A stretch of DNA of 64,000 nucleotides from SAR116 cluster bacterium AG-426-B08. Lineage in GTDB: Bacteria; Pseudomonadota; Alphaproteobacteria; Puniceispirillales; Marisalimonadaceae. Below the pieces are notes generated by a model that saw only the letters and a list, made by a program, of their open reading frames with translations, was not told the origin of the DNA and did no database searches. The stretch covers positions 3,186 through 67,185 of the forward strand of contig QCNN01000004.1 in assembly GCA_003213175.1 (NCBI GenBank), read 5' to 3'. Below are positions 1 through 64,000 of the stretch, in pieces. The stretch's first letter is position 1. The number at the start of each line of letters is the position of its first letter. The position numbers were made by a program, and so were the translations under genes.

Positions 1-1
1 T

Positions 2-1204
2 TCATCTATGATCAGAGAATTTAATCCAGATTGTTTACATATTGCTACTGAAGGTCCTTTAGGTCTTTCCGCGCGTGGATATGCTATTAGAAATGGTTTA
101 GCTTTCACCTCAGCCTATCACACAAGGTTTCCTGAATATGTTCATGCAAGAATAAAACTTCCCCTTAAAATAACTTATGCATTCTTAAGGTGGTTTCATG
201 GTAGATCTGAGTTGGTAATGGTGCCAACTGAAGAAGTAAAAAAGGATTTATTAAAATACAAAATTGGTAACCCTCAAATTTGGGCGAGAGGCGTAGACTT
301 AGAAATTTTTAAACCAAAAAAAGGAAGAAGAAAAAATAAAAAACCTATTTTATTGAATGTTGGCAGAGTAGCTATAGAAAAAAATTTAGAAGAATTTTTA
401 AAAATAGATCTTCCATATGAAAAATGGGTTGTAGGTGACGGACCTGCATTGAAAGAATTAAAGAAAAAATACCCTAAGGTTATTTTCCAGGGTGCTAAGA
501 GTAAAGGTGAATTAGAATATTACTATAACAAGGCGGATGTATTTGTTTTCCCAAGCAAAACCGACACATTTGGTTTGGTTTTATTAGAAGCTATGGCGTG
601 TGGTTTGCCAGTTGCAGCTTTCCCAATAAGTGGACCTTTAGATGTTATTGGTAACTCAGATGCAGGTATTCTGAATTCTAATTTAAAAGAAGCATGTAAG
701 AAGGCTTTGTTGATACCAAGAAAAGTGCCAAGAGAATACGCTAAAACATTTTCATGGGAATTAACAAGTAAAACATTTGAGTCTTATTTAGTAAGCATAA
801 GAGACAAAGACACTACATATAATATTGAAGACAACCCTCATAAGGGTAATACTGGGATTACAAGAGCAATTCATGCAGCTAAAAATTCTTGGTCAGGTCT
901 AACTTTTGCTCTGAGAGAAGAAAGTGCTTTTAGACAAGAAATATTATTAGTGATAATTTCATTATCTATAATTTTAGTCAGCGAAGTCAGTACTATTGAA
1001 ATATTGCTTATGATTTTTACAACTTCCCTTGTCTTAATTATAGAGCTATTAAATTCTAGTGTTGAAGCAGCTATTGATAGGATATCATTTGATTATCACG
1101 GTTTATCTAAAAGAGCTAAAGATTACGGATCCGCTGCTGTAATGTTGACATTAATTTTATGGGTCTTAATTCACGGGTTAATTTTATTTAATGATGTTCT
1201 TTAA
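2..1204 (+). CDS. Glycosyltransferase (GT-B, family 4/1-like) fused in frame to a C-terminal diacylglycerol kinase (DgkA) domain; 5' end cut by the window edge
   Basis: The frame is open from position 2, before the first ATG at 8. The N-part has GT4-type motifs (ATEGPLGL..., FPSKTDTFGLVLLEAMACGLPV). From about nt 845, GITRAIHAAKNSWSGL..AFRQE..IELLNSSVEAAIDRIS..SKRAKDYGSAAV matches E. coli-type DgkA essentially end to end (from memory). There is no stop or plausible start between the two parts. Confidence 0.8.
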   Translation, partial: SSMIREFNPDCLHIATEGPLGLSARGYAIRNGLAFTSAYHTRFPEYVHARIKLPLKITYAFLRWFHGRSELVMVPTEEVKKDLLKYKIGNPQIWARGVDLEIFKPKKGRRKNKKPILLNVGRVAIEKNLEEFLKIDLPYEKWVVGDGPALKELKKKYPKVIFQGAKSKGELEYYYNKADVFVFPSKTDTFGLVLLEAMACGLPVAAFPISGPLDVIGNSDAGILNSNLKEACKKALLIPRKVPREYAKTFSWELTSKTFESYLVSIRDKDTTYNIEDNPHKGNTGITRAIHAAKNSWSGLTFALREESAFRQEILLVIISLSIILVSEVSTIEILLMIFTTSLVLIIELLNSSVEAAIDRISFDYHGLSKRAKDYGSAAVMLTLILWVLIHGLILFNDVL

Positions 1205-1377
1205 ATACCAATTAGCTCTCCGTTTCCAATGCCAAGATACCATTTTAAGTTAGAAATACTCTTTATGCCTATATTTAAAAATTTTTAATGTAATAAAATT
1301 GAAATAAACATTATTTACAAAGACATAGTTTTGAGAATTCATTTGATTTATTGATGAGATTAAGTTAGATTTGCCAA

Positions 1378-3510
1378 ATGAAACTCAAAACCTCAAATTC
1401 TGAGGTTAGATTGTCTTTAAATAAAATCACAAAAAAATTAATTAATAATCAAAATGACAGGTATTTTGACAGAGAAATTAGCTGGTTATCTTTTAATGAA
1501 AGAGTTTTACTACAAGCATATGATAAGACAATTCCTTATGGTGAAAGACTTAGATTTGTAACAATTTCTTCAGAAAATTTAGATGAATTTTATATGGTTC
1601 GAATAGCTGGGCTACATCAGCTTATAAGTCAAGGTTTCAATACAGTTCCTGAAACTGGAATGAGGGCAGATGAATTATTAAATAAGGTACTTAATGCTTC
1701 CAAAGATTTAAAAAATAAACAGCAAAGATGTTTGAATTATTTATTGAATGAAAAGGAAGATTGTGATGTTTCAATTTTGTTTGATAATAAATGGACTAAA
1801 AATGAATTAGAATGGCTTAAAGAATATTATAAACAAAATATTCTACCTCTTTTAACTCCAACCACGTTAGATCCTGCACACCCTTTTCCTTTTATCCAAA
1901 ATAAAGGCAAATGTGTATTAATGGAGATGAAAGATACAAAAAACAAAAATATAAATTGTGTTGTTTTACTTCCTGATAATATAGCTAGATTTATAAGATT
2001 ACCTGGTGAAAATCAGAGATATGCTATGCTGGAGACCTTAGTTACAAAGTTTGTTCATTTAATTTATCCTGAATATAAATTATTAAAATCAGGCATGTTT
2101 AGAGTTATCAGAGATGCCGAAATTGAAATAGATGATGAAGCAGATGACTTAATAGGGCAATTTGAAACTGCAATTAAAGCCAGAAAAAGAGGTGGTATTG
2201 TATCTTTAACCTTTTCTCATGATTTATCTAAATCTGCTCAAAAACTTTTAACTAGGGAATTAAATATCCCTGACGATCATATATATGTTGCGCAAGGATT
2301 TGTTGGGATCAATGACTTTACTGAAATAATAAATAATTTACCCAAACAAAATATATTCAAACCTTACAAACCCAGAATGCCACAAAGAATATTAGACTTT
2401 AAAGGAGATTGCTTTTCGGCGATAAAAAATAAAGAAATAATTGTTCATCATCCTTACGAAAGTTTTGATGTAGTTTTAAGTTTGCTTCAACAGGCAGCAA
2501 CAGATAAAAATGTTTTAACAATAAGGCAAACTTTATATAGAACAACACCTGATTCACCAATAGTAGAAGCTTTGGTGTCCGCTGCTGAGTCAGGAAAATC
2601 TGTTATTGCAGTAATTGAGCTGAAAGCTCGATTTGATGAAGAAAATAATGTCCAACTAGCTAGAGTATTAGAACAAGCTGGTGCACAAGTTGCTTACGGC
2701 CTAGTTGATTTAAAAGTACATGCAAAATTATCTTTAATAACAAGAAAAGAGGGTAAAAAATTAGTTTCTTATGCTCATTGTGGAACTGGTAATTATCATC
2801 CACATACTGCTAAAATTTATACTGACTTTTCGTTATTCACTATCGATAAAAATATTTGTGATGATGCTAGATCAGTCTTTAATTTTCTTACCAGTCACGT
2901 TCAGCCAAAACGATTAAATAAGATGATCATTTCACCCAACTCTTCTTATGATTGGTTAATTGAGAAAATTGATAATGAAATACAAAATGCTAAAGATGGT
3001 TTTGAAAGTGGAATTTGGATTAAATGTAATGCGATTGTAGACCAAAAAATAATTGAAAAATTCTATGAAGCATCCAATGCAGGGGTTAGAATTCACTTGA
3101 TGGTTAGGGGTATTTGTTGCTTACGCCCTAATGTTAAAGGAATGTCTGAAAACATTACAGTAAATGCAATTATAGGAAGATTTCTTGAACATGGAAGAAT
3201 ATATGTTTTTGCAAATAAAGGAAAATTTCAGTCTGAAAGTAATTTAGTATATATAGCATCTGCTGATATAATGCCTCGTAATTTATACCATAGAGTTGAG
3301 GCTTTTATACCTCTAGAAAACAAAACAGTTCGAAGTCAAGTCCTAGACCAAGTATTACCGGCTCTAATAAACGACACAAAAAATACTTGGCAATTAAATA
3401 AAAATGGAGAATACTCCAAAAAACAAAATAAGGACAAAACATTTTGTGCGCACACTTATTTTATGAAAAACCCAAGTTTATCAGGTCAGGGAAGCTTAGC
3501 TAAAATATAA
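1378..3510 (+). CDS. ppk: Polyphosphate kinase 1
   Basis: 710 aa. It has the N-terminal FDREISWLSFNERVL motif, KVHAKLSL (autophosphorylated His region) and RFLEHGRIY in the C-terminal PLD-like domains. A 2-nt gap separates it from ppx. Confidence 0.95.
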   Translation: MKLKTSNSEVRLSLNKITKKLINNQNDRYFDREISWLSFNERVLLQAYDKTIPYGERLRFVTISSENLDEFYMVRIAGLHQLISQGFNTVPETGMRADELLNKVLNASKDLKNKQQRCLNYLLNEKEDCDVSILFDNKWTKNELEWLKEYYKQNILPLLTPTTLDPAHPFPFIQNKGKCVLMEMKDTKNKNINCVVLLPDNIARFIRLPGENQRYAMLETLVTKFVHLIYPEYKLLKSGMFRVIRDAEIEIDDEADDLIGQFETAIKARKRGGIVSLTFSHDLSKSAQKLLTRELNIPDDHIYVAQGFVGINDFTEIINNLPKQNIFKPYKPRMPQRILDFKGDCFSAIKNKEIIVHHPYESFDVVLSLLQQAATDKNVLTIRQTLYRTTPDSPIVEALVSAAESGKSVIAVIELKARFDEENNVQLARVLEQAGAQVAYGLVDLKVHAKLSLITRKEGKKLVSYAHCGTGNYHPHTAKIYTDFSLFTIDKNICDDARSVFNFLTSHVQPKRLNKMIISPNSSYDWLIEKIDNEIQNAKDGFESGIWIKCNAIVDQKIIEKFYEASNAGVRIHLMVRGICCLRPNVKGMSENITVNAIIGRFLEHGRIYVFANKGKFQSESNLVYIASADIMPRNLYHRVEAFIPLENKTVRSQVLDQVLPALINDTKNTWQLNKNGEYSKKQNKDKTFCAHTYFMKNPSLSGQGSLAKI

Positions 3511-3512
3511 AT

Positions 3513-4970
3513 ATGAATGAAGTAGCTTTAAGTTTTTATAGGAAGATAAATAAAGGTAAATTAGCAATAATCGATATTGGTTCTAATTCTATTAGACTTG
3601 TTATATATCCTCAAAATGGTAAATACCCTTTTCCGTTATTTAATGAAAGAATAAATTGTAAACTCGGTGAGGGTTTATCATTGAGTAAAAATATTTCAAG
3701 TCAATCAATTTCAAAAGCTTTGTCAGCTATAAAGCGTTTTGCATATATAATAAAAACTATGTCTGTGAAACATCAATTAATTATAGCAACTGCAGCTGTT
3801 AGAAAAGCCAAAAATGCAAAAGAATTTTTACGTCCTGCAGAAAAACTTCTTAATCATAATATTAAAATTCTGTCTGCTAAAGAGGAGGCTGATTACGCCT
3901 CTTTAGGAGTTCTTAGCAACATAAAAGTTGATAAAGGGCTTATAGCAGATTTAGGAGGAGGAAGTTTAGAACTTATTCTTATTCAAGATGGAAAAAAGAT
4001 AAAATCAACGAGTATCGATATTGGACACTTATCTCAGATTAGTAGTGAAGAAATCAGAAAAGAAATTAATAAAGTTGAATGGCTGAATAAATCTAAAGGT
4101 CTTACATTGTATGGAACAGGTGGAAGTTTTAGAGCTCTAGGATCTGCCTATATAAAGAATTATAATTATCCACTCTCATTATTGCATGGATTAAAATTCG
4201 ATATCGAAAGAGGGATAATCCTTTTGGATCAAATGTCAGACGAAAACAAAGAAGTATTAGGTATACCTCCTGGTAGAACAGATACTATTTCAACTGCAGC
4301 AAACATAATAACTCACCTGATTTTATCATCAAATGTAAAAAATATTATGATTAGTGGAACAAGTATAAGAGATGGATTGATAGCAGAATTAAATAAAGAA
4401 AATAGGATCAATCCAGATAAAGTTGCTTACTATAATGTACTTGCAAAAAACCAAAGATTTAATGGTATGCAAACTAAAATAAAAAAAATATTCAGTCCTA
4501 TTGTTCAAAAAATTGCAGATAAAGATCTTGAAAGGGTATTTAAAATTAGTACTAATCTTTCAGATATTTCTTGGGACGAACAGCCAGATATGAGAGGTAA
4601 TATTGCCGCAAACAAAATCTTATCACTACCAGTAAGAGATTTAACTCATATTGAGAGGGTATGGATGGCCAAAGTTGTTTATCACAGATATGTTGGTACT
4701 AAAGATAAACAACAAATTGATAAAAGAATAATCAATTTACTTTCAGAAAAACAAAAAATTTCATCTTATGCTATAGGTTTAGGATTAAGATTTTTATATA
4801 ATTTTAGCGCAGGATTACCAAAAAATTTGGATAATATTAAATTCAAGATTAAGAAAAATAAACTGACTTGTAAAATAAAACCTGAAGCCAAAGCTCTCAT
4901 GGATAAAGAAAACGAACGAAGATTAAAAAACTTTTCTAATGCGTGTAATTTAAATTATGAGATTATTTGA
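3513..4970 (+). CDS. ppx: Exopolyphosphatase (Ppx/GppA family)
   Basis: 485 aa. ASKHA-fold motifs IIDIGSNSIRLVIY and DLGGGSLEL are present. It lies immediately downstream of ppk. Confidence 0.9.
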   Translation: MNEVALSFYRKINKGKLAIIDIGSNSIRLVIYPQNGKYPFPLFNERINCKLGEGLSLSKNISSQSISKALSAIKRFAYIIKTMSVKHQLIIATAAVRKAKNAKEFLRPAEKLLNHNIKILSAKEEADYASLGVLSNIKVDKGLIADLGGGSLELILIQDGKKIKSTSIDIGHLSQISSEEIRKEINKVEWLNKSKGLTLYGTGGSFRALGSAYIKNYNYPLSLLHGLKFDIERGIILLDQMSDENKEVLGIPPGRTDTISTAANIITHLILSSNVKNIMISGTSIRDGLIAELNKENRINPDKVAYYNVLAKNQRFNGMQTKIKKIFSPIVQKIADKDLERVFKISTNLSDISWDEQPDMRGNIAANKILSLPVRDLTHIERVWMAKVVYHRYVGTKDKQQIDKRIINLLSEKQKISSYAIGLGLRFLYNFSAGLPKNLDNIKFKIKKNKLTCKIKPEAKALMDKENERRLKNFSNACNLNYEII

Positions 4971-5104
4971 TCATTTAATTGACGAAACATAATTAATACA
5001 TGCTTTTGAATTTTTCTAAAAAGAATAAAATAAAAAAAATTATATTAAATTTACAATTTATTAATAAATAAGATTACGCTGTAGTATAATTAGTAATTTT
5101 AAGT

Positions 5105-6151
5105 CTATTTGAAATATTTTTCTTTAAATTTTAAAGCAACTGAAACTAGTAATATTAGTATAGGCACTTCAACAAGAGGACCAATAACAGTTGCGAAAGC
5201 CTCTTTTGATGCAAGGCCAAAAGTGGCAATTGAAACTGCAATAGCCAATTCAAAATTATTTGAAGCTGCTGTGAATGATAAAGAAGTAGCCTTTGGATAA
5301 TTAATATTGGCAAACCTACTGATACTAAAACTAATAAAAAACATAATTAGAAAATATATGACAAGAGGAATTGATATTGTTAAAACATCCAAAGGAAGTT
5401 TCAAAATTTCATTACCTTTTAGAGTAAACATAACAATTATTGTAAATAACAGAGCAATTAAAGTTATAGGACTTATTCGTGGAAGAAACTTGTTCTCGTA
5501 CCATTCTTCGCCATATTTCTTAACTAATAATGATCTTGTTACAAAACCTGCTAAAAATGGAATACCAAGATAAACTAGAACTATTTTAGCAATGTAAAAT
5601 ATTGAAATATCAATAATTTGACCGTCATATCCAAAAATTTCAGGCAAAATTTTTAAAAAAAACCATGCATAAGGCGCAAAGAAGATAATTTGAAAAATTG
5701 AATTAAATGCAACCAATCCTGCTACATATTCTGAACTTCCTCTAGCCAACTCATTCCAAACAAGAACCATTGCTATACATCTAGCTAAACCAATTAGTAT
5801 GACGCCAGTCATGTATTCAGGTTTATCAGAAAGAAAAGTAATAGCTAAAAAAAACATTAATGCAGGGCCTACTATCCAATTTTGAAATAAAGACAAAGCT
5901 AAGACTTTCTTATCTTTAAAAACTTCAATTATTTTTTCATATTTAACTTTTGCTAAAGGTGGATACATCATTAAAATAAGCCCTATTGCAATAGGAATAT
6001 TTGTATTACTGTAAGTTATTGAATCAAGAAATTTAGGCATATTTAGAAAAACATTACCAATAACTATACCTATAATCATTGCAAGAAATATCCATATAGT
6101 TAGGTATTTATCTAAAAATGATAGATTTAATTTTTCATATTTTCGTTTCAT
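5105..6151 (-). CDS. acr3: ACR3-family arsenite efflux permease
   Basis: 348 aa polytopic membrane protein. It has [22 protein letters not shown], and [16 protein letters not shown] containing the conserved ACR3 Cys. It starts 7 nt downstream of phnM on the same strand. Confidence 0.85.
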
Positions 6152-6158
6152 CTTTTAT

Positions 6159-7304
6159 TTAAGCAACTTCTCGACCACTTGCCCATACTTTTCTAATGAT
6201 TGGCAAATCATTCTTAATACTTAATCTAACCAAATCTGCTTTTAAACCTTCTTTGATTAAACCCCTATCATTTAACCCTGTAGCCTTACAAGGGTTTGTA
6301 GTTACTGCAGCTATACTTTTGGGTAAATTGTTAGATTTTATACCCCACATTATTGCTGCCATCATCAATGATGAAGGCACATAATCAGAACTTAAAATAT
6401 CAAGAAGGTCTTTATCAATAAGTGATTGAGCTGAAACATTACCTGAATGAGATCCTCCTCTTACTAAATTTGGTGCTCCCATTATTATTTTTATGTTACT
6501 GCTTTTACACTTTGTTGCAGCTTCAAGAGTGGTTGGAAACTCAGCTAAATTTATACCTTGTGAACAACTCTCTTCCACATCAGAAATTGTAGTATCATCA
6601 TGACTAGCCAATACTGCATTTAATCTTTTACTAAATTTTATTGTTTCACTTTTATGTTTTTTACCAAACATTTTTTGAAGATCTTTTAAGTATGAAAAGT
6701 GTCTTTCAATTTGTGATTCTGAAAGAGCAAATTTTCCTGATAAATAAACTTTGAACTGTGAAACATCACGAAACTGTCTTTGGCCTGGTGTGTGATCCAT
6801 AAGACTAACGATTTTTACCTTATCTTGAGCATTGAATTCTTCTAACTCCTGAATTAAATTTTCTGAACATATTTCAGCTCTTAGATGAATAAAATGTTCA
6901 ATCTTAAAAGATTTGTCTTTTGATAAGTTATTGATAGAGGTGGCTGTTTCTCTTGCATATTTGTCATATCTATGCACACCATCTCTGTTAATAGATCCTA
7001 CTCTTAAAGCATCAAAAACAGTTGTAATGCCTGCAGATGCTAATTCTCCATCGTGAGCTGTAAGAGCATTATTTATAGGCCAATTTACACCAGGTCTTGG
7101 TTTGAGATGCCTTTCTAAATTATCTGTGTGTAGTTCAACTAAACCTGGAATTAAATAATCTTCATTGCAATCTATAGATCTAGGTATAGAGCTTTTTCCT
7201 TTATTGACCCTTTTAATAAACCCATCTTTTAATTGAATACTTCCCAAAAAGACTTCGTCTTCAGTTACAATATTAACATTATTTAAAATGACATCAGACA
7301 ACAT
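6159..7304 (-). CDS. phnM: PhnM, alpha-D-ribose 1-methylphosphonate 5-triphosphate diphosphatase (amidohydrolase fold)
   Basis: 381 aa. Motifs: PGLVELHTDNLERHLKPRPGVNWP, SHDDTT, GAPNLVRGGSHSGNVSA and SSDYVPSSL, all typical of PhnM. Confidence 0.9.
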   Translation of the reverse strand: MLSDVILNNVNIVTEDEVFLGSIQLKDGFIKRVNKGKSSIPRSIDCNEDYLIPGLVELHTDNLERHLKPRPGVNWPINNALTAHDGELASAGITTVFDALRVGSINRDGVHRYDKYARETATSINNLSKDKSFKIEHFIHLRAEICSENLIQELEEFNAQDKVKIVSLMDHTPGQRQFRDVSQFKVYLSGKFALSESQIERHFSYLKDLQKMFGKKHKSETIKFSKRLNAVLASHDDTTISDVEESCSQGINLAEFPTTLEAATKCKSSNIKIIMGAPNLVRGGSHSGNVSAQSLIDKDLLDILSSDYVPSSLMMAAIMWGIKSNNLPKSIAAVTTNPCKATGLNDRGLIKEGLKADLVRLSIKNDLPIIRKVWASGREVA

Positions 7305-7405
7305 GAAATCCTTAAATATCCATATATATGACTCTAATATTACAGTTTTTTTAAAAGTTAAAATATATTAATTAAATTGAAACAAAACTATAATATGTAA
7401 ATCTC

Positions 7406-8113
7406 ATGGAAGAATATTATAAAAGATATGCAATATATTATGCACCTTTAGAAAATTCAGAGCTAGATGTGTTTGGTAAATGTTGGTTAGGATGGGATCC
7501 TTATAAAGGTTTAGAAACTACTAAGTCAGATCTTTCAAGTTCACCCAATTTACAGAAATTTTCTAGATTTGTATTTGCACCAAAACAATATGGATTTCAT
7601 GGCACAATAAAAGCTCCATTTAGATTAAAGGATGGGTATACCTATAATGATCTTGAAAATAAAGTTTGTGAAATATCAAAACAAATACATAGTTTTCATT
7701 TAGACGAACTAATTATTAAAAAATTAGGTAATTTCATTGCATTAATTCCTACTAATAATCTCAAAGTAAATGAAGTATCTAATAAATTTGTAGAGGGATT
7801 AGATTATTTAAGAGATGAGCTTTCTGAAGATGAATTAAAAAAAAGAAATCCTGAAAAATTAACCCCAAATCAAAAAAAAATGCTCTATAAGTGGGGTTAT
7901 CCTTACGTATTTAATGAATTCAAATTTCACTTAACTCTTACCAGTAAATTAAATATTGAGGAAATTGATGGCGTGTTTAAATCTCTTCAAAACATTTTAA
8001 AACAAGTTAATTTAAGTAAGATAAACTTTAATAATATTTGTATTTTTGGACAAAAGAGTGATGAAAAATTTTATTTTATTAAAAGATTTAAATTTAATAA
8101 TTTAAAGCATTAA
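7406..8113 (+). CDS. DUF1045-type phosphonate-metabolism protein (2H phosphoesterase fold)
   Basis: 235 aa with two H-x-T motifs (FHGTIKAPF and FHLTLTS), diagnostic of 2H phosphoesterases. The family is typically found in phn clusters that lack phnP. It is antisense to its neighbours, and its 3' end overlaps phnN by 20 nt. Confidence 0.8.
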   Translation: MEEYYKRYAIYYAPLENSELDVFGKCWLGWDPYKGLETTKSDLSSSPNLQKFSRFVFAPKQYGFHGTIKAPFRLKDGYTYNDLENKVCEISKQIHSFHLDELIIKKLGNFIALIPTNNLKVNEVSNKFVEGLDYLRDELSEDELKKRNPEKLTPNQKKMLYKWGYPYVFNEFKFHLTLTSKLNIEEIDGVFKSLQNILKQVNLSKINFNNICIFGQKSDEKFYFIKRFKFNNLKH

Positions 8114-8630
8114 TTAAGTTATTTACGCCAGTTTCTAAATCAATGTCATTTTTAACATAGATTGTATCCGAAGGTAATTTTCCAACTTCTCTATTAAGTC
8201 TTTTTTTAATATCATCCTTACTTTCTCTATTTCTTGATATAAGACGGCTTTCAATAGCTTTTTTGGAAGCAATAATGCAAATAATCTTTGCATCAGGATA
8301 ACTTTCCCTAATTTGCTTCAAAGCGAGTCTTGATCCATTAAAAATTACATTAACACCTTTTTTCAATTCATCTTCAATATCTTTTGGAATACCATATGAT
8401 AAGGAATGTGCTTGCCAGCTTATTGCAAAAAAACCATCTTTAACCTTATTTTGAAAATCAGTATTTGATATAGCGATATGGTCTTCATTATTTTTATCAA
8501 GGGTTCTGGTAATATACCTTTTTACAAAGTAAAAATTTTCTAGCTTAGCTTTTATTTCATTTAATAAAGTATCTTTACCTACCCCAGAAGCTCCTACAAT
8601 CACAAATAAATTGCCATTAGTTTTTTTCAT
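8094..8630 (-). CDS. phnN: PhnN, ribose 1,5-bisphosphate phosphokinase
   Basis: 178 aa with P-loop GASGVGKDT and a guanylate-kinase-like fold. It follows phnL with a 4-nt gap. Confidence 0.85.
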   Translation of the reverse strand: MKKTNGNLFVIVGASGVGKDTLLNEIKAKLENFYFVKRYITRTLDKNNEDHIAISNTDFQNKVKDGFFAISWQAHSLSYGIPKDIEDELKKGVNVIFNGSRLALKQIRESYPDAKIICIIASKKAIESRLISRNRESKDDIKKRLNREVGKLPSDTIYVKNDIDLETGVNNLINALNY

Positions 8631-8634
8631 TAAT

Positions 8635-9300
8635 TCATAAATTTTCTAAATTGACTTCTCTTGTAGCAACTTTGTTTCTAGCTGTTTCATCATGAAATAT
8701 TCCTATTATAGCTGAACCATTTAGCTTAGCTTTTTCTATTAAATCTAATACAACATTTTTATTATTTTGGTCCAGACTTGCGGTTGGTTCATCTAAAAGT
8801 AAATACGGATAATTATGAATAAAACCCCTAGCAATATTTACTCTTTGTTGTTCACCTCCTGAGAAAGTTAAGGGAGACAAGTTCCACAAATTTTTTGGAA
8901 TATTAAGTCTTTCTAATATTTCTTGGGCTTTTTTTAATGCAATTTTTTTTTCACATCCAATCTCAAGCAAGGGTTCTATTACAACATCTATTGTTGGCAC
9001 TCTAGGTACAACTCTCAAAAATTGACTAACATACCCCAATTTATTCTTTCTTAGTTTTAAAATATCTCTAGGTGATGATTTTCTAATATTAATATCTGAA
9101 ATAAGAACATCACCTTTACTTATTACATAACTTCCATAGATTAATTTTAATAAAGTAGATTTACCTGTGCCAGAGTTACCAGTAAGTGCAACAACCTCAC
9201 CTTTATTAACTCTGAAGTTTATATTTTTAAACACATTTATGTTTGTATCGTTTTGATTATAAAGTTGGAATGATTTGTTTAAATTTTTAATTTGTATCAT
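8635..9300 (-). CDS. phnL: PhnL, C-P lyase ATP-binding component
   Basis: 221 aa ABC-type ATPase with Walker A GNSGTGKST, signature FSGGEQQRV and Walker B LLLDEP. It sits between phnK and phnN. Confidence 0.9.
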   Translation of the reverse strand: MIQIKNLNKSFQLYNQNDTNINVFKNINFRVNKGEVVALTGNSGTGKSTLLKLIYGSYVISKGDVLISDINIRKSSPRDILKLRKNKLGYVSQFLRVVPRVPTIDVVIEPLLEIGCEKKIALKKAQEILERLNIPKNLWNLSPLTFSGGEQQRVNIARGFIHNYPYLLLDEPTASLDQNNKNVVLDLIEKAKLNGSAIIGIFHDETARNKVATREVNLENL

Positions 9301-9301
9301 T

Positions 9302-10078
9302 TTACACCTGTAATACTGAACTAACTAATAATTGCGAATATTTATGCTGTGGATCATCTAAAACCTGATCACACAAACCAGCTTCTATTACATTTCCATT
9401 TTGCATTACAATTATACGATCAGCTAAAAGTCTAACTACTGCAAGATCGTGTGTAACTATTACTGCAGCAATACCAAGTTCTCTTACAAGGTTTCTTAAT
9501 AAATCCAAGATTTTAGCTTGCACAGATACATCCAAACCTCCAGTAGGTTCATCCATAAAAATCAATCTTGGTCTAGTTACAAGATTTCTTGCAATTTGAA
9601 GTCTTTGTTGCATTCCTCCAGAAAAAGTACTTGGCTTATCATCAATTCTGCTAACATCAATTTCAACTTTTTCTAGCCAATTTGCAGCAATTTGTCTAAT
9701 TTCACCATAATTTCTATGACCAATGGCCATTAATCTTTCACCAATATTTCCTCCTGCGCTTATATTCATTCTGAGACCATCACGAGGATTTTGATGCACA
9801 AATGCTAGATCAGATCTTTGAATTAAACGAAGTTTTGGTTCCGAAATTTTTGTAAAATTGAGGATTGTTTTTGATTTGTCGTTTAAGAAAATATCTCCTT
9901 CATCAACTTCTAAATTTCCATAAATACAGTTTAATAATGTAGACTTCCCAGAACCTGACTCGCCAACAATTCCAAGGACCTCTCCAGGATTAATATCTAA
10001 AGATACATTTTTGCAACCTACATTTTGGCCATAGTATTTAGAAATATTAGAGGCTTGAAATAAGAAATTTTGCTTCAT
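9302..10078 (-). CDS. phnK: PhnK, C-P lyase ATP-binding component
   Basis: ABC-type ATPase with GESGSGKST, FSGGMQQRLQIA and IFMDEP. I place the start at the internal ATG (MKQNFLFQ...), 2 nt after the phnJ stop. The 21 extra codons in the ORF track lie inside phnJ. Confidence 0.9.
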   Translation of the reverse strand: MKQNFLFQASNISKYYGQNVGCKNVSLDINPGEVLGIVGESGSGKSTLLNCIYGNLEVDEGDIFLNDKSKTILNFTKISEPKLRLIQRSDLAFVHQNPRDGLRMNISAGGNIGERLMAIGHRNYGEIRQIAANWLEKVEIDVSRIDDKPSTFSGGMQQRLQIARNLVTRPRLIFMDEPTGGLDVSVQAKILDLLRNLVRELGIAAVIVTHDLAVVRLLADRIIVMQNGNVIEAGLCDQVLDDPQHKYSQLLVSSVLQV

Positions 10079-10080
10079 AA

Positions 10081-10959
10081 TTAATCTTCTTTTTTTGAAT
10101 TTAATTTGGTTTGTTCTTTGCAATAGTCTGTGTCTGAACATATGTATGATCGTTTACCATCATCTGAAACAATAATTTCATCTAAATAACTATCACTGGA
10201 TCCACATATTGAACATTTGAAATTAGCTTTCATAGCTTCAAAAGGATAGTCTTCAAAATCAAGACTTTTAACATTTGTATAAGGTGGAATAGCATAAATT
10301 CGTTGTTCTCTTCCAGCGCCAAAAAGTTGAATAGCTGGACTATTATTCATTTTGGGATTATCAAATTTTGGAATAGGAGAAGGGTCAGTAACATAATTTC
10401 CATTTGTTTTTACTGGATATGCATATGCTGTCTCAATATGACCATGTTTTGCAATATCTTCATAAAGTTTTACATACATTAATCCATATTCAGAAAGAGC
10501 ATGCATTTTTCTAGTTTCTGTCTCTCTTGGTTCTAAGAATCTAAGAGGTTCTGGAATTGGTACTTGATATACTAATATTTGTTTTTCTTTTAATTTTGTT
10601 TCAGGAATTCTGTGTCTAGTTTGTATAAGAGATGCATCTGAAGTTTTTTCAGTTACAGCTACATTTGCAGTTTTTTGAAAAAATTTTCTTATTGATACCG
10701 CATTTGTAGTATCGTCGGCGCCTTGATCTATTACCTTTAAAATATCTTTGGGTATTAAACAAGCAGATGTTACCTGAATTCCACCAGTACCCCAACCATA
10801 TGGCATTGGCATTTCTCTTGAGGAAAAAGGTACTTGATAGCCAGGTATACATAATGCTTTCAGAAGAGCTCGTCTTATCATTCTTTTTGTATTTTCATCT
10901 AAATAAGCAAAATTATAAATTTGAATATCTAAATTTTCATTTTTACTCATTTCATTCAT
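10081..10959 (-). CDS. phnJ: PhnJ, C-P lyase radical-SAM-like catalytic subunit
   Basis: 292 aa. It has the highly conserved GYQVPFSSREMPMPYGWGTGG motif and a C-terminal Cys cluster (CSICGS...YICSDTDYC). Confidence 0.95.
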   Translation of the reverse strand: MNEMSKNENLDIQIYNFAYLDENTKRMIRRALLKALCIPGYQVPFSSREMPMPYGWGTGGIQVTSACLIPKDILKVIDQGADDTTNAVSIRKFFQKTANVAVTEKTSDASLIQTRHRIPETKLKEKQILVYQVPIPEPLRFLEPRETETRKMHALSEYGLMYVKLYEDIAKHGHIETAYAYPVKTNGNYVTDPSPIPKFDNPKMNNSPAIQLFGAGREQRIYAIPPYTNVKSLDFEDYPFEAMKANFKCSICGSSDSYLDEIIVSDDGKRSYICSDTDYCKEQTKLNSKKED

Positions 10960-10963
10960 TTTA

Positions 10964-12040
10964 TTACCTTTTCATATTAACTTTGGCGTCAGCTCTAATT
11001 TTTCTAATGAGCTCTAGTTCAGATTGAAAATCAACATAATGTGGTAGTTTTATGTGCTCTAAAAAACCAGTCGCTTGAATGTTGTCGCAATGTGAAATAA
11101 CAAATTCTTCGTCTTGTGCTGGTGCGCCAGAATAATCTTCACCTAATTCTTTCCATCTTAAAGCTCTATCGATCAAAGCCATTGCTAAAGCTTTTCTTTC
11201 AGTCTGTCCGAATACTAAACCATAGCCTCTTGTAAACTGTGGAGGTTCAATTTTGGATCCTTGAAATTGATTTACCGTTTCACATTCAGTTAAAATGATC
11301 TCAGCAACATTAATCTCAAAACCTAATTCTGGAATATAAAGCTCAATGTCAACTATGCCAATTCTTAGTTCCCCTACAAATGCATGATTTCTTGCATATC
11401 CTCTTTGAGTAGAATATGCGAGACCAAGTAAAAAACCCTCATCTCCTCTTGATAATGCTTGTAACCTTGCCGAACGAGATGTTGGATAGCTAATAGGTTC
11501 TCGTGTTATATCGATAGGATCAAGATTGTTATCTTTTTCGTTTTGCATTAAATCTTCTTGATTTAAAAAACTTAAAACGTGAGGCATTTTGTTGTCATTA
11601 TATTTTTTTGTTGGACTAATAGGTGCTTCATTTTCAGCTAGTAATTTAAAGTCCAAAAGCCTATGCGTGTAATCAAAAGTAGGGCCTAATTTTTGTCCAC
11701 CTGGTATATCTTTAAAAGTTGCTGAAATCCTTCTAAGGCATGTCATATTTGCTGTATTAACTGGTTTGCTGTAACTAAATCTTGTAAGAGTTGTTCTGTA
11801 AGCTCTTAACAAAAATATAGCTTCTATCAAATCACCTCTAGACTGTTTTATAGCTAATGCAGCAAGGTCTTTATCATATAAAGAACCTTCAGACATTACT
11901 CTATCAACGCCAAGTGTGAGTTGTTCTGATATTTGATCAAGGGTAATATTTGGAATGGATGTATCACCTCTTCTTATTTCTGACATCCAAGAATGAGCGT
12001 TATCAATTGCTACTTCCCCACCTTTAACAGCTACATACAT
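10964..12040 (-). CDS. phnI: PhnI, C-P lyase core component (nucleosidase / RPnTP synthase)
   Basis: 358 aa. The N-terminus MYVAVKGGEVAIDNAH is near-identical to the E. coli PhnI start as I remember it. Operon position is between phnH and phnJ. Confidence 0.95.
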   Translation of the reverse strand: MYVAVKGGEVAIDNAHSWMSEIRRGDTSIPNITLDQISEQLTLGVDRVMSEGSLYDKDLAALAIKQSRGDLIEAIFLLRAYRTTLTRFSYSKPVNTANMTCLRRISATFKDIPGGQKLGPTFDYTHRLLDFKLLAENEAPISPTKKYNDNKMPHVLSFLNQEDLMQNEKDNNLDPIDITREPISYPTSRSARLQALSRGDEGFLLGLAYSTQRGYARNHAFVGELRIGIVDIELYIPELGFEINVAEIILTECETVNQFQGSKIEPPQFTRGYGLVFGQTERKALAMALIDRALRWKELGEDYSGAPAQDEEFVISHCDNIQATGFLEHIKLPHYVDFQSELELIRKIRADAKVNMKR

Positions 12041-12610
12041 CTAATGCTCCGATTTTATGATATTAATTTTTGTTGAACGAGGAATAGATAAAATTTCTAA
12101 GTCATTTGTGAAATAGAAATCTAAACCTAAAGGATAAAGATTATTATTTTCGATAAAAAATTCAGGATTAGGTAAATCAATATTTAATTTATTTTTTATG
12201 CCTGGACCATCAATGTTGCATTTTACTTTTTTATATTTTGTTTCTTCAATTATTAAAGTTGCAGATCTTTCTGGATACTCAGGAACTCCTATTTTGAATT
12301 CATTTAATGGCAATAAAGATTTCCATGTACCAATTACAAAATCAGCATTCTTTTTGTTACTAATAATGGCACCAGTGTTAAAAATTAACCAATTCCTTAC
12401 TTCCTCTATATTATATTCTTTTGAGAGGTAAACATTACTTTCATTATCACATAACGTAATTAATATTGTCGCTGCTGCATTTGACAATACACTTGGTTTG
12501 TTAAGTTTATTTATCTGAAAAGTTGTACCTGGATATGATGTTGCATTTACTAATGATCTAAAAGCAATAGAACTATTTATAGAATTTTCAGAAAAAGGAT
12601 AATTTTCCAT
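12041..12610 (-). CDS. phnH: PhnH, C-P lyase core component
   Basis: 189 aa with an AFRSLVNATSYPG motif (compare AFRALMDAMARPG). It abuts phnI and overlaps phnG by 1 nt. Confidence 0.85.
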   Translation of the reverse strand: MENYPFSENSINSSIAFRSLVNATSYPGTTFQINKLNKPSVLSNAAATILITLCDNESNVYLSKEYNIEEVRNWLIFNTGAIISNKKNADFVIGTWKSLLPLNEFKIGVPEYPERSATLIIEETKYKKVKCNIDGPGIKNKLNIDLPNPEFFIENNNLYPLGLDFYFTNDLEILSIPRSTKINIIKSEH

Positions 12611-13050
12611 TAATCACTTTCTCCTCTTACAAGAGTAAAAAAATCAACTTTCGTAGCTTCAGCTTTTGAAAGAATTTTGCGTTTATTATCTTTTTTAATT
12701 TTTTCTAAAGGAATAATAATATTTTTATTTATTTCTTTAGACATTTTAGTTTGCATAAGAGCATCACATAATGCGCTTATTTCAGCTTTTTTCTTACTTC
12801 TTCCTTGAACATAACTATGACCTATTGTTCCACAATTCAATTTTAATGAACATCTAGTTATAGTAACTTCACCAATATTAAATTTATCTCCAGTTACACC
12901 CATTCTTCCTTGAGCCATTATGCTTCCAATTTCAGGTGTTCTTAACCATATATAATTTACTCTTATTTTTTTTTGTTCCCAGAGATTTAACAAATCGCTT
13001 TGGTTAGATGTTGCTAACAAACTCATCCAAAATTTTCTTTTTTCAATCAT
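12610..13050 (-). CDS. phnG: PhnG, C-P lyase core component
   Basis: 146 aa with WMSLLA..., GRMGVTGDKFNIGEVTITR, YVQGRSKKKAE and KVDFFTLVRGE. These are collinear with E. coli PhnG. It is the first gene of the phnGHIJKLN run. Confidence 0.9.
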   Translation of the reverse strand: MIEKRKFWMSLLATSNQSDLLNLWEQKKIRVNYIWLRTPEIGSIMAQGRMGVTGDKFNIGEVTITRCSLKLNCGTIGHSYVQGRSKKKAEISALCDALMQTKMSKEINKNIIIPLEKIKKDNKRKILSKAEATKVDFFTLVRGESD

Positions 13051-13137
13051 TTAAATTACTTCTTTACTATACAACTATACAAATTATAATTATAAAACAT
13101 TAATTATACAATTATATTTTTATTAAGTTTTTATTAC
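13051..13137. promoter_or_regulatory. Divergent phnG / phnF control region with a tandem ACTATACA octamer
   Basis: 87-bp spacer between the divergent phnG and phnF. ACTATACA occurs at 13066-13073 and 13074-13081, with a related ATTATACA at 13103-13110. There is a 10-bp palindrome TATAATTATA near 13084. This is a candidate GntR/HutC-type (PhnF) operator, but the AT-rich background makes it weak. Confidence 0.3.
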
Positions 13138-13845
13138 ATGAATTCTAAACTCATTTATTATCAAATTTATGAAGCATTAAAAAAAGATGTGGCGGATAAC
13201 ATATACAATTCAGGTGATAAACTACCTTCTGAAAATCATCTTTCAAAAAGATTTGGAGTAAATAGACATACGGTTAGAAGAGCTTTGCAAATATTAAAAA
13301 ATGAAGGAATTTTATTTTCTAAAAGAGGATCTGGTGTAATAGTTCAAGCTTCTAAGTTAAAATATAAAATTGGAAAAAGAGTAAGATTTTCACAGAATAT
13401 TACTAATGAAAACAATATTCCTAAAACAACAATTATTAGATCAGAGTATAGAAAAGCATCAAAGATAGAAGCTGATAATTTAAAAATAAATTCAAAAGAT
13501 GAGATTCTTTTAATAGAAACAACTGGTAAAATTAATAATATTCCAACTATTATAACTAAAAGAATAATTCCAAATAAAAGGTTTCCCAGTTTTCTAGAAA
13601 TATTTCAAAAAGAATTATCTGTCACACACACACTAAAGTTATTGGGTGTAAATGATTTTGTTAGGTCAAACACTAATATAATCGCAGAGCTAGCTGATAG
13701 TATTCAAGCAAATTTACTTAATTGTAAAATTAATAGCCCACTTCTTAAAACAACATATGTGAATCAAGATTTAAATTGTATCCCAATAGAGTTCAGTCAG
13801 ACATGGTTTGTTGGCGAAAGAATTCAATTAACATTAGAAGATTAA
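13138..13845 (+). CDS. phnF: PhnF, GntR/HutC-family transcriptional regulator
   Basis: 235 aa. It has an N-terminal wHTH (LPSENHLSKRFGVNRHTVRRALQIL) and a UTRA-like C-terminal domain. It is divergent from phnG. Confidence 0.85.
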   Translation: MNSKLIYYQIYEALKKDVADNIYNSGDKLPSENHLSKRFGVNRHTVRRALQILKNEGILFSKRGSGVIVQASKLKYKIGKRVRFSQNITNENNIPKTTIIRSEYRKASKIEADNLKINSKDEILLIETTGKINNIPTIITKRIIPNKRFPSFLEIFQKELSVTHTLKLLGVNDFVRSNTNIIAELADSIQANLLNCKINSPLLKTTYVNQDLNCIPIEFSQTWFVGERIQLTLED

Positions 13846-13896
13846 ACTTTTGATATTTGTAATATAAAATTAATAAAATTAAGATAAGTAAAATAT

Positions 13897-15111
13897 ATGA
13901 ATCAAATACAATCAAATCAATTTTCAGGATATATTTTACAGGGATCTAAATTTTTGCATGGTAATAAAATGCAATCAGGAATTATAACAATTGAAGACAA
14001 ATTTATTTCTTCAATTGAAGTTAATAAAGCTAATCAATATATCAAAAAAAATTATCCGGTCATAGATTTGACGGGTTTTTGGGTATTGCCTGGAATAATA
14101 GACTTACATGGAGATGGATTTGAAAGACAGTTATTTCCAAGACCAGGCGTAAATTTTGATATGAATGACACTCTTAAAATTGTTGACAAAGAACTTTCCA
14201 TTAATGGCATTACCACGGCTTACCTAGCATGTAGTTATAGCTGGGAAGGTAGAATAAGAAGTCCTGAGTACGCTAAAATTTTTTTAAAAAATCTCAATAA
14301 ATACAGACCTTCTATGATAACGAATATAAATGTTCAGGTAAGATACGAAACTCATCTTGTAGAAAAAGTTCAAGAACTTATTGACTTAATTACGGAATAC
14401 GAACTCAATTATGTGGTATTCAACAACCATATACCTGATGCCTTAGAAAAAATTCAAAACAAACCATCAGCATTTGCAACATGGGCTAATAAAATGTCTA
14501 TGGAAAAAAGCGAACTTGCAAATATTGTGAATTATCGATTAACAAAAGAAAATGAAGTAAGTGATAGCTTAAAAACATTAAGCAATTTTATGAAATCTAA
14601 TAATATTAAATTTGGTTCGCATGATGATGAAAGCATTGAAGATAGAAAATGGTTTAGAAGTTTTGGTGCTAATATTTGTGAATTTCCAACAAGTATTTTA
14701 GCTGCTAAAGAAGCATACTTTCATAATGAAAATGTAATAATGGGTGCGCCTAATTTAGTAAGAGGTGGTTCACATAATGGAAATATATCTACCTTAGAAT
14801 TATTAAAACTAGGATACTGTAGTATTTTAGTATCAGATTATTATTATCCATCACTACTTCAGTCAATTTGGTATTTGTTAGATCATAAGATTTGTTCTAT
14901 TGAAAATGCATGGGCATTAATATCAGAAAATCCTGCGAAGGCACTAAATATTGACAAAAGAGGAGCTATAAAAGTAAATAATTACGCAGATTTAGTAATT
15001 ATAAACCCAAAAACAAGAGAGATAGAAGCAACAATATGTAATGGAGAGATTGCAGGTGTTTGTAAAAGCGTTGCTGACAGATTTATTAAATCATCTAACG
15101 CAGTATCCTAA
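13897..15111 (+). CDS. Second PhnM-like amidohydrolase (paralog)
   Basis: 404 aa. Motifs PGIIDLHGDGFERQLFPRPGVNF, SHDDES, GAPNLVRGGSHNGNIS and SDYYYPSL are collinear with the phnM at 6159-7304 but clearly diverged. It lies downstream of phnF. Confidence 0.8.
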   Translation: MNQIQSNQFSGYILQGSKFLHGNKMQSGIITIEDKFISSIEVNKANQYIKKNYPVIDLTGFWVLPGIIDLHGDGFERQLFPRPGVNFDMNDTLKIVDKELSINGITTAYLACSYSWEGRIRSPEYAKIFLKNLNKYRPSMITNINVQVRYETHLVEKVQELIDLITEYELNYVVFNNHIPDALEKIQNKPSAFATWANKMSMEKSELANIVNYRLTKENEVSDSLKTLSNFMKSNNIKFGSHDDESIEDRKWFRSFGANICEFPTSILAAKEAYFHNENVIMGAPNLVRGGSHNGNISTLELLKLGYCSILVSDYYYPSLLQSIWYLLDHKICSIENAWALISENPAKALNIDKRGAIKVNNYADLVIINPKTREIEATICNGEIAGVCKSVADRFIKSSNAVS

Positions 15112-15112
15112 T

Positions 15113-15727
15113 CTATTTATATTTTGATATAAAATCCTCAACACTTAAAGTTCTAAAGTCGTCTAAGGAAGATCCTATTTTCTCATGAGACCAATTCCAC
15201 CATTGAATTTGAGATAATTGAATTGAAACTTTTTCTGAAAATCTTCTTCTTATAATCTTAGCAGGATTTCCTGCTACAATAGTATAACTTTCTACATCTT
15301 TGGTAACAACAGAACCAGCTCCAATTATAGCACCATCTCCAACTATAATGTCAGGTTTAACAATAGCAGCATGACCTATCCATGTATCATTGCCAATTAT
15401 AGTTTTTCTGGAATATCGATTTTTAAAAAAATCTTTGTCATGTTCTTTGTCTTCCCAATAGTCAGTTGATCTATATAAAAAATGATGAAGACTTGCTTTT
15501 TCCATTGGATGGTCCGTTGGACCTATTCTAACAGAGCTTGCAATATTAGAAAATTTTTTTATGTCTGTATTGGCTATATCACAAAATCTTGTACAATAAG
15601 AATAATCACCGAAATTAGAATTTGAAATAATAGAATATTCACCTATTTCAACAAATGAACCAAAATCACTGTCTACAATTTGACAATCTGAATGAATTAA
15701 AGGCTTGTTTTTATCGAGTTTTTTCAT
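15113..15727 (-). CDS. Hexapeptide-repeat (LbH) acyltransferase, phn-cluster type
   Basis: 204 aa with left-handed beta-helix repeats (IGHAAIVKPDIIVGDGAIIGAGSVVTKDV), as in CAT-B/Vat-type acetyltransferases. A family of this type is known from phosphonate clusters. Confidence 0.75.
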   Translation of the reverse strand: MKKLDKNKPLIHSDCQIVDSDFGSFVEIGEYSIISNSNFGDYSYCTRFCDIANTDIKKFSNIASSVRIGPTDHPMEKASLHHFLYRSTDYWEDKEHDKDFFKNRYSRKTIIGNDTWIGHAAIVKPDIIVGDGAIIGAGSVVTKDVESYTIVAGNPAKIIRRRFSEKVSIQLSQIQWWNWSHEKIGSSLDDFRTLSVEDFISKYK

Positions 15728-15803
15728 GTGACTAAAAACGTGCTAAAAAAATAAAAACATTGAGATATGTTAACTCTAGTATCTTCAATCGTTACTCCTA
15801 TCT

Positions 15804-16724
15804 TTAAAAAATTTCATCTAACCAGTAAGGATTAGACCAGGCATATTTACCATACTCGTTTAATACTGTTACTCTAAAAAAATTTGTATCAAGCTTATTT
15901 AAATCAAATTTGGCACTTGTAATTTTGTAACCATTTTTGGAAAGGGAGGTATTAGAAGAGCCTGAAATAATTATGTGTGAAGCTGGACTACATTGTATTA
16001 AGAGTTCATTATCATCAAGTTCTACATTATGTATTGCTATCCCTGTAGAAGAGTAATAATTGCCATTTTTAAGGGAATATAAAATATCTTGTATAGACAG
16101 GTTTCTGCATTTTACGAATACCCAACCTCCTAAAGCATCTTCTTTATGAAAATGCGAATCGTCAGATGCAGTTAGTAAAATTTTTTTATTATTATTTAGT
16201 AGGAAGTCAGCTGTAGCTATTCCACTACCTCTATTTGAGCTAATTGTTGCGGCGTGATTATAGATTTCAACTGCGTGAGCATTACTTACTTTAATGGCCT
16301 CATCAGACGATAATGAATACCACTCTGGATGAGCTATTGTTACAAATGCTCCAGTCTCTATGATTCTATTAAGTAGTTCATCTACTGTTTCATTATCAGA
16401 TGCAATTTTGAAATCTAAAGGCAAACCGTTAGCAACAAGGTGCCACAAGCCAGCTCTGTCGTACTTTTTTCCTTTTACATGAATTTCAGCGCTTGGAATT
16501 GTAATGAAATCTTTAAAATTAAAATCAGAAACATCATTTACACTTTCTGCAGCAAATCTCTTGTCATGCCATAAATGATCAGAAAGACATGTAAAATCAT
16601 AGCTATATGATTTGTAAAACTCAATCACATTTTTTGGTTTAAGCAGTCCGTCAGAGTAATCGCTATGTCCATGCAAATTGCCTTTGTAAAATTTTCCACA
16701 TTTATCAAATGGTTTTAATTTCAT
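15804..16724 (-). CDS. PHP-domain metal-dependent phosphoesterase
   Basis: 306 aa. The N-terminal GNLHGHSDYSDG motif and later His/Asp ligands (TIAHPEW, SDDSH) are typical of the PHP/COG0613 family. It lies in the phnCDEE transcription direction. Confidence 0.75.
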   Translation of the reverse strand: MKLKPFDKCGKFYKGNLHGHSDYSDGLLKPKNVIEFYKSYSYDFTCLSDHLWHDKRFAAESVNDVSDFNFKDFITIPSAEIHVKGKKYDRAGLWHLVANGLPLDFKIASDNETVDELLNRIIETGAFVTIAHPEWYSLSSDEAIKVSNAHAVEIYNHAATISSNRGSGIATADFLLNNNKKILLTASDDSHFHKEDALGGWVFVKCRNLSIQDILYSLKNGNYYSSTGIAIHNVELDDNELLIQCSPASHIIISGSSNTSLSKNGYKITSAKFDLNKLDTNFFRVTVLNEYGKYAWSNPYWLDEIF

Positions 16725-16805
16725 ACTATCCCCTTTTTTAGAAGATCATTACGAAATAATTTTTCATTTTTTTAACAAATTTTTTAATAAAAAGTTAAAT
16801 TTCAA

Positions 16806-17270
16806 TTACCAGAATTTCCACCATGGCTTATCTTTTGTACCATTAGAAGAGTTTATATCTTTTAGAGGTTCGATATCTTTTTTAACAGTTTCTAATCCAC
16901 CTGTACCACTTTGGCCAAATTTTTCAGAGGCAGCTTTTTTTGCGATTTCATATGCTTCTGTTAATTTTACTTTAGCTTCCTCAGGTTTTTTTTGTGCACA
17001 CATTTCAAAACCTTCAAACAGCATTTTTTCGACTGTATCAGCGTCAGATTTATCTATTCTAGGTAACTCTAATCTTATTCTGGCTCTTAACATAAGAAGG
17101 TTAACATCATCACACTTATCTATAAGTTTTTGAAAAATTTCTTCTGTATTAATTAATGTTCCAGCTTCCTGAGAAGACACCTCATTGCTTATATTTTTTG
17201 TATCTTTGCTTTGAGCTTGAACAAGTACTGGGTAAATTAAAAAAACTATTATTAAAATATATCTATTCAT
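16806..17270 (-). CDS. Hypothetical secreted/periplasmic protein
   Basis: 154 aa with a signal peptide (LIIVFLIYPVLVQAQS), a helical Lys/Glu-rich body and a C-terminal KPWWKFW. It starts 10 nt after the phnE stop. I recognise no family. Confidence 0.6.
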   Translation of the reverse strand: MNRYILIIVFLIYPVLVQAQSKDTKNISNEVSSQEAGTLINTEEIFQKLIDKCDDVNLLMLRARIRLELPRIDKSDADTVEKMLFEGFEMCAQKKPEEAKVKLTEAYEIAKKAASEKFGQSGTGGLETVKKDIEPLKDINSSNGTKDKPWWKFW

Positions 17271-17280
17271 AGTAACTCCT

Positions 17281-18639
17281 TTATTTTTTATCCTCTATAC
17301 CAATTAATAATCTTCTTAGTTTGGCTGACATAGTATCAATGCACATTACAGCAACTAAAACTAAAATTGCCATGTAAGCAACGTTTTCAAAATCATTTCC
17401 AGTCATTAATGCCCCAAGGAAATGTAAGCCTATACCTCCAGCACCCATTGCCCCAATAATTACGGCAGCTCTTGTGTTGGACTCTAAGTAATATAAACTT
17501 TGTGAAATGAAAATTGGTAGTATTTGTGGGATGATACCAAATCTATGTTGAAGAACTTTATTTGCACCAGTTGACTGGATACCTTCTTTATCTTTTTTAT
17601 CAGTATTTTCTATAGCTTCAGACATTAATTTACCAAGAGTACCTGTGTCTGTAAATGCGATTGCAAAAATTCCCGTAAAAAGTCCAGGACCAAAAGCTCT
17701 AAGGAATATTAAACTCCAAATTAACATATCTATTCCGCGAAGCATGTCGAAGAGTCTTCTCAGAAAAAACCTTATTGAGGAAAGTGGAGTAACATTGTAA
17801 GCAGCAAGAAAAGCTAGTGGAAGACCAACCATTGAGGCAATTAATGTTCCAAGAATGGCCATTAATAATGTTTCAACCATGGCGAATAAAACGGTGTTGT
17901 GGTGCCAAATTTCATTTTCTAAAAATTCATTTACAACAAGATTAAAATTTGAAATTTTTGGATCCACTCTGTCTTCATTAAACATAAGTGATATGGCGTC
18001 AAAAAATCCCTTTCCGACAAGAGGGCTATCGAAATCAAACCAAAAATATTTCCATCCTAACTCGTATCTATGAACTTCGACTTTTGATCCATATACCTGA
18101 AGCCTTTCATATAAAGAAGGTCTCACTTCAACCTTGTTTTCTGTTGCACGCATCCAACTTGGCAACATACTTTCCTTTCCAACATACCCATCAACATAAG
18201 GTTTACCATTTTTATTAAGCTTAAAAATGAATGGTTCATTGATATTAGGAAAATTTCTCATTTCCACTCTATTAGGAAAGAAAACAAACTGACCACCATT
18301 ATCAAAGTTAACAATTGTAGATTGATTATTTTTATTTCTAATAAGCCAAGTGGGATCATCTTTATAAACATGCCTGTGACCACCCTCAAATCTTACGTCA
18401 ATTTTCTGAGGATCTTTCCAATTCATTTTTATATGATCTTTGTGAGCGTAAATATCTAACATAAACATAGACGCTCGATCTTTATTCCACTTTTTAGCTA
18501 AGTTAGGTAGATCAAAGTGTAATATTGACCCAATTAAATAAACCAGAAACACAAATCCAGTTATAATAAGAATTCTAATATGTTTTTTATGTTTTAGATC
18601 AACTGCATCAATAACATTTTGATTTAATACTTGCTCCAT
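17281..18639 (-). CDS. phnE: PhnE phosphonate ABC permease with a ~230-aa N-terminal extension
   Basis: 452 aa. The C-terminal ~215 aa form a BPD-type permease domain (EAIENTDKKDKEGIQSTGA.., typical PhnE EAA loop). The N-terminus has one TM helix followed by a ~190-aa hydrophilic domain. Confidence 0.85.
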   Translation of the reverse strand: MEQVLNQNVIDAVDLKHKKHIRILIITGFVFLVYLIGSILHFDLPNLAKKWNKDRASMFMLDIYAHKDHIKMNWKDPQKIDVRFEGGHRHVYKDDPTWLIRNKNNQSTIVNFDNGGQFVFFPNRVEMRNFPNINEPFIFKLNKNGKPYVDGYVGKESMLPSWMRATENKVEVRPSLYERLQVYGSKVEVHRYELGWKYFWFDFDSPLVGKGFFDAISLMFNEDRVDPKISNFNLVVNEFLENEIWHHNTVLFAMVETLLMAILGTLIASMVGLPLAFLAAYNVTPLSSIRFFLRRLFDMLRGIDMLIWSLIFLRAFGPGLFTGIFAIAFTDTGTLGKLMSEAIENTDKKDKEGIQSTGANKVLQHRFGIIPQILPIFISQSLYYLESNTRAAVIIGAMGAGGIGLHFLGALMTGNDFENVAYMAILVLVAVMCIDTMSAKLRRLLIGIEDKK

Positions 18640-19493
18640 TACTTATTGTCTCCAATTAATCTACCCCTAAGAAATCTGGAGAAATAATCTAAGGAAATTA
18701 TAGTTATAACTAATAAAAACATAATAGCTATAATTTCGTCTCCATATCTAAACTGAATTACAGCAGACAATGCTTCTCCAATACCTCCAGCACCTACAAA
18801 ACCAAGGATGGTTGACGCTCTTACATTAATTTCTAACCTCAGAAGGGTGTATGAGATAAATAAAGGTACTACTTGAGGAATAACTGCAAATCTAACTCGT
18901 TGCCACCAACTTGCTCCACAAGATTGTAATCCTTCAATTGGTTTGTTATCAGCATTTTCAATAGCTTCAGAGAATAATTTTCCTAGAGCTCCAGCAGTAT
19001 GAATTACTATTGCAATAACTGCAGGTAATTCTGATTTTCCCATCAGATACAAAAATATCATAGCAATAACCAACTCAGGGAATGATCTCAGAATATCCAT
19101 GGTTCTTCTAGATAAAGTAACTATATATTGGTTTTTAATTAAATTTTTACTTGCAAACAGGCTCAAGAGAAGAGCAAAAATTGCCCCGAATAGTGTTGAA
19201 AAAAAAGCCATGTTTATTGTTGATATTAAATCTGGAAGATATTTGAATACATATGCATACCATCTCCAACCAGACTCAAATGCTTCTTTGAAGAGATCAA
19301 CAGGGTAGTCAAAAAATTTACTCAATCCCCTTTGAAAGCTTCCAGCATTATTTTCTTCTGCTATTGTAAGTCCACTGGAAAGAAGAAATAAAATAGCTAG
19401 AATGCTTATGAAAGAATAAATTAGTCTTTTAAAAGCCATGGCTTTTAGGTTTTTCTCAATTGTCTCAAAACCTAAAATATTGTCTGAATACAT
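18639..19493 (-). CDS. phnE: PhnE phosphonate ABC permease
   Basis: 284 aa with a PhnE-type EAA loop (EAIENADNKPIEGLQSCGAS). It overlaps the second phnE by 1 nt. Confidence 0.9.
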   Translation of the reverse strand: MYSDNILGFETIEKNLKAMAFKRLIYSFISILAILFLLSSGLTIAEENNAGSFQRGLSKFFDYPVDLFKEAFESGWRWYAYVFKYLPDLISTINMAFFSTLFGAIFALLLSLFASKNLIKNQYIVTLSRRTMDILRSFPELVIAMIFLYLMGKSELPAVIAIVIHTAGALGKLFSEAIENADNKPIEGLQSCGASWWQRVRFAVIPQVVPLFISYTLLRLEINVRASTILGFVGAGGIGEALSAVIQFRYGDEIIAIMFLLVITIISLDYFSRFLRGRLIGDNK

Positions 19494-19538
19494 TATATTT
19501 CCAACTATAATATTATTATTGATTGAGTTAATAAAGTA

Positions 19539-19569
19539 TGCAAAAGACAGCTAGACACTGTCTTTTGCA
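19539..19569 (-). terminator. Intra-operon stem-loop (attenuator/mRNA stabiliser) between phnD and phnE
   Basis: TGCAAAAGACAG-ctagaca-CTGTCTTTTGCA forms a perfect 12-bp stem with a 7-nt loop, 10 nt downstream of the phnD stop. On the transcribed strand it is followed by an A/T-rich tract. Confidence 0.6.
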
Positions 19570-19579
19570 TGAAAGTTAA

Positions 19580-20539
19580 TTAGCCTTTTTTCTTCTTGGC
19601 TTCTAATTTTGCTTTTCTAGCTTTTACGATCACTTCATAGAAACTATGATCAACTGGAACCCAAGCTTTTACAATACCATTTGCAACATCTTCACTGCAT
19701 TTTGGATCATTTTTGTGTATCCATTGCTTCATTCCAACCATAACGTCTCTAGCTTCTTGTGGTAATTTCTTTGGCATTACAATTGGGCCATTAGGAATTA
19801 ACTTTGATGACCAAACCTGAACAAGGTCATCCATATTTAAGATACCTTTATCAACCATTTTTCTTAAATTACCAGATGAGTATCCTTCTTCCCATTTACC
19901 AACACCAGATACCCATGTAACACCTGCATCAACGTCACCATTTAGCACAGCTAATACGTTGTTTTCATGACCACCAGAAAATTGTGTCTTTGAGAAGTAA
20001 GTATCAATATTAACGTTATATAATTCTGGTAATTCAATAGATGGAATTAGATATCCAGAAGTAGAATTAGGATCAGCAAAACCTAATTTTTTTCCTTTAA
20101 GGTCATCTAGGGATTTTATACCAGAATCTTTTCTCGCTACCATTACAGAATAATAACCAGTGTCACCAGTAGGTTGCATTCTAGTTAATATAGGTACAAC
20201 CGCATTAGGGTCTTGTAGATAAATTCCAGCATAACCAGAAGAACCAAACCAAGTGTAATCAAGGTTACCACCAAGCATTGATTCCATGGTTCCAGCATAA
20301 TCCTTAAAGGTAAACATTTTAGCTGGGACATTATATGCTTTTTCAACATAATCTTTTAGGCATCCATTTCGTGCAATGATATCCTGGGATGCTTCATCTC
20401 CAAGAAATCCAATTCTGAATTCAGGCTGAAACTTACTAAGATCCATTTTGGGTCCATCATATTTTTTGTCTGCATTAGCTGCAGAAACCATTAAGAAAGC
20501 GGTCAGTACAGCTAAAAAACTATATAATTTTTTTAACAT
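19580..20539 (-). CDS. phnD: PhnD periplasmic phosphonate-binding protein
   Basis: 319 aa with a signal peptide. It has the typical PhnD segments (FRIGFLGDE, YYSVMVARKDSGIKSLDDLKGKKLGFADPNSTSGYL). Confidence 0.9.
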   Translation of the reverse strand: MLKKLYSFLAVLTAFLMVSAANADKKYDGPKMDLSKFQPEFRIGFLGDEASQDIIARNGCLKDYVEKAYNVPAKMFTFKDYAGTMESMLGGNLDYTWFGSSGYAGIYLQDPNAVVPILTRMQPTGDTGYYSVMVARKDSGIKSLDDLKGKKLGFADPNSTSGYLIPSIELPELYNVNIDTYFSKTQFSGGHENNVLAVLNGDVDAGVTWVSGVGKWEEGYSSGNLRKMVDKGILNMDDLVQVWSSKLIPNGPIVMPKKLPQEARDVMVGMKQWIHKNDPKCSEDVANGIVKAWVPVDHSFYEVIVKARKAKLEAKKKKG

Positions 20540-20586
20540 TTATATTTCTCCATTAATTAAAGTTTAGTCCTCTATTTTTCATAAGT

Positions 20587-21396
20587 TTATGCAGTCTTCT
20601 TAAAATCTGCACTCTCCAATGAAACTGATGTCATAGTGCCTTCAAAAGCTTCGTCGGCTTCAGCACCATAAATTTCTCTGGCCTTCTGATTTGTTAGTTT
20701 TGATGGCAAATCATCAAAGACTATTTCTCCGTTCTGCATACCAATAATACGATCACAATACTGCTTTGCAGTATCAAGAGTATGTAGGTTACAAATCACA
20801 GTGATATTTTGTTCATCGTGAATTTTTCTAAGCGATTCCATAACAAGTCTGGCATTTAGAGGATCCAATGATGCTATAGGTTCATCTGCAAGGATTAGTT
20901 TAGGGTCTTGCATCATAGCTCTACATATTGCAACTCTCTGTTGCTGACCACCAGAGAGAGTTTCAGCTCTTTGTAGAGCTGTTTGCATCATACCAAATTT
21001 ATTTAATAAGTTTAGTGCTGCATGTCTTTCTTCTGATGTAAAAAGTTTTAAACTAGCACGCACAGTAGACATTTCATTTAACTTGCCTAGCATCACGTTT
21101 GTTAGCACATCCAACCTTGGAACAAGATTAAACTGTTGAAATATCATGGCACAATTTTTTTGCCATTCGAGTTTATCCTTTTTCTTAAAATCTAATATAT
21201 TTTGATTTTGGAAAAGAATTTCACCTGAGGTGGCATCAGTTAGTCTATTTATTGTTCTTAATAATGTAGATTTACCTGCACCTGATCTTCCAATAATTCC
21301 AATCATTGAGGAATTTTCAACATTTATTGAAACATTATTAACGGCTTTAACTTGATCAAAATATTTTGAAATATTAATTATTTTAAGCATAAACAA
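20587..21396 (-). CDS. phnC: PhnC phosphonate ABC transporter ATP-binding protein
   Basis: 269 aa with Walker A GRSGAGKST, signature LSGGQQQRVAI and Walker B ILADEP. It is the first gene of phnCDEE. Confidence 0.9.
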   Translation of the reverse strand: MFMLKIINISKYFDQVKAVNNVSINVENSSMIGIIGRSGAGKSTLLRTINRLTDATSGEILFQNQNILDFKKKDKLEWQKNCAMIFQQFNLVPRLDVLTNVMLGKLNEMSTVRASLKLFTSEERHAALNLLNKFGMMQTALQRAETLSGGQQQRVAICRAMMQDPKLILADEPIASLDPLNARLVMESLRKIHDEQNITVICNLHTLDTAKQYCDRIIGMQNGEIVFDDLPSKLTNQKAREIYGAEADEAFEGTMTSVSLESADFKKTA

Positions 21397-21586
21397 TCTC
21401 CATGATTCTTTACTTTTTGATCTATAAATATTTCAGTTTTGTTTAATTTTTATTTCTAAATTATTAAACAAAATTTTATTTATTAATTTCAATAGGTTAA
21501 TGGAAATTAAAAAAATTATTTCAAATTCTAATTTTAAATAAATAATTAAAAAAAAATTTGTTTTTGAAAATTAGAGAATCACCTTG

Positions 21587-22159
21587 TTAATTTTTCCAAT
21601 TTAAAACAAAGTTTTTTTGTTCATCTGTATCAATTGATCCTGGTCGATATTTTCTTATATATTGAACAGCATCTTTTGTGGATATTCCTAATTTAGCCAA
21701 TAATAATGATGCGATTGTACCGGTTCTACCTAATCCTGCCTTGCAATGTATTATAATATTTTTTTCTTCTTTTAAAAATCTTTCTAAATCTGAGAGAAGT
21801 AAATTTAACTTCAATAGTGAATTTTTGGTAGGTATATTAAAGTCAATGATTGGAAAATGAAACCAAACGAAATTATTTAATTTAATTTCCTTTATTAAAT
21901 TATCACATCCAAGTGATTTTAATTCTGATATTTCTAAAAGTGATACAATAATATCAATGTGATGATTTTTTAAAATTTTTAGTGTGTTCTCAATTCTAAT
22001 CTTTTGGTTATTAGAGTCTAATAGGGTACCAGGACAACCACATAACCCTAATTTTCCAAAATTTTGAGAATAATGAAATTTGCTAAAATAAATATCTTTT
22101 AATGGTATCCATGTAATTAGATCATCTTTTTGTAATTCATATGTTAAATTAACTACCAT
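21587..22159 (-). CDS. Cys-based (dual-specificity/PTP-like) phosphatase
   Basis: 190 aa with the catalytic loop HCKAGLGRTGT (C-x5-R). No signal peptide. Confidence 0.75.
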   Translation of the reverse strand: MVVNLTYELQKDDLITWIPLKDIYFSKFHYSQNFGKLGLCGCPGTLLDSNNQKIRIENTLKILKNHHIDIIVSLLEISELKSLGCDNLIKEIKLNNFVWFHFPIIDFNIPTKNSLLKLNLLLSDLERFLKEEKNIIIHCKAGLGRTGTIASLLLAKLGISTKDAVQYIRKYRPGSIDTDEQKNFVLNWKN

Positions 22160-22382
22160 AAAATTAAGTATACAGTTATTGATTACAAAAATATTAAGCT
22201 CAATATTACTGAACGGACTCTATTTGCAATCTTATATTGTTTTCTTTTCTTAAAGGAAAAGCTTAATTTTACTAAGTGTCTCCTAATACTCAGATTGTTT
22301 GTAGGAGTATTAATATTGAGATTAGGTTAATCATTTCAAACATGGTATCATAAATTCTTGCTGAAATCAGAAAGTGCTAGTA

Positions 22383-22582
22383 TTGGGCATCACATATAAC
22401 CCAAATGAAATTGCCATTGTAGTTGCTTTTACCTTTTTAATTGCTGGCATTATAAGATGAATTAAGGTATTGGTCTTTCAACTACGGTTATAACCATCAT
22501 GACATTTTTTGTTTCACCGTTGCTAGCTTTAGGATTAAATTTAGTGCCAACGACTGTGGCAAATATTTGGCAATTTAGTTAG
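22383..22582 (+). pseudogene. Remnant of the N-terminus of a TauE/SafE (DUF81)-type permease gene
   Basis: ...LGITYNPNEIAIVVAFTFLIAGIIR is stopped by TGA at 22458-22460. It then continues in another frame as GIGLSTTVITIMTFFVSPLLALGLNLVPTTVANIWQFS and ends at TAG 22580-22582. The sequence resembles the first two TM helices of DUF81 permeases, but the rest of the gene is absent. Confidence 0.35.
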
Positions 22583-22665
22583 TCTGATAACCCTAAGAAA
22601 ATAATAATTAAATATTTTTATTTAATTCTTACAAATTATTTAGAATTTTTTTTCAAAATTATGAA

Positions 22666-23139
22666 TTAAGGGTTTTTAAAGAAACTAAGTGCTTCAGAAA
22701 GTACTCTAAAGTTATTTTTTGATAATAAAATAGCGTTTTTAAAGTAGGAGGCTGCAATTTCATTATTCCCTAGCTTCACCTCTAATTTTCCTAAATTTAA
22801 ATTTACAGCTGCTCTTTGACATAGCTCAATGTTCAAGCATTTTAAATAATCAGCCTTTGCATTCTTATAATCACTAATAAAGAAATATGTATTAGCCCTA
22901 TTAATTAAACTCTCTACAAGGTAACTGTTAGGTATATCTTTACTTTTAATATTAATAGAAAGTAGATTTATAACACCTTGGTAATCTTTTAATAGAAACT
23001 TTTCTTTAGCTGCTTCTACATTTTGAACAAAATTAATTTTGTTTAATTTACTAAAATTGTCGTTAGTGGGTAATGCTGCTAAGACTACATAATTAAGACT
23101 AATAAATAAACAGATTGAGAAAATAAATCTAAGAATCAT
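22666..23139 (-). CDS. Secreted TPR-repeat protein
   Basis: 157 aa with a signal peptide (ICLFISLNYVVLAA) and TPR-like repeats (NRANTYFFISDYKNAKADYLKCL; GKLEVKLGNNEIAASYFKNAILL). Confidence 0.65.
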   Translation of the reverse strand: MILRFIFSICLFISLNYVVLAALPTNDNFSKLNKINFVQNVEAAKEKFLLKDYQGVINLLSINIKSKDIPNSYLVESLINRANTYFFISDYKNAKADYLKCLNIELCQRAAVNLNLGKLEVKLGNNEIAASYFKNAILLSKNNFRVLSEALSFFKNP

Positions 23140-23195
23140 GAAGTTATCAAATTTGTTGCAAATATATTACAATAATATTAAATTTTTATGACAAA

Positions 23196-23714
23196 TCAAG
23201 TTTTTAATTTTGATGTAAACATTCTGGGAAAAAAATAATCGACAACTTCCCCGTTTTTAAAAACTGGTGATTTAAAATTATTTTCGGAATATTCTATAAT
23301 AACAACACCACAAGTCACTAAGTTAACAGGTAACTTATTATAACCTTTAGTTGATAATTGATACATTAATGAATTTAAAATAGGATTATGACCTATTACA
23401 ACCACGGTGCTAAATCCAAGCACTTTGGAGGTTAATTTTTTTTTAATCTGATCTATTGATGCATGATATAAATCTTCTTCAATCGATAAAAAATTGTCTT
23501 TATTGTCCCAATTTAAAAATATATTTTCGTAAGTTAGCTGTGCCCTTAACGCTGGAGAGATTAAAAACAAATCTGGTTTATCTATTCTTTTTTTAAGTTC
23601 CTCAGAAATAACTTTACAAGAATTATAACCTCTTTTGTTTAAACCCCTTTGAAGATCGTTTACGTTACCACTCCAATCGGATTTAGCATGACGTATTAAT
23701 ATTAATTTAGACAT
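23196..23714 (-). CDS. Histidine-phosphatase superfamily protein (SixA-like)
   Basis: 172 aa with the N-terminal LILIRHAKSDW (RHG/RHA catalytic motif) and a later GHNP. Its size matches SixA-type phosphohistidine phosphatases. Confidence 0.75.
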   Translation of the reverse strand: MSKLILIRHAKSDWSGNVNDLQRGLNKRGYNSCKVISEELKKRIDKPDLFLISPALRAQLTYENIFLNWDNKDNFLSIEEDLYHASIDQIKKKLTSKVLGFSTVVVIGHNPILNSLMYQLSTKGYNKLPVNLVTCGVVIIEYSENNFKSPVFKNGEVVDYFFPRMFTSKLKT

Positions 23715-23933
23715 TTAACATTAAAATTTTATCATTATTTGAAATGATTAATTATGTAATTTGATTTTTTTATTTTAAGTATTTTTAAATATCAAAAGCA
23801 CATATCAAGCATTCAAATAAATATATATACCTAATAAATAGTACCATAAATATTTTTCTATGAAATTACAATAAATATCAAGCTGATTTCCATAAAGTCA
23901 ATTGTCATTTCAATAATTGAACCCTGGTCCGTG

Positions 23934-24010
23934 TTCCATGGACTACGGTCAATGGGCAGACCACCCACTGACCATTGACCATTGTTGATTAGGAAAAGGG
24001 TGCAGTAACC
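23934..24010 (+). repeat. 77-bp GC-rich direct repeat, copy 1
   Basis: TTCCATGGACTACGGTCAATGGGCAGACCACCCACTGACCATTGACCATTGTTGATTAGGAAAAGGGTGCAGTAACC is identical at 77/77 positions to 26325-26401. It contains a 9-bp stem (23947-23955 with 23972-23980). Confidence 0.95.
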
Positions 24011-24218
24011 TCCCCCACTTTAAAAATTTTTTGGGACAAGATTATAATTTATCTATTTATTGATTGAAATTAAAAACTTACGTATTACTTCATCTGACAT
24101 CCTATCTTCATTACAATTAAATCTTTATAAAAATTTACAATCAATTAAAATTTTATCAAAAGTTCAAAAGTAAGCTTATCATTTGATAAGACTAAATTAA
24201 AATCTTAGGTTAAAATTA

Positions 24219-24761
24219 GTGAAAAAGAACTTAATAAAAATAGCATATTCATTTGCAGAGGAACGCCACTATGGTCAAGTAAGAAAAGGAAATAAAGGTA
24301 TTCCTTATTTTGAACATATTAAAGAGGTTGTAGCACTTGTAAAAATTTCATCAACAAAAAAAAATGATTCGATCATTATAGCATCTTACCTTCACGATGT
24401 TGTTGAAGATCGCAAAGCAACAAGAAAAGAAATTAAAGATTTATTTGGACACGATGTTGTTGAACTAGTTGAAGAAATGACAGATAAACCCTTCTGTTCT
24501 GAAGCCGAAAGAAGATCAAATCAAATAATGGCGGCTAAAATTATGTCAATTGACGCCTCCTTAATTAAACTTGCGGATAAAATATCTAATATAGAGAATT
24601 TATTTCATGACCCGCCTATATCTTGGAGTAAAAAAGAAATAATTGATTATATAAAATGGGGTCAAGAAGTTGTAAACAATTTACCATATAAAGATATGAA
24701 ATTAATGAAACGCTTTGATAAAATTTGTTTTCAACTTAATAAAAAATTATCTAGTAACTAA
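24219..24761 (+). CDS. HD-domain hydrolase of the SpoT/Mesh1 (small alarmone hydrolase) type
   Basis: 180 aa with a GTG start. AEERHYGQVRKGNKGIPYFEHIKEV...YLHDVVEDRKATRKEIKDLFG..VVELVEEMTD is collinear with the (p)ppGpp-hydrolase HD domain of RelA/SpoT homologs. There is no synthetase domain. Confidence 0.75.
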   Translation: MKKNLIKIAYSFAEERHYGQVRKGNKGIPYFEHIKEVVALVKISSTKKNDSIIIASYLHDVVEDRKATRKEIKDLFGHDVVELVEEMTDKPFCSEAERRSNQIMAAKIMSIDASLIKLADKISNIENLFHDPPISWSKKEIIDYIKWGQEVVNNLPYKDMKLMKRFDKICFQLNKKLSSN

Positions 24762-24835
24762 AACAGCTTTAAAATAAAGAACGTAATATTTTTTTAATAT
24801 TTGTTAAGTATATTATGCTTAAGGAAGGAGTTTAT

Positions 24836-25095
24836 ATGCTTTTTCATCTTAAATATACGCATAGTGCAGAGAGTTATTTAAAAATAATAAAGAAACAAGT
24901 GAGATTTTTAAAAATCGTCTTCGTAAAGCAAATGAGTATGGAGTAACAATTAAATTCAATGTTGGTAACTCACTCGAACATGCAATTTTTATGCTTATAG
25001 AAACTGATACTGCTGAGGGTGTTCATGAATGGCTGGACCCTATAGTTGATTTAGGCCATATCGAACTTACGTCAGTAATTGAAAAGAAGCTTTGA
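24836..25095 (+). pseudogene. Frameshifted small (~86 aa) alpha+beta protein gene
   Basis: A strong SD (AAGGAAGGAG) lies 5 nt before the ATG at 24836. MLFHLKYTHSAES... runs into a stop. A second frame, open from 24865, reads CRELFKNNKETSEIFKNRLRKANEYGVTIKFNVGNSLEHAIFMLIETDTAEGVHEWLDPIVDLGHIELTSVIEKKL and stops at 25093-25095. The frame change lies near 24858-24866. Confidence 0.6.
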
Positions 25096-25227
25096 TAGAA
25101 ATAAAAATAATATATCTTATTCACCAAGAAAAATGGTAGATCTACTTTAAACTTTACACAACTTAACCATTGCTAAATAATTGGCAGATTACCTTTTAAA
25201 AGTATATTGTTTAAATAAAAGAAAATT

Positions 25228-26268
25228 ATGAAAGCTCTAATTTTAAAATATATAAACATAGAAAATTTTAATTTTAAATCAGTTTGGACTATAGTTTTGT
25301 TATTACCATTATTGGTATTTATCTTTATTCCAGATGATTTTAGCTCAATTATTACTTTTGCATCGAAAGCTTTGATGGGGACTATCCCTTTTATATTATT
25401 TGCAGTTAGTTTGGTAGCCTATTTAAAAGCAAGTGGTGCTGAAAGTTTAGTATCAAAAGCATTTAAAGGTAAAGAAATAAAAACTATTTTTATTGCAACT
25501 CTTGTTGGTGGACTTGCTCCCTTCTGTTCATGTGAAGTTATCCCATTTATAGCAAGTATGCTTGCTTTGGGTGTCCCACTTTCAGCTGTAATGGCTTTCT
25601 GGTTGTCATCCCCATTAATTGATCCTCCAGCATTATTAATCACTGCAAGTGCATTAAGTTGGGATTATGCAATTGCGAAAACAGTATCAGCTATGGCAAT
25701 TGGATTAATTGGTGGTTTTGGTATTTATATTTTATCAAAATTTGGAATGTTCTCTAATCCACTAAAACAGCTAAATGGATCTGGATGTGGGTCTTGTTGT
25801 GTTACTAAAGACCCTTTTAATCAAAAACTTGAATTAAAATTTTGGAATAATGCTTTAAGAATAAATATCTTCAAAGAAGAATTTAGATCAAACGGATTAT
25901 TTTTATTGAAATGGTTATCTCTGGCTTATCTAATTGAGGCATTAATGGTTCAATACCTTTCAGCACAAGTTATTGGAAATTTTTTGTCTGGTGATGGTTT
26001 GTCTTCAATTATAATAGGTGCGTTTGCTGGGGTGCCAGCTTATTTAAATTCATATGCAGCCCCTGCAATTGTATCTGGACTAATCGAACAAGGATTAAGT
26101 TCTGGAGGTGCTATGGCATTCTTAGTTGGTGGTGCAATAAGTTCAATTCCTGCAATGACAGCCGTTTGGTCTTTAGTTAATCGCTCAACATTTATTGCTT
26201 ATCTTGTATTTGGTTTTGGTGGGGCTATTTTATGTGGAATAGCTTTTCAAATTTATATGAATTTTTAA
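25228..26268 (+). CDS. COG0701/UPF0718 permease (ArsP-like)
   Basis: 346 aa polytopic membrane protein. It has the family-typical GGLAPFCSCEVIPF motif and a Cys-rich central loop (GSGCGSCCV). Confidence 0.75.
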   Translation: MKALILKYINIENFNFKSVWTIVLLLPLLVFIFIPDDFSSIITFASKALMGTIPFILFAVSLVAYLKASGAESLVSKAFKGKEIKTIFIATLVGGLAPFCSCEVIPFIASMLALGVPLSAVMAFWLSSPLIDPPALLITASALSWDYAIAKTVSAMAIGLIGGFGIYILSKFGMFSNPLKQLNGSGCGSCCVTKDPFNQKLELKFWNNALRINIFKEEFRSNGLFLLKWLSLAYLIEALMVQYLSAQVIGNFLSGDGLSSIIIGAFAGVPAYLNSYAAPAIVSGLIEQGLSSGGAMAFLVGGAISSIPAMTAVWSLVNRSTFIAYLVFGFGGAILCGIAFQIYMNF

Positions 26269-26324
26269 CTTCGATCTTTATTTTGCCTGAGATGATAAGA
26301 GATATTGATTAACCTACATAAATA

Positions 26325-26401
26325 TTCCATGGACTACGGTCAATGGGCAGACCACCCACTGACCATTGACCATTGTTGATTAGGAAAAGGGTGCAGTAAC
26401 C
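26325..26401 (+). repeat. 77-bp GC-rich direct repeat, copy 2
   Basis: Identical to 23934-24010. The flanks diverge immediately outside the block (GTG vs ATA on the left, T vs C on the right). Confidence 0.95.
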
Positions 26402-26560
26402 CCGGACCCATGGGCTGTGTCTACTGTAGACAAGGTTGTAGACAAGCTTTTTATCATTGACGGACTCAATGTATTTGCTAAGCTATTGATATTGTTGGAG
26501 TTTAGATAAAACCATTGCTCTGGTTAGGCATCACACCTCATCTCGAGCGCGCCACATTTA
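26402..26560 (+). other. ORF-less GC-rich block of unknown nature (candidate structured RNA or gene relic)
   Basis: No ORF of 60 aa or more in any frame. G+C is visibly far above the neighbourhood. It contains a hairpin TGTCTA-ctg-TAGACA (26418-26432), a tandem TGTAGACAAG at 26425-26434 and 26437-26446, and CTCGAGCGCGCCAC near 26541-26554. Confidence 0.3.
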
Positions 26561-26785
26561 ATTTCACTCTCATATTCAAAAATTGAAATTTAATTTATAA
26601 GTAATTATTGTTATATTTATAGCTTAAAAGTGGGGGTACCCAAATTGATAAAATATTACATAGATAAATAGCTTTATTTTTTATATTGCTCAATCTGTTT
26701 CAAGATAAACATTATTTTTTTGCGTTTCCACTTTTAAAATATATTATATACCTATACTAAAACTAAGTTTGCAATAAAAATTAAA

Positions 26786-27832
26786 ATGGCTACAAAATTC
26801 GAAAAAGAACATAGAGAATTCGTTGAATTTAGAAAAAATTTAGCCGTTCGAGATGCAGCAAAAGCATCTATTAAGCAAGCAAAAGCAACACAAGAAATAG
26901 CTCAAGAGACAGCTAAACAAACAAATTTAATTAGAGAAACTGAAGCTCTAAAACAACAGGAAATTTTGAGAAAGAAGGAAATCGAAGAAAGAATAAGTGA
27001 TATAAAAAAAGTTGTAGCAAAATTAAGCTTTAAAATATCTGATGTTGATTCATTAGAAGGCAATCAAAAAGCTGAAGCATTTTTTAACATTGACCAAGAA
27101 TTTAAAGAAAATGTATCTAAATATCGTGAAGAACTTGTTGATTTAGGAGAAATAACTTCAATTGAAAAACTCATTGAATTTGAAAAAAAACTTAAATCTA
27201 TCAGAACTTCAATTTATAAAAACCCCAAATGTTATAACTATATTCAACTAAAAGAAAATTCGCTAGAACTTAATTATTTAATTAAAGAAAAAGAAACAAT
27301 TGAAAATAAAATTGTTGATTTAAATAATAGCATTAAAGGTAATATTTCTTTTAAAAATATGCTTGAAGAAAATTATTGTAATTTTTTTAATATTAGTAGT
27401 GAAGAATTTAAAAACAGAATTAAGGAAAACAAAATTGAATTTCCTAAATCTGGATTTTTTATTGTGCTTATTAGGCGATTTCTCTTGGCTAGTGGATTTT
27501 TTTTACATTTAGCATTTTTAACTCTAATCAATGATCCTAGATTTCAAGAGATCATACCTGGAATAATTCTTATAACTGTTTTAACAATTTTAGTTTATTT
27601 TTTTGTTGGAAGAAAAACAGCTTCAAAAAGATCAAAAATTTCAAAGCTTGAGGGTGAGTATGTAAAATTTAAAGCTTATGAAGAAAAGGAGAAAAATAAT
27701 TTATTGTATTTAGAGGAAAGTAATAATTTTTTAAAAGATATCACAAAAAAAATTAATTCTCTTGAAACAGAATTAGCCGAATTAAAAAAGAAAGCTACTC
27801 AATATGGAAATAATATAAATGAAATTATTTAA
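26786..27832 (+). CDS. Hypothetical coiled-coil membrane protein (two TM helices)
   Basis: 348 aa. About 215 aa of Lys/Glu-rich heptad-like sequence are followed by two hydrophobic helices (FFIVLIRRFLLASGFFLHLAFLTLI; IIPGIILITVLTILVYFFV) and a C-terminal coiled coil. I recognise no family. Confidence 0.6.
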   Translation: MATKFEKEHREFVEFRKNLAVRDAAKASIKQAKATQEIAQETAKQTNLIRETEALKQQEILRKKEIEERISDIKKVVAKLSFKISDVDSLEGNQKAEAFFNIDQEFKENVSKYREELVDLGEITSIEKLIEFEKKLKSIRTSIYKNPKCYNYIQLKENSLELNYLIKEKETIENKIVDLNNSIKGNISFKNMLEENYCNFFNISSEEFKNRIKENKIEFPKSGFFIVLIRRFLLASGFFLHLAFLTLINDPRFQEIIPGIILITVLTILVYFFVGRKTASKRSKISKLEGEYVKFKAYEEKEKNNLLYLEESNNFLKDITKKINSLETELAELKKKATQYGNNINEII

Positions 27833-27931
27833 AATAAGAATAATTACATAAATTTTATTAACCCAGATAACCAAATTTAAAACCCTGAAATCTAGATAAG
27901 AAATATCTGTGATTAAATTAACATTTAATTT

Positions 27932-28249
27932 TTAATCATCAAAGTATGAGCAAGTGTAGTTTACTAATTCTAAAACCTTTACTTTAAATGATGAATTTTT
28001 GGGAACATTAAAATCCATACCATGACTTATCAATTTCCAATCATTATCATCTTTAAGTTTTAAGTTTAGTTTTCCAGATATAATTTCCATAAGTTCTCTT
28101 GATTCAGTATTAAATTCATATTCACCGGGCAACATAACTCCCAATGTTTTTTTTGAACCATCATTTAAAAATATATTCCTACTAACAACTTTACCTTCAA
28201 AATAAACATTCGCTAATTTATCAACATTTACATTTTTATAATTTTCCAT
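27932..28249 (-). CDS. ppnP: Pyrimidine/purine nucleoside phosphorylase PpnP (DUF1255 cupin)
   Basis: 105 aa. ANVYFEGKVVSR...GVMLPGEYEFNTESRELMEIISG...F.VPKNSSF matches the YaiE/PpnP family pattern. Confidence 0.8.
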   Translation of the reverse strand: MENYKNVNVDKLANVYFEGKVVSRNIFLNDGSKKTLGVMLPGEYEFNTESRELMEIISGKLNLKLKDDNDWKLISHGMDFNVPKNSSFKVKVLELVNYTCSYFDD

Positions 28250-28403
28250 AAATACCTATACCCCTTTTTTTAATCACTTATTTGATAAACCCAAAGTTTA
28301 AAATTTGCTTAATTATTATTCACCTTTAAGCAATTTTAAAAATATTAATTGTTTTTATAACTTATTTTTGAAAAAATAATATGGATAATCAAAAGGAAAT
28401 TTT

Positions 28404-28685
28404 ATGAAAGACTATATGGTAGCACATACATTTAAAACAGAAGAATTAAGAGACCAGTATTTTGAAATGTCAAGTGGCATGACTGAAGACGACATAAGAA
28501 CAAATATGAAGAATAATAATGCTAGTTTTCAAATGAATTGGAATAATGAAAAAAATGATATGATTATGTATTGTTGGTGGAAAGCAAAGTCACCTGATGC
28601 AATTATTGAGACTTTAGGTGAAATGGCTAATATGTTTGATAATGACATTAAAGAAATGCCCAATATCATAAATGTTTCAGACTAA
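28404..28685 (+). CDS. Small hypothetical alpha+beta protein
   Basis: 93 aa with an SD (AAAGGAAA) upstream. The beta-alpha-beta pattern (YMVAHTF...MYCWWKAKSPDAIIETL) is reminiscent of DUF4242/dimeric alpha-beta-barrel proteins. Confidence 0.6.
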   Translation: MKDYMVAHTFKTEELRDQYFEMSSGMTEDDIRTNMKNNNASFQMNWNNEKNDMIMYCWWKAKSPDAIIETLGEMANMFDNDIKEMPNIINVSD

Positions 28686-28697
28686 GAAAGGATTTTT

Positions 28698-28958
28698 ATG
28701 AATACTCTTATTATTGCAAAAATGAGTAAAGTTACTTTCGACGAATGGAAAGTTAAATTTGACGAAGACTCAGAGGTTCAATCCAAAATGATGAGAAACA
28801 CTAGAGTTGGTAAGGTTGACGATAATACTGCAATGGTGTTTACTGAAGTTTTTAATCCTGAAATGGTTCAAGAATTTATGAATTCAGATGATTTTAAAAA
28901 GATGGAAACTAACCTTGGACTTTCACACGAGGTTTATAAAGTTGAAAAAATAAGTTAG
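28698..28958 (+). CDS. Small hypothetical alpha+beta protein (DUF3764-like)
   Basis: 86 aa with an SD (AAGGA) upstream. MNTLIIAKMSKVTFDEWKVKFDED...AMVFTEVFNPEMVQEFM resembles small marine-bacterial/cyanobacterial ferredoxin-fold proteins. Confidence 0.6.
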   Translation: MNTLIIAKMSKVTFDEWKVKFDEDSEVQSKMMRNTRVGKVDDNTAMVFTEVFNPEMVQEFMNSDDFKKMETNLGLSHEVYKVEKIS

Positions 28959-29044
28959 ATATTAGTATGTAAAATTTTTAGTCATTATATTAGATTAAAT
29001 GTCAATTATACCTGAATTCATTTTACTAACTGGACAATTAAATA

Positions 29045-29275
29045 ATGAAAAATAAATTTGTAATACGCTCAATTAATAATATTGACGAAAGTCTCTGTGT
29101 AGATATATTCCGAAGAGAAGACAATACTTTCGGATTTGATGAGTTTAGAAGAGAAAAAGAAACAAATGAAGGTTGGTATAAAATTCACCCATATGGACAC
29201 AATATTTACTTAACCGAGCAGGAAGCATACAATCACGCTTATAAAAATATTCTCTGGTTAAATTACAAAAATTAA
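29045..29275 (+). CDS. Hypothetical protein
   Basis: 76-aa ORF with non-repetitive composition. It overlaps the convergent hydrolase gene by 4 nt. I recognise no family. Confidence 0.5.
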   Translation: MKNKFVIRSINNIDESLCVDIFRREDNTFGFDEFRREKETNEGWYKIHPYGHNIYLTEQEAYNHAYKNILWLNYKN

Positions 29276-30120
29276 TTTTTTAAAATTCTGTTTATGAATT
29301 TTTTGTTAGCAATTATTGTTTTTCTAAATGCACTTTCATTAAACTCCATGCATGATTGACCTTTCCCATCCCTATATTGAACCTCCGTACATATTTTGGG
29401 ACGATTTTTGAGAAAAGGTAAATCATAACCATGATATGCATTTTCATACTCATTAAACACCACAGGAAAATTGTTCTGATCTAATTTACTTAATGTATCT
29501 TTCCAACAGAAATATCCTGATAAAGGATTACCATCATTCCCATCTAATTTTCCATAGTTAATTAAGACTGGAACATCAAATGATTTGATATTCTGATAAC
29601 AACCATATGTGTAGGGATAGGTAAGAATAGCACCTATAATAAATATATCTTCAGGTACTTGAATTTTGTTTGGTTTTGAAATAAAAGGTAACACCATTCC
29701 TGCTCCTGCAGACCATCCGATTAAAATAATTTTTTTTCTATTAATTTTAGGCTTATCCTTTAAGGTTTTTAAAAGATTAATTAAATCTTTTTCTCTCCAT
29801 TTTTTTCCATCGGAAGTTTTAGGGAAATTTCGAAATTTTCTACCATATTCACCCCTTGCAGAATAATGGTCTAAAACAATTGCAGCACGACCATTTCTAG
29901 TCGCTCCCTCTGCTTTTTTATGATATGTAACCGAAGGTCCACCCTTTCCATGACTCATTATTACGACTGGAAATGGTCCATCTCCACTTGGATAATAGAA
30001 ATCTGCTTTATAAGCTTTTGTAAAACCAATTTTTGGAATTAAAGTTATTATTAAAATAAAAATTAACAACTTCTTCAATTTTGACCTCGTTAAAACAAAG
30101 TTTGAGATATATACTAGCAC
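29272..30120 (-). CDS. Secreted alpha/beta hydrolase (dienelactone-hydrolase-like)
   Basis: 282 aa with a signal/anchor sequence. It has a nucleophile elbow GWSAGAG, and HG near the N-terminus and H near the C-terminus (NAYHGYD). Confidence 0.7.
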   Translation of the reverse strand: MLVYISNFVLTRSKLKKLLIFILIITLIPKIGFTKAYKADFYYPSGDGPFPVVIMSHGKGGPSVTYHKKAEGATRNGRAAIVLDHYSARGEYGRKFRNFPKTSDGKKWREKDLINLLKTLKDKPKINRKKIILIGWSAGAGMVLPFISKPNKIQVPEDIFIIGAILTYPYTYGCYQNIKSFDVPVLINYGKLDGNDGNPLSGYFCWKDTLSKLDQNNFPVVFNEYENAYHGYDLPFLKNRPKICTEVQYRDGKGQSCMEFNESAFRKTIIANKKFINRILKN

Positions 30121-30179
30121 ATATTTGACACAACAAATAGGGCATTGTTATAAATGAGTATATTTTGAAGAATTTATAA

Positions 30180-30512
30180 ATGGGTGCGATTATGTATACA
30201 AGAGTTCATACTTTCAAATTTCAAAACAAACTTGCAAAAAGTTCAATGTTAGAAACCATTAGACAATTTACAGATACTCTTTTTGATAAAGGACTCCAAA
30301 TGAGGCTTTTCATAGATATTAATGACACAACGTTAAATGTAGTTAACGTTTGGGATAGCGAAGAAAATTCTGCTAAAATTCAAAAATCATTTAATGACAA
30401 TTGGAAAGATATGAAAGATATGGGTATAAACATTAGTATTACTGGTGGTAAAACAACAGCAACTTATTCTGATAAAACCAACCTATCACTCATGACCAAA
30501 AAAAATGTATAA
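30180..30512 (+). CDS. Small hypothetical alpha+beta (ABM/ferredoxin-fold-like) protein
   Basis: 110 aa. The pattern YTRVHTFKF...LNVVNVWDSEENSAKI fits antibiotic-biosynthesis-monooxygenase-like folds. The start may be the internal ATG at 30192. Confidence 0.55.
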   Translation: MGAIMYTRVHTFKFQNKLAKSSMLETIRQFTDTLFDKGLQMRLFIDINDTTLNVVNVWDSEENSAKIQKSFNDNWKDMKDMGINISITGGKTTATYSDKTNLSLMTKKNV

Positions 30513-30632
30513 ATTCCTAAAAATTAAAAAAAAAGTATAAAAAAAGTATTTTATAAAAATTGTTAAAGCGTGAGAGAATTAATATTTTAATCAAAAGTTA
30601 TCTTATCTGTAATTTTATTGAATAGAATAAAA

Positions 30633-31487
30633 ATGAATGTAAAAGAAATATTGAATAAACTAATACTCAACCTAAAAGAATTAGATAATGTTCTCACTTT
30701 CAGAATTCTTGAAATAGGTGCACTAAATTTAGGCAAAAAAGAAAAATTTTATGATTTATTAAATTACTTTCCTAATTCAGAAATCATAGGTTTTGAAGTA
30801 GATAAAAACATATGCAAAAAAATGAACAGCGTCTCAAAAATTGGTGTTAAATATTTCCCTTTTGCAATAGGTAAAAAAAAAGAAATTAGAAAATTTTATG
30901 AGACGAATCACCCAATGTGCTCATCTTTATATAAACCAAATCATAATCTCCTCTCGCTTTATAATAATATGGAAATTTCTTTCCTCAAAGAAGAGAGTGA
31001 AATTGAAACTATTGACTTAGATACTTTCGTTTCAGAAAATAAAATTGGTAATGTGGATTTTTTAAAAATAGACGTTCAAGGTGCTGAATTAGACATATTC
31101 AAGGGAGCTACCAAAACATTAAAAAATTCACTATTTATAATTTCAGAAGTAGAGTTTTTAAAAATCTATGAAAACCAACCTCTATTTGGAGATGTATCTA
31201 ATTTTTTGTCAGATAATGATTTCATGTTTCATAAATTTTTGGGAATGGGGGGAAGAAGTTTAAAACCACTCATATTGAATAATAATAAAAACTTTCCTTC
31301 ACAACATTTATGGTCTGATGCAATTTTTATTAAAAACGTTTTAATGATAAAAAAATTAACTTCAAGAGAAATCTTAAAGCTAAGTGTTATATCTATTTTA
31401 TATGAATGTTTTGATCTTGGTTTCTTTTGTTTAAATATTCATGATGAATTATTTAAAACAAATTATACAAAAATATTTATGAAGTAG
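30633..31487 (+). CDS. FkbM-family SAM-dependent methyltransferase
   Basis: The DFLKIDVQGAELDIFKGA motif is typical of FkbM methyltransferases. I prefer the ATG at 30633 over the TTG at 30618 used by the ORF track. Confidence 0.75.
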   Translation: MNVKEILNKLILNLKELDNVLTFRILEIGALNLGKKEKFYDLLNYFPNSEIIGFEVDKNICKKMNSVSKIGVKYFPFAIGKKKEIRKFYETNHPMCSSLYKPNHNLLSLYNNMEISFLKEESEIETIDLDTFVSENKIGNVDFLKIDVQGAELDIFKGATKTLKNSLFIISEVEFLKIYENQPLFGDVSNFLSDNDFMFHKFLGMGGRSLKPLILNNNKNFPSQHLWSDAIFIKNVLMIKKLTSREILKLSVISILYECFDLGFFCLNIHDELFKTNYTKIFMK

Positions 31488-31520
31488 TTCTTTTTCTATA
31501 AAAAACAAAAACATACCTAA

Positions 31521-31733
31521 TCATTTTTTTTTCATTAAACTTTTAATACTCGAAACAAAAGCAGTTTTATCAATCATATGTTTTAATTTTACAGCAGCAA
31601 TCTTATCTTCTAGATTTTTTGAATTATCAATATAAGAATTTATTAAATCTTCATTTCTTGATTTTGCTTTTTGTTCTTCTTTTAATTTTTTTAATTTTAT
31701 TTTTTCTTTATTCATAAGTAATAAAGTTAACAT
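31521..31733 (-). CDS. Hypothetical Lys-rich protein
   Basis: 70-aa low-complexity helical ORF with no recognisable family. It could be spurious in this AT-rich DNA. Confidence 0.3.
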   Translation of the reverse strand: MLTLLLMNKEKIKLKKLKEEQKAKSRNEDLINSYIDNSKNLEDKIAAVKLKHMIDKTAFVSSIKSLMKKK

Positions 31734-32031
31734 ATTCTATTTTTTCATGTAATAAAAAATTTTTACTAAGTTATGTAGAAGTTTTTAATTTAGAAACTAT
31801 ATGTGTTAAATGAGAAAAGAATTAAAATTTTTTTTTGTAATAATATTATTTTATATAATTTTAAAAGGTTATATATTTTTTTTTATCAATCCTTCTATTT
31901 ATTTAAATCCATAATTTTGTTGATTATGAATTACTTAAATAATCTTAAATTTTAATTCAAGTCTCTTAAATTCAATTGAAATATTAAACTTTTTTTAGTT
32001 TATATTTGTAGTAAATAACTTTATTGTTACT

Positions 32032-32718
32032 TTGAAATTTATGGTCTTTTATTTAATAATTATATTTATTTTATTTTTTGCTCCTGTCATTTGGTTAAAT
32101 TACGTTTTTAAAAAAAATGATAAAATATTGGAGAATATGCCTTTTAATGGATTAGAATTTGGTAATAATGTTTTAAGTGAACTTGGACTTAAAAATGTTA
32201 AAATTGAAAAGTCAATAGCAGGCGATCATTACGACCTTTTAGAAAAAAAAGTTAAAGTAAATGAAACAAGATTAACTAATAAAAGCCTTACTGCTATTTC
32301 TATAATTTGTCATGAAATTGGACATGCAATTCAACATCATGAAAAATATAAGCCATTGGAGCAAAGAACTAAACTAGTTAAAAGTACAGCATGGATTACT
32401 CAACTTGGTAGTGGCTTATTATTGATGGGCTTACCCATGATATTTACAATAGGTTCCTTTCCATTAATTAAATTATGTCTAATTTTAGTCCTTATTTCTC
32501 TTGGAATTGGAGTTATAGTTCATCTAATTACTCTTGAGGTAGAATTGGATGCAAGTTTCAAAAAAGCTTTACCAATATTAAAAAAAAAGGTTCCAGAAGA
32601 ATACCACCAAGCTTGCCATTCAGTGTTAAAAGCTGCTGCATTAACATATGTAATTGGTGTGATAAGAAATTTTATTTCACTCAGATTTATTTGGTTATTA
32701 CTTTCTAGAATAAGATAG
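32032..32718 (+). CDS. Membrane zinc metallopeptidase (Zn_peptidase_2 family)
   Basis: 228 aa with the HEIGHAIQH zinc motif. It has an N-terminal TM helix and C-terminal TM helices, as in the putative neutral zinc metallopeptidase family. The start is either TTG 32032 or ATG 32041. Confidence 0.75.
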   Translation: MKFMVFYLIIIFILFFAPVIWLNYVFKKNDKILENMPFNGLEFGNNVLSELGLKNVKIEKSIAGDHYDLLEKKVKVNETRLTNKSLTAISIICHEIGHAIQHHEKYKPLEQRTKLVKSTAWITQLGSGLLLMGLPMIFTIGSFPLIKLCLILVLISLGIGVIVHLITLEVELDASFKKALPILKKKVPEEYHQACHSVLKAAALTYVIGVIRNFISLRFIWLLLSRIR

Positions 32719-32811
32719 TAAATTCTTTTAATTAAAAATTATTTACAAATAAAAATAATATTTACCTAATCTAGTGGTATTTTAAAAGCTAAATTATACG
32801 GAAAACTTAAT

Positions 32812-33180
32812 ATGTTACTACTAACAATAGATTTTATCATTTTTTTTCACTTTGTAATTGTAATTTTTATAACATCATTACTTGTTTTAATACCATTAGG
32901 ATATAAACTTAATTGGAAATTGTTACAGAATAAAACTGTTAGAAAAACTCATTTAGGATTAATGTCCTTTGTGACTTTTGAAGCAATAATAGGTATGACT
33001 TGCCCTCTAACGATGGTTGAAAATTATCTGAGTGGTATGTCACAAAATGAAACATTCATCTCCTATTGGCTTGGCAAAGTAATTTATTGGAATTTTCCTT
33101 CTATATTTTTTACAATTATTTATTGTTTATGCTTGACCTGGATAATATTAATGTGGAGGATTTTTCCTCCAAAAAAATAA
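32812..33180 (+). CDS. Small integral membrane protein (DUF2784-like)
   Basis: 122 aa with four hydrophobic helices and a CPLT motif (MTCPLTMVENYL), as in DUF2784. Confidence 0.6.
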   Translation: MLLLTIDFIIFFHFVIVIFITSLLVLIPLGYKLNWKLLQNKTVRKTHLGLMSFVTFEAIIGMTCPLTMVENYLSGMSQNETFISYWLGKVIYWNFPSIFFTIIYCLCLTWIILMWRIFPPKK

Positions 33181-33298
33181 GTGTTTTTAAAGTTAAATAT
33201 TTTAACATATTTTTTATTATTTACTTAATTTGACATGTTAGTTATCCAAATTATATAATATGACTTATTTCATAAACTATAAAGTAAGCATTGAATAA

Positions 33299-33865
33299 AT
33301 GACAAAAAAATTTATATCAAAACAAGTAATGATAATTTTAATTTTTGGTTTGTTTTTTATTAAACCATCTAATGCTGAAGATTTTAAAGACTTGTTTGGT
33401 CTAAAAATCTATGAAAATACCATTAAATATTTTCCAAAAAACTTTATTAAATCTAATAAATTTAAAAATAAAGAGACCTTTAAAGGTTTTTATGACATTG
33501 AAATAACCTCAGAAATAAGTGACAAAAACCCATTTCTGTCCAAATATTGGATTGTTGTTGATGAATCAAATGTAATTCAACAAATTTCAGCTGAGGAGCA
33601 AATTTTGGATTTAAAGAAATGTAAAGATTTCAAAAACCAATTGGTAAATATTTTTCGTACAAAATACAATTTTAAATTTGAAGAAAAAAACTTTACGCAT
33701 AAAGACTTCTATACTCATTTTCATTTTACAAATGTTGACAACAATAAAATGCTTTACATAAAATGTGTTAACAACTTTATTGAAAAAAATGTCACACTTT
33801 TAATATCTTTCGAGTCCAAACAATATTTGAATAGAAAAAAAGAATATTACGAAGCTGGATTTTAA
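33299..33865 (+). CDS. Hypothetical secreted protein
   Basis: 188 aa with a signal peptide (IILIFGLFFIKPSNA). No recognisable family. Confidence 0.55.
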   Translation: MTKKFISKQVMIILIFGLFFIKPSNAEDFKDLFGLKIYENTIKYFPKNFIKSNKFKNKETFKGFYDIEITSEISDKNPFLSKYWIVVDESNVIQQISAEEQILDLKKCKDFKNQLVNIFRTKYNFKFEEKNFTHKDFYTHFHFTNVDNNKMLYIKCVNNFIEKNVTLLISFESKQYLNRKKEYYEAGF

Positions 33866-33922
33866 TTTTTTTCTGCTAAATAAAACCTCTTTTTTGTCGT
33901 AATTTTTATAGAAGGTGTAATT

Positions 33923-34444
33923 ATGATTAAATTTAGCTCTGTGTTTATTTTTTTATTTTTGTTATCAAGTTGTTTTCACAATAACAACCAAGCTAATTTT
34001 GAGCCTCTAAAAAATAATATTGGTTCAAAAGTAACAGTTAAACCAAAAGTAATTGTGGAAAGTGCATATGAAGGTTTTTATATTAACGAAAAACTACAGG
34101 CAGAACTGAATAAGATAGAATTTGCCTCTTCGAGGTATCTTAAAGGTAACAAAGACTGTTTAACACTAATTAGAATTAACATTTCGGGTAGCATAGATTA
34201 TCATCAACTTATTCAAACTCTTAGAAAAAGAACATATGACATTGGCGGAAATGCTATTGGTGTTTATGACTATCAAGAAAGAAGAAGAGTTTTAGTGAAT
34301 CAACATGGATATGAAATTGAAAAAGATGAAAAAACTAATTACTTTTTTAAGCCCAAAGAATTCAAGTACGTTTTGGTTAAAGATAACCAAAAGTTAGCAA
34401 AAATTACAGCAGATATATTTAAATGTAAACAGAAAGTTAGCTAA
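33923..34444 (+). CDS. Hypothetical lipoprotein
   Basis: 173 aa with a lipobox-like LLSSC after a hydrophobic leader and an SD (GAAGGTG) upstream. It overlaps the convergent neighbour by 8 nt. Confidence 0.6.
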   Translation: MIKFSSVFIFLFLLSSCFHNNNQANFEPLKNNIGSKVTVKPKVIVESAYEGFYINEKLQAELNKIEFASSRYLKGNKDCLTLIRINISGSIDYHQLIQTLRKRTYDIGGNAIGVYDYQERRRVLVNQHGYEIEKDEKTNYFFKPKEFKYVLVKDNQKLAKITADIFKCKQKVS

Positions 34445-34841
34445 TTGGGTGCGTGCTTAAAATATGCATAGCAACTGCTGTTCCACTTATTGCTGATCCA
34501 ATCATTATAGCTCTGTCTCCCCATTGCATACCTACATAAATCCATCCGACTGAACTGATTAAGTAAGCCACCTGGCCATAAAGCAAATAAGATGCGCTTA
34601 TCAAAAAAATACCAGAAACTGCTAAAATCATTGATACCCACTTAATATACCAATCTTTCGTTCCTGTTGGCGTGGTAGGCTTGACCTCATCATATTCAGC
34701 CTGTAATTCTTCTAACTCTTTTGCCAAACGTTTTTTTTCATTTGTCAATTCTCTCTGTAAACGGCCTGCTTTTGTTAGGGTTGAACCTGGGATCTCTTCA
34801 ACATTTTGATGATTCACCAAATCAATTGTTTTTTCTGTCAT
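34437..34841 (-). CDS. Hypothetical membrane protein (N-terminal coiled coil, three TM helices)
   Basis: 134 aa. A charged helical N-terminus (KKRLAKELEELQAEYDE) is followed by hydrophobic helices. No recognisable family. Confidence 0.55.
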   Translation of the reverse strand: MTEKTIDLVNHQNVEEIPGSTLTKAGRLQRELTNEKKRLAKELEELQAEYDEVKPTTPTGTKDWYIKWVSMILAVSGIFLISASYLLYGQVAYLISSVGWIYVGMQWGDRAIMIGSAISGTAVAMHILSTHPIS

Positions 34842-34975
34842 GGCTAAGGACCTCTTTTTGATAGTTAAAAATTAATTAATTAAAAACTTTGTTTTTTCTA
34901 TAATCCTTAAAAATATAAAAGCAAGTATTAATTACATGAAAATTAGAGTAATATAATTAAAATTAGAGGTTTATA

Positions 34976-35461
34976 ATGAAATGGGGTCCAGGACAATTAT
35001 TATACATACATATCGCTGACAAAGCTTCAGAGAATATGAAAGAGTTAAGCAAAGCAGAATTAATTGTTGGTAAAGGGATAGTCGGCGATAGATACTTCAA
35101 GGGTACAGGCAAATATTCAAATATCCCTGATATAAGAGATGTCACGATTATTGAAAAAGAAGTTCTGGATGCTCTACGGGAAAATCAACCCCCTATACAA
35201 GAAAAAAGTATTATTTTAGAACCACACGAGCATAGAAGAAATTTAACAACTCAGGGCGTACCGTTAAATTATTTAGTGAACAAACAATTTAAAATTGGTG
35301 AGGTAATTTTAGAAGGAGGTAGATTAAATTTCCCATGTAAATACCTGGCAGATTTATTAAAAAAACCTCTTTTACTTCCTCTTTACAACAGGTCTGGGCT
35401 TAATTGTAAAATTATTAAAGGAGGAACAATAAGAGTTAATGACGTAATAGAAGCTATTTAA
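34976..35461 (+). CDS. MOSC-domain protein
   Basis: 161 aa. GKGIVGDRY..., RRNLTTQG and the C-terminal beta-barrel pattern are typical of MOSC domains. An SD (AGAGG) lies upstream. Confidence 0.7.
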   Translation: MKWGPGQLLYIHIADKASENMKELSKAELIVGKGIVGDRYFKGTGKYSNIPDIRDVTIIEKEVLDALRENQPPIQEKSIILEPHEHRRNLTTQGVPLNYLVNKQFKIGEVILEGGRLNFPCKYLADLLKKPLLLPLYNRSGLNCKIIKGGTIRVNDVIEAI

Positions 35462-35464
35462 GAA

Positions 35465-36673
35465 TTAAAGATAATTAATAATGAACCCACATATACTTAG
35501 GGTTAATACACTTAACCACTGAGGAAACTTAAGAAAAAAAACAATTACTGCTCCAAGCAAAATTAAGAAATAATCATTTTTGTCATTCAATGTTGAAACT
35601 ATGATTGGATCATAGAAAGCAGCTATTAAAAATCCAACAACACACGCGTTCACACCAATTAGACAACTTCTAACTTTACCAAAACTTCTTAGGAAATTCC
35701 AATAAGGCATAACTCCTAAAACCATCAAAAAAGAAGGCAAAAAAATCATTATTAAGCATAAACTTCCAACAAATATTTTACCAAATTCAAGGTTTAGTGA
35801 AGAACCAAGAAAAGCAGAAAAAGTAAAAAGTGGACCTGGTATTGCTTGTGCTAGACCGTAGCCAAAAATAAAAGTTTCTTCGTTGATTAGTTGAGAATTT
35901 AATATTTCATTTTTCAATAAAGGTAATACAACATGACCTCCACCAAATACTAAAGATCCTGTTCTGAAAAATTTATCTGAAATCTCAATTAACTTTATTT
36001 CATAAATATTAGCAATTAATGGCAAACATATAAAAATAGTAAAAAAAAGAGTTAAAAACATTATAGAGTTATAATTAATTTTAATTTTTTCTGATCTTAT
36101 AAAGGAATGATCATTAAAAAAAAGTAGCCCTAAAATAGCTGAAAAAATTAACAACAAAAATTGAAATGTATATAAATCAAAAGCAATTAGAGTGATTAAA
36201 GTGCATAGAGCAATAAAGATTTTTTTAAAATCATTAAGGTAGTGCTTGCTCATGCCAATTATTGCTTGCAAAACGATAATCAAAACTACTGCTTTAATTC
36301 CTTGAAGAAAACCTGAGCTTACATATTCATTAAAATTTATATAACCAATAGCAAACATTATCATTATGATTGCTGAAGGAAGTGTAAAACCTAACCATGC
36401 AAAAAACGTTCCTAAGATACCCCTTTTTAAATATCCAATACACATTCCAACTTGACTTGATGATGGTCCAGGTAAAAAATTTGAAAAAGAAACAATATCT
36501 ATATAAGTCTTTTCATCAAACCACTTTTTTTTAATTACAAAATTTTCTCTGAAAAAAGCAATATGAGCAATTGGACCTCCAAAGGAAGTAAGACCTAACA
36601 TTAAAAATTCAAAAAAAATTAAAAAAAGAGATATTTTTTCTTTTTGATTATTTATCTTTTTTTTTTTCTTCAT
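35465..36673 (-). CDS. chrA: Chromate transporter ChrA (two fused CHR domains)
   Basis: 402 aa with GGPIAHIAFFRENFV.KKKWFDEKTY...LPGPSSSQV in the first half. The second half carries the repeat (GGGHVVLPLL...AIPGPLFTF). Confidence 0.85.
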   Translation of the reverse strand: MKKKKKINNQKEKISLFLIFFEFLMLGLTSFGGPIAHIAFFRENFVIKKKWFDEKTYIDIVSFSNFLPGPSSSQVGMCIGYLKRGILGTFFAWLGFTLPSAIIMIMFAIGYINFNEYVSSGFLQGIKAVVLIIVLQAIIGMSKHYLNDFKKIFIALCTLITLIAFDLYTFQFLLLIFSAILGLLFFNDHSFIRSEKIKINYNSIMFLTLFFTIFICLPLIANIYEIKLIEISDKFFRTGSLVFGGGHVVLPLLKNEILNSQLINEETFIFGYGLAQAIPGPLFTFSAFLGSSLNLEFGKIFVGSLCLIMIFLPSFLMVLGVMPYWNFLRSFGKVRSCLIGVNACVVGFLIAAFYDPIIVSTLNDKNDYFLILLGAVIVFFLKFPQWLSVLTLSICGFIINYL

Positions 36674-36707
36674 TATATTAATATCTGATTTTACGAACAG
36701 GATTTTT

Positions 36708-37148
36708 ATGAATATTAATAAATATCACATTTTAATTATTACGTTTTTTGTTTGTTGTACAACATTTAGTTTTGCTCACGAAGGTGCAACTGGAATAATA
36801 AAAGAACGAATGGATAAATTCAAAGAGAGTAAAGCTATAATGCGAGAAATAAATAAAAGTTTTGCAAATAAAGATTTTAAAAAAATTCAAAATGGTGCGA
36901 TTAAGTTGAATAAATGGGGTTTAGAAATGGGAAATTTTTTTCCTGAAGGAAGTAATACTTTTCCTTCAGAGGCTAACGAAAATATCTGGTTGGAACCTGA
37001 CCAATTTAAGTTAGCAATTGATAATTTTGCTAAAGCAAGTAAATCTTTGTTAAAAATTTCGCTAGATAAAGATCTAGATAAAACTATTCAGGCATTTAGA
37101 ACTGTTGCAGGGACTTGTAAAGGATGTCACAAGAAATTTCGTAATTAA
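36708..37148 (+). CDS. Class II cytochrome c (c'/c556-like four-helix bundle)
   Basis: 146 aa with a signal peptide and a single C-terminal haem motif CKGCH. An N-terminal Met (IIKERMDKF) is positioned as in c556-type proteins. Confidence 0.75.
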   Translation: MNINKYHILIITFFVCCTTFSFAHEGATGIIKERMDKFKESKAIMREINKSFANKDFKKIQNGAIKLNKWGLEMGNFFPEGSNTFPSEANENIWLEPDQFKLAIDNFAKASKSLLKISLDKDLDKTIQAFRTVAGTCKGCHKKFRN

Positions 37149-37169
37149 TTTTAATTATTTGGAGACCCC

Positions 37170-38219
37170 ATGAAAGGAATAGTGTTTTTAGGTGACAAAA
37201 AGTTAGAAATACAAAATTTTGAAGACCCTCATCCAGGTCCAGATGATGTTATTATTGAAATAAAAGCTTCTGGAATGTGTGGAAGTGATTTAAAATTTTA
37301 TAGAGCAAATTCAGGACCTTCCTCACTTGGTCTAGGCGGTTCAGATAAAAAAGTTATTGCCGGTCATGAACCGTGTGGTGTTGTAGTTGAGCTAGGAAAA
37401 AATATTTCAAAAGATTTCATTTCAATAGATACACGTGTTATGCAACATCATTATAGAGGATGCGGAACTTGTTCTCATTGTTCAACTGGCTGGCAACAAC
37501 TTTGTGTTGAGGGTGTTGCAGAAGTTTATGGTGTAACTGGAAATGGGGCACATGCAAAGTATATGAAATGTCCTGCAAACACTTTGGTAAACTTACGTGA
37601 TGATCTTTCATTTAAATCGGGAGCTGCAATTTCATGTGGTACGGGAACAGCTTGGGGTGCTTTAGAGAGACTTCTTCTAAGGGCAGAACATACTTTAGTT
37701 ATATTTGGAATGGGGCCAGTTGGACTCTCAGCAGTTATGTTAGCTTCAAAAATGGGTGCAAATATAATTGCTATTGATATCAATGCAAAAAGGCTACAGA
37801 GAGCAAAAAATTTTGGAGCTAATTTTTTAATTAATCCCAACCAAGAAAAAGATGTTATTACCCAAATAATGGACTTAACTAATGGGTTGGGAGCTCACTG
37901 TTCTATAGACGCATCTTCTTCTCCATTGGCAAGAGCACAGTCTATAAAATGTTTGAGGACATGGGGCAAAGCATGTTTTGTAGGAGAAGGAGGCGATGTT
38001 AATATAGATGTAAGTAATGATTTACTTAGAAAACAAATTACACTTATTGGAAGTTGGACTTTTTCTAAGTATGGACAAGCAGAGTGCGCTGACTTTGTCG
38101 CTGAAAAGAAATTAAATATTGAAGATCTATTTACACACCAATGGTCAATAAATGAAGCTGAAGAGGCATATAAATTATTTGATCTTCAATCCGATGGAAA
38201 AGGAATAATCATACCCTAG
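37170..38219 (+). CDS. Zinc-dependent alcohol dehydrogenase (MDR family)
   Basis: 349 aa with catalytic Zn ligands (CGSD, GHEPCGVV), a structural Zn Cys cluster (CGTCSHCSTGWQQLC) and a Rossmann motif (IFGMGPVG). Confidence 0.85.
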   Translation: MKGIVFLGDKKLEIQNFEDPHPGPDDVIIEIKASGMCGSDLKFYRANSGPSSLGLGGSDKKVIAGHEPCGVVVELGKNISKDFISIDTRVMQHHYRGCGTCSHCSTGWQQLCVEGVAEVYGVTGNGAHAKYMKCPANTLVNLRDDLSFKSGAAISCGTGTAWGALERLLLRAEHTLVIFGMGPVGLSAVMLASKMGANIIAIDINAKRLQRAKNFGANFLINPNQEKDVITQIMDLTNGLGAHCSIDASSSPLARAQSIKCLRTWGKACFVGEGGDVNIDVSNDLLRKQITLIGSWTFSKYGQAECADFVAEKKLNIEDLFTHQWSINEAEEAYKLFDLQSDGKGIIIP

Positions 38220-39616
38220 TTTTGTGATATTTTTCTCCATGGACCATAATACAGACTGATCGCAATAAAAAGTCCATAAACCACTATAGAAAATGCAAAA
38301 ACTATTAAAATATTTTGATAGTTAAGAGCATCATAATATTTTAAAAAAAGAAATAAAATTATAATAGTTATCAACCTTAAAAAAGTTCCCAAAACAGGCC
38401 ATAAAAGAGTATTAAATGCTTGGCATACAAAATATAAACCAAGTCCAAGAGCAAAAAAAGGATAGAATATACCCACTATTGTCAAGTATTTCTCAGTAAT
38501 TGAAATTACTTTTTCATTATTACTATATATTTCTGCCCATAAATTTGGTTTTAAAAAAAATATTATACCTATGATACTTACTAATATTACTGTTACCATA
38601 GTTCCTTTCCAAGCATACTCTACTGACTTTTTATATGCTCCAGCTCCATAATTAGTTCCAACTAAAGCTATTAGAGCTCCTCCTATACCAAATATAATCG
38701 GGACAAGGAGTAATTCTAATCTCAAGGCAATACCATATCCAGCAGACCAATCTTTACCAAAAAAACCAACGATAGCCAAAGATAAAAGTGAAATAGTAAT
38801 AGTTAGAATTGACTGACAACCAGCTAAAGTTCCTGATCTCAGTAATGTGAAAAATCCATCAAATCTAATTATCTCAGAAAATTTAAATGTTAAGGGATGA
38901 TTAAAAAAAATATAAAAAATACTTATTGAAATTATTCCAAATAAAAAACCTCCCAAAAGAGAGATTGCGCTCCATTGAATAGGATAAAAAAATAAATTTA
39001 AGAATTTTATTAAAACTCCTTGAGTTAATAAAATTTTATCTTGTTCTATTTGAAAATTAAAACTTGCTAAAAATATTTGAAAGAGAAATACAATCAACCA
39101 ACATAAAGCTACTATTTTAGTATTGCCAATCCCTCGAGTAACGGACATCAAAACATTGAAAATCCATATCAAAATCATGCCACTTAAGAGAATTTCCCCA
39201 TATCTTTCAGCAAAATAATAACTTTTGTTATCTAAAAATATCTGTTCTTCAAACTTAGGAAAAAAAATACTATACAATAGAAACATTAATAATGAACCAG
39301 ATAAAGCAATAATTAATGCTGATCTGAAAACACATGAAGTTTTAAAAGTATTTTGTTCCCCTATACTTCTGGCAATAGCTCCATTAATCGCACCTCCATA
39401 AGCACCGCTAGATAACATACTTGCTAACATATAAATTGGAAAAATAAAGGCAACGCCTGAAAGTGCATCTTTACCCATCATTCCAATATACCATAAGTCA
39501 AATACGACTATAAGTGCAGCAAAGAAAGTAGAAATTAAATTAGGAATTGCTAATTTTAAAAAATTGCGAGAAAAACTATCTTCAATTAATGATTTTGAAA
39601 AGTTTTTTTCTTTCAA
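38216..39616 (-). CDS. MATE-family efflux transporter
   Basis: 466 aa with about 12 TM helices. The N-terminal pattern (LKLAIPNLISTFF...) is typical of MATE/NorM-like proteins. Confidence 0.75.
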   Translation of the reverse strand: MKEKNFSKSLIEDSFSRNFLKLAIPNLISTFFAALIVVFDLWYIGMMGKDALSGVAFIFPIYMLASMLSSGAYGGAINGAIARSIGEQNTFKTSCVFRSALIIALSGSLLMFLLYSIFFPKFEEQIFLDNKSYYFAERYGEILLSGMILIWIFNVLMSVTRGIGNTKIVALCWLIVFLFQIFLASFNFQIEQDKILLTQGVLIKFLNLFFYPIQWSAISLLGGFLFGIISISIFYIFFNHPLTFKFSEIIRFDGFFTLLRSGTLAGCQSILTITISLLSLAIVGFFGKDWSAGYGIALRLELLLVPIIFGIGGALIALVGTNYGAGAYKKSVEYAWKGTMVTVILVSIIGIIFFLKPNLWAEIYSNNEKVISITEKYLTIVGIFYPFFALGLGLYFVCQAFNTLLWPVLGTFLRLITIIILFLFLKYYDALNYQNILIVFAFSIVVYGLFIAISLYYGPWRKISQN

Positions 39617-41377
39617 TTAATTTGTAGCCATTTCAGTATTACTTTTATTCACTTCAATTAACTTAATTAATTTTCCTGGTGTTTTAGAGGTGAAAGAACC
39701 ATTATCATAGGTAACTTTACCACTCACAATAGTAGCAACATATCCTCGCGTTTTTTGCATAAGCCTTTTACCATTCGCAGGCAAGTCTTTTACCATAAAA
39801 GGATCAGAAGAACTCAATTTATTTAAATCGATGATATTTATATCTGCTTTAAGTCCTTCTTTTATCAAACCCCTATCATCTAAACCTACTGCATGTGCAG
39901 TATCTGAAGTTAGACGTCTTATACTTTCTTCAACGCTAAATAATTTTTTTTCATTTGTCCAATATGATAAAAGCCAAGTTGGGTATCCAGCATCTAAGAT
40001 AAAACCTACATGAGCTCCTCCATCTCCTAAGCCCATAATTGTATTTTTATCTTTCAACATTTCATGACAAACATCAAAAGTATTGTTTGAGTAATTGACT
40101 AATGGAGCATAAATAAAATTTTTACCCTGATTTTCTAACAAGATGTCATATGCTAACTCTTTGGATGTTTTATTTTCTCTGCTAGCCATAGCGTCAATAC
40201 TTTTATCTTTACTAGGATTGTAATCTGGAGGAGACCCAAACCTATACATTTGGGCAAAACTAATTCTGTGTATTAGCGGAAATACACTATACTTAAGGCG
40301 ATCTTCAGATAATATTTTTTCCTTAATATCATCTTTTTTCATTTCTATTACCCTTTCATTTAATGGTAAATGAGCAATAGATTTATATGTTTTAGTTCCA
40401 GAAAAAGGATTTTGGCTTCCGTCTAAACCAAATAATAAACCGATTGGTCGAGGTGGCACAACTGGACGAATTGACAAACCTTCTTTTTTTGCTTCCAAAG
40501 ACATTCTCATTAGATCCTTCCAAAAATGTGGTCTGTCGTGTCTTTGAGTGCAAGTAAAAACAATAGGTCTTCCTGAAGATCTTGCAATATTTTTTAGAAC
40601 CTCAAATTCTGTTTCAGGATCAGGTTCATTCCAATCTGATACAATTTCCATAAAACCAACGCCTGCATCTGCCATTCCAAGAGCAATTTGTTTTAACTCG
40701 TCTTCATGAGCCCTTAAAGTTGGTGTATATTCACCTTTTAAACTCTTATGACTAATTGTTCTAGATGTTGAGAATCCAAAAGCCCCAGCTAACATTGCTT
40801 CTTTGGTTAATTTTCTCATTTTTTTCATATCTTCTGCCGAAGCTTTTTCATGATTAATTGCTCTTTCTCCCATAACATAAACCCTTAGAGCCGCATGAGG
40901 TAACAAAGCACATATATCAATATCTCTGTCTTTTTTATTTAGCGCCTCTAGATATTCTTCAAATGTTTCCCATTGCCATTCAAGCCCTTCATGCATAACA
41001 GGTGCAGGTATATCCTCTACTCCCTCCATTAATTCAACTAACTTGAGTCTATCTTCTTCTTTACAAGGAGCAAAGCCAACTCCACAATTTCCCATAACTG
41101 CTGTTGTCACCCCATGTATCGATGATGGAGTGAGTTGATTATCCCATATAGCTTGACCATCATAGTGAGTATGAATATCTACAAACCCAGGAGAAACAAT
41201 AAACCCTGATGCATCGATATTTTCTTTTCCAATATCATTTAAAGAACCTATTTTTTTGATAATTCCATCTTTTATGCCTATATCTGCCTGAAACTTTTCT
41301 TTTCCAGACCCATCAACAATCGAACCATTTTTTATTACTAAATCGTAAAATTCCATTTTTTTTGAAACATCATCCAT
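39617..41377 (-). CDS. N-acyl-D-amino-acid deacylase (D-aminoacylase) family amidohydrolase
   Basis: 586 aa with PGFVDIHTHYD, SDW.., GLGDGGAHV and the C-terminal LDDRGLIKEGLKADINIID typical of the family. Confidence 0.8.
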   Translation of the reverse strand: MDDVSKKMEFYDLVIKNGSIVDGSGKEKFQADIGIKDGIIKKIGSLNDIGKENIDASGFIVSPGFVDIHTHYDGQAIWDNQLTPSSIHGVTTAVMGNCGVGFAPCKEEDRLKLVELMEGVEDIPAPVMHEGLEWQWETFEEYLEALNKKDRDIDICALLPHAALRVYVMGERAINHEKASAEDMKKMRKLTKEAMLAGAFGFSTSRTISHKSLKGEYTPTLRAHEDELKQIALGMADAGVGFMEIVSDWNEPDPETEFEVLKNIARSSGRPIVFTCTQRHDRPHFWKDLMRMSLEAKKEGLSIRPVVPPRPIGLLFGLDGSQNPFSGTKTYKSIAHLPLNERVIEMKKDDIKEKILSEDRLKYSVFPLIHRISFAQMYRFGSPPDYNPSKDKSIDAMASRENKTSKELAYDILLENQGKNFIYAPLVNYSNNTFDVCHEMLKDKNTIMGLGDGGAHVGFILDAGYPTWLLSYWTNEKKLFSVEESIRRLTSDTAHAVGLDDRGLIKEGLKADINIIDLNKLSSSDPFMVKDLPANGKRLMQKTRGYVATIVSGKVTYDNGSFTSKTPGKLIKLIEVNKSNTEMATN

Positions 41378-41440
41378 AATAAAGTCCTCCTAAGTAAATT
41401 AAAGAAAGTTACTTTAACTAAGTCAACAAAATTATAATTT

Positions 41441-42631
41441 TTAATTAACTATATTATATTTAAAAAGTTCTTGAATTTGTTTTTGATTATATCCAATCTC
41501 TTTTAAAATTTTTTTTGTGTCTTGCCCTAATTTAGGAGCCTCTCTCCTAATACTTCCTCTTGATTTACTTAATCTAGGAAATACCTCATGCATTGGTATT
41601 TCTCCATCATTTTTTGTTTTTAAATTTACCAGGATTTTTCTGTCTTTTATATATGGATGGTTAACAAGTTCTGAAATATCTAAAACCGGTCCAATTGTAA
41701 CTCCATTTTTTTTAAATATTTTTAGCAAATCATCTCTTTTATGCTTTTTCATAAATGAAGATATAATTTTATCTAAACTTTCTTGGTTTTTAATTCGATC
41801 TTCATTTGAAAAATATAACTCATTGGATATTAAATCTTTTCTATTTATTAGAGTTGCTAATTTCTCCCACATTGACTGCATAGATGCAGATAAAGAAACA
41901 TACTTTTTGTCTTTTGTTTTATAAATATTTCTAGGAGCCGAAACCGGACTTCTATTTCCCATTTTTTTTGGTATCTCACCAGACAATTTGTAATATGCAG
42001 CCCAGGGACCAATAATAGAAAACAACGGTTCAAACAATGACAAATCAATCACTTGCCCTTGAGCTTTTTTATTGATTTTTGCAATAATACTAAGAAGAAT
42101 AGAAGAAAATCCAGTAAGGCCAGAAATCATATCAGCTAAAGCAGTAGGAGGTAGTAATGGTGTTTGATCTTTTTCACCTGTCATTGCAGCAAAGCCACTC
42201 ATACCCTCTACAAGAGAACCAAAACCTGGTTGGGTTTTGTACAGACCACTCTGTCCCCAACCAGAAATTCTTAATATAATTAAATTTTTGTTAATTTTAT
42301 GTAATTTCTTTGGTTCTAAACCCCATTTTTCAAGAGTACCGGGTACAAAATTTTCAATAAATACATCAGAAGATTTAATCAAATTCTTTAAAACATTCAT
42401 TCCCATGTTATTTTTAAAATCTAATGCAATGCTTCTTTTATTTCTTGAATATACATGCCACCAATGAGATATATTTTTTATTTTCCAGTTTCTTAAATCA
42501 TCACCCATACCAGGTTTTTCTACTTTAATCACATCTGCTCCATAATCAGCGAGCATGTGAGAAACCATATTACCTGCAGCAAGTCTCGACAAATCTAAAA
42601 CTTTAATACCTTTTAATGGTAAACTCATCAA
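41441..42631 (-). CDS. Family III CoA-transferase (CaiB/BaiF)
   Basis: 396 aa. The N-terminal LKGIKVLDLSRLAAGNMVSHMLADYGADVIKVE is diagnostic of the family. Confidence 0.85.
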   Translation of the reverse strand: MMSLPLKGIKVLDLSRLAAGNMVSHMLADYGADVIKVEKPGMGDDLRNWKIKNISHWWHVYSRNKRSIALDFKNNMGMNVLKNLIKSSDVFIENFVPGTLEKWGLEPKKLHKINKNLIILRISGWGQSGLYKTQPGFGSLVEGMSGFAAMTGEKDQTPLLPPTALADMISGLTGFSSILLSIIAKINKKAQGQVIDLSLFEPLFSIIGPWAAYYKLSGEIPKKMGNRSPVSAPRNIYKTKDKKYVSLSASMQSMWEKLATLINRKDLISNELYFSNEDRIKNQESLDKIISSFMKKHKRDDLLKIFKKNGVTIGPVLDISELVNHPYIKDRKILVNLKTKNDGEIPMHEVFPRLSKSRGSIRREAPKLGQDTKKILKEIGYNQKQIQELFKYNIVN

Positions 42632-42643
42632 AATACCATTGTA

Positions 42644-43585
42644 TTATTTACTTACATCTTCATGCATATCTTTTTTTAATTTTCTCAAAGATTTTAATAA
42701 ATTATTTCTTTTTTCTGCTCTAATTTTTAAGTCTTCTTTGGATAAAAAAGTTCTTCTTTCTTTTTCGAGTTTTTCAGCATTTTTTTCAGTCCAATCAGGA
42801 ACACTTCTTTGATGTTTTGCCATTTCAGAAAAAATCGAACCATATCTTTTGATATAATCTTTGATACCACCCGGTGCATTCAAATCAATAGTTTCAAAAG
42901 GACCCATAAAAGCCCACCTCAAACCTAAGCCGTCTCTAACAGTAGAGTCAATATGATCCGCACTAGCATAACCTTCACTGTATAATCTCATTGCCTCATT
43001 AAGCAAAGCGCCTTGAAGTCTATTTAAAATAAATCCGTCAATTTCTTTTTGGACATAGACAGTTGAAAACCCTATTGAATCAAAAACTTTCTTAGTAAGA
43101 TTTATAGTGTTTTGAGAAGTACTTTCGCTAGGAGAAATCTCTACACATGGAATTAAATGTGGTGGGTTTGCTGGGTGTGAAATAATACACCTTTCTTTTC
43201 CCTTTAAATTTTGAGTTATTAAAGATATTGGCATTGCAGATGAAGAAGATGATAATATCACCTCTTTAGGAGATAAATTATCTAATCTTGCAAATAATTC
43301 TTGCTTTAATGATATTATTTCTGGGGAGCACTCTTGTATAAAATCACAAGTTTTACACAAAAATTCTATCTCAATATTAGAATTAATTTTGTTAATTGAT
43401 TTATTCAAATCAATTTCTTCATCGATAAATTTTAATTCATTTAAAAATCCTTCAACTCTTTCATTAAAATTTTCAAAAACTTGTTTATCATTATCATATA
43501 CATAAACCTCATAACCTTTTGATGCAAAAATAGCACTCCAGCTTGAGCCAATCAAACCAGCACCAATGATTCCAATTTTATTCAT
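42644..43585 (-). CDS. 3-hydroxyacyl-CoA dehydrogenase family protein (carnitine/gulonate 3-dehydrogenase-like)
   Basis: 313 aa with a Rossmann motif (IGIIGAGLIGSSW), HPANPPH, and a C-terminal 3HCDH domain. Confidence 0.75.
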   Translation of the reverse strand: MNKIGIIGAGLIGSSWSAIFASKGYEVYVYDNDKQVFENFNERVEGFLNELKFIDEEIDLNKSINKINSNIEIEFLCKTCDFIQECSPEIISLKQELFARLDNLSPKEVILSSSSSAMPISLITQNLKGKERCIISHPANPPHLIPCVEISPSESTSQNTINLTKKVFDSIGFSTVYVQKEIDGFILNRLQGALLNEAMRLYSEGYASADHIDSTVRDGLGLRWAFMGPFETIDLNAPGGIKDYIKRYGSIFSEMAKHQRSVPDWTEKNAEKLEKERRTFLSKEDLKIRAEKRNNLLKSLRKLKKDMHEDVSK

Positions 43586-43616
43586 AACAACGTCCTTTTA
43601 TAAAAAAAATTTAAAA

Positions 43617-44393
43617 TTACTTTATTCTATTAATATGATATCCAAAACAGGCTTTACCGAATTCTTCAAACAATCTTTTATTTAATAAATTTTCTTTTTT
43701 TTCAGGTTGATATTCAGCATGCCATTGTACAGCAATAGCAAAAGAAGAATGATTTTCAATGCTGATTGCCTCAACAAGATTATCATCAGAATAGGCTTCA
43801 ACTTTTAAATTTCTACCAAGTTTATCAACGCCTTGACCGTGGAGAGAATTAACTTTAAAATTATCAGAGTTAGTTAATTGTCTAAAATAACTATTTTCAG
43901 TATAAGCGATATTATGTTTTAGTGAAAAAATTTCTTTAACAGAAACATCATCTCCCCTTGGCATTCTATGATCATTCATACCTTCCACTTGATGAACACG
44001 ATAAAAAATAGTGCCCCCTAAAGCTACATTTATTTCTTGTATACCTCTGCAAATACCGAAAATAGGAATACCTAAATCTATACATTTTGGGATAATTTTA
44101 AGAACTACTGCATCTCTCCCTGGGTCGATAGGTTCATCATCAGGAAACTTTTCTCCATTATAATGTTGGGGTTCAATATTTGCTCTTCCACCAGTTAAAA
44201 GAATACCATCAAGTTGACTTATCAAAATTTCTATATCCTCTTGATTCAAAAATGAAGGAATAAGAATAGGTATTACATCAGAAAATTTCATAACTGATTC
44301 TACATATCTCTGACCAGTAGAATGTGAAATCTGCCTGCCATTAAAGTTTACGATTTCATTTGTTGATATTCCAATAATTGGTTTTTTTTTCAT
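43617..44393 (-). CDS. Class I glutamine amidotransferase-like gamma-glutamyl hydrolase (PuuD/peptidase C26)
   Basis: 258 aa with LLTGG, nucleophile GICRGIQ and QWHAE. Confidence 0.8.
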   Translation of the reverse strand: MKKKPIIGISTNEIVNFNGRQISHSTGQRYVESVMKFSDVIPILIPSFLNQEDIEILISQLDGILLTGGRANIEPQHYNGEKFPDDEPIDPGRDAVVLKIIPKCIDLGIPIFGICRGIQEINVALGGTIFYRVHQVEGMNDHRMPRGDDVSVKEIFSLKHNIAYTENSYFRQLTNSDNFKVNSLHGQGVDKLGRNLKVEAYSDDNLVEAISIENHSSFAIAVQWHAEYQPEKKENLLNKRLFEEFGKACFGYHINRIK

Positions 44394-44403
44394 GTATCAA
44401 ATC

Positions 44404-45111
44404 TCATTTTTCACAATTCAATTTATCAGCTAATTCATGAAAATTATTTACAACAAAATCCCATTCTTGTGAAGGTTTTAAATCTGATAATTGATTCGAA
44501 CCATGTTCATTTGACCTTAAAACAAAAGCTGTTTTCAAACCTTGTTCTTTTGCACCTTTTAAATCATCATTATGAGCTGCAACCATTAAACACTCATCAA
44601 CACTCAAATCTAATTTTTCGCAAGCTTTTTTATATGCATCAGGTTCAGGTTTATAATGACCAACCACTTCTGCTCCTAATATCACATCCCATGGTAATTT
44701 AGAAAACTTAGCCATATTTGTAATTAATGAGATATTACCATTAGACTGTGCGCCTATTATAAATTTACTTTTTAACCTTAAAAGACCTGATGGACTATCT
44801 GGCCAAGCTGGTAACCTATGCCATGATTTTACAAGCCACAATTTATCAATTTCATTAATTTTTTCTAAACTAAAATCCTTAGAAATTTTTTCCAAGTTTT
44901 CTTCATGCAAAACATCTAGTTTAACAAATGATCTTTCCCTAGATCTAATTTTTGCCATAGATGGTTGATATTCAGCCCTCCATTGATCAGCAAATTTTTC
45001 TAGACTAAAATTAAGCTTATATTTTTGTGCAATAATTTTTGCATCTCTAATAATACCTTTTCTCCAATCTACAACTGTCCCAAAGACATCAAATAAAAGA
45101 GCTTTTATCAT
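44404..45111 (-). CDS. HAD-superfamily hydrolase, haloacid dehalogenase type II-like
   Basis: 235 aa with an N-terminal LLFDVFGTVVDW (nucleophilic Asp motif I), SNGN, and AAHNDDLKGA. Confidence 0.75.
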   Translation of the reverse strand: MIKALLFDVFGTVVDWRKGIIRDAKIIAQKYKLNFSLEKFADQWRAEYQPSMAKIRSRERSFVKLDVLHEENLEKISKDFSLEKINEIDKLWLVKSWHRLPAWPDSPSGLLRLKSKFIIGAQSNGNISLITNMAKFSKLPWDVILGAEVVGHYKPEPDAYKKACEKLDLSVDECLMVAAHNDDLKGAKEQGLKTAFVLRSNEHGSNQLSDLKPSQEWDFVVNNFHELADKLNCEK

Positions 45112-45196
45112 GGTACAAAAAGATTAATTTACTTAAATTACTTATCATGTTAACTATAATCCGAAATATCTATTAATATATATTTACATTAATATA

Positions 45197-46111
45197 ATGA
45201 TTAACAAATTTACTAATTCAATTAAAAAATTACCGCCATCTTTAATAGCCATAATTTTAATGATTATATCAGGAATGTGTGCGTCAACAATGCATTGCTT
45301 GATTAGATTAGCTACTTTAGAAAATCATCCTTTTCAAGTCGCTTTTTTTAGAACTGTATTTGTCCTAATCATTTTTTTACCTATTGTGTTCAAAGCAGGT
45401 ATTTATTCATTAAATGTTGTAGATAAAAAATTACAATTTTATAGAGCAATTGTTGGTAGTATAGCCATGTGTTGTATGTTCTTTGGAATTTCAATAACTG
45501 AACTTGCTAAAGCAACTGCTCTATTATTTACTGTTCCAATTTTCTCAACAATTTTAGCCATAGTTTTTTTTAGAGAGATAGTAGGTATTAGAAGATGGTT
45601 AGCGATGATTATAGGTATGTTTGGTGCTATGATTGTTATAAGGCCCGATATAGATTTAGGGTTAGGTCCTCTAGTTATTTTATTTGGAGCTATTACGTGG
45701 TCGGCTTCTTTATTAATGGCTAAAAAACTTACAACTTCAGAAACAAATACGAGTATGACTTTTTGGCAAGCAGCCGGATTGATCCCAGCAACTTTAATTC
45801 TTTCTTTTCCTTTTCTAAAATTACCTGGAACTGAACAATTAGTGATTTGTTTTTTTATTGCTATAACGGGTACATTAACTCATTTCTGTTTAAATGCTGC
45901 CTTGGCAAGAGCAGAGATTTCTTCCCTGTTACCATTGGATTACTTGAGGCTGATTTGGTCTGTAACATTGGGCTTTGTATTTTTTAGTGAGATCCCACTT
46001 AATACCATTTGGATTGGTTCTGCTCTGATTATTTTAGCAACAACTTATATAGCTTATAGGCAGGTTAAAAAATCAAAAGTTGTCTCTAAAGAGATTAATA
46101 CCAATTTTTAA
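45197..46111 (+). CDS. DMT-superfamily (EamA) transporter
   Basis: 304 aa, 10 TM helices arranged as two EamA-like halves. Confidence 0.75.
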   Translation: MINKFTNSIKKLPPSLIAIILMIISGMCASTMHCLIRLATLENHPFQVAFFRTVFVLIIFLPIVFKAGIYSLNVVDKKLQFYRAIVGSIAMCCMFFGISITELAKATALLFTVPIFSTILAIVFFREIVGIRRWLAMIIGMFGAMIVIRPDIDLGLGPLVILFGAITWSASLLMAKKLTTSETNTSMTFWQAAGLIPATLILSFPFLKLPGTEQLVICFFIAITGTLTHFCLNAALARAEISSLLPLDYLRLIWSVTLGFVFFSEIPLNTIWIGSALIILATTYIAYRQVKKSKVVSKEINTNF

Positions 46112-46113
46112 AA

Positions 46114-46854
46114 TCATCTTCCTCCTGATATTTTCACAATTGTACCACATACATAACTAGATTTTGAACTTAACAACCACAAAACTGTATCAGCCACTTC
46201 TTTTGCTGATCCTACTCTAGACAGAGGCACACTTGGCATTAACTTTTGAACTCTTTTTGCATCACCTGCTTTAGCATGAATTTCAGTGTCGATTAAACCT
46301 GGGGAAACAGCATTTACTCTTATGCCATACTCACCTAACTCTTTTGCCATCCCATATGTCAAAGAATGAATTGCTCCTTTTGTCATGGCATAATGAATTA
46401 ATTCACCTGCACCACCAATATCTGCTGCAATAGATGTCATATTGACTATATTACCTTTTCTCTGTTTTATCATTATTTTTGCTGAATTTTGCGCAACATA
46501 ATATGCGCCAATAACATTAGTTTTAACTAATTCCTCTAATGCATTTGGTTTTAAATCCTGAATTTTTGATACAGGCCCAGTAGTACCAGCATTATTAAAA
46601 ACTCCATCTAGAGAACTAGCTTCATTTAAAAAAATATTGAACATGTTTTCAACTGATTTATAATTACCAACATCACATTGAATTTTTATTCCCTTACCTC
46701 CATTTTTTTTAATTTCAGACAATGTCTCATCAGCTGCAATTTCATTTTGATTGTAATTGACACCAATAAACATACCCTGTTTGGCTGCCTCAATTGCAGT
46801 TGCTCTTCCAATACCTTGGCTTGCTCCTGTTATCAAAAGATTTTTCATTTTCAA
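46114..46854 (-). CDS. Short-chain dehydrogenase/reductase (SDR)
   Basis: 246 aa with TGASQGIGRA, NNAG and YAMTKGA (Y-x3-K). Confidence 0.85.
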   Translation of the reverse strand: MKMKNLLITGASQGIGRATAIEAAKQGMFIGVNYNQNEIAADETLSEIKKNGGKGIKIQCDVGNYKSVENMFNIFLNEASSLDGVFNNAGTTGPVSKIQDLKPNALEELVKTNVIGAYYVAQNSAKIMIKQRKGNIVNMTSIAADIGGAGELIHYAMTKGAIHSLTYGMAKELGEYGIRVNAVSPGLIDTEIHAKAGDAKRVQKLMPSVPLSRVGSAKEVADTVLWLLSSKSSYVCGTIVKISGGR

Positions 46855-46861
46855 TACCTTC

Positions 46862-47887
46862 TCAATTATTGATTAGTTTTAATTTCTTTTTAAACTCTTC
46901 TAAAACACTTAAATTTACTGGTCTTTTTGGGTTACCTCCACTCATAATTGTTAAAAGTTGTTTCGCTACAAATTCAGACATTTTTCTTCTACTATCAATT
47001 GTAACTCCTGCTATGTGAGGCGTTGCGATTACATTTTTATACTTTAACAATTTATGAGATGCATCAGGAGGTTCCTTATCCCATACATCTAGCCCTGCAC
47101 CTGACAAATGACCAGAATTAATAACCTTTTCAAGATCATTTTCATTATGAATTGATCCTCGAGAAGTAGTAACAAAATAACTACCTTTCTTCATTTTTAA
47201 AAAGAATTCCAAATTTATCATATTTTTTGTTTCTTTATTTAATGGAATATGAACAGTTACTATATCACTATCAGACAAGAGATAATCCAATTTTGACTTT
47301 TTGGCACCTATTTCATTAAACCTCTCGTTAGGAACATAAGGGTCAAAAGATAGAATTTTACAATTGAAACCTTTAATACAAATATCAGCAACTCTTCCAC
47401 CAGTATTCCCTAATCCAATTACACCTATTGTCTTATTAAAAAGGTTTAGACCTAAAAATTCGGTCCTTTCACCATCCCAACCTTGTCTCAAAAACCTATC
47501 TGATTCATTAATTTTTTTTAGTAAACTAATCATCATACCTACAGCATGTTCTGCAACAGCTTCAGCATTTCCACCTGTTTGATTAACAACTAAAATTCCT
47601 CTTTTAGTACATGCTTCAACGTCTATAGTATCAAAACCTGCTCCTCCTGAAGAAACTAATAATAAATTAGGAGTTTTAGATAAAAACTCCTCATCTACCT
47701 GAAAGATTTCTGGAACTTCATCTCTAGCTGCACTGACCTGATACGCATGAGCATTTGATAATTCTTCAAAGGCTTCTTGATAAGATCCATTGCTGGTAAT
47801 TTTTACAACTTCAATTAAAGATTGGCTTTCTAGGATATCTATACCATTTTGTGCTGGCAGAGTATCTAAATATACAATTTTAGGCAT
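46862..47887 (-). CDS. D-isomer-specific 2-hydroxyacid dehydrogenase
   Basis: It has GVIGLGNTGGRVA (NAD binding), RGS..., and ATPHIAGVT. I place the start at the internal ATG (MPKIVYLD...). The 40 upstream codons in the ORF track are Lys-rich intergenic-like sequence. Confidence 0.8.
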   Translation of the reverse strand: MPKIVYLDTLPAQNGIDILESQSLIEVVKITSNGSYQEAFEELSNAHAYQVSAARDEVPEIFQVDEEFLSKTPNLLLVSSGGAGFDTIDVEACTKRGILVVNQTGGNAEAVAEHAVGMMISLLKKINESDRFLRQGWDGERTEFLGLNLFNKTIGVIGLGNTGGRVADICIKGFNCKILSFDPYVPNERFNEIGAKKSKLDYLLSDSDIVTVHIPLNKETKNMINLEFFLKMKKGSYFVTTSRGSIHNENDLEKVINSGHLSGAGLDVWDKEPPDASHKLLKYKNVIATPHIAGVTIDSRRKMSEFVAKQLLTIMSGGNPKRPVNLSVLEEFKKKLKLINN

Positions 47888-47988
47888 TTTATTTTTTTTA
47901 TATTTTTTTTTTTGATATCTAAAAATTATGTTAAGCTTTTTTTTTACATATGCAAACGTTGAACTTATTTTAATTAGGGTATTTAACT

Positions 47989-48366
47989 TTGATAAAGAGA
48001 ATAACAATTCCAGATATTCTTCAACCAGTAAGTCATTACTGTCATGTTGTCGAAGCTAGAGGAATAATATGGATATCTGGATTAGTTGGCATGAAGCATG
48101 ACGGAACAATTCCAGATAATACTGTTGAGCAATTTGAAATTGCAATGGATGATTTTAACACATGTTTAATTGCTGCAGGTGGAAAATTTTCACACGTAAC
48201 TAAAGTTAGAGTTTTTTTGACTGATATTAATGATAGAAGCTTAATTAACCCAAAAAGAATCAAATATTTTGGAGAACATAAACCTGCCTCAACTTTAGTT
48301 GAAGTGAGCGGTTTAGTGGATCCAAGAATGAAAGTTGAAATTGAGGCAGAAGCTGTTGTCTGCTAA
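47989..48366 (+). CDS. RidA/YjgF/UK114-family protein
   Basis: 125 aa with YCHVVEARGIIWISG...RVFLTDIND...PASTLVEVSGL...VEIEA, typical of the family. It has an apparent TTG start and no in-frame ATG nearby. Confidence 0.8.
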   Translation: MIKRITIPDILQPVSHYCHVVEARGIIWISGLVGMKHDGTIPDNTVEQFEIAMDDFNTCLIAAGGKFSHVTKVRVFLTDINDRSLINPKRIKYFGEHKPASTLVEVSGLVDPRMKVEIEAEAVVC

Positions 48367-48381
48367 TTAAAATTATAAGTT

Positions 48382-49686
48382 ATGGAATTAATAAATTTAC
48401 ATGCGTTTCAGGTTTTAAAACTCTTAAATAATAATGAAATTACTTCCGAAGACTATGTTACGGAACTTTTAAAACATATTAATAAAAGAGAACCTTTAAT
48501 TGGAGCTTGGAATTATTTAAATGAAGATTTAATTTTAAATTCTGCAAAAAAGTTAGATGAAAAAAGAAAAATTTCAACTGGTGAAAATTTATTTGGTCTA
48601 CCAATTGGAATTAAAGATATAATTGATACTTATGACATGCCTACAGAAAATGGCTCAAAAATTTGTATTGGAAGACAACCTTCTAAAGATGCTCATTTAG
48701 TTAAACTTTTAAGAAAAGAGGGACTAATCATTTTTGGTAAAACAGTTACAACTGAATTTGCCCTCTCTGCTCCAGGTAAAACGAAAAACCCCAAAGATTT
48801 GGAGTGTACACCTGGAGGATCCTCATCAGGTTCAGCTGCTGCAGTCGGTGATAATATGATCCCATTATCGATAGGGTCTCAAACAGGTGGATCTGTTTTA
48901 AGACCAGCATCTTTTAATGGAATTATCGGATTTAAACCAACATTTGGGACAATTTCAAGGACAGGTATGTCACCAGTTTCATTTAGGTTAGACCATCCAG
49001 GGATATATGCAAGATGTATTGAAGATATAGAATTAATAGCTTCAATTATTCTTTCGTATGACGAAAGTGACTACGATATGATTAAAAATTATCATTTCCA
49101 AAATCATAGTATTTCTAATTTAAAAGATTTTAAATTTGCTTTTGTAAAAGGACCAGCATGGAAGTATGGAGATGAAGATATGAAAAAGATTTTTGAAAAT
49201 TTTATCAAAAGTATTGACCTTCGAATAGACCAAATACAATTACCCTCGGTTTTTGAAAAAGCTGTTGACTCTCATATAACTATAATGAATGGAGGAATCA
49301 GATCTTCGCTTTATAAACATTATAATGAAAATAAATCGAAATTACATCCTTACACTATTGAAAGAATTGAAAATGGATCTTCCTTGAGTGCTAGTGATTA
49401 TATTGATGCCATTCAAAATGCAAAAAAAATGAGTTTAGAATTAAAAAATGTCTTTTCTAAATATGATGCAATAATTACTCCTGCAGCCACTGGTCAAGCT
49501 CCTCGAGACCTAAGTACTACTGGAAATGCAGTATTTAATGGTTATTGGACTATGTTGGGTGTTCCAGCTATTAGTTTACCATTATTAAAAGGAAAGGACG
49601 ATTTACCAATCGGAGCTCAAGTAATCGCACCGTGGAAAGAGGATAATAAACTTTTGTCTATTTCAAAAGCTATAATGAATCTATAA
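48382..49686 (+). CDS. Amidase-signature family amidase
   Basis: 434 aa with GIKD and the signature GGSSSGSAAAV. Confidence 0.85.
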   Translation: MELINLHAFQVLKLLNNNEITSEDYVTELLKHINKREPLIGAWNYLNEDLILNSAKKLDEKRKISTGENLFGLPIGIKDIIDTYDMPTENGSKICIGRQPSKDAHLVKLLRKEGLIIFGKTVTTEFALSAPGKTKNPKDLECTPGGSSSGSAAAVGDNMIPLSIGSQTGGSVLRPASFNGIIGFKPTFGTISRTGMSPVSFRLDHPGIYARCIEDIELIASIILSYDESDYDMIKNYHFQNHSISNLKDFKFAFVKGPAWKYGDEDMKKIFENFIKSIDLRIDQIQLPSVFEKAVDSHITIMNGGIRSSLYKHYNENKSKLHPYTIERIENGSSLSASDYIDAIQNAKKMSLELKNVFSKYDAIITPAATGQAPRDLSTTGNAVFNGYWTMLGVPAISLPLLKGKDDLPIGAQVIAPWKEDNKLLSISKAIMNL

Positions 49687-49690
49687 AAAA

Positions 49691-49721
49691 AAGTCTGCTA
49701 AGATCATCTCTTAACAGACTT
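49691..49721. terminator. Bidirectional stem-loop between the convergent amidase and TRAP binding-protein genes
   Basis: AAGTCTG-c-TAAGA-tcatc-TCTTA-a-CAGACTT forms 12 bp with one C/A mismatch. It is flanked by an A-run upstream and a T/A-run downstream. Confidence 0.55.
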
Positions 49722-49751
49722 AATTTTAAAAAATAACTATGCTTATAGGTA

Positions 49752-50783
49752 TTATAGCATACCCATTTTTTTCATATAGTTTAATTGAGAATTTAGAGCC
49801 TCACGAGCAAGAGGAGTCTTCTTTGCATAAGCTTCCCAAGCTCCAACAGCGATCTTACGAAACTTATCTCTCTCTTCCTGTGCCCAATCAACAACAGTAA
49901 TATCTCCACCTGCTTTGTCTTTAGCTACAAGCTCTTTATCTTCCATGTCAGCAAGTCTTCTCATTGTTGTATAAGCTGCTACATACCAAGTTTCTAATGC
50001 AGATTGTTGATCTTTACTAAATGAATTGTAAAGTTTTTTGTTCATAACAAACTGAAGATTAGCCATAGAGTGTATGCCAGGATAAATTGGAAACTTCGCT
50101 ATCTTATGCATTCCATGAGCTGTATTATTCACGTATGCTGAAGCATCAGCTGCATCAACTATACCCTTTTCTAATGATGTATAAACTTCTGAAAATGGAA
50201 TTGATGATGGAGCCGCACCAACTAATCTAAACACTTCAGCTGCAAGTCCTTCAGGTGAACGTATTTTAACACCTTTAAGTCCGGCAACACCTGTTATTTT
50301 CTTTTTTGAAACTAAAGCTTCTCTTGAGTAAGGGCTACAACCAATGACTTTTAATTTACCGGAAGTTACCTTCAATGAATCATATATTTTTTGTAGCATT
50401 TCCTTCCCGCCACCAACCATACAATAAGATTGTAATTGATCTGGTGTATCATAACCAGCTATTAAGTCTCCAATTATTGCAAATGCTGGATCACGACCAG
50501 CAAAATATGAAATAGCATTGAGATCGCCATCTAATATCCCATTAGCAACAGCATCAATTGTTTCTCTATGAGGAACAACTGCCTTGGTTGGCAAAACGGT
50601 TAATGATAGAGAACCACCAGTCATAGCTTTTAATCTTGGCGCATATTGCTCTGTCATAAATTTATGTGCCCAGTCACCAGCTTTAGAACTAGCCTGAACT
50701 TTTATATTTTTTGCACTTACATTAGTAATTGATAATGTTAAAGCAGCAAGAAATGATAAAAACATTGTAAATTTAAATTTCAT
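49752..50783 (-). CDS. dctP: TRAP transporter substrate-binding protein (DctP family)
   Basis: 343 aa with a signal peptide. It is divergent from a fused DctQM permease. Confidence 0.8.
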   Translation of the reverse strand: MKFKFTMFLSFLAALTLSITNVSAKNIKVQASSKAGDWAHKFMTEQYAPRLKAMTGGSLSLTVLPTKAVVPHRETIDAVANGILDGDLNAISYFAGRDPAFAIIGDLIAGYDTPDQLQSYCMVGGGKEMLQKIYDSLKVTSGKLKVIGCSPYSREALVSKKKITGVAGLKGVKIRSPEGLAAEVFRLVGAAPSSIPFSEVYTSLEKGIVDAADASAYVNNTAHGMHKIAKFPIYPGIHSMANLQFVMNKKLYNSFSKDQQSALETWYVAAYTTMRRLADMEDKELVAKDKAGGDITVVDWAQEERDKFRKIAVGAWEAYAKKTPLAREALNSQLNYMKKMGML

Positions 50784-50814
50784 TTTAAAATTTCCTCTTT
50801 TTTATTTTAAATTA

Positions 50815-50937
50815 TTAACTAAAACCATCAGCAATACTAAACATGAGATAAATAATCAAAAATGCAATTAAGAATCCCCCTATCCAAGCCCAAGGGCCAT
50901 AATAGGTTACATGATCATTTCTACCTTCTGTAGCCAT
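50815..50937 (-). CDS. Unannotated 40-aa single-TM small protein upstream of dctP
   Basis: The ORF is MATEGRNDHVTYYGPWAWIGGFLIAFLIIYLMFSIADGFS. An AGGAG SD lies 7 nt upstream of its ATG. The stop is 31 nt before the dctP start on the same strand. It is too short for the ORF track. Confidence 0.5.
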   Translation of the reverse strand: MATEGRNDHVTYYGPWAWIGGFLIAFLIIYLMFSIADGFS

Positions 50938-51066
50938 AGTTAATCTCCTATTAAAAAAGATTGTTACAAAAAAAAAATATTTTCAACTGATTTTTTTAAA
51001 TAATTTACTGGACTGTAATTTTATTTCTACTATCGTTTTAGTTAAATAATACGGAGATTAAAATTT

Positions 51067-53118
51067 ATGAGCAATTTAAAAACGAGTATAACAGAAACAA
51101 ATAATGATGATTTTCCTGCTCATAAAGACGCATTAAATCCAGTAGACCATATAAGTAAGTTTTTAGGGTTAGCTGTTGCACAACTCTATCTTTTTTGTGC
51201 TTTTATTACAGCCTATGAAGTTGTTTCAAGATATTTATTTAACTCACCCACTCAATGGGTTTTTGAAACTGTAATGGTTTTATGTGCCTCAGCATGGATG
51301 CTTTCAGCTGGATATATTACGCTCCACAAAAGACACATTGGAATAACGGTTATTTACGTTATGGTAGATAAAGCCAAGCAATGGAAATTAGATACTTTTG
51401 CTTATATAATTGGGATTATTTCTTTATGGTTATTTGTCGATGATACGCTTGTAAGAGCAATTGAGTCAGTAATGATGGTTGAAAGAGGTGGTACAGCATG
51501 GAATTCACCACAACCTTTAATTTTAAAAACCATGCTTGTTACTGGTGCTTTTATTTATTTAGTTCAACTTCTTGTAAATATATACAGACATTTCGGATCT
51601 AAGATAATCAAAAATATAATAACATTAATTTCATGTATTATCTTACTCCGATTAATTTTAGTTTTTATTGAACAAGCATTTGGTACGGGAGGTATCGCTT
51701 CAAGTATAAATGCCTATTTCTCTATGATAGGTTCATATTTAGAACCTAATCAATATTGGGACATTAGAGGTATTTCTATTGGAAGTGCAAGTATGATCAT
51801 TGTAGGTTTGATGATACTTCTTATGATGACTGGCATGCCACTAGGCATAGTTACTATGTTTGTATCAATTCTTACTGCCTTAATGTTTTTTGGTTATAAT
51901 GGAATGTATCTTGTGTCAACTAACGCATTCGGCCTACTTGAAAAATATCCTTTAGTAGCTGTTCCTTTATTTGTATTAATGGCATCTATACTAGAAAAGG
52001 CTGGTGTCGCAGAAGATTTATTTGATGCGATGCAAATTTTTGCTGGCAAGCTCAGAGGTGGTGTAGCTATCCAAACAATAGTTGTAGCAGTTGTTCTTGC
52101 GGCAATGTCAGGTGTTATGGGTGGTGAAATTGTGATGCTTGGTCTTGTAGCTTTACCTCAAATGATAAGACTTGGTTATAACAAAAGATTGGCAATAGGA
52201 GTCGTTTGTGCATCAGGTGCACTGGCTACGTTAATTCCACCTAGTATCGTAATGATAGTTTATGGTCTATCAGCAAATGTTGCCATTGGAGATTTATTTA
52301 TGGCTGGTGCAGTGCCTGGCCTAATGCTCGCTACTTTTTACGGTCTGTTTACGCTCGCTAGGTGTTATATCAACCCATCTCTAGCTCCAACTGCAGAAGA
52401 AGTTGAAAAAGCGAGAGGTAAAGAAATGAAACTTTCAAAGGAAAAGTATCAAGCTGTTATTTTAAGTGTTTTTCTTATAGCTTGTGTAATGGGATCAATC
52501 TATGCCGGAGTTGCATCAGTTACTGAAGCTGCCGCTGTAGGAGCTTTGGGAGCTATGGTTGTGGCTTATATAAGAAATACTTACAGTTGGGATTTGTTAC
52601 AAAAAGCTCTTGCTGGAACAATGTCAACCGTTGGAACTATCGTATGGTTAATCCTAGGAGCTGTTGCCTTTGTTGGTATCTATAATTTAATTGGTGGTGC
52701 TGACTTCATGAGATCATTATTTACAGGATTAGGTTTACCTGCTCTTGGAATAGTCGCTGTAATGATGTTAATTTTAGTTATTTTAGGTACTTTCATGGAA
52801 TGGATTGCAATCATATTCATTACAGTACCTGTTTTTGCTCCTGTTGTAGTTGGGATGGCTCCAGAACTAGGACTTGATCCAGCTTGGGCTGCAGTGTGGT
52901 TTGGTGTTTTGTTTGTGATGAATATTCAAATATACTTTTTATCACCTCCCTTTGGACCAGCCTGTTTTTGGTTAAAGTCAGTTGCACCTCCTGATATTTC
53001 TCTTCAAGAAATATTCATGGCTGTTTTACCTTTCATTGCACTTCAAATAATAGGTATGATGTTGGTGTTGTTTATACCCGATATAGCATTATGGTTTCCA
53101 AAATATTTGTCTGGATAA
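51067..53118 (+). CDS. TRAP transporter fused small/large permease (DctQ-DctM)
   Basis: 683 aa. The N-terminal ~200 aa form a 4-TM DctQ-like domain, followed by a linker helix and a DctM-like 12-TM domain. Confidence 0.85.
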   Translation: MSNLKTSITETNNDDFPAHKDALNPVDHISKFLGLAVAQLYLFCAFITAYEVVSRYLFNSPTQWVFETVMVLCASAWMLSAGYITLHKRHIGITVIYVMVDKAKQWKLDTFAYIIGIISLWLFVDDTLVRAIESVMMVERGGTAWNSPQPLILKTMLVTGAFIYLVQLLVNIYRHFGSKIIKNIITLISCIILLRLILVFIEQAFGTGGIASSINAYFSMIGSYLEPNQYWDIRGISIGSASMIIVGLMILLMMTGMPLGIVTMFVSILTALMFFGYNGMYLVSTNAFGLLEKYPLVAVPLFVLMASILEKAGVAEDLFDAMQIFAGKLRGGVAIQTIVVAVVLAAMSGVMGGEIVMLGLVALPQMIRLGYNKRLAIGVVCASGALATLIPPSIVMIVYGLSANVAIGDLFMAGAVPGLMLATFYGLFTLARCYINPSLAPTAEEVEKARGKEMKLSKEKYQAVILSVFLIACVMGSIYAGVASVTEAAAVGALGAMVVAYIRNTYSWDLLQKALAGTMSTVGTIVWLILGAVAFVGIYNLIGGADFMRSLFTGLGLPALGIVAVMMLILVILGTFMEWIAIIFITVPVFAPVVVGMAPELGLDPAWAAVWFGVLFVMNIQIYFLSPPFGPACFWLKSVAPPDISLQEIFMAVLPFIALQIIGMMLVLFIPDIALWFPKYLSG

Positions 53119-53119
53119 G

Positions 53120-53719
53120 TCAGATATAAGGATGAAGTTGCTTAAAACCGTCAATAGCCATTTCTGTAGATAAATATATCAGAAAAGCTAACCCGATGTA
53201 TGATAGCCATCTATATTTGGTTAATATCCTAACTATAGCCGCTGCAAAAAGTGCGATTAAAAATATTGAAAAAGCAATGCCAAAAATTAGAAGGTAGGTT
53301 TGATCTCTAGCAATAGCAGTTACCGCAATGACGTTGTCTAATGACATAGAAATATCAGCAATCGTTATTGTAATAAGAGCTTTTTTAAAATCTTTACCTT
53401 TTACTTTAGATGAAACTTCTTCTTTTGATTGTTCTCTGGTAAATGACCTTATATCTAGATAAAATTTATAACAAACCCAGTATAACAATAGAGCTCCAAT
53501 TAATAAAAGGCCGGGTACGGAAATTAAGTAAGATGCTATTAAAGCAAACAATATTCTTAAAATTGCAGCTGCCATTAAACCAAAGAAAATAATTTGTTTT
53601 CTCTCTTTTTCAGAAAATGCTGCAGCGGCCATACCTATTATAAGAGCGTTATCACCTGATAAAACTATGTCAGCCAATACTATTTGAGAAACATCTATTA
53701 AAAATTCTAGCAAATTCAA
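53120..53719 (-). CDS. TerC/YjbE-family integral membrane protein
   Basis: 199 aa with duplicated motifs ADIVLSGDNALIIG and ADISMSLDNVIAV, typical of TerC-family proteins. Confidence 0.75.
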   Translation of the reverse strand: MNLLEFLIDVSQIVLADIVLSGDNALIIGMAAAAFSEKERKQIIFFGLMAAAILRILFALIASYLISVPGLLLIGALLLYWVCYKFYLDIRSFTREQSKEEVSSKVKGKDFKKALITITIADISMSLDNVIAVTAIARDQTYLLIFGIAFSIFLIALFAAAIVRILTKYRWLSYIGLAFLIYLSTEMAIDGFKQLHPYI

Positions 53720-53820
53720 TCCTTGGACTGGTTATTATCATTTATTTTATTTTTTTTCAATCTAGGTATTTCAATACTCTAAATTATTAATTATAAATAA
53801 ATATTTATTGAGGAAATTAA

Positions 53821-55419
53821 ATGAGTAATGAATTTGATTATATAATTGTTGGTGGTGGGTCCGCAGGTTGTGCTCTTGCAAATAGATTATCATCAATTAA
53901 GAATAATAATGTATTACTTCTAGAGGCAGGTAATTCATATCATCCTTTGGCAAGAATGCCAGTAAGTTTTGCTATGTTGATTGATAATCCTAAGGCAAAT
54001 TGGAGATATCGCTCTGAACCTGAAGCAGGCACTTCCAATAGACAAATACCCGTACCAAGAGGAAAGCTTTTAGGAGGTTCAAGTTCCATTAATGGGTTGG
54101 TTTATGTTAGAGGTCAAAAATTAGATTATGACATATGGGCACAAATGGGGAATAGAGGATGGTCATCTGAAGAAGTTCTGCCATATTTCAAAAAATTAGA
54201 AAATTATCAGCATGATTGTGATCATATAAGAGGTAAAAAAGGACCAGTAAAAATATCTCAAGTAAATGATAGGAACCCTATTTATCAAGCGCTATTTAAA
54301 ACAGGAAAACGACTAGGAATACCTTTTAACAATGATTATAACTCTGAAGAACAAGAAGGATTTGCTTATACACAAACAACAATATTTAATGGTGAACGTA
54401 TGAGTGCTAAAGTTGCTTATCTTGACCCTATTAAGTCAAGAACAAATTTGACTGTTATTACAAATAGCCTTGTTTCTAAAGTGATAATTAAGAATAAATC
54501 AGCCGAAGCTGTTGAAGTTTTAAAAAATAATAAAAAACAATTATTTTATGCTAATAAAGAAGTAATTATATGTAGTGGAGCCATTAATTCTCCCCAAATA
54601 TTAGAATTATCTGGTATTGGAAATCCAAACATTTTGAAAAAATTGGGTATACAATTAAATCATCCGCTTAATGGAGTTGGTGAAAATCTGAGAGATCATA
54701 TAGGCCCAAGAATTGTTTATAGAATTAATGAACCTGGGCTATCATACAATGAAAGAGCACGAGGATTTAATTTAATAAAACAAGTTACAAATTATTTTTT
54801 TAAAAGAGACGGTTTTTTAACATTGCCTTCTGCGCCTGTTCTAGGTTTTTTAAAAACAAAGCCTGAACTAGCTTCTCCAGATATACAATTACATTTCATA
54901 CCTTATAGAGTTGTTTTAGAGAATGGCAAAAGAAAATTAGGCAAAGATCCAGGTATTACTTGTACAATAAACCAAAACAGACCAGACAGCCAAGGTAGTA
55001 TACACATAAAATCAAATGATCCTCAGGAGTATCCTGAAATTAAATTTAACTTTTTATCAAAGTCAACTGATTGTGAAACACTAATATCTGGTGTAAAGCT
55101 TATTAGAAAACTTATGAACTCACCAGAAGTTCAAAAATATTGTGGCGAAGAAGTTCAACCAGGTACTCAAACTTCAAGTGATGAAGAGATACTTAAATTT
55201 ATTAGAGATAAAGCAGAAACTTTGTATCATCCTTCAGGAACATGCAAGATGGGGAATGACAAGATGTCTGTAGTTGATAATAAGCTAAAGGTCCATGGTA
55301 TTAAAAATTTAAGAGTAGCAGATGCATCCATTATGCCTACATTAATTTCTGGTAATACTAATGGACCTTGTATGATGATTGGTGAAAGATGTGCTGACTT
55401 TATTTTGCAAAATAATTAG
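53821..55419 (+). CDS. GMC-family FAD oxidoreductase (choline-dehydrogenase-like)
   Basis: 532 aa with DYIIVGGGSAGCALANRLS, GKLLGGSSSINGLVYVRG and C-terminal HPSGTCKMG...VADASIMP. Confidence 0.85.
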   Translation: MSNEFDYIIVGGGSAGCALANRLSSIKNNNVLLLEAGNSYHPLARMPVSFAMLIDNPKANWRYRSEPEAGTSNRQIPVPRGKLLGGSSSINGLVYVRGQKLDYDIWAQMGNRGWSSEEVLPYFKKLENYQHDCDHIRGKKGPVKISQVNDRNPIYQALFKTGKRLGIPFNNDYNSEEQEGFAYTQTTIFNGERMSAKVAYLDPIKSRTNLTVITNSLVSKVIIKNKSAEAVEVLKNNKKQLFYANKEVIICSGAINSPQILELSGIGNPNILKKLGIQLNHPLNGVGENLRDHIGPRIVYRINEPGLSYNERARGFNLIKQVTNYFFKRDGFLTLPSAPVLGFLKTKPELASPDIQLHFIPYRVVLENGKRKLGKDPGITCTINQNRPDSQGSIHIKSNDPQEYPEIKFNFLSKSTDCETLISGVKLIRKLMNSPEVQKYCGEEVQPGTQTSSDEEILKFIRDKAETLYHPSGTCKMGNDKMSVVDNKLKVHGIKNLRVADASIMPTLISGNTNGPCMMIGERCADFILQNN

Positions 55420-55431
55420 AAAGAGCTAGAT

Positions 55432-56247
55432 ATGGAAATAGATAAGTTTTGGACAAGAGGAAATTTAAAAGAGAGAATAAATGATGCTCTCAGTGATTCT
55501 GATTTGAATAAGTCAAACTTGAAGATAGAAGATCTTCATCCAATAGACCAGTATCATGCTCGTGGTATTGCAGCTACAAGAGACTTGGCTGAAAAAGTAA
55601 GTATAAAAGAAAATGAGACTATAATCGATGTAGGATGTGGGTTAGCTGGGCCTGCTAGATTTTTTGCTGATAAATTTAAATGTAATGTAGTTGGTGTAGA
55701 TATAACACCAGCTTTTATAGAAGTTGGTAATGATTTTAATAAAAGAACAAACATGCATGATAAAGTTAGTTTACATGTTACTGATGGAAAAAGCTTACCG
55801 TTCGAAAATAATCAATTTGATGCCGCAATCTCACAACACGTTACTATGAATGTTGAAAATAGAGAGTTATTTTTTACAGAAATATTTAGAGTTTTAAAAA
55901 AAGACACATTTTTTGCTTTCAGTGAACATGGCCTTGGACCTAAAGGAACCCCATATTTTCCATTACCATGGGCTGATGATGAAAAAATGAGTTTCTTGTT
56001 AGATCCAGAAAAAACTATAGAATTATTAAAAGAAATTGGTTTTAAAAGTATTTCCTTCATGGAAACTGGAGAAAAATACATGGAAGGTTATGAAAAATCT
56101 ATTAAAACTAACTCTTCATCTAAAAAACCTGTTTTAGGCATGCATGTTATTGGCGGCCCCACAATGTATGATAGACAAAAAAATTCAATGCTTTCAATTA
56201 AGGAAAAAAGAACTCTTCCTTTTGAAATCATTTGTTTTAAAAATTAA
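55432..56247 (+). CDS. Class I SAM-dependent methyltransferase
   Basis: 271 aa with motif I IIDVGCGLAGPARF and a post-I acidic residue (GVDIT). Confidence 0.75.
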   Translation: MEIDKFWTRGNLKERINDALSDSDLNKSNLKIEDLHPIDQYHARGIAATRDLAEKVSIKENETIIDVGCGLAGPARFFADKFKCNVVGVDITPAFIEVGNDFNKRTNMHDKVSLHVTDGKSLPFENNQFDAAISQHVTMNVENRELFFTEIFRVLKKDTFFAFSEHGLGPKGTPYFPLPWADDEKMSFLLDPEKTIELLKEIGFKSISFMETGEKYMEGYEKSIKTNSSSKKPVLGMHVIGGPTMYDRQKNSMLSIKEKRTLPFEIICFKN

Positions 56248-56942
56248 TTATTAAATTCCAAAATTACTCTTTTATTCATTCTGCCTTTATTTTCAATTTT
56301 AACTTTTGATACCGAACTAATTTCACCAGTATTCCTTACATGAGTTCCACCACAAGGTTGATAATCAATATTTTTACCTATTGATATCATTCTAATTTTT
56401 CCTGTTCCTCTAGGAGGTTGGACAGCCATAGTTCTCACCAAATCAGGATTTTTATCTAATTCTTCTTCTGTTATGCTTGAAATTTTTACATCATGTTTTT
56501 CTTCTATTAATTTATTTATATTTTCTAAGATAAATTCCCTATCAGGCTTCGTTTCAACATCAAAATCCAATCTTCCTTTTCTTTCATTTATCTGGCCACC
56601 AGTAACTGGCGCCTTTATTAGAGAGCATAGAAGATGTAAACATGTATGAACCCTCATGATATTGAAGCGTCTTTCCCAATTAATTTGACAATTTATATTC
56701 TGATTAAGATCAAATTCTGATGTGCTGTTCACAAAATGAACGATTTTTTTATCTTTATACGAAGTACTCGTAATTTCAAAATTTTTACCATTAAATTTAA
56801 ATTGTCCATTATCGCCTGGTTGCCCACCTCCTTCTGGATAAAATATAGTTTTATCAAGTATTATGCCTTCATCAATTATATCAATAATTTTTGCTTCACA
56901 ATCTTGAATATAGGAATTATTTCTAAATAGTTCTTCTGTCAT
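56244..56942 (-). CDS. Alanyl-tRNA editing protein (AlaX-M-like)
   Basis: 232 aa with EGGGQPGD and the zinc motifs HTCLHLL and CGGTHV of the tRNA-synthetase second additional domain. Confidence 0.8.
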   Translation of the reverse strand: MTEELFRNNSYIQDCEAKIIDIIDEGIILDKTIFYPEGGGQPGDNGQFKFNGKNFEITSTSYKDKKIVHFVNSTSEFDLNQNINCQINWERRFNIMRVHTCLHLLCSLIKAPVTGGQINERKGRLDFDVETKPDREFILENINKLIEEKHDVKISSITEEELDKNPDLVRTMAVQPPRGTGKIRMISIGKNIDYQPCGGTHVRNTGEISSVSKVKIENKGRMNKRVILEFNN

Positions 56943-57126
56943 ATTATTTTAAAATTATTAAAATTTAACTTACCAAATTTTAATTTGTTTTTTAATAAAT
57001 AATCAAAGGGTTTTTAAAATTTTTTCATTAAATTTCCAAAAAAAAAAATTAAAGTTAAGATTGGTGTTTTTTTATTAATATTTCTCTGATAAGTTTAAAA
57101 CTTATTTAGAGTAACGAGGTTTTAAA

Positions 57127-57834
57127 ATGAATATTTCTGGGAAAAAAGCAATTATATTTGGAGGCACTTCAGGAATAGGTCTCTCAACTGTAAAGATGTT
57201 ATTTGAAAAAGGCGCATCGAAAATAATAGCCATAAGTAGAAATCCTGAAAAGGTTAGTGAAATTCCTGATAATGTCGAGCTCGTTAAGCTTGATGTTTTG
57301 GACGAGAATGGTCTTAAAACTTTTTTTGATAAACAGGGAGAGTTTGATATTTTAGTAAATTCTGCTACAGGAGGAGCAAGAGCACTTGGACCTTTTTTAA
57401 ATATGGATATGGAAGGTTATAGAAATTCATTTTTCAAACTTTGGGGCTACTCAAATGTAGTTAGATATGGAACAGAAAATCTTAAAAATGATGGATGTAT
57501 AGTTCTTGTAAGTGGTTCTCCAGCAAGAAATTGTCGTCCAGGATATATAGCGCTTTCTTCTGTGGGTGGAGCTGTGGAAGCATTTGCTAGAGGTATTGCA
57601 AAAGAAATTAATCCTAAAAGAATCAACGTAGTTTCACCAGGAACAATTGATACCCCAATGAGTCCTTTAATGGGTGAGGAAAGAAAAACTTTTTATCAAA
57701 ATGCAACGAAAACAAATTTGATACCAAGAGCTGGAACACCTGAAGAGGTTGCTCAGGGAATAATTTTTGCTATAGAAAATGACTTTATTACTGGTACAAC
57801 AATCGATGTTGATGGTGGTTGGCTACTTTCTTAA
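57127..57834 (+). CDS. Short-chain dehydrogenase/reductase (SDR)
   Basis: 235 aa with IFGGTSGIGLS and a C-terminal GTTIDVDGG. Confidence 0.8.
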   Translation: MNISGKKAIIFGGTSGIGLSTVKMLFEKGASKIIAISRNPEKVSEIPDNVELVKLDVLDENGLKTFFDKQGEFDILVNSATGGARALGPFLNMDMEGYRNSFFKLWGYSNVVRYGTENLKNDGCIVLVSGSPARNCRPGYIALSSVGGAVEAFARGIAKEINPKRINVVSPGTIDTPMSPLMGEERKTFYQNATKTNLIPRAGTPEEVAQGIIFAIENDFITGTTIDVDGGWLLS

Positions 57835-57836
57835 AA

Positions 57837-58676
57837 TCATATTTTCTTTTCTAAAATTATATCAAAAGTGAGCTCTTTACATTGAGTATTATCGTCTAGA
57901 TCTATAGCATCATTCAATTTTCTAATTAAACTTTCTTTTACTGCAAACACTGTATCTGAGTCTAAATACGGATCGCCATCAATAAAAACATGTGTAGTGA
58001 GATCAACGTATCCTTCTGCTTTAATCATAAAATGTATATGCGCTGGCCTAAAAGGATGTCTACCCATTAAATTTAATATTTCTCCTACTGGCCCATCTGT
58101 AGGCACCGGATAAAATTGTGGCTTAACTGTTTTAAAAAAGTATTCACCATTATTATTCGTCTTCATTTTCCCTCTTAGATCGACTACATTATTCTCCTTT
58201 TGAACATCATAAAGTCCATCTGGTCCAGATTGCCAAACATCAACTATAGCGTCAGGTATAACCTTCCCGTTGATATCACTAACTTTCCCTTTAACCAAAC
58301 ATTTTTCACCTTTTACATGATGAGCTATATTGTCACCAAAACGTATATCTGGTGCAGGAGCATGAAAAGGACCAAGAACAGTTGACTCAGTCTCATTGTT
58401 ATTTTTTCTATTATTTATCGTATCAATCAACATCGATATTCCAAGAACATCAGAAAATAAAATAAATTCCTGTCTTCGTTCATCACACTTTTGTCCAGTT
58501 CTAGTCAAAAACTCAATTGCTTTTAGCCATTCTTCAAAAGTAGGTTCAGTTTCTTTAACAACTTCATGCAAATGTTTTACTATGGAACCCATTAAAACTT
58601 TGACCCTTTTGTTTTCTATAGAATCAAAACTTTTTAGCACCCCCTCTGTAGCAGTAATTTCATTAAAATCTCTCAT
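57837..58676 (-). CDS. Intradiol ring-cleavage dioxygenase (hydroxyquinol/catechol 1,2-dioxygenase-like)
   Basis: 279 aa. It has an N-terminal dioxygenase_N helical domain, GPF/YDVW... and the Fe ligand motif RPAHIHF. Confidence 0.8.
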   Translation of the reverse strand: MRDFNEITATEGVLKSFDSIENKRVKVLMGSIVKHLHEVVKETEPTFEEWLKAIEFLTRTGQKCDERRQEFILFSDVLGISMLIDTINNRKNNNETESTVLGPFHAPAPDIRFGDNIAHHVKGEKCLVKGKVSDINGKVIPDAIVDVWQSGPDGLYDVQKENNVVDLRGKMKTNNNGEYFFKTVKPQFYPVPTDGPVGEILNLMGRHPFRPAHIHFMIKAEGYVDLTTHVFIDGDPYLDSDTVFAVKESLIRKLNDAIDLDDNTQCKELTFDIILEKKI

Positions 58677-58691
58677 AAAATTTATTACCTC

Positions 58692-59387
58692 CTAAATAAG
58701 ATATGTTTGAATAAGTGAAAAAATTAAACCAAAAAATCCACCGAAAACTCCTCCCCAAACTATTAACCAGTCTAAATGTTCTCTAATCATTTTTTCAACT
58801 ATAGTTTTAATATCTTCAGGTTTTAATTCTGAGAGTTTACTATCCAATGCTTTTTCAATATTTGACTTAAAATTTTTTACTAACGACTGATTAGATGTTT
58901 GATGGAAAAACTCATTTAATTTTTCACTCACAATTTTTTTTAACTTTTCTACTATAGGTTCTTTAAGAGGCAAAAGAGCATTTCTTCCTCCAAACATCGC
59001 TAACATACTTCCTAGTTTTGAAGTTTCAATGGAATCTAACAATCCTTCAAAAACTTTATCAAAATCAATTTTTATTAGTAATGAATCAATATCTATATTT
59101 TTATTATTAATTAGAAATTGCTCTATTTTTTCATCAGTAAATAATTCTTCAATTGCTAAATTTTTTATACCAAGTTTAATTTCATTAAACCTATCTAATA
59201 TAACCCCAGAACCATATAAAACTGGAACTTTTTCAAAAAGCATATGAACAGCAAGCCAATTCGTAACGCTCCCTGACAAAGCAAACAAACCAATTGATAA
59301 AATAATAATATTAAATTCATAGGGTAAAATTAAACCTATAAATATAAATAATACGGATACAAAATTTGTAACTACAGATTTATTCAA
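58692..59387 (-). CDS. DUF445-family membrane protein
   Basis: 231 aa. TM helices at both ends flank a helical soluble region (NWLAVHMLFEKVP...), as in DUF445. Confidence 0.6.
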   Translation of the reverse strand: MNKSVVTNFVSVLFIFIGLILPYEFNIIILSIGLFALSGSVTNWLAVHMLFEKVPVLYGSGVILDRFNEIKLGIKNLAIEELFTDEKIEQFLINNKNIDIDSLLIKIDFDKVFEGLLDSIETSKLGSMLAMFGGRNALLPLKEPIVEKLKKIVSEKLNEFFHQTSNQSLVKNFKSNIEKALDSKLSELKPEDIKTIVEKMIREHLDWLIVWGGVFGGFFGLIFSLIQTYLI

Positions 59388-59409
59388 TTTTTAATTTAAA
59401 TTATTAAAT

Positions 59410-60258
59410 TTAATCCTCAGTTATAAAATTCATTAAAATACCTACTTTACCTATATCAACTTCTACAACATCACCTGGTTTCATATAAATTGGAGGATCT
59501 CTTCTATCACCAACTCCACCTGGGGTACCAGTAACAATAACATCACCTACTGCTAATGTAGTAAATGAAGAGATATAATTGATGAGTTTTGGAATAGGAA
59601 AAATTAAATCTGACAAATTTGCTTTTTGCATAACTTTTCCATTTAATCTTGTTTCAATAGGTAACTTTTTATAATCACCTATTTCATCTTCTGTAACCAA
59701 ATAAGGTCCAAAGGGACCTGTTGCAGGAAAGTTTTTTCCTGGAGTGAATTGAGAAGTATGTCTTTGCCAATCTCTTATACTGCCATCATTATAACAAGAA
59801 TATCCAGCTATGTGTTCCATAGCTTTATCTTCTGGAATATATCTTCCACCTTTACCAATAGTGATCGCAAGTTCTCCTTCATAATCAAACCTATCTGAGA
59901 AATTAGGTTTTAATAGAGGTTGCAAATGTCCTGTTTGTGAATTTGCAAATCTTGTAAAAATAGTAGGATTTTCAACATCAGGCCTACCTGTTTCCTCCTT
60001 GTGTTCTTGATAATTCAAACCAATACAGAATATTTTTTCAGGGTCAGGTATTACTGGTAAATGCGTTATTTCCGAAATAGATATTTCAGGTCGCTTTTCT
60101 GCAACAAATTCTTCAGCTTTTTCGATTAAATCTAATTTAAGTAAATCCTTAATTGAGCTTACATCATTATGAATTCTGCCTGTTAAGTCTATTATTCCGT
60201 TTTCCTTAACAACTCCAAAACCTACTTTACCCATCCTTGCAAATGTTATTAATTTCAC
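59410..60258 (-). CDS. Fumarylacetoacetate hydrolase (FAH) family protein
   Basis: 282 aa with IFCIGLNY, YEGELAITIG and GDVIVTGTPGGVG, typical of the FAH/HpcE/MhpD-like fold. Confidence 0.85.
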   Translation of the reverse strand: MKLITFARMGKVGFGVVKENGIIDLTGRIHNDVSSIKDLLKLDLIEKAEEFVAEKRPEISISEITHLPVIPDPEKIFCIGLNYQEHKEETGRPDVENPTIFTRFANSQTGHLQPLLKPNFSDRFDYEGELAITIGKGGRYIPEDKAMEHIAGYSCYNDGSIRDWQRHTSQFTPGKNFPATGPFGPYLVTEDEIGDYKKLPIETRLNGKVMQKANLSDLIFPIPKLINYISSFTTLAVGDVIVTGTPGGVGDRRDPPIYMKPGDVVEVDIGKVGILMNFITED

Positions 60259-60268
60259 TTTTTTCTCC

Positions 60269-61111
60269 TTAAGATCTTAAAATTCCTTTTCCCCACAAAT
60301 TAAGTGTTTTCTCAGCTTGTGGCCACTTTTTAATTCCTCTGTCGTGAACAGTCTCAAGTTCAGCCGAAAGTTCAATCCAATTATTATCTACATCTCTAAT
60401 AAATACAAAAAGATTGTTTCCAGGTCCATGTCTTCCTGGACCCCAACTTAACTTAATATCATATTTTGAAAAATGATCACACCAATCTCTAATAAAATTC
60501 CATTGACCTACCTCATATGAATGATGATCTATGCCAACTTTATTTGCTTTAAAACAAGCTAAAGTATGATGTTCATGATTTGAAGTAACAAAGCTAGTAG
60601 CTAAAGTTCCATTATCATGAATCACAATATCTGTGATTTTAAAGCCTAATTTCTCAGAGTAAAATTTTTGGAATCTTTCTACGTTTGATGAGGAAAAAGT
60701 CAGGTGTTGAAGTGGTCCATTTAATATTCCATTAAATTTTTGGCTTTCATTCAAACCAACTCCAAAACTAATTATATTCCCATCTGGATCAGAAATAGAA
60801 AATGTCTTTTCTTTAAAATAGGGATTTATAAAATCTAATATTTTTACTTTGTTAGATGTTACGTATGATTTAAACAACTTTAAATCATTTTCACTTCTAC
60901 ATGAAAAACCTGCAAACGAAAGTTTATTATTGATACCATCTTTGATTATTAATTTTCTTAAAGGTCCGATACAAACCATATCTCCGTCTTTATTAACAAA
61001 ATAATCCATCCCCATAATTTTTTTGTAAAAATTTGCAAGTCTCTTTTTTTTTGTGGTTTCGAGAGCTATGTGATCTAACTTAAAACCCGCTTGTAAAGCA
61101 CTAATTTTCAA
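60269..61111 (-). CDS. Two-domain VOC (glyoxalase/extradiol dioxygenase) family protein
   Basis: 280 aa with two VOC modules (LDHIALET...; LQHLTFSS...HH..., GPGRHGPG). Confidence 0.7.
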   Translation of the reverse strand: MKISALQAGFKLDHIALETTKKKRLANFYKKIMGMDYFVNKDGDMVCIGPLRKLIIKDGINNKLSFAGFSCRSENDLKLFKSYVTSNKVKILDFINPYFKEKTFSISDPDGNIISFGVGLNESQKFNGILNGPLQHLTFSSSNVERFQKFYSEKLGFKITDIVIHDNGTLATSFVTSNHEHHTLACFKANKVGIDHHSYEVGQWNFIRDWCDHFSKYDIKLSWGPGRHGPGNNLFVFIRDVDNNWIELSAELETVHDRGIKKWPQAEKTLNLWGKGILRS

Positions 61112-61113
61112 GT

Positions 61114-62583
61114 TTAATACCTTTTTTTATAATTATACACTTCCAACATTGTTTTATCTACAAAATCATTCAAGTTATTATCATTTGTAGAACTCAAAAT
61201 ATACCTGTCAGGCCTAACTATTAAAGCTTCAGAATTAAATTTTTTTAGAGCACATGACAAAGTATCAAATTGTTGAACCGAAATATTTTTAATCAATTTA
61301 TTTTTATAATTATTTTTTGAAAAAAGAATTAAATTCTTGTCAAAATACTCATCAACTCTTTTATTATTAAGCCTCATATTAGGGAAAACCTTTCCTCTAT
61401 TTGAATCATTTTTTTTTCCAAGACCAGGCCCTAAACTTGGTTTAATTGAAGTCATAGTTCTTTTACCATCATTACTATTTTTTACAGTTTTGGAAACATT
61501 TGTATCTCCAATTTCATTTAATAACTTTCCCATATTCATTGTGGTATTAATGTACTCTTTTACATTATTGTATCTCTCGCTTTGATAGCTTTTTAAAAGA
61601 TTTTTATTATGAAAATTTTGACAACAAATAGCAATTTTCCAAGCTAGATTTGAAACGTCTCTTATTCCAGCACACATTCCTTGTCCCATAAATGGTGGCG
61701 ATAAATGTGCTGCATCTCCAGCCAAAAAAATTCTTCCTTTACTCCATTTTTTAGCAATTAGTGATTGAAAAGTGTAAACAGTCTTTCTTTCTATTTGAAC
61801 ATCATCTTTTGCAACCCATCTACTTAGAAATTTCCATAGGTTTTTTTCTTTCAAAAAATCCTTTTCATCACTCTCGCTCTTAAGAGCTATCTCCCATCTT
61901 CTTCTTCTTCCAACATTCCTACAATAAGTAGCTGGTCTTTCAGAGCTGCAATATTGAATAGTCCTGTCTGGGAGTAAAACCTTCTTATTATTTAATAATA
62001 CATCTATAACAGCCCATTTTTGTTGAAAACCTAAATCTTCAAGGTCAGAATTAATAGTGTTTCTAACAAAAGAGTTTGCACCATCACATCCAACAACAAA
62101 TTTGCTTTTTAAAAGAGAAACTTTATTGGTTTTAAGATTTTTGTATTTTACCTCTACAAAATTACTTTTATTTTTTAAGCTAAATACATCACTATTTTGA
62201 GAAATTGATACTTTTTTAAATTTAGATAAATTTTTTCTCAAGCTTCTTTCTAAATCCGGTTGATGAAATCTATAACTTGGATACCATCCATTTTCTGTAA
62301 TGATTTTTGGTCTTGGCCAATCTAATAAAAGATTGTTTTTTTCATCTAAAAATCTTGTTCCTTTATTGATTATGGTTTTATTTAAAAAGTTTCTACTAAT
62401 ATCAATAGTTTCAAAAACTCTCATAATTTCATCATCAAAATGAACAGCTCTTGGAAGATTATATAATTTGTTTTCTTTTTCTAAAATTATTACTGAAAGA
62501 TCGTGTTTGGCTATCAAGTTAGCTAAAACACCACCTGTGGGACCTAATCCAACTATAATTAAATCACAATCTAAAACAGACAT
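61114..62583 (-). CDS. FAD-dependent aromatic hydroxylase (MhpA/PheA-TfdB-like)
   Basis: 489 aa with DLIIVGLGPTGGVLA (GxGxxG), CDGANS and FLAGDAAHLSPPFMGQGMCAGIRD. Confidence 0.8.
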   Translation of the reverse strand: MSVLDCDLIIVGLGPTGGVLANLIAKHDLSVIILEKENKLYNLPRAVHFDDEIMRVFETIDISRNFLNKTIINKGTRFLDEKNNLLLDWPRPKIITENGWYPSYRFHQPDLERSLRKNLSKFKKVSISQNSDVFSLKNKSNFVEVKYKNLKTNKVSLLKSKFVVGCDGANSFVRNTINSDLEDLGFQQKWAVIDVLLNNKKVLLPDRTIQYCSSERPATYCRNVGRRRRWEIALKSESDEKDFLKEKNLWKFLSRWVAKDDVQIERKTVYTFQSLIAKKWSKGRIFLAGDAAHLSPPFMGQGMCAGIRDVSNLAWKIAICCQNFHNKNLLKSYQSERYNNVKEYINTTMNMGKLLNEIGDTNVSKTVKNSNDGKRTMTSIKPSLGPGLGKKNDSNRGKVFPNMRLNNKRVDEYFDKNLILFSKNNYKNKLIKNISVQQFDTLSCALKKFNSEALIVRPDRYILSSTNDNNLNDFVDKTMLEVYNYKKRY

Positions 62584-63552
62584 TTACTTTTTCATGTTAG
62601 AGTATAGCCAAGGACAATCTATAAAAGCTGGTGATTGTTTTCCAGAGGCTGCTACTTCTAAACGTTTTTTTCTAAATTTGAGTCTTTGATCTTTCGGCAT
62701 ATGTAATCTTTCATGTCCCCAAAAACTAGGTCCTTCTGTCATTTCAGAAGGTTTCCATGTTTTTGGATTTATTATTCTACCTCCCCAACCATTTTCGATA
62801 AAAAAACCAGAGGGAGTAATTGAGTAAAAAGATGTCATATAATCATTAGTATGTCTTCCCAATGTATATGCTACTGCATTTTCTTCAAATTGTATGAGAT
62901 CATAACCCTGTCCAACATCATCCAAACTATTATATTCAACCATGAAATGATGAAAGCCCTTTCTTCCTGTTTCTATCAGAGCAAAACTGTGATGTCTCTC
63001 GTTTACGTGGAAAAAATAGAGCTTTATTGGATCAAAACTATAATCACTCACATTAAATTCCAATAAATCTCTATAAAAAGGAACTAAATCAGATATTTTT
63101 TCGGTATGTAAAACTGCGTGACCCAACCCACATGCACCTGTTTTAAATCCTGAAATGGGTCTTCCAGGAATGAAAGGTTTATCATCTTTAAATGGATTAA
63201 ATAATAATTCTATTCTGTTATCAGATAGGTCAAAAAAATAAATTATTTCTTCAGCATAACGTTTATCTGATAATGATTTATTACCGACAAAAACTTTTAT
63301 ATTTGCTTTATCTAATTTATCTGCAAAATATTTTAAATCATCTTTTTTTTCTACTTCCCAACCTAGATAAGACAAACAATCACCTTCATCTCCAGTAATA
63401 CAAAACCTTTGTTTTTGATCATCCATCCTAAAAAACAAAGATTTACCTGTACTATCTACTTTTTGCATACCAAGTTTTTTAGTAGCATAGGTGGACCAAT
63501 CCTCAATTTTATTTGAGTTTACCCCTAAATATGAAAGTGCAATTATACCCAC
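62584..63552 (-). CDS. Type I extradiol ring-cleavage dioxygenase (BphC/MhpB-like function)
   Basis: 322 aa with two VOC modules (LSYLGVNS...; GLGHAVLH..., HHSFAL, FHHFMVE, LGRHTND). GTG start. Confidence 0.75.
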   Translation of the reverse strand: MGIIALSYLGVNSNKIEDWSTYATKKLGMQKVDSTGKSLFFRMDDQKQRFCITGDEGDCLSYLGWEVEKKDDLKYFADKLDKANIKVFVGNKSLSDKRYAEEIIYFFDLSDNRIELLFNPFKDDKPFIPGRPISGFKTGACGLGHAVLHTEKISDLVPFYRDLLEFNVSDYSFDPIKLYFFHVNERHHSFALIETGRKGFHHFMVEYNSLDDVGQGYDLIQFEENAVAYTLGRHTNDYMTSFYSITPSGFFIENGWGGRIINPKTWKPSEMTEGPSFWGHERLHMPKDQRLKFRKKRLEVAASGKQSPAFIDCPWLYSNMKK

Positions 63553-63700
63553 AATACTCTCACAGTAAAATTTTGAACAAATATTAACAATGTCTTACTT
63601 CCAAATCAATTTATAATACTCTGATGTCAATTAAAATTAGAATAATAGTTAAAATTATGATATTTAATTTTCCTATATTATTAATTTAGAGGAGAAAAAA

Positions 63701-64000
63701 ATGAATAAGCTAATTAGCCTTTTTACTATTTCTATTTTAGCATGTTTTTTTTCTTTTTCTGCCAATGCTGGAAAAGTGACACTTAAATTTCATACATTTG
63801 TTCCTGCCCCAGCAAATTCAAATAAACTATTTGTGTTACCATGGTCTGAAAAAGTTAAAAAAGAGTCTAATGGAGAAATTGTGACAGAAATGTACTACTC
63901 AATGCAACTCGGAGGAAAGCCACCTCAGCTTGTTGATCAAGTTAGAGAAGGTGTTGTAGATATAGTTTGGACCGTTGCTGGATATACTCCAGGAAGATTT
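63701..64000 (+). CDS. TRAP transporter substrate-binding protein (DctP family), 3' end beyond the window
   Basis: An SD (GGAGAAAAAA) lies before the ATG. It has a signal peptide (ILACFFSFSANA) and then TLKFHTFVP..., typical of DctP-type binding proteins. The frame is open to the window end. Confidence 0.75.
   Translation, partial: MNKLISLFTISILACFFSFSANAGKVTLKFHTFVPAPANSNKLFVLPWSEKVKKESNGEIVTEMYYSMQLGGKPPQLVDQVREGVVDIVWTVAGYTPGRF

Follow-up and report, generated by a model that had tools for sequence, protein, structure and literature searches.

Sedentary chromosomal integrons combine the integrase IntI and an attI site with arrays whose attC repeats are species-specific, as in Vibrio cholerae. 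In lambda-type attP sites, a core is flanked by arm-type integrase sites. The pdif modules of Acinetobacter plasmids are gene modules flanked by XerC/XerD sites of 28 bp, which alternate in orientation and are recombined by the host XerCD. Arrays of tycheposons and additive flexible islands at tRNA genes are described in streamlined aquatic bacteria, namely Prochlorococcus (bioRxiv 10.1101/2020.12.28.424599) and Methylophilaceae (PMC10872708). Their recurring repeat is a tRNA fragment of ∼20–40 nt, such as the final 20 bp of tRNA-Lys (bioRxiv 10.1101/2020.12.28.424599; PMC10872708).

Here, we analysed a 64-kb stretch of DNA from a SAR116 bacterium (the window) that contains two copies of a 77-nt sequence around a gene cassette. 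Our best explanation, for which we see the balance as roughly even, is that these 77-mers are copies of an att-like joint in a tRNA-linked cassette array of low-GC SAR116. The joint appears undescribed in the literature searched, as no description of it was found in work on DUF6538, SAR116 islands or Levibacter.

Results

A perfect direct repeat bounds a gene cassette

The window contains a perfect 77-nt direct repeat (23934–24010 and 26325–26401), and a 34-nt part of it gives 2 matches there, where chance predicts 0. In an nhmmer search with a 105-sequence profile, joint copy 1 was recovered with E=3e-27, and the 64-kb window held no copies beyond the two. The repeat, complementary outer flanks and hairpins described in an earlier note on this DNA all lie where that note placed them. 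The features of the region are listed below; a strand is given where one applies.

23918–23933: conserved left arm of the joint, TGAACCCTGGTCCGTG; contains the left flank CCCTGGTCCG (23922–23931); no ORF ends there
23934–24010: joint copy 1 (77-mer, "EL"), identified as a perfect repeat and by nhmmer
23936–23955: near-invariant 5′ block CCATGGA-CTACGG-TCAATGG, a candidate core-type recombinase site
23947–23980: variable imperfect palindrome, folding better than shuffles on both strands
23947–23973: conserved hairpin GGTCA-A-TGGG / CCCA-C-TGACC, from pair counts over relatives
23947–23955 with 23972–23980: alternative 9-bp hairpin of the earlier note, GGTCAATGG / CCATTGACC
23985–24009: near-invariant 3′ block TTGATTAGGAAAAGGGTGCAGTAAC, found in all copies
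24011–26324, plus strand: cassette A, from Pfam and its presence in several contexts
24219–24761, plus strand: HD_4 hydrolase gene (Pfam)
24836–25095, plus strand: DUF3303-like gene, broken by a 1-nt deletion (frameshift relative to L009, L011 and L008)
25228–26268, plus strand: ArsP_1 permease gene (Pfam)
26325–26401: joint copy 2, identified as a perfect repeat and by profile search
26402–26554: tail, a conserved 153-nt arm after the integrase-proximal joint
26403–26414: right arm CGGACCCATGGG, inside the tail
26425–26446: two direct TGTAGACAAG repeats 12 nt apart, candidate arm-type integrase-binding sites
26536–26554, plus strand: copy of the tRNA-Arg(ACG) 3′ end, CCTCATCTCGAGCGCGCCA, by comparison with the tRNA-Arg gene of L010

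The 77-mer, the conserved left arm and the repeat pair on the right together span roughly 200 bp. This region is GC-richer than its surroundings and non-coding; a coding sequence reading into the joint was rejected, as no ORF ends at the conserved TGA and copies differ in length by single bases. Next to the joint lies a phosphonate-uptake cluster. Within the 77-mer, the 5′ block is built of 7-nt imperfect inverted repeats with a 6-nt spacer between them. Both blocks are near-invariant over 105 distinct copies, an invariance that the search pattern in part imposes. Because of its near-invariance and its tyrosine-recombinase-core layout, we regard the 5′ block as the candidate core. The left arm was found left of most copies in other genomes; it is missing at the right end of the cassette (26309–26324), and many joints with a right arm lack it or have a different sequence there. 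CCATGG-centred motifs occur in both the left and the right arm and again at the start (5′ end) of the 77-mer.

Empty and occupied sites coexist and partners are reshuffled

The earlier note held that the cassette had entered a pre-existing structured element or attB. An unsplit site, in which left arm, one 77-mer and right flank are contiguous, was indeed found in cells of the same population (99.5–100% identical in L014 and in L010, where the 77-mer has 3 substitutions and the tail 1) and in other SAR116 species (L017, L022, L030 and L038). With this unsplit form and both flanks conserved, the attB-like site is supported; the structured RNA is not, as described below. The site is polymorphic within the population, in which the His_Phos protein is 100% identical: L014 and L010 have it empty, the window and L023 have cassette A in it, L009 has cassettes A and B, and in L013 the partner is a different one.

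Scans of genomes (38 loci) and metagenomes (112 loci) yielded ∼150 joint copies in all, of which 105 are distinct; the genome-scan matches are nearly all from low-GC SAR116/Puniceispirillales. In the cultured low-GC SAR116 strain 'Ca. Levibacter' Uisw_134_01, two copies are found, near 842.8 and 848.9 kb. The joints form one-strand arrays: at 25 of the 26 loci with at least two copies, all copies lie on one strand, with a spacing of 0.9–7.6 kb. One inverted joint pair was found, in L137. Joints always lie at boundaries of variable gene blocks, with neighbouring genes on either strand, and their partners are reshuffled, as 129 joints combine 62 left classes with 41 right classes. At other hot spots, 110–190 nt separate the joint from the 3′ end of tRNA-Ser(GGA) or tRNA-Met(CAT), and other right flanks carry repeat pairs analogous to that of the tail. 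Searches of viral contigs and GenBank phages gave no match; a phage origin was rejected on these grounds and because the phage relatives of the integrase described below are only ∼30% identical.

Cassette A moves between contexts. The cassette is 2.3 kb long, for a total insertion of 2,391 bp, and with identical HD and ArsP proteins it occurs elsewhere beside at least four left and at least five right neighbours. On the left these are His_Phos, the f10–f17 genes of a second hot spot (L182) and other cassette ends; on the right they are the tail followed by a 348-aa gene, by DUF805, by the integrase or by cupin genes, and cassette B. A circular junction of cassette A (right end, joint, left end) was not present among the recovered joints. 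Cassettes in general are multi-gene, with 1–7 or more genes on both strands and their own promoter-like sites. Arsenic-type permeases and phosphatases are among the cargo.

The tail connects the joint to an integrase and a tRNA gene

The tail is 88–100% identical across species, is present at at least 33 recovered joints and loses all similarity exactly at 26554. The tRNA-Arg 3′-end copy with which it closes is a putative second recombination joint. This fragment is inverted relative to the full tRNA-Arg of L010, and the tail of L168 ends instead in the 3′ end of tRNA-Leu(GAG). In L010, L167 and L168, a repeat pair near-identical to that of the tail, TGTAGACAAGGATGTATACAAG, runs over the start codon of the integrase. 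The repeat pairs TGTAGACAAG / TGTGGGTA and the CCATGG-centred motifs are candidate integrase-binding sequences.

Joint, tail, integrase and tRNA are linked in related loci. Of 23 distinct tail contexts, 10 have the integrase (DUF6538 and Phage_integrase domains in Pfam) at a fixed distance past the tail, and 13 have other sequence there. The integrase adjoins a tRNA gene, tRNA-Arg in L010, L017, L020 and L167 and tRNA-Leu in L168–L171. At tRNA-Leu(GAG), the tRNA, integrase, tail and joint recur together as a module, with an integrase that is 81% identical. The identity block of the integrase itself comprises the 3′ end of the tRNA and a further 45 nt and does not correspond to the 77-mer. The integrase gene points towards the array and, because it is flanked by ∼62-nt inverted copies of the tRNA end, may invert. 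In NCBIfam, the integrase gave weak XerC/XerD/XerA-level matches far below cut-off and none to an integron-integrase model. The 64-kb window itself has no integrase or tRNA genes (ARAGORN found 0 tRNA or tmRNA genes); a weak tblastn match at 38.6 kb was rejected as an integrase, as it lies in a MatE transporter gene.

Comparison with described systems

Like tycheposons and additive islands, the SAR116 system has a tRNA-seeded variable island with a tyrosine recombinase (in related loci, not in the window), tandem cargo blocks between recurring direct repeats, empty and occupied forms in one population and a partial tRNA 3′ end, here at the end of the tail. However, SAR116 boundaries consist of a 77–95-nt non-tRNA hairpin element and the tRNA fragment occurs once, at the tail end. 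The ∼62-nt tRNA-end copies around the integrase gene are inverted, not direct, and a full tRNA with direct partial-tRNA repeats was not found at the cassette boundaries, which bear the 77-mer.

With integrons, the arrays share a fixed platform beside a tyrosine recombinase, one-strand cassettes, a 60–140-nt lineage-conserved repeat with an imperfect palindrome and the occurrence of the same cassette at different array positions. In contrast, the SAR116 recombinase is not IntI and its gene faces the array rather than away from it. The R and L boxes are absent: neither conserved block, 5′ or 3′, is complementary to the other, and the joint has no RYYYAAC/GTTRRRY pair. Whereas integron cassettes are mostly single promoterless ORFs, those of SAR116 hold 1–7 or more genes in both orientations with promoter-like sites of their own. 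SAR116 also shows no single crossover point, and its platform is tied to tRNA genes.

The joint resembles lambda attP in its size of ∼200 bp, its short inverted core repeats with a 6-nt spacer, and the ∼10-nt repeat pairs, which are direct on one side, with inverted copies on the opposite side. By analogy to lambda, the extra N-terminal domain of the integrase (DUF6538) could bind the arm sites. Unlike in lambda, both exchange partners look complex, a simple attB is absent and breakpoints also fall ∼50 nt off, in the 3′ block. As for pdif modules, small modules bounded by recombination-site copies occur in many contexts without an adjacent dedicated recombinase, but SAR116 joints exceed pdif sites in length, form direct repeats and are tied to a dedicated integrase module.

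A model of joint-by-joint exchange and its closest rival

In the model that we favour, an att-like joint of ∼200 bp would lie at every cassette boundary in tRNA-linked flexible islands. Recombination of a resident joint with the joint on a (presumably circular) 2.3-kb cassette would add 2,391 bp, leave one joint copy on each side and part the resident left arm (23918–23933) from the resident tail (26402–26554). The tail would be an arm of a second att site, with the tRNA-Arg 3′-end copy as its core, belonging to the DUF6538-family tyrosine integrase that adjoins the tail in other genomes. This integrase, presumably acting in trans here, may catalyse the exchange at CCATGGA-CTACGG-TCAATGG, with the hairpin and the 3′ block as possible accessory sites. 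The model is supported by the coexisting empty and occupied sites, the one-strand arrays, the reshuffled partners and the linkage of joint, tail, integrase and tRNA. Against it count the lack of integrase and tRNA genes in the window, the integrase's identity block, the absence of a single crossover point and of a clean association of the internal 77-mer variant with either flank, the lack of a circular junction among the recovered joints and the share of the search pattern in the invariance of the blocks.

The same anatomy could also result from RecA-type homologous recombination between short identical blocks, with the integrase acting on the tRNA-like core only. The joint would then be conserved since cassettes that lose the identical blocks become immobile. 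Although we consider this somewhat unlikely, it is a serious rival because both invariant blocks contain breakpoints. Diverged copies share no long identical stretch other than these two blocks (20 nt and ∼27 nt). The partner switch lies in the 5′ block at the right joint of cassette A and in the 3′ block at its left joint in L181, L182, L187 and L190, so that a single crossover point was rejected: joints sharing one flank break in both blocks. The internal variant of the 77-mer tracks neither flank cleanly, again as homologous recombination would allow. The perfect 77-nt repeats around the window cassette, the scar-free empty sites elsewhere, the lack of an adjacent integrase in the window and many arrays, and the inverted joint pair in L137 fit it as well.

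Efficient RecA exchange usually requires a minimum of identity at or above 20–27 nt, so blocks of this length are at or under that limit. Four independent same-left/different-right joints diverge at positions 16–21, and such joints cluster at the earliest polymorphic positions, which argues against homologous recombination. Homologous recombination also leaves unexplained why the left arm is conserved, the repeat pairs (direct and inverted) in the flanks and the retained hairpin, as well as the tight linkage of the integrase module at two different tRNAs.

The joint as folded DNA or RNA

A second alternative is that the joint is recombined as folded single-stranded DNA, as in attC, with the hairpin and not the duplex sequence as the substrate. 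Consistent with this, two conserved ends flank a variable imperfect palindrome and the arrays lie on one strand. All variants retain the hairpin, with two alternative 3′ partners (C/TT 47, T/AA 29, T/TT 7 and C/AA 1), and the 3′-side changes are mostly C to T and preserve G·T pairs. The palindrome folds at −14.0 and −15.9 kcal/mol on its two strands, versus −5.7 kcal/mol in shuffles. However, over 105 copies both strands fold about equally, and the strand signal from G·U pairs is mixed: in the window the reverse strand forms a 13-bp hairpin, and some variants pair on the forward strand only. The C-to-T bias is also expected from mutation pressure in AT-rich genomes. Together with an integrase that is not IntI and has weak XerC/XerD-level NCBIfam matches, conserved ends that are not mutually complementary, absent R″/R′ RYYYAAC/GTTRRRY boxes and several genes per cassette on either strand, this makes single-stranded recombination improbable in our view.

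The earlier note read the region as a riboswitch- or small-RNA-like three-way junction, that is, a structured RNA gene or cis-regulatory RNA of ∼100–250 nt, possibly with a tRNA-like 3′ end, split by the insertion. The complementarity behind this proposal was confirmed. The 15-nt flank duplex reaches −15.9 kcal/mol, a value attained by 0 of 20,000 random 15-mer pairs from the window and by 1.8% of composition-matched shuffles; the three other flank combinations give −3.5 to +0.4 kcal/mol. Part of this complementarity is automatic because the repeated CCATGG motif is palindromic. The reconstructed 102-nt unit folds into the three helices proposed (closing helix, 9-bp GGTCAATGG/CCATTGACC hairpin and GGGT/ACCC hairpin) at −42.4 kcal/mol, its reverse strand slightly better at −45.4 kcal/mol. 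Across relatives, GGTCA..GGG/CCC..TGACC (23947–23973) is better conserved than the 9-bp hairpin, which has two central A·A mismatches in 35 of 105 distinct copies.

The RNA reading itself is largely refuted, and we regard it as very unlikely. In Rfam, neither the split nor the unsplit form matched any family: a gathering search of the whole window gave 0 matches, and E-value searches with both halves and the unsplit L014 site gave chance-level hits only (E ≥ 0.5). The earlier note had made the RNA depend beforehand on covariation, and none was found for the three helices. On 37 distinct unsplit units, these are 84% paired purely through sequence conservation, and covariation was 0.047 versus 0.046 in shuffled alignments (reached by 201 of 500 shuffles). 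Covariation of the alternative hairpin was likewise not above shuffles, RNAalifold picked other helices with 0 compensatory pairs, and no two-sided compensatory change occurred in the hairpins of 105 distinct copies. One compensatory change in the closing helix (CCTTGG/CCAAGG in L020) and perfect pairing in L038 and L133 favour an RNA, as do the GC-rich region and its stable fold, but the closing helix is just 73% paired, with uncompensated changes in L055, L107, L148 and L153. The conserved block ends in ..GCGC(A/G)CCA, which together with its GC-richness suggested a tmRNA, RNase P, SRP or tRNA-like gene; neither Rfam nor ARAGORN supported such a gene, and it was rejected. The CCA end is no sign of a tRNA-like gene because it is copied from the neighbouring tRNA and changes with it, as in the tRNA-Leu version at another locus. 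Neighbouring genes come from many families on either strand, with no fixed partner, and the many copies per genome lie at cassette boundaries only. The intact unit is also dispensable, since split copies are common in the population. In annotation, the joint should therefore not be labelled a riboswitch or small RNA.

A selfish miniature repeat (MITE- or REP-like) lying in intergenic DNA by chance would account for a multi-copy, non-coding unit of ∼200 bp with inverted repeat motifs on both sides, but is hardly credible, as copies are not dispersed and occur only as one-strand island joints near tRNA genes, the two copies in 64 kb exactly bound the cassette, target-site duplications were not seen and cassettes lie between copies or inside the unit, not beside whole units.

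Discussion

Tentatively, the att-like joint may belong to an integron-like gene-capture platform. A tRNA-anchored DUF6538 integrase, perhaps invertible, and a ∼200-bp pad would serve multi-gene cassettes, each with its own copy of the pad, which would be inserted, excised and swapped there, moving between species and among three or more tRNA-linked hot spots. SAR116 is among the most abundant bacterial groups of the surface ocean, and gene exchange in streamlined genomes is an open question. If the model is true, the 77-mer would be a sequence tag for the exact boundaries of mobile cassettes in metagenomes, and the DUF6538 integrase would be a candidate enzyme, with the joint and the tRNA-like core as its candidate substrates. 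Overall, such a platform would provide a third model of how cargo genes are shuffled within a population, beside integrons and tycheposons.

A split element and its unsplit form

Two perfect copies of a 77-nt direct repeat (the 77-mer, or joint) bracket a cassette in the window.

Features of the site (window positions)
17281-22159: phosphonate ABC transporter and two different phosphatase genes, adjoining the island edge
23918-23933: left arm
23934-24010: 77-mer copy 1 (5' block, 23936-23955)
24011-26324: cassette A (2.3 kb), with HD_4 hydrolase, DUF3303-like gene (24836-25095, broken by a 1-nt deletion) and ArsP_1 permease
26325-26401: 77-mer copy 2
26402-26554: tail, a conserved right arm
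28698-28958: 86-aa protein of family f17, 2 kb right of the tail

A 34-nt piece of the 77-mer matched twice in the window, with no match expected by chance. Copy 1 is preceded by CCCTGGTCCG across a 2-nt gap, and copy 2 is followed after 1 nt by CGGACCCATGGG. The outer 15-mer flanks form a duplex of -15.9 kcal/mol, which was reached by none of 20,000 random pairs of window 15-mers and by 1.8% of composition-matched shuffles; the remaining three flank combinations gave -3.5 to +0.4 kcal/mol. A 102-nt reconstruction folded into a closing helix, a 9-bp hairpin and a small GGGT/ACCC hairpin, the reverse strand slightly better than the forward. As an earlier note had described, the repeat, its complementary flanks and the three-helix fold are therefore accurate and more than chance.

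Contigs of SAR116 single-cell genomes (QCNS01000001.1, CACNGS010000005.1; order Puniceispirillales) match the window at 99-100% identity, and no tRNA, tmRNA, Rfam match or integrase was found in the 64 kb of the window. Left of the cassette site lie genes for a SixA-like histidine phosphatase, a TPR protein, a dual-specificity phosphatase and the phosphonate transporter. Family f17 occurs elsewhere (L031, L182, L187; L numbers denote related loci on other contigs) immediately left of the joint at a tRNA-Ser hot spot; no joint was detectable beside the window copy. The DUF3303-like gene carries its deletion near 24876 relative to L009 and L011, where it is intact (93 aa), and in L008 a further substitution leaves a 62-aa product; either gene decay (a pseudogene) or a sequencing error accounts for the window copy.

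Comparison of contigs encoding a phosphatase identical to that of the window showed that the site is highly polymorphic within one population. The unsplit version sought on the strength of the earlier note exists there: left flank, one 77-mer and right flank are contiguous in L014 (99.5-100% identical) and L010 (three substitutions in the 77-mer, one in the tail). The window's cassette is present in L008, L009, L011 and L023, followed in L009 by a second cassette (cassette B) beyond an 81%-identical 77-mer copy, and in L013 the same left side leads into another right side. The element is absent altogether from L007, L012, L015 and L016, where similarity to the window ends at 23724, 10 nt upstream of the phosphatase start codon, and a thiolase, hydrolase and dehydrogenase cluster with no DNA-level match to the window stands in its place. 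Right-flank similarity ends exactly 153 nt past copy 2, at 26554, which gives 23918-24010 plus 26402-26554 as the ancestral unit.

Conservation without covariation

The earlier note had seen in the reconstructed unit a layout the size of a riboswitch aptamer or small RNA, and in its splitting a cassette inserted within a pre-existing structured element or attB; the attB half is right, and the aptamer half found no support. Rfam gave no match to the split or unsplit form. Across 37 distinct unsplit units, the three proposed helices were 84% paired through conservation alone (closing helix, 73%), and the covariation score of 0.047 versus 0.046 in shuffles was reached by 201 of 500 shuffles. RNAalifold found no compensatory pairs and preferred other helices. 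Among 105 copies the 5' strand GGTCAATGGG is nearly unvarying, 35 carry two central A.A mismatches in the proposed hairpin, and an alternative hairpin (GGTCA..GGG/CCC..TGACC) is present throughout. Some hairpin is always kept, a base that improves the alternative co-occurring with loss of the proposed one (47/29/7/1), and both strands of this region fold equally well, a pattern no less compatible with a DNA palindrome than with other readings.

Conservation of the tail arm does not depend on the left-hand sequence. In relatives, the arms show a compensatory change once (L020), perfect pairing twice (L038, L133) and several changes that are not compensated. Motifs centred on CCATGG are repeated in the 5' block, in both the left arm and the tail arm, and again in the 45 bases that follow the tRNA; a motif repeated in this way is enough on its own to make these segments complementary to one another.

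Joints are spread through SAR116

A two-block pattern scan of representative genomes of 185,579 species returned 38 loci, almost all labelled SAR116, and metagenomes returned 112 (∼20 of them chance matches in unrelated GC-rich contigs), together 150 copies, 105 distinct. In 25 of 26 loci with at least two copies, all lie on one strand at a spacing of 0.9-7.6 kb; two lie 6.1 kb apart in the complete 'Ca. Levibacter' genome. The sole locus with inverted joints, L137 (59-127, plus strand; 5401-5469, minus strand), possibly reflects inversion between them; one of its joints has the spacer CTAAGG rather than CTACGG, as do joints beside the tRNA-Leu-type integrase (L168-L171). A conserved non-coding arm, TGAACCCTGGTCC(G/A)TG, lies left of most copies. 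Sequences to the right fall into classes, most being an AT-rich spacer followed by two ∼10-nt direct repeats (TGTAGACAAG, TTGTGGGTA or GTGGGACAA, each twice), inverted versions of which occur on the far left. Assemblies with the labels Cellvibrionales and Hellea (L042, L051) also contain joints; as the L042 joint and the start of its tail are identical to those of a SAR116 contig (L022), mis-binning is more likely than transfer.

One cassette, many neighbours

Contigs encoding identical HD and ArsP proteins place one and the same cassette beside several different neighbours.

Neighbours of cassette A
Left: phosphatase
Left: f10-f17 genes of the tRNA-Ser hot spot (L182, a different genome)
Left: another cassette end (L177)
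Left: 246-aa gene (L180)
Right: tail and 348-aa gene (window)
Right: tail and DUF805 (L023)
Right: tail and integrase (L177)
Right: tail and cupin genes (L173)
Right: cassette B (L009, L020, L176, L178, L182)

Across 129 joints, 62 left classes combine with 41 right classes. The window cassette is a mobile module.

The 5' block, CCATGGA-CTACGG-TCAATGG, is nearly invariant and is arranged like a tyrosine-recombinase core. Four independent cases of joints with a common left flank and different right flanks, one of them the right end of cassette A, show their first difference at positions 16-21. The left joint of cassette A in L181, L182, L187 and L190 differs over its first ∼50 nt and is identical only from TTGATTAGG on. 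Exchanges therefore resolve in either invariant block, a pattern that weakens a simple one-point site-specific model and keeps homologous recombination in play; RecA-type exchange at the joint is somewhat unlikely but a serious rival.

Linkage to an integrase and tRNA genes

In L010, L017, L020, L022, L068, L095, L148, L167 and L177 the tail leads, at a fixed distance, to an opposite-strand gene for a 377-aa protein with DUF6538 and Phage_integrase domains, beyond which lies tRNA-Arg(ACG). The tail closes with a 19-nt copy (26536-26554) of the 3' end of this tRNA, and its TGTAGACAAG pair is present again over the integrase start codon. At a second chromosomal site, an 81%-identical integrase beside tRNA-Leu(GAG) has the same architecture, tail and a 77-mer copy, this tail ending in the tRNA-Leu 3' end. 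Other hot spots have the 77-mer 110-190 nt away from a tRNA 3' end, either that of tRNA-Ser(GGA) or that of the tRNA-Met following 5S rRNA.

Past the CCA end of the tail (26554/26555) the window encodes a 348-aa coiled-coil membrane protein; at this point L023 and L172, otherwise identical to the window, have a DUF805 gene, L173 cupin genes, and L010 and L177 the integrase. In L017 (1-385) a second, decayed module copy comprises a tail end with CCA, an 83%-identical pseudo-tRNA-Arg ∼150 nt later and degraded integrase-upstream repeats, in opposite relative orientation to the active copy.

The integrase comes next in ten of 23 distinct tail contexts, and the remaining 13 run on into other sequences directly after CCA; the tail end is therefore a second recombination joint. 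Inverted repeats of ∼62 nt, each the 3' end of the tRNA followed by the next 45 bases, bracket the integrase gene in L010 (4256-4313 and 5505-5566), L017, L020 and L168, and the two copies co-vary within each locus. Such an arrangement hints at either an integrase segment that can invert or a recombination site whose centre is palindromic (CCATGG/AACCATGGTT). The chance that the DUF6538 integrase catalyses exchange at the joint is, in our estimate, about even.

Marine homologues of this integrase run into the thousands, and it does not belong to the integron integrases. Known systems that come closest to the joint are additive islands and tycheposons (10.1101/2020.12.28.424599; PMC10872708) on the one hand and sedentary chromosomal integrons on the other; it departs from both in defining features, and no description of the element was found in the literature searched. 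Overall, the element is very probably the DNA joint of a tRNA-linked cassette array.

Follow-up and report, generated by a model that had tools for sequence, protein, structure and literature searches.

The question raised by the 64,000-nt stretch of DNA analysed here (the window) is how a small gene cassette came to lie between two identical repeats in a low-G+C marine alphaproteobacterium, which we take to belong to the HIMB59/AEGEAN-169 group. Streamlined ocean bacteria of this kind (SAR11, HIMB59) are thought to be almost free of mobile DNA.

The first-pass annotation had described a 77-nt direct repeat of 49% G+C, identical throughout and losing identity abruptly on both sides, around an HD-domain hydrolase gene, a frameshifted small gene and an ArsP-like permease gene, with no integrase in or beside the cassette. 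All of this was borne out: string comparison of 23934-24010 with 26325-26401 gave 77/77 identity with unrelated sequence on either side, the G+C content is 38/77 (0.494) vs 0.299 across the window, the gene content agrees with Pfam and a frame check, and tblastn detected no integrase homologue, nor any primase homologue, anywhere in the 64 kb. A repeat finder run on the window returned one 77-nt family with two direct copies, 100% identical at a spacing of 2391, for which the chance expectation is ~9e-33; no third copy was found in the 64 kb with a 34-nt core (<=3 mismatches) or with an nhmmer profile of the whole family. The length requires correction. The conserved block exceeds 77 nt; in the lineage of the window it begins at 23917 (16-17 nt extra, in the left copy), this extension moves with the block into different left contexts in relatives (L178, L182), and most family members carry ~45 additional, less conserved nt left of the 77-nt core, giving a full block with left extension, here called R, of ~93-120 nt.

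Table. Features of the cassette and its surroundings (window coordinates)
Feature	Coordinates	Strand	Remarks
SixA-like histidine phosphatase gene	23196..23714	-	Pfam His_Phos_1; conserved chromosomal edge of the island on this side
Left boundary block	23917..24010	+	17-nt extension TTGAACCCTGGTCCGTG, then 77-nt repeat 23934-24010
Degenerate class g arm module	24011..24105	+	aligned to intact class g modules
HD-domain (HD_4, RelA/SpoT-type) hydrolase gene, cargo	24219..24761	+	Pfam PF13328 7e-14, PF01966
DUF3303-like small gene, cargo	24815..25096	+	frameshifted; 1-nt deletion near 24876 relative to L001
ArsP_1 family predicted permease gene, cargo	25228..26268	+	Pfam PF03773 1.8e-36
Right 77-nt repeat copy	26325..26401	+	left extension absent
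Class b arm module	26402..26554	+	tandem arm-type repeats, spacer, tRNA-like core
Next variable island segment	26555..29035	.	348-aa coiled-coil protein, Ppnp, two small genes; begins directly after the Arg-like core

The SixA-like protein is found in identical form in 160 blocks of the sequence collection; homology on its side continues through the whole first repeat in the closest genomes, and in other contigs and more distant genomes it stops ~10 nt upstream of the gene start. Phosphonate-transporter genes phnD/phnC (19580-21396) lie directly beside the island. The 64-kb window contains no tRNA genes and stops short of gpt/rnpA/yidC. Within the cassette the HD hydrolase gene is linked to both other cargo genes in every locus that has it; the DUF3303-like gene is intact (93 aa, weak PF11746) in L165, L167, L173, L176, L179, L180 and L182 and is cut to 62 aa in L164, L174, L175 and L178. 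The exact ArsP_1 protein occurs in 26 blocks of the collection, in several differing contexts.

The cassette is present in some cells and cleanly absent from others of one marine bacterial population. Uninterrupted single-copy sites, which the first-pass annotation had predicted, exist in two relatives: in a metagenome contig (L170) window positions 22000-24010 (99.9%) are joined through one 77/77 copy of the repeat to 26325-26554 (100%), and in a single-cell genome (L166) the same join runs through a 74/77 copy. The occupied form was recovered in at least nine independent assemblies or loci; as a check on assembly error, repeat, cassette and repeat were found reassembled in the single-cell genome L001 (= L173) and in the metagenomes L164, L174, L175, L180 and L137. 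Together, the independent occupied assemblies and the empty sites establish that the 2,391-bp unit, made up of the cassette and a single repeat, is genuinely polymorphic as an insertion/deletion, and that the breakpoints lie in the repeat. A short-read assembly might in principle yield an empty-site contig by joining sequence falsely across the repeat; private substitutions inside the L166 copy of R argue against such a join there. No contig carrying a circular junction (ArsP-end/R/HD-side) was present among the fetched loci, and an apparent one in L179 arose only because the contig begins within R.

The position next to the SixA-like gene thus holds different cargo among close relatives: two loci are empty, nine are occupied, and four others (L008, L026, L029, L169) match the window as far as 24008-24013 and diverge thereafter. 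In genomes with an identical or near-identical SixA-like protein, at least five alternatives occur to the right of the SixA-proximal R: the HD cassette, class b, class c (L026, L169), class c with a tRNA-Ser (L029), and class d with a quinone-oxidoreductase/TRAP-transporter cassette (L008). The points at which homology between alleles breaks off vary within R, lying near position 24, near position 50 or at the right end: in the left copy of L182 divergence is limited to the first ~50 nt, in L177 and the right copy of L182 homology stops at about nt 24, and the right copy of L178 departs from its left copy at three positions in the interior, with both flanks matching the window. Breakpoints that differ between allele pairs are the pattern expected of homologous exchange, and they are no less compatible with homologous recombination than with a site-specific crossover at a fixed point.

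The two repeats of the window had been read at first pass as attL and attR. The part of this reading that stands is that the repeat brackets a unit gained or lost by recombination within it; the pair is however not private to the cassette, since R forms a family of at least 165 copies in at least 130 fetched sequences. It had also been proposed that a generic repeat dispersed over unrelated loci would tell against integration. The family is indeed dispersed, but its copies all lie at island-like cassette boundaries near integrases, tRNA genes and tRNA fragments, an association subject to ascertainment bias in that loci were retrieved via R, SixA or ArsP. The copies often form arrays in direct orientation at a spacing of 1-9 kb (three in L076, 1.15 and 1.37 kb apart), and their neighbours fall into at least 43 right-flank and at least 83 left-flank classes. 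The right boundary of R (...GCAGTAACC) is extremely sharp, with dozens of unrelated modules beginning exactly there, and R is conserved at 80-99% across elements with unrelated arms, cores and integrase families. Other pairs of R within a contig are 69-97% identical, as against 100% for the window pair, whose copies also share the rare variant CCCACTG; a very recent event or gene conversion is therefore needed to account for the latter pair. The poorly conserved left extension often reads ...CAACTCCACCA, an acceptor-3'-end-like motif; that R was derived from the flank of a tRNA-Ala/tmRNA site is a guess, and a search upstream of the copies turned up a complete tRNA-Ala or tmRNA at none of them.

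To the right of R there are self-contained modules with arm-like repeats of 10-13 nt in tandem, which terminate in tRNA-Arg or tRNA-Ser 3'-end sequences; alternatively, a tRNA-fMet 3' fragment follows after ~20 nt, or the module abuts a full tRNA-Ser gene. The recognisable integrase target-like cores (like the 3' ends of tRNA-Arg, tRNA-Ser and tRNA-fMet) are located 20-170 nt right of R and not inside it. Of the two modules in the window, class g retains a single arm-type repeat, GGGACAAGATT at 24033-24043, and a decayed tRNA-Ser(TGA)-3'-end-like core, CATCTGACATCCTA at 24091-24104; alignment identifies intact class g modules (GTGGGACAA twice ... GGCTGACACCCCATCCGCCA) in L066, L140, L161 and L109, and the class g repeats are also found just upstream of the start of a P4-like integrase in L140 and L093. 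The class b module has tandem repeats TGTAGACAAG at 26425-26434 and 26437-26446 and a tRNA-Arg(ACG)-3'-end-like core CACCTCATCTCGAGCGCGCCA at 26534-26554; it is kept in at least 10 loci, with the core always on the strand of the repeat and 140-155 nt to its right, and all alignments stop exactly at ...CGAGCGC(A/G)CCA, beyond which the loci differ. Comparison of the window with L001 gives 99.7% identity to 26572, then 2.46 kb vs 586 bp, and 94% identity again from 29036, and the sequence beyond the Arg-like core is different in each of L170, L175, L166 and L178.

The island of related genomes extends from the SixA-like gene as far as a tRNA-Arg(ACG), beside a tyrosine integrase. The tRNA adjoins the island at 4195-4271 in L166 and at 4208-4284 in L178, and also in L132, L134, L077 and L065; the minimal island of L166 has the order gpt, tRNA-Arg(ACG), integrase, class b module, R, SixA, the integrase being 1.3 kb from the repeat in this empty site and directly after the cassette in L178. 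Two integrase architectures defined by Pfam occur near R, DUF6538 with Phage_integrase (L077, L166, L178) and Arm-DNA-bind_3 with Phage_int_M and Phage_integrase (L140), and Prim-Pol/D5_N and AAA_25 replication genes also adjoin R copies. A canonical element is seen in L140, where tRNA-Ser(TGA), arm repeats, integrase, an AlpA-like ORF, R, arm repeats and a decayed Ser core follow one another, all direct, which places R just inside attR; the AlpA-like ORF is putative, as read from the translated sequence.

On these grounds the R blocks of the window are best explained, with a probability of roughly 0.65, as what is left of integrative elements that targeted tRNAs and were similar to Prochlorococcus tycheposons; recombination between R copies would have brought the cassette in or removed it. 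R would be the outer edge of an attachment-site arm region consisting of R, tandem 10-13-nt arm-type repeats, a spacer and a tRNA-3'-end-like core, such arm regions belonging to elements moved by tRNA-targeting tyrosine recombinases, and R presumably has a function in cis there. The window copies would then be relics in an additive genomic island between the SixA-like gene and tRNA-Arg(ACG): the left R with its decayed tRNA-Ser-type arm may represent the end of one old element, and the HD/DUF3303/ArsP genes with the right R and its tRNA-Arg-type arm the cargo end of another. Because R copies are long, nearly identical direct repeats, recombination between them can delete or insert the 2,391-bp unit, insertion probably proceeding via a circular intermediate. 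RecA-type homologous recombination or gene conversion across R is favoured, the island integrases likely acting at the tRNA-like cores and not at R. Several features stand against this reading: the sharp right boundary of R looks more like a fixed crossover than like the gradual divergence of a passive arm, R is far better conserved than a mere relic should be, the perfect identity of the window pair calls for a very recent event or gene conversion, and the inverted Arg-like core described below is not predicted by simple tandem integration at tRNA-Arg.

The sharp boundary bears on an alternative that is unlikely but deserves the most weight among the rivals, namely that R is a dedicated site-specific recombination site, like an integron attC or a shared attB, at which cassettes of 1-3 genes move in and out at a fixed right-end point. 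The recombinase would be supplied in trans, for example by the DUF6538-type enzyme at the tRNA-Arg end, and the window pair would be the true attL/attR of a cis-mobilisable cassette. The invariant right end with its many different right neighbours would be so explained, as would the truncated R copies, which always retain that end (positions 31-77, 43-77, 52-77), the arrays of short cassettes split by direct R copies (L076, L109, L075, L111), the existence of exact empty and occupied alleles, and an R in L096 that is fused, at a cut 13 nt from its right end, to a tRNA-Ser-like 3' end (GCACCC joined to TCCGCCA); moreover, an R-arm-core unit adjoins the integrase in 9/9 loci with a DUF6538-type integrase. 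However, allele breakpoints fall at various positions inside R as well, direct reading of the R sequence reveals neither an inverted-repeat core-site architecture nor attC-like R''/R' motifs, those integrase cores that can be identified are tRNA 3' ends lying outside R, integrases of two unrelated architectures accompany it, cargo genes are found in both orientations, and the fetched loci contain no circular junction. Considered as the specific crossover site of one element's recombinase, the repeat is not private to the element and its target, the breakpoints lie at several positions in R and no recombinase lies in or beside the cassette. Two known types of site were also compared with R and rejected: by eye it has no recognisable dif-like 28-mer of the Xer type, and as an integron attC it lacks a palindrome and core sites and has ends that are not complementary.

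The inverted core concerns the tRNA-Arg end of the island. In L166, L178, L132 and L107 the Arg-like core is followed by 45 nt and then by the 3' end of the DUF6538-type tyrosine integrase gene, and this gene is flanked by 63-bp inverted repeats made up of the tRNA-Arg 3' end plus 45 nt. Relative to the tRNA-Arg gene, the Arg-like core near R has the opposite orientation in L166, L178, L132, L077, L134 and L096 and is direct only in arrangements of the L032, L067 and L153 types. Ordinary integration, tandem accretion and a single inversion were each considered as sources of the inverted layout (R, arms, core, 45 nt, integrase, inverted 45 nt, inverted tRNA-Arg), and it could be derived from none of them. 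A rather more doubtful proposal is that R is the site of an undescribed cassette system, in which a resident DUF6538-type tyrosine recombinase inserts, excises and inverts small cassettes bounded by R-arm-core composite sites. Were this so, a streamlined oceanic bacterium would have an integron- or shufflon-like means of sampling a shared cassette pool.

It is improbable that each element instead carries R as a functional RNA or a regulator in cis, such as a retroregulator of the integrase mRNA, an outward promoter or a 5' leader, with recombination incidental. High conservation whatever the integrase family would suit such a role, as would retention of a short hairpin (GGTCAA...TTGACC) in almost all copies and the placement of R distal to the arm repeats, which in DUF6538-type loci means on the far side of the core and on the transcribed strand, ~270 nt downstream of the integrase stop. 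The sib element of phage lambda is a retroregulator of integrase mRNA that is read only with an intact attachment site, and R in the DUF6538-type loci has the same topology. Against this, RNAalifold applied to 113 unique copies yielded ~-2 kcal/mol on either strand, with a 4-7-bp helix, essentially no compensatory changes and no supported structure; single-sequence folding of a 341-nt stretch including flanks gave z-scores of -2.8 on the minus and -0.75 on the plus strand; Rfam had no match over the region at gathering or at E<=10, nor in eight other loci with full-length blocks; and a consensus scan found no promoter-like or terminator-like site in R.

Other identities proposed for R were likewise set aside. 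R is a non-coding block: in more than 100 copies no long ORF extends over it, the longest frames there reach 30-60 codons and are shifted or stopped from one copy to the next, stop codons interrupt the micro-ORFs, and entropy by codon position (0.34/0.47/0.27) has no clear period; as the 3' end of a protein gene (a minus frame of 36-50 codons or a plus frame of 16-23) it was rejected as the frames shift and TAA stops appear. ARAGORN identified no tRNA or tmRNA fragment in the window, in the joined "empty" sequence or in the circularised cassette. A phage or viral origin was likewise rejected, with IMG/VR scans giving chance matches only, without extended similarity; INPHARED contained no match to R plus arm, and the integrase is only 32% identical to Microcystis phage integrases.

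Finally, an origin of the repeat in local segmental duplication or faulty assembly, with no relation to mobile DNA, as its perfectly identical copies 2.4 kb apart, the frequent mishandling of such repeats by short-read assemblers and the breaks at R in single-cell contigs L002, L003 and L027 might suggest, is effectively refuted by at least nine independent assemblies of the structure with different assemblers, by the wide occurrence of the R family, and by the unrelated flanks of the two copies, unlike the product of a tandem duplication.

What is seen here is a cassette caught both present and absent in one population with its breakpoints in a defined repeat, and the same R marks dozens of other cassettes (transporters, oxidoreductases, regulators) near integrases and tRNAs. 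R consequently provides a sequence handle with which cassette alleles can be counted in metagenomes, island modules delimited and the exchange of niche genes tested. It also raises the questions of why elements with unrelated integrases share a block of 77-120 nt and what role the inverted tRNA-like sites around the integrase play.

Among known systems the tycheposons of Prochlorococcus, in which successive integrations are separated by partial tRNAs and accompanied by degenerated remnants (Hackl et al., 10.1101/2020.12.28.424599), are in many ways similar. Both have a streamlined marine host, a fixed island beside a full-length tRNA with an adjoining tyrosine recombinase, small metabolic or transport cassettes, successive integrations that shift older material inward, integrase-less degenerate remnants, relatives that differ by cassette presence, and Prim-Pol/primase-helicase modules in some elements. 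They differ in that the Prochlorococcus repeats are partial tRNAs, whereas here a non-tRNA block of 77-120 nt is shared across Arg, Ser and fMet elements with differing integrase architectures; the tRNA-like cores here are short (13-21 nt) and 20-170 nt from R, the Arg-class core is inverted relative to the tRNA gene, 63-bp inverted repeats surround the integrase, and the host lineage is another one. Integrons share with the present loci arrays of 1-3-gene cassettes split by a recurring element of ~60-140 nt with an integrase at one end, cassettes without a recombinase of their own, and occupied and empty alleles. Unlike integron sites, R has no imperfect palindrome and no RYYYAAC/GTTRRRY core sites and is conserved in sequence, not in structure; cargo here can face either way, the integrases found are, by their Pfam domains, tRNA-targeting enzymes of DUF6538 or P4-like type, and tRNA genes and fragments are integral to the loci.

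Tandem accretion of integrative elements and CIMEs at the attachment sites of ICEs and IMEs was reportedly described by Pavlovic and co-workers in 2004 and by Bellanger and co-workers in 2014. Like a CIME, the cassette of the window is a segment bounded by direct repeats and devoid of recombination genes, near the integrase sites of related elements, that could be mobilised or deleted in trans; the repeats of CIMEs, however, are the att cores themselves, whereas R is here only a candidate integrase substrate, and unlike in ICE/IME systems no conjugation or mobilisation genes were seen here. The phosphate and phosphonate islands of HIMB59 show no tRNA or IS hallmarks, and homologous recombination via flanking core genes has been proposed for them (Molina-Pardines et al. 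2023, PMC10734472). If the HIMB59 assignment is right these belong to the same lineage, and the present island resembles them in having phosphonate genes alongside and a content that varies at a fixed position; it differs from them in its tRNA-Arg boundary, in the integrases present in some cells, and in its R-block repeats.

The first-pass annotation described a perfect, GC-rich 77-bp direct repeat (R) bracketing three genes, the small middle one frameshifted, with no integrase gene nearby, and all of these features are borne out (see the table). By string comparison the two copies agree at 77/77 positions with a spacing of 2,391 nt; their G+C content is 38/77 (49%) against 29.9% window-wide, and the expectation of such a pair by chance is ~1e-32. 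A third R copy was found in the 64-kb window neither with the 34-nt core allowing 3 mismatches nor with an nhmmer profile of the whole family. The window also contains no tRNA or tmRNA genes, no match to Rfam families, and no homologue of the integrases and primases that were later found in other loci. The deletion in the DUF3303-like gene is defined relative to L001, one of the compared loci (L001-L182; single-cell genomes, MAGs and metagenome contigs). The truncated 62-aa form is also found in L164, L174, L175 and L178 and the intact 93-aa form in L165, L167, L173, L176 and L179-L182; since both forms recur, the frameshift is a real segregating allele rather than a sequencing error.

Features of the R-bounded region in window coordinates, with the arm-type repeats found beside R
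Feature	Window position	Remark
SixA-like histidine phosphatase gene	23196-23714 (-)	left of R
R, left copy	23934-24010	
Arm-type repeat GTGGGACAA x2	24033-24043	one decayed copy left in window
HD_4/HD hydrolase	24219-24761	between R copies
DUF3303-like small gene	24815-25096	broken by 1-nt deletion near 24876
ArsP_1 permease	25228-26268	between R copies
R, right copy	26325-26401	
Arm-type repeat TGTAGACAAG x2	26425-26446	
Arg-like core	26534-26554	terminus of class b module
Arm-type repeat TGTATACCA x2		
Arm-type repeat TTGTGGGTA x2		
Arm-type repeat TGTGGGGTA x2		
Arm-type repeat TTTAAGGT x2		

The 2,391-bp unit, consisting of the HD cassette plus one R, has been gained or lost by recombination with breakpoints inside R, and R recurs as a junction of many other cassettes too. 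Exact look-up of the SixA and ArsP proteins in public assemblies yielded both alleles. The predicted empty site is present in the 15.8-kb metagenome contig L170, which joins window 22000-24010 (99.9%) to 26325-26554 (100%) through one R copy that is 77/77 identical. In the single-cell genome L166, whose SixA is 100% identical, the outer flanks are likewise joined by a single R copy, one that carries three private substitutions. A caveat for empty-site contigs is that assembly of short reads may skip from one copy of a perfect repeat to the other; these private substitutions and the four other neighbor types at the same R make it unlikely that a false join explains all of them. Beyond R, L166 continues with the Arg-like core, 45 nt, the gene for a DUF6538-type integrase of 377 aa (4348-5481), tRNA-Arg(ACG), gpt, rpmH, rnpA, yidD and yidC. 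SixA and tRNA-Arg thus bound the whole island, which in its minimal form consists of the integrase and one R. L178 carries the cassette followed directly by R, a class b module (one type of arm module right of R), integrase and tRNA-Arg. A junction census of the fetched loci finds the SixA side joined through R to the HD cassette in 9 loci, to the class b module (the empty site) in 2 and to other modules in 4, and the ArsP end joined to the class b module in 7. Different left contexts of the cassette are seen in L178, L181 and L182, and different right neighbors in L165, L176, L177, L179, L181 and L182.

The cargo genes are found in a different order on the reverse strand of L153 (1538-3742), where the trio is circularly permuted (ArsP, HD, DUF3303-like). 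ArsP and HD are separated there by just 79 nt that contain no R block, and the trio is followed by a 699-aa gene and then by R plus a class b module. A circular intermediate would fit this order, as would tandem duplication and then loss.

A search with the SixA-like protein fetched 35 related loci from MAGs and single-cell genomes under the titles 'SAR116 cluster bacterium' or 'Alpha proteobacterium SCGC AAA536', putatively of the HIMB59/AEGEAN-169 lineage. Over window 22724-26572, L001 (AG-426-I14) has 99.7% identity and the same repeat-cassette-repeat structure. In L008, L026 and L029 homology to the window extends through SixA precisely to the right end of the left R copy (24008-24010), beyond which the DNA is different in each. 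L008 has a second R copy, 80% identical and 6 kb away, beyond an unrelated segment that carries a quinone-oxidoreductase/TRAP-transporter cassette and an alcohol dehydrogenase gene. The single-cell-genome contigs L002, L003 and L027 end at R. On the basis of this divergence point and these contig ends, the right end of R marks the edge of a hypervariable region and recurs as a junction. The SixA side is also variable, since a 7-kb insertion parts SixA from the TPR gene in L009-L011, L014 and L025. In contigs with a 100% identical SixA (L163, L168, L171, L172, L004-L007) 7 nt separate the end of a thiolase gene from the SixA start and window homology ends at 23724 (window 23715-23724 region) without an R block; in more distant genomes the SixA ORF alone is conserved and both flanks differ. 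The SixA start is thus another recombination boundary.

R belongs to a dispersed family. A degenerate 19-nt core matched at least 120 metagenome contigs, BLAST of the 77-mer against all fetched sequences gave at least 143 copies in at least 116 loci, and after later look-ups the copies reaching the right end numbered at least 165 in at least 130 sequences. They are 80-99% identical to the window copy and nearly always full length. Many contigs bear 2-5 copies, mainly in direct orientation and 1-9 kb apart; e.g. three copies in L076 are spaced by 1,153 and 1,366 nt with one or two genes in each gap. The right boundary is sharp (...GCAGTAACC); to the left, most members extend the conserved block beyond 77 nt by ~45 less conserved nt. 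Clustering of the neighboring DNA gives at least 43 classes on the right (60 nt) and at least 83 on the left (60-130 nt from R). Two scans of viral contigs gave only chance matches to R and a phage collection gave none; no published description of the repeat was found in open-access text, which is not searchable by sequence. R is not coding sequence: short frames on both strands shift or gain stops between copies, no long ORF ever covers it, and its variability has no codon period. It also lacks the palindromic shape and core motifs of an integron attC. The left extension, seen in most metagenome copies (e.g. L132 4840-4884), often reads ...CCAACTCCACCAACCCA... and contains the motif CAACTCC-A-CCA, which ends in NCCA. 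Like the acceptor 3' strand of tRNA-Ala or tmRNA, this motif would pair with a G3:U70-type partner, possibly a hint that R arose as the flank of an old att site; a full tRNA-Ala or tmRNA upstream was found for no R copy.

Each recurrent class of right neighbor is a self-contained module with a tandem pair of 10-13-nt repeats. The class b module that follows the right window copy is conserved over ~150 nt in at least 10 loci. Its alignments all end exactly at ...CACCTC(A/T)TCTCGAGCGC(A/G)CCA, the T-stem/acceptor/CCA end of tRNA-Arg(ACG), beyond which the loci differ; this Arg-like core is on the same strand as R and always 140-155 nt to its right. The class g module after the left window copy is decayed and reaches ~24105; its intact form ends ...GGCTGACACCCCATCCGCCA, the 3' end of tRNA-Ser(TGA). 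One further class has a tRNA-fMet 3' fragment ~20 nt after R (L008, L156), and in others a full tRNA-Ser gene is adjoined tail to tail (L029, L111, L142, L113, L154). ORF clustering and Pfam place two tyrosine integrase architectures next to R, DUF6538+Phage_integrase (L077, L132, L134, L065, L075, L096, L107) and Arm-DNA-bind_3+Phage_int_M+Phage_integrase (L140, L151 and fragments), and Prim-Pol/D5_N and AAA_25 replication proteins also adjoin R blocks. L140 shows a canonical small element with, all in direct orientation, tRNA-Ser(TGA), GTGGGACAA repeats, a P4-like integrase (5614-6891), an ORF that is apparently AlpA-like on reading its translated sequence, R, GTGGGACA-type repeats, ~60 nt and a decayed Ser core. 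In this arrangement R lies immediately inside attR, at the distal end of the arm bearing the arm repeats.

A second hot junction lies directly after the Arg-like core, with at least 5 different continuations in near-identical genomes (compared at window 26555-29035, L001 6556-7141, L170 1-446, L175 5226 onward, L166 and L178). The window continues with a 348-aa coiled-coil protein and Ppnp, L001 with a DUF805 gene, L170 and L175 with other small genes, and L166 and L178 with the integrase; window-L001 identity falls from 99.7% to 94% across this junction. The DUF6538-type integrase gene is itself flanked by a ~63-bp inverted repeat (L166 4255-5640, L132 5095-6410, L077 1960-3275, L134 5220-6530, L096 110-1425, and L178) made up of the last ~18 nt of tRNA-Arg plus 45 nt (AAAAACGTCAGTGGAC.GTGGTTAAGTGTCTGAATTCCTTGAAT), one copy being the real tRNA gene. 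The inverted core co-varies with the isoacceptor, CGAGCGCACCA at tRNA-Arg(ACG) and CAGAGCGCACCA at tRNA-Arg(TCG) in L096. The module looks invertible or palindrome-inserted, and its inverted arrangement could not be derived from ordinary integration. A third integrase type (N-terminus MGCVRKRGKSWNAQV..., with TTGACACAG x2 upstream) follows tRNA-Arg in L080 (1350-1620) and the Arg-like core of R plus a class b module in L153; as an integration site, the R-adjacent core thus seems to be on a par with the tRNA. In L109, two diverged R blocks with g-like modules (7348-7422 (+) and 7680-7755 (-)) form a ~400-bp inverted pair in facing orientation, a methyltransferase gene lies between a full R (+) and a 16-nt R remnant (-) in L032, and the quinone-oxidoreductase/TRAP cassette has opposite orientations relative to tRNA-Arg in L067 and L134, suggesting that island segments are also inverted.

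The preferred reading, to which we give a probability of roughly 0.65, is that R blocks would be conserved arm-region components of tRNA-targeting elements and that R-by-R recombination, probably homologous, would explain the cassette polymorphism. The left copy of L182 has ~10 differences from the window copy, all in the first ~50 nt, the DNA to the right being 98.9% identical; in the right copies of L177 and L182 homology to the window copy is confined to the first ~24 nt; and the right copy of L178 has three internal differences from its left copy though both flanks match the window. These patterns favor homologous recombination or gene conversion across R. Among the matches listed, only the window pair is 100% identical within a contig, others being 69-97%, and both its copies share a rare CCCACTG variant, pointing to a very recent event or homogenisation. 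The integration of attL/attR type proposed in the first-pass annotation holds insofar as a bracketed unit with single-copy empty sites exists, but not in its simple form, R being a dispersed family with breakpoints varied within it.

That R itself is a dedicated recombination site is rather unlikely, although its right boundary is invariant and always kept in truncated copies, and the DUF6538-type integrase is constantly paired with the block-arm-core unit. In L096 (1560-1590), moreover, an R cut 13 nt from its right end is fused to a tRNA-Ser-like 3' end (GGTTACTGCACCC joined to TCCGCCA), a possible footprint of a site-specific event inside R; the switch patterns of L182, L177 and L178 instead fit homologous exchange or gene conversion. 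A primary role of R as an RNA or regulatory element, which is compatible with the other readings, is more doubtful still. No RNA structure is supported: for 113 unique copies RNAalifold yields ~-2 kcal/mol whichever strand is folded, with a helix of only 4-7 bp that shows no compensatory changes, and in eight loci with complete blocks a permissive Rfam threshold recovers nothing but genuine tRNAs. No promoter-like or terminator-like sites occur inside R. A trivial duplication or artefact is very improbable; different assemblers recovered the occupied form in independent assemblies, so that form is not an artefact.

Cassette gain and loss has thus been caught in a streamlined oceanic bacterium, with R as its sequence marker. 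For the HIMB59 phosphate/phosphonate islands no tRNA or IS hallmarks were reported and homologous recombination via flanking genes was proposed (PMC10734472); in the window the phosphonate ABC-transporter genes phnD and phnC, together with a dual-specificity phosphatase (19580-21396), are immediately left of the R island. Among described systems the tycheposon/additive-island model of Prochlorococcus comes closest; in it a tRNA-anchored island with a tyrosine recombinase accumulates successive integrations parted by partial tRNAs, with degenerate remnants (10.1101/2020.12.28.424599). Unlike in tycheposons, the main repeat here is a non-tRNA block common to elements that differ in tRNA target and integrase architecture, short tRNA-like cores stand at a distance from R, and the tRNA-Arg-class core is inverted relative to the tRNA gene.
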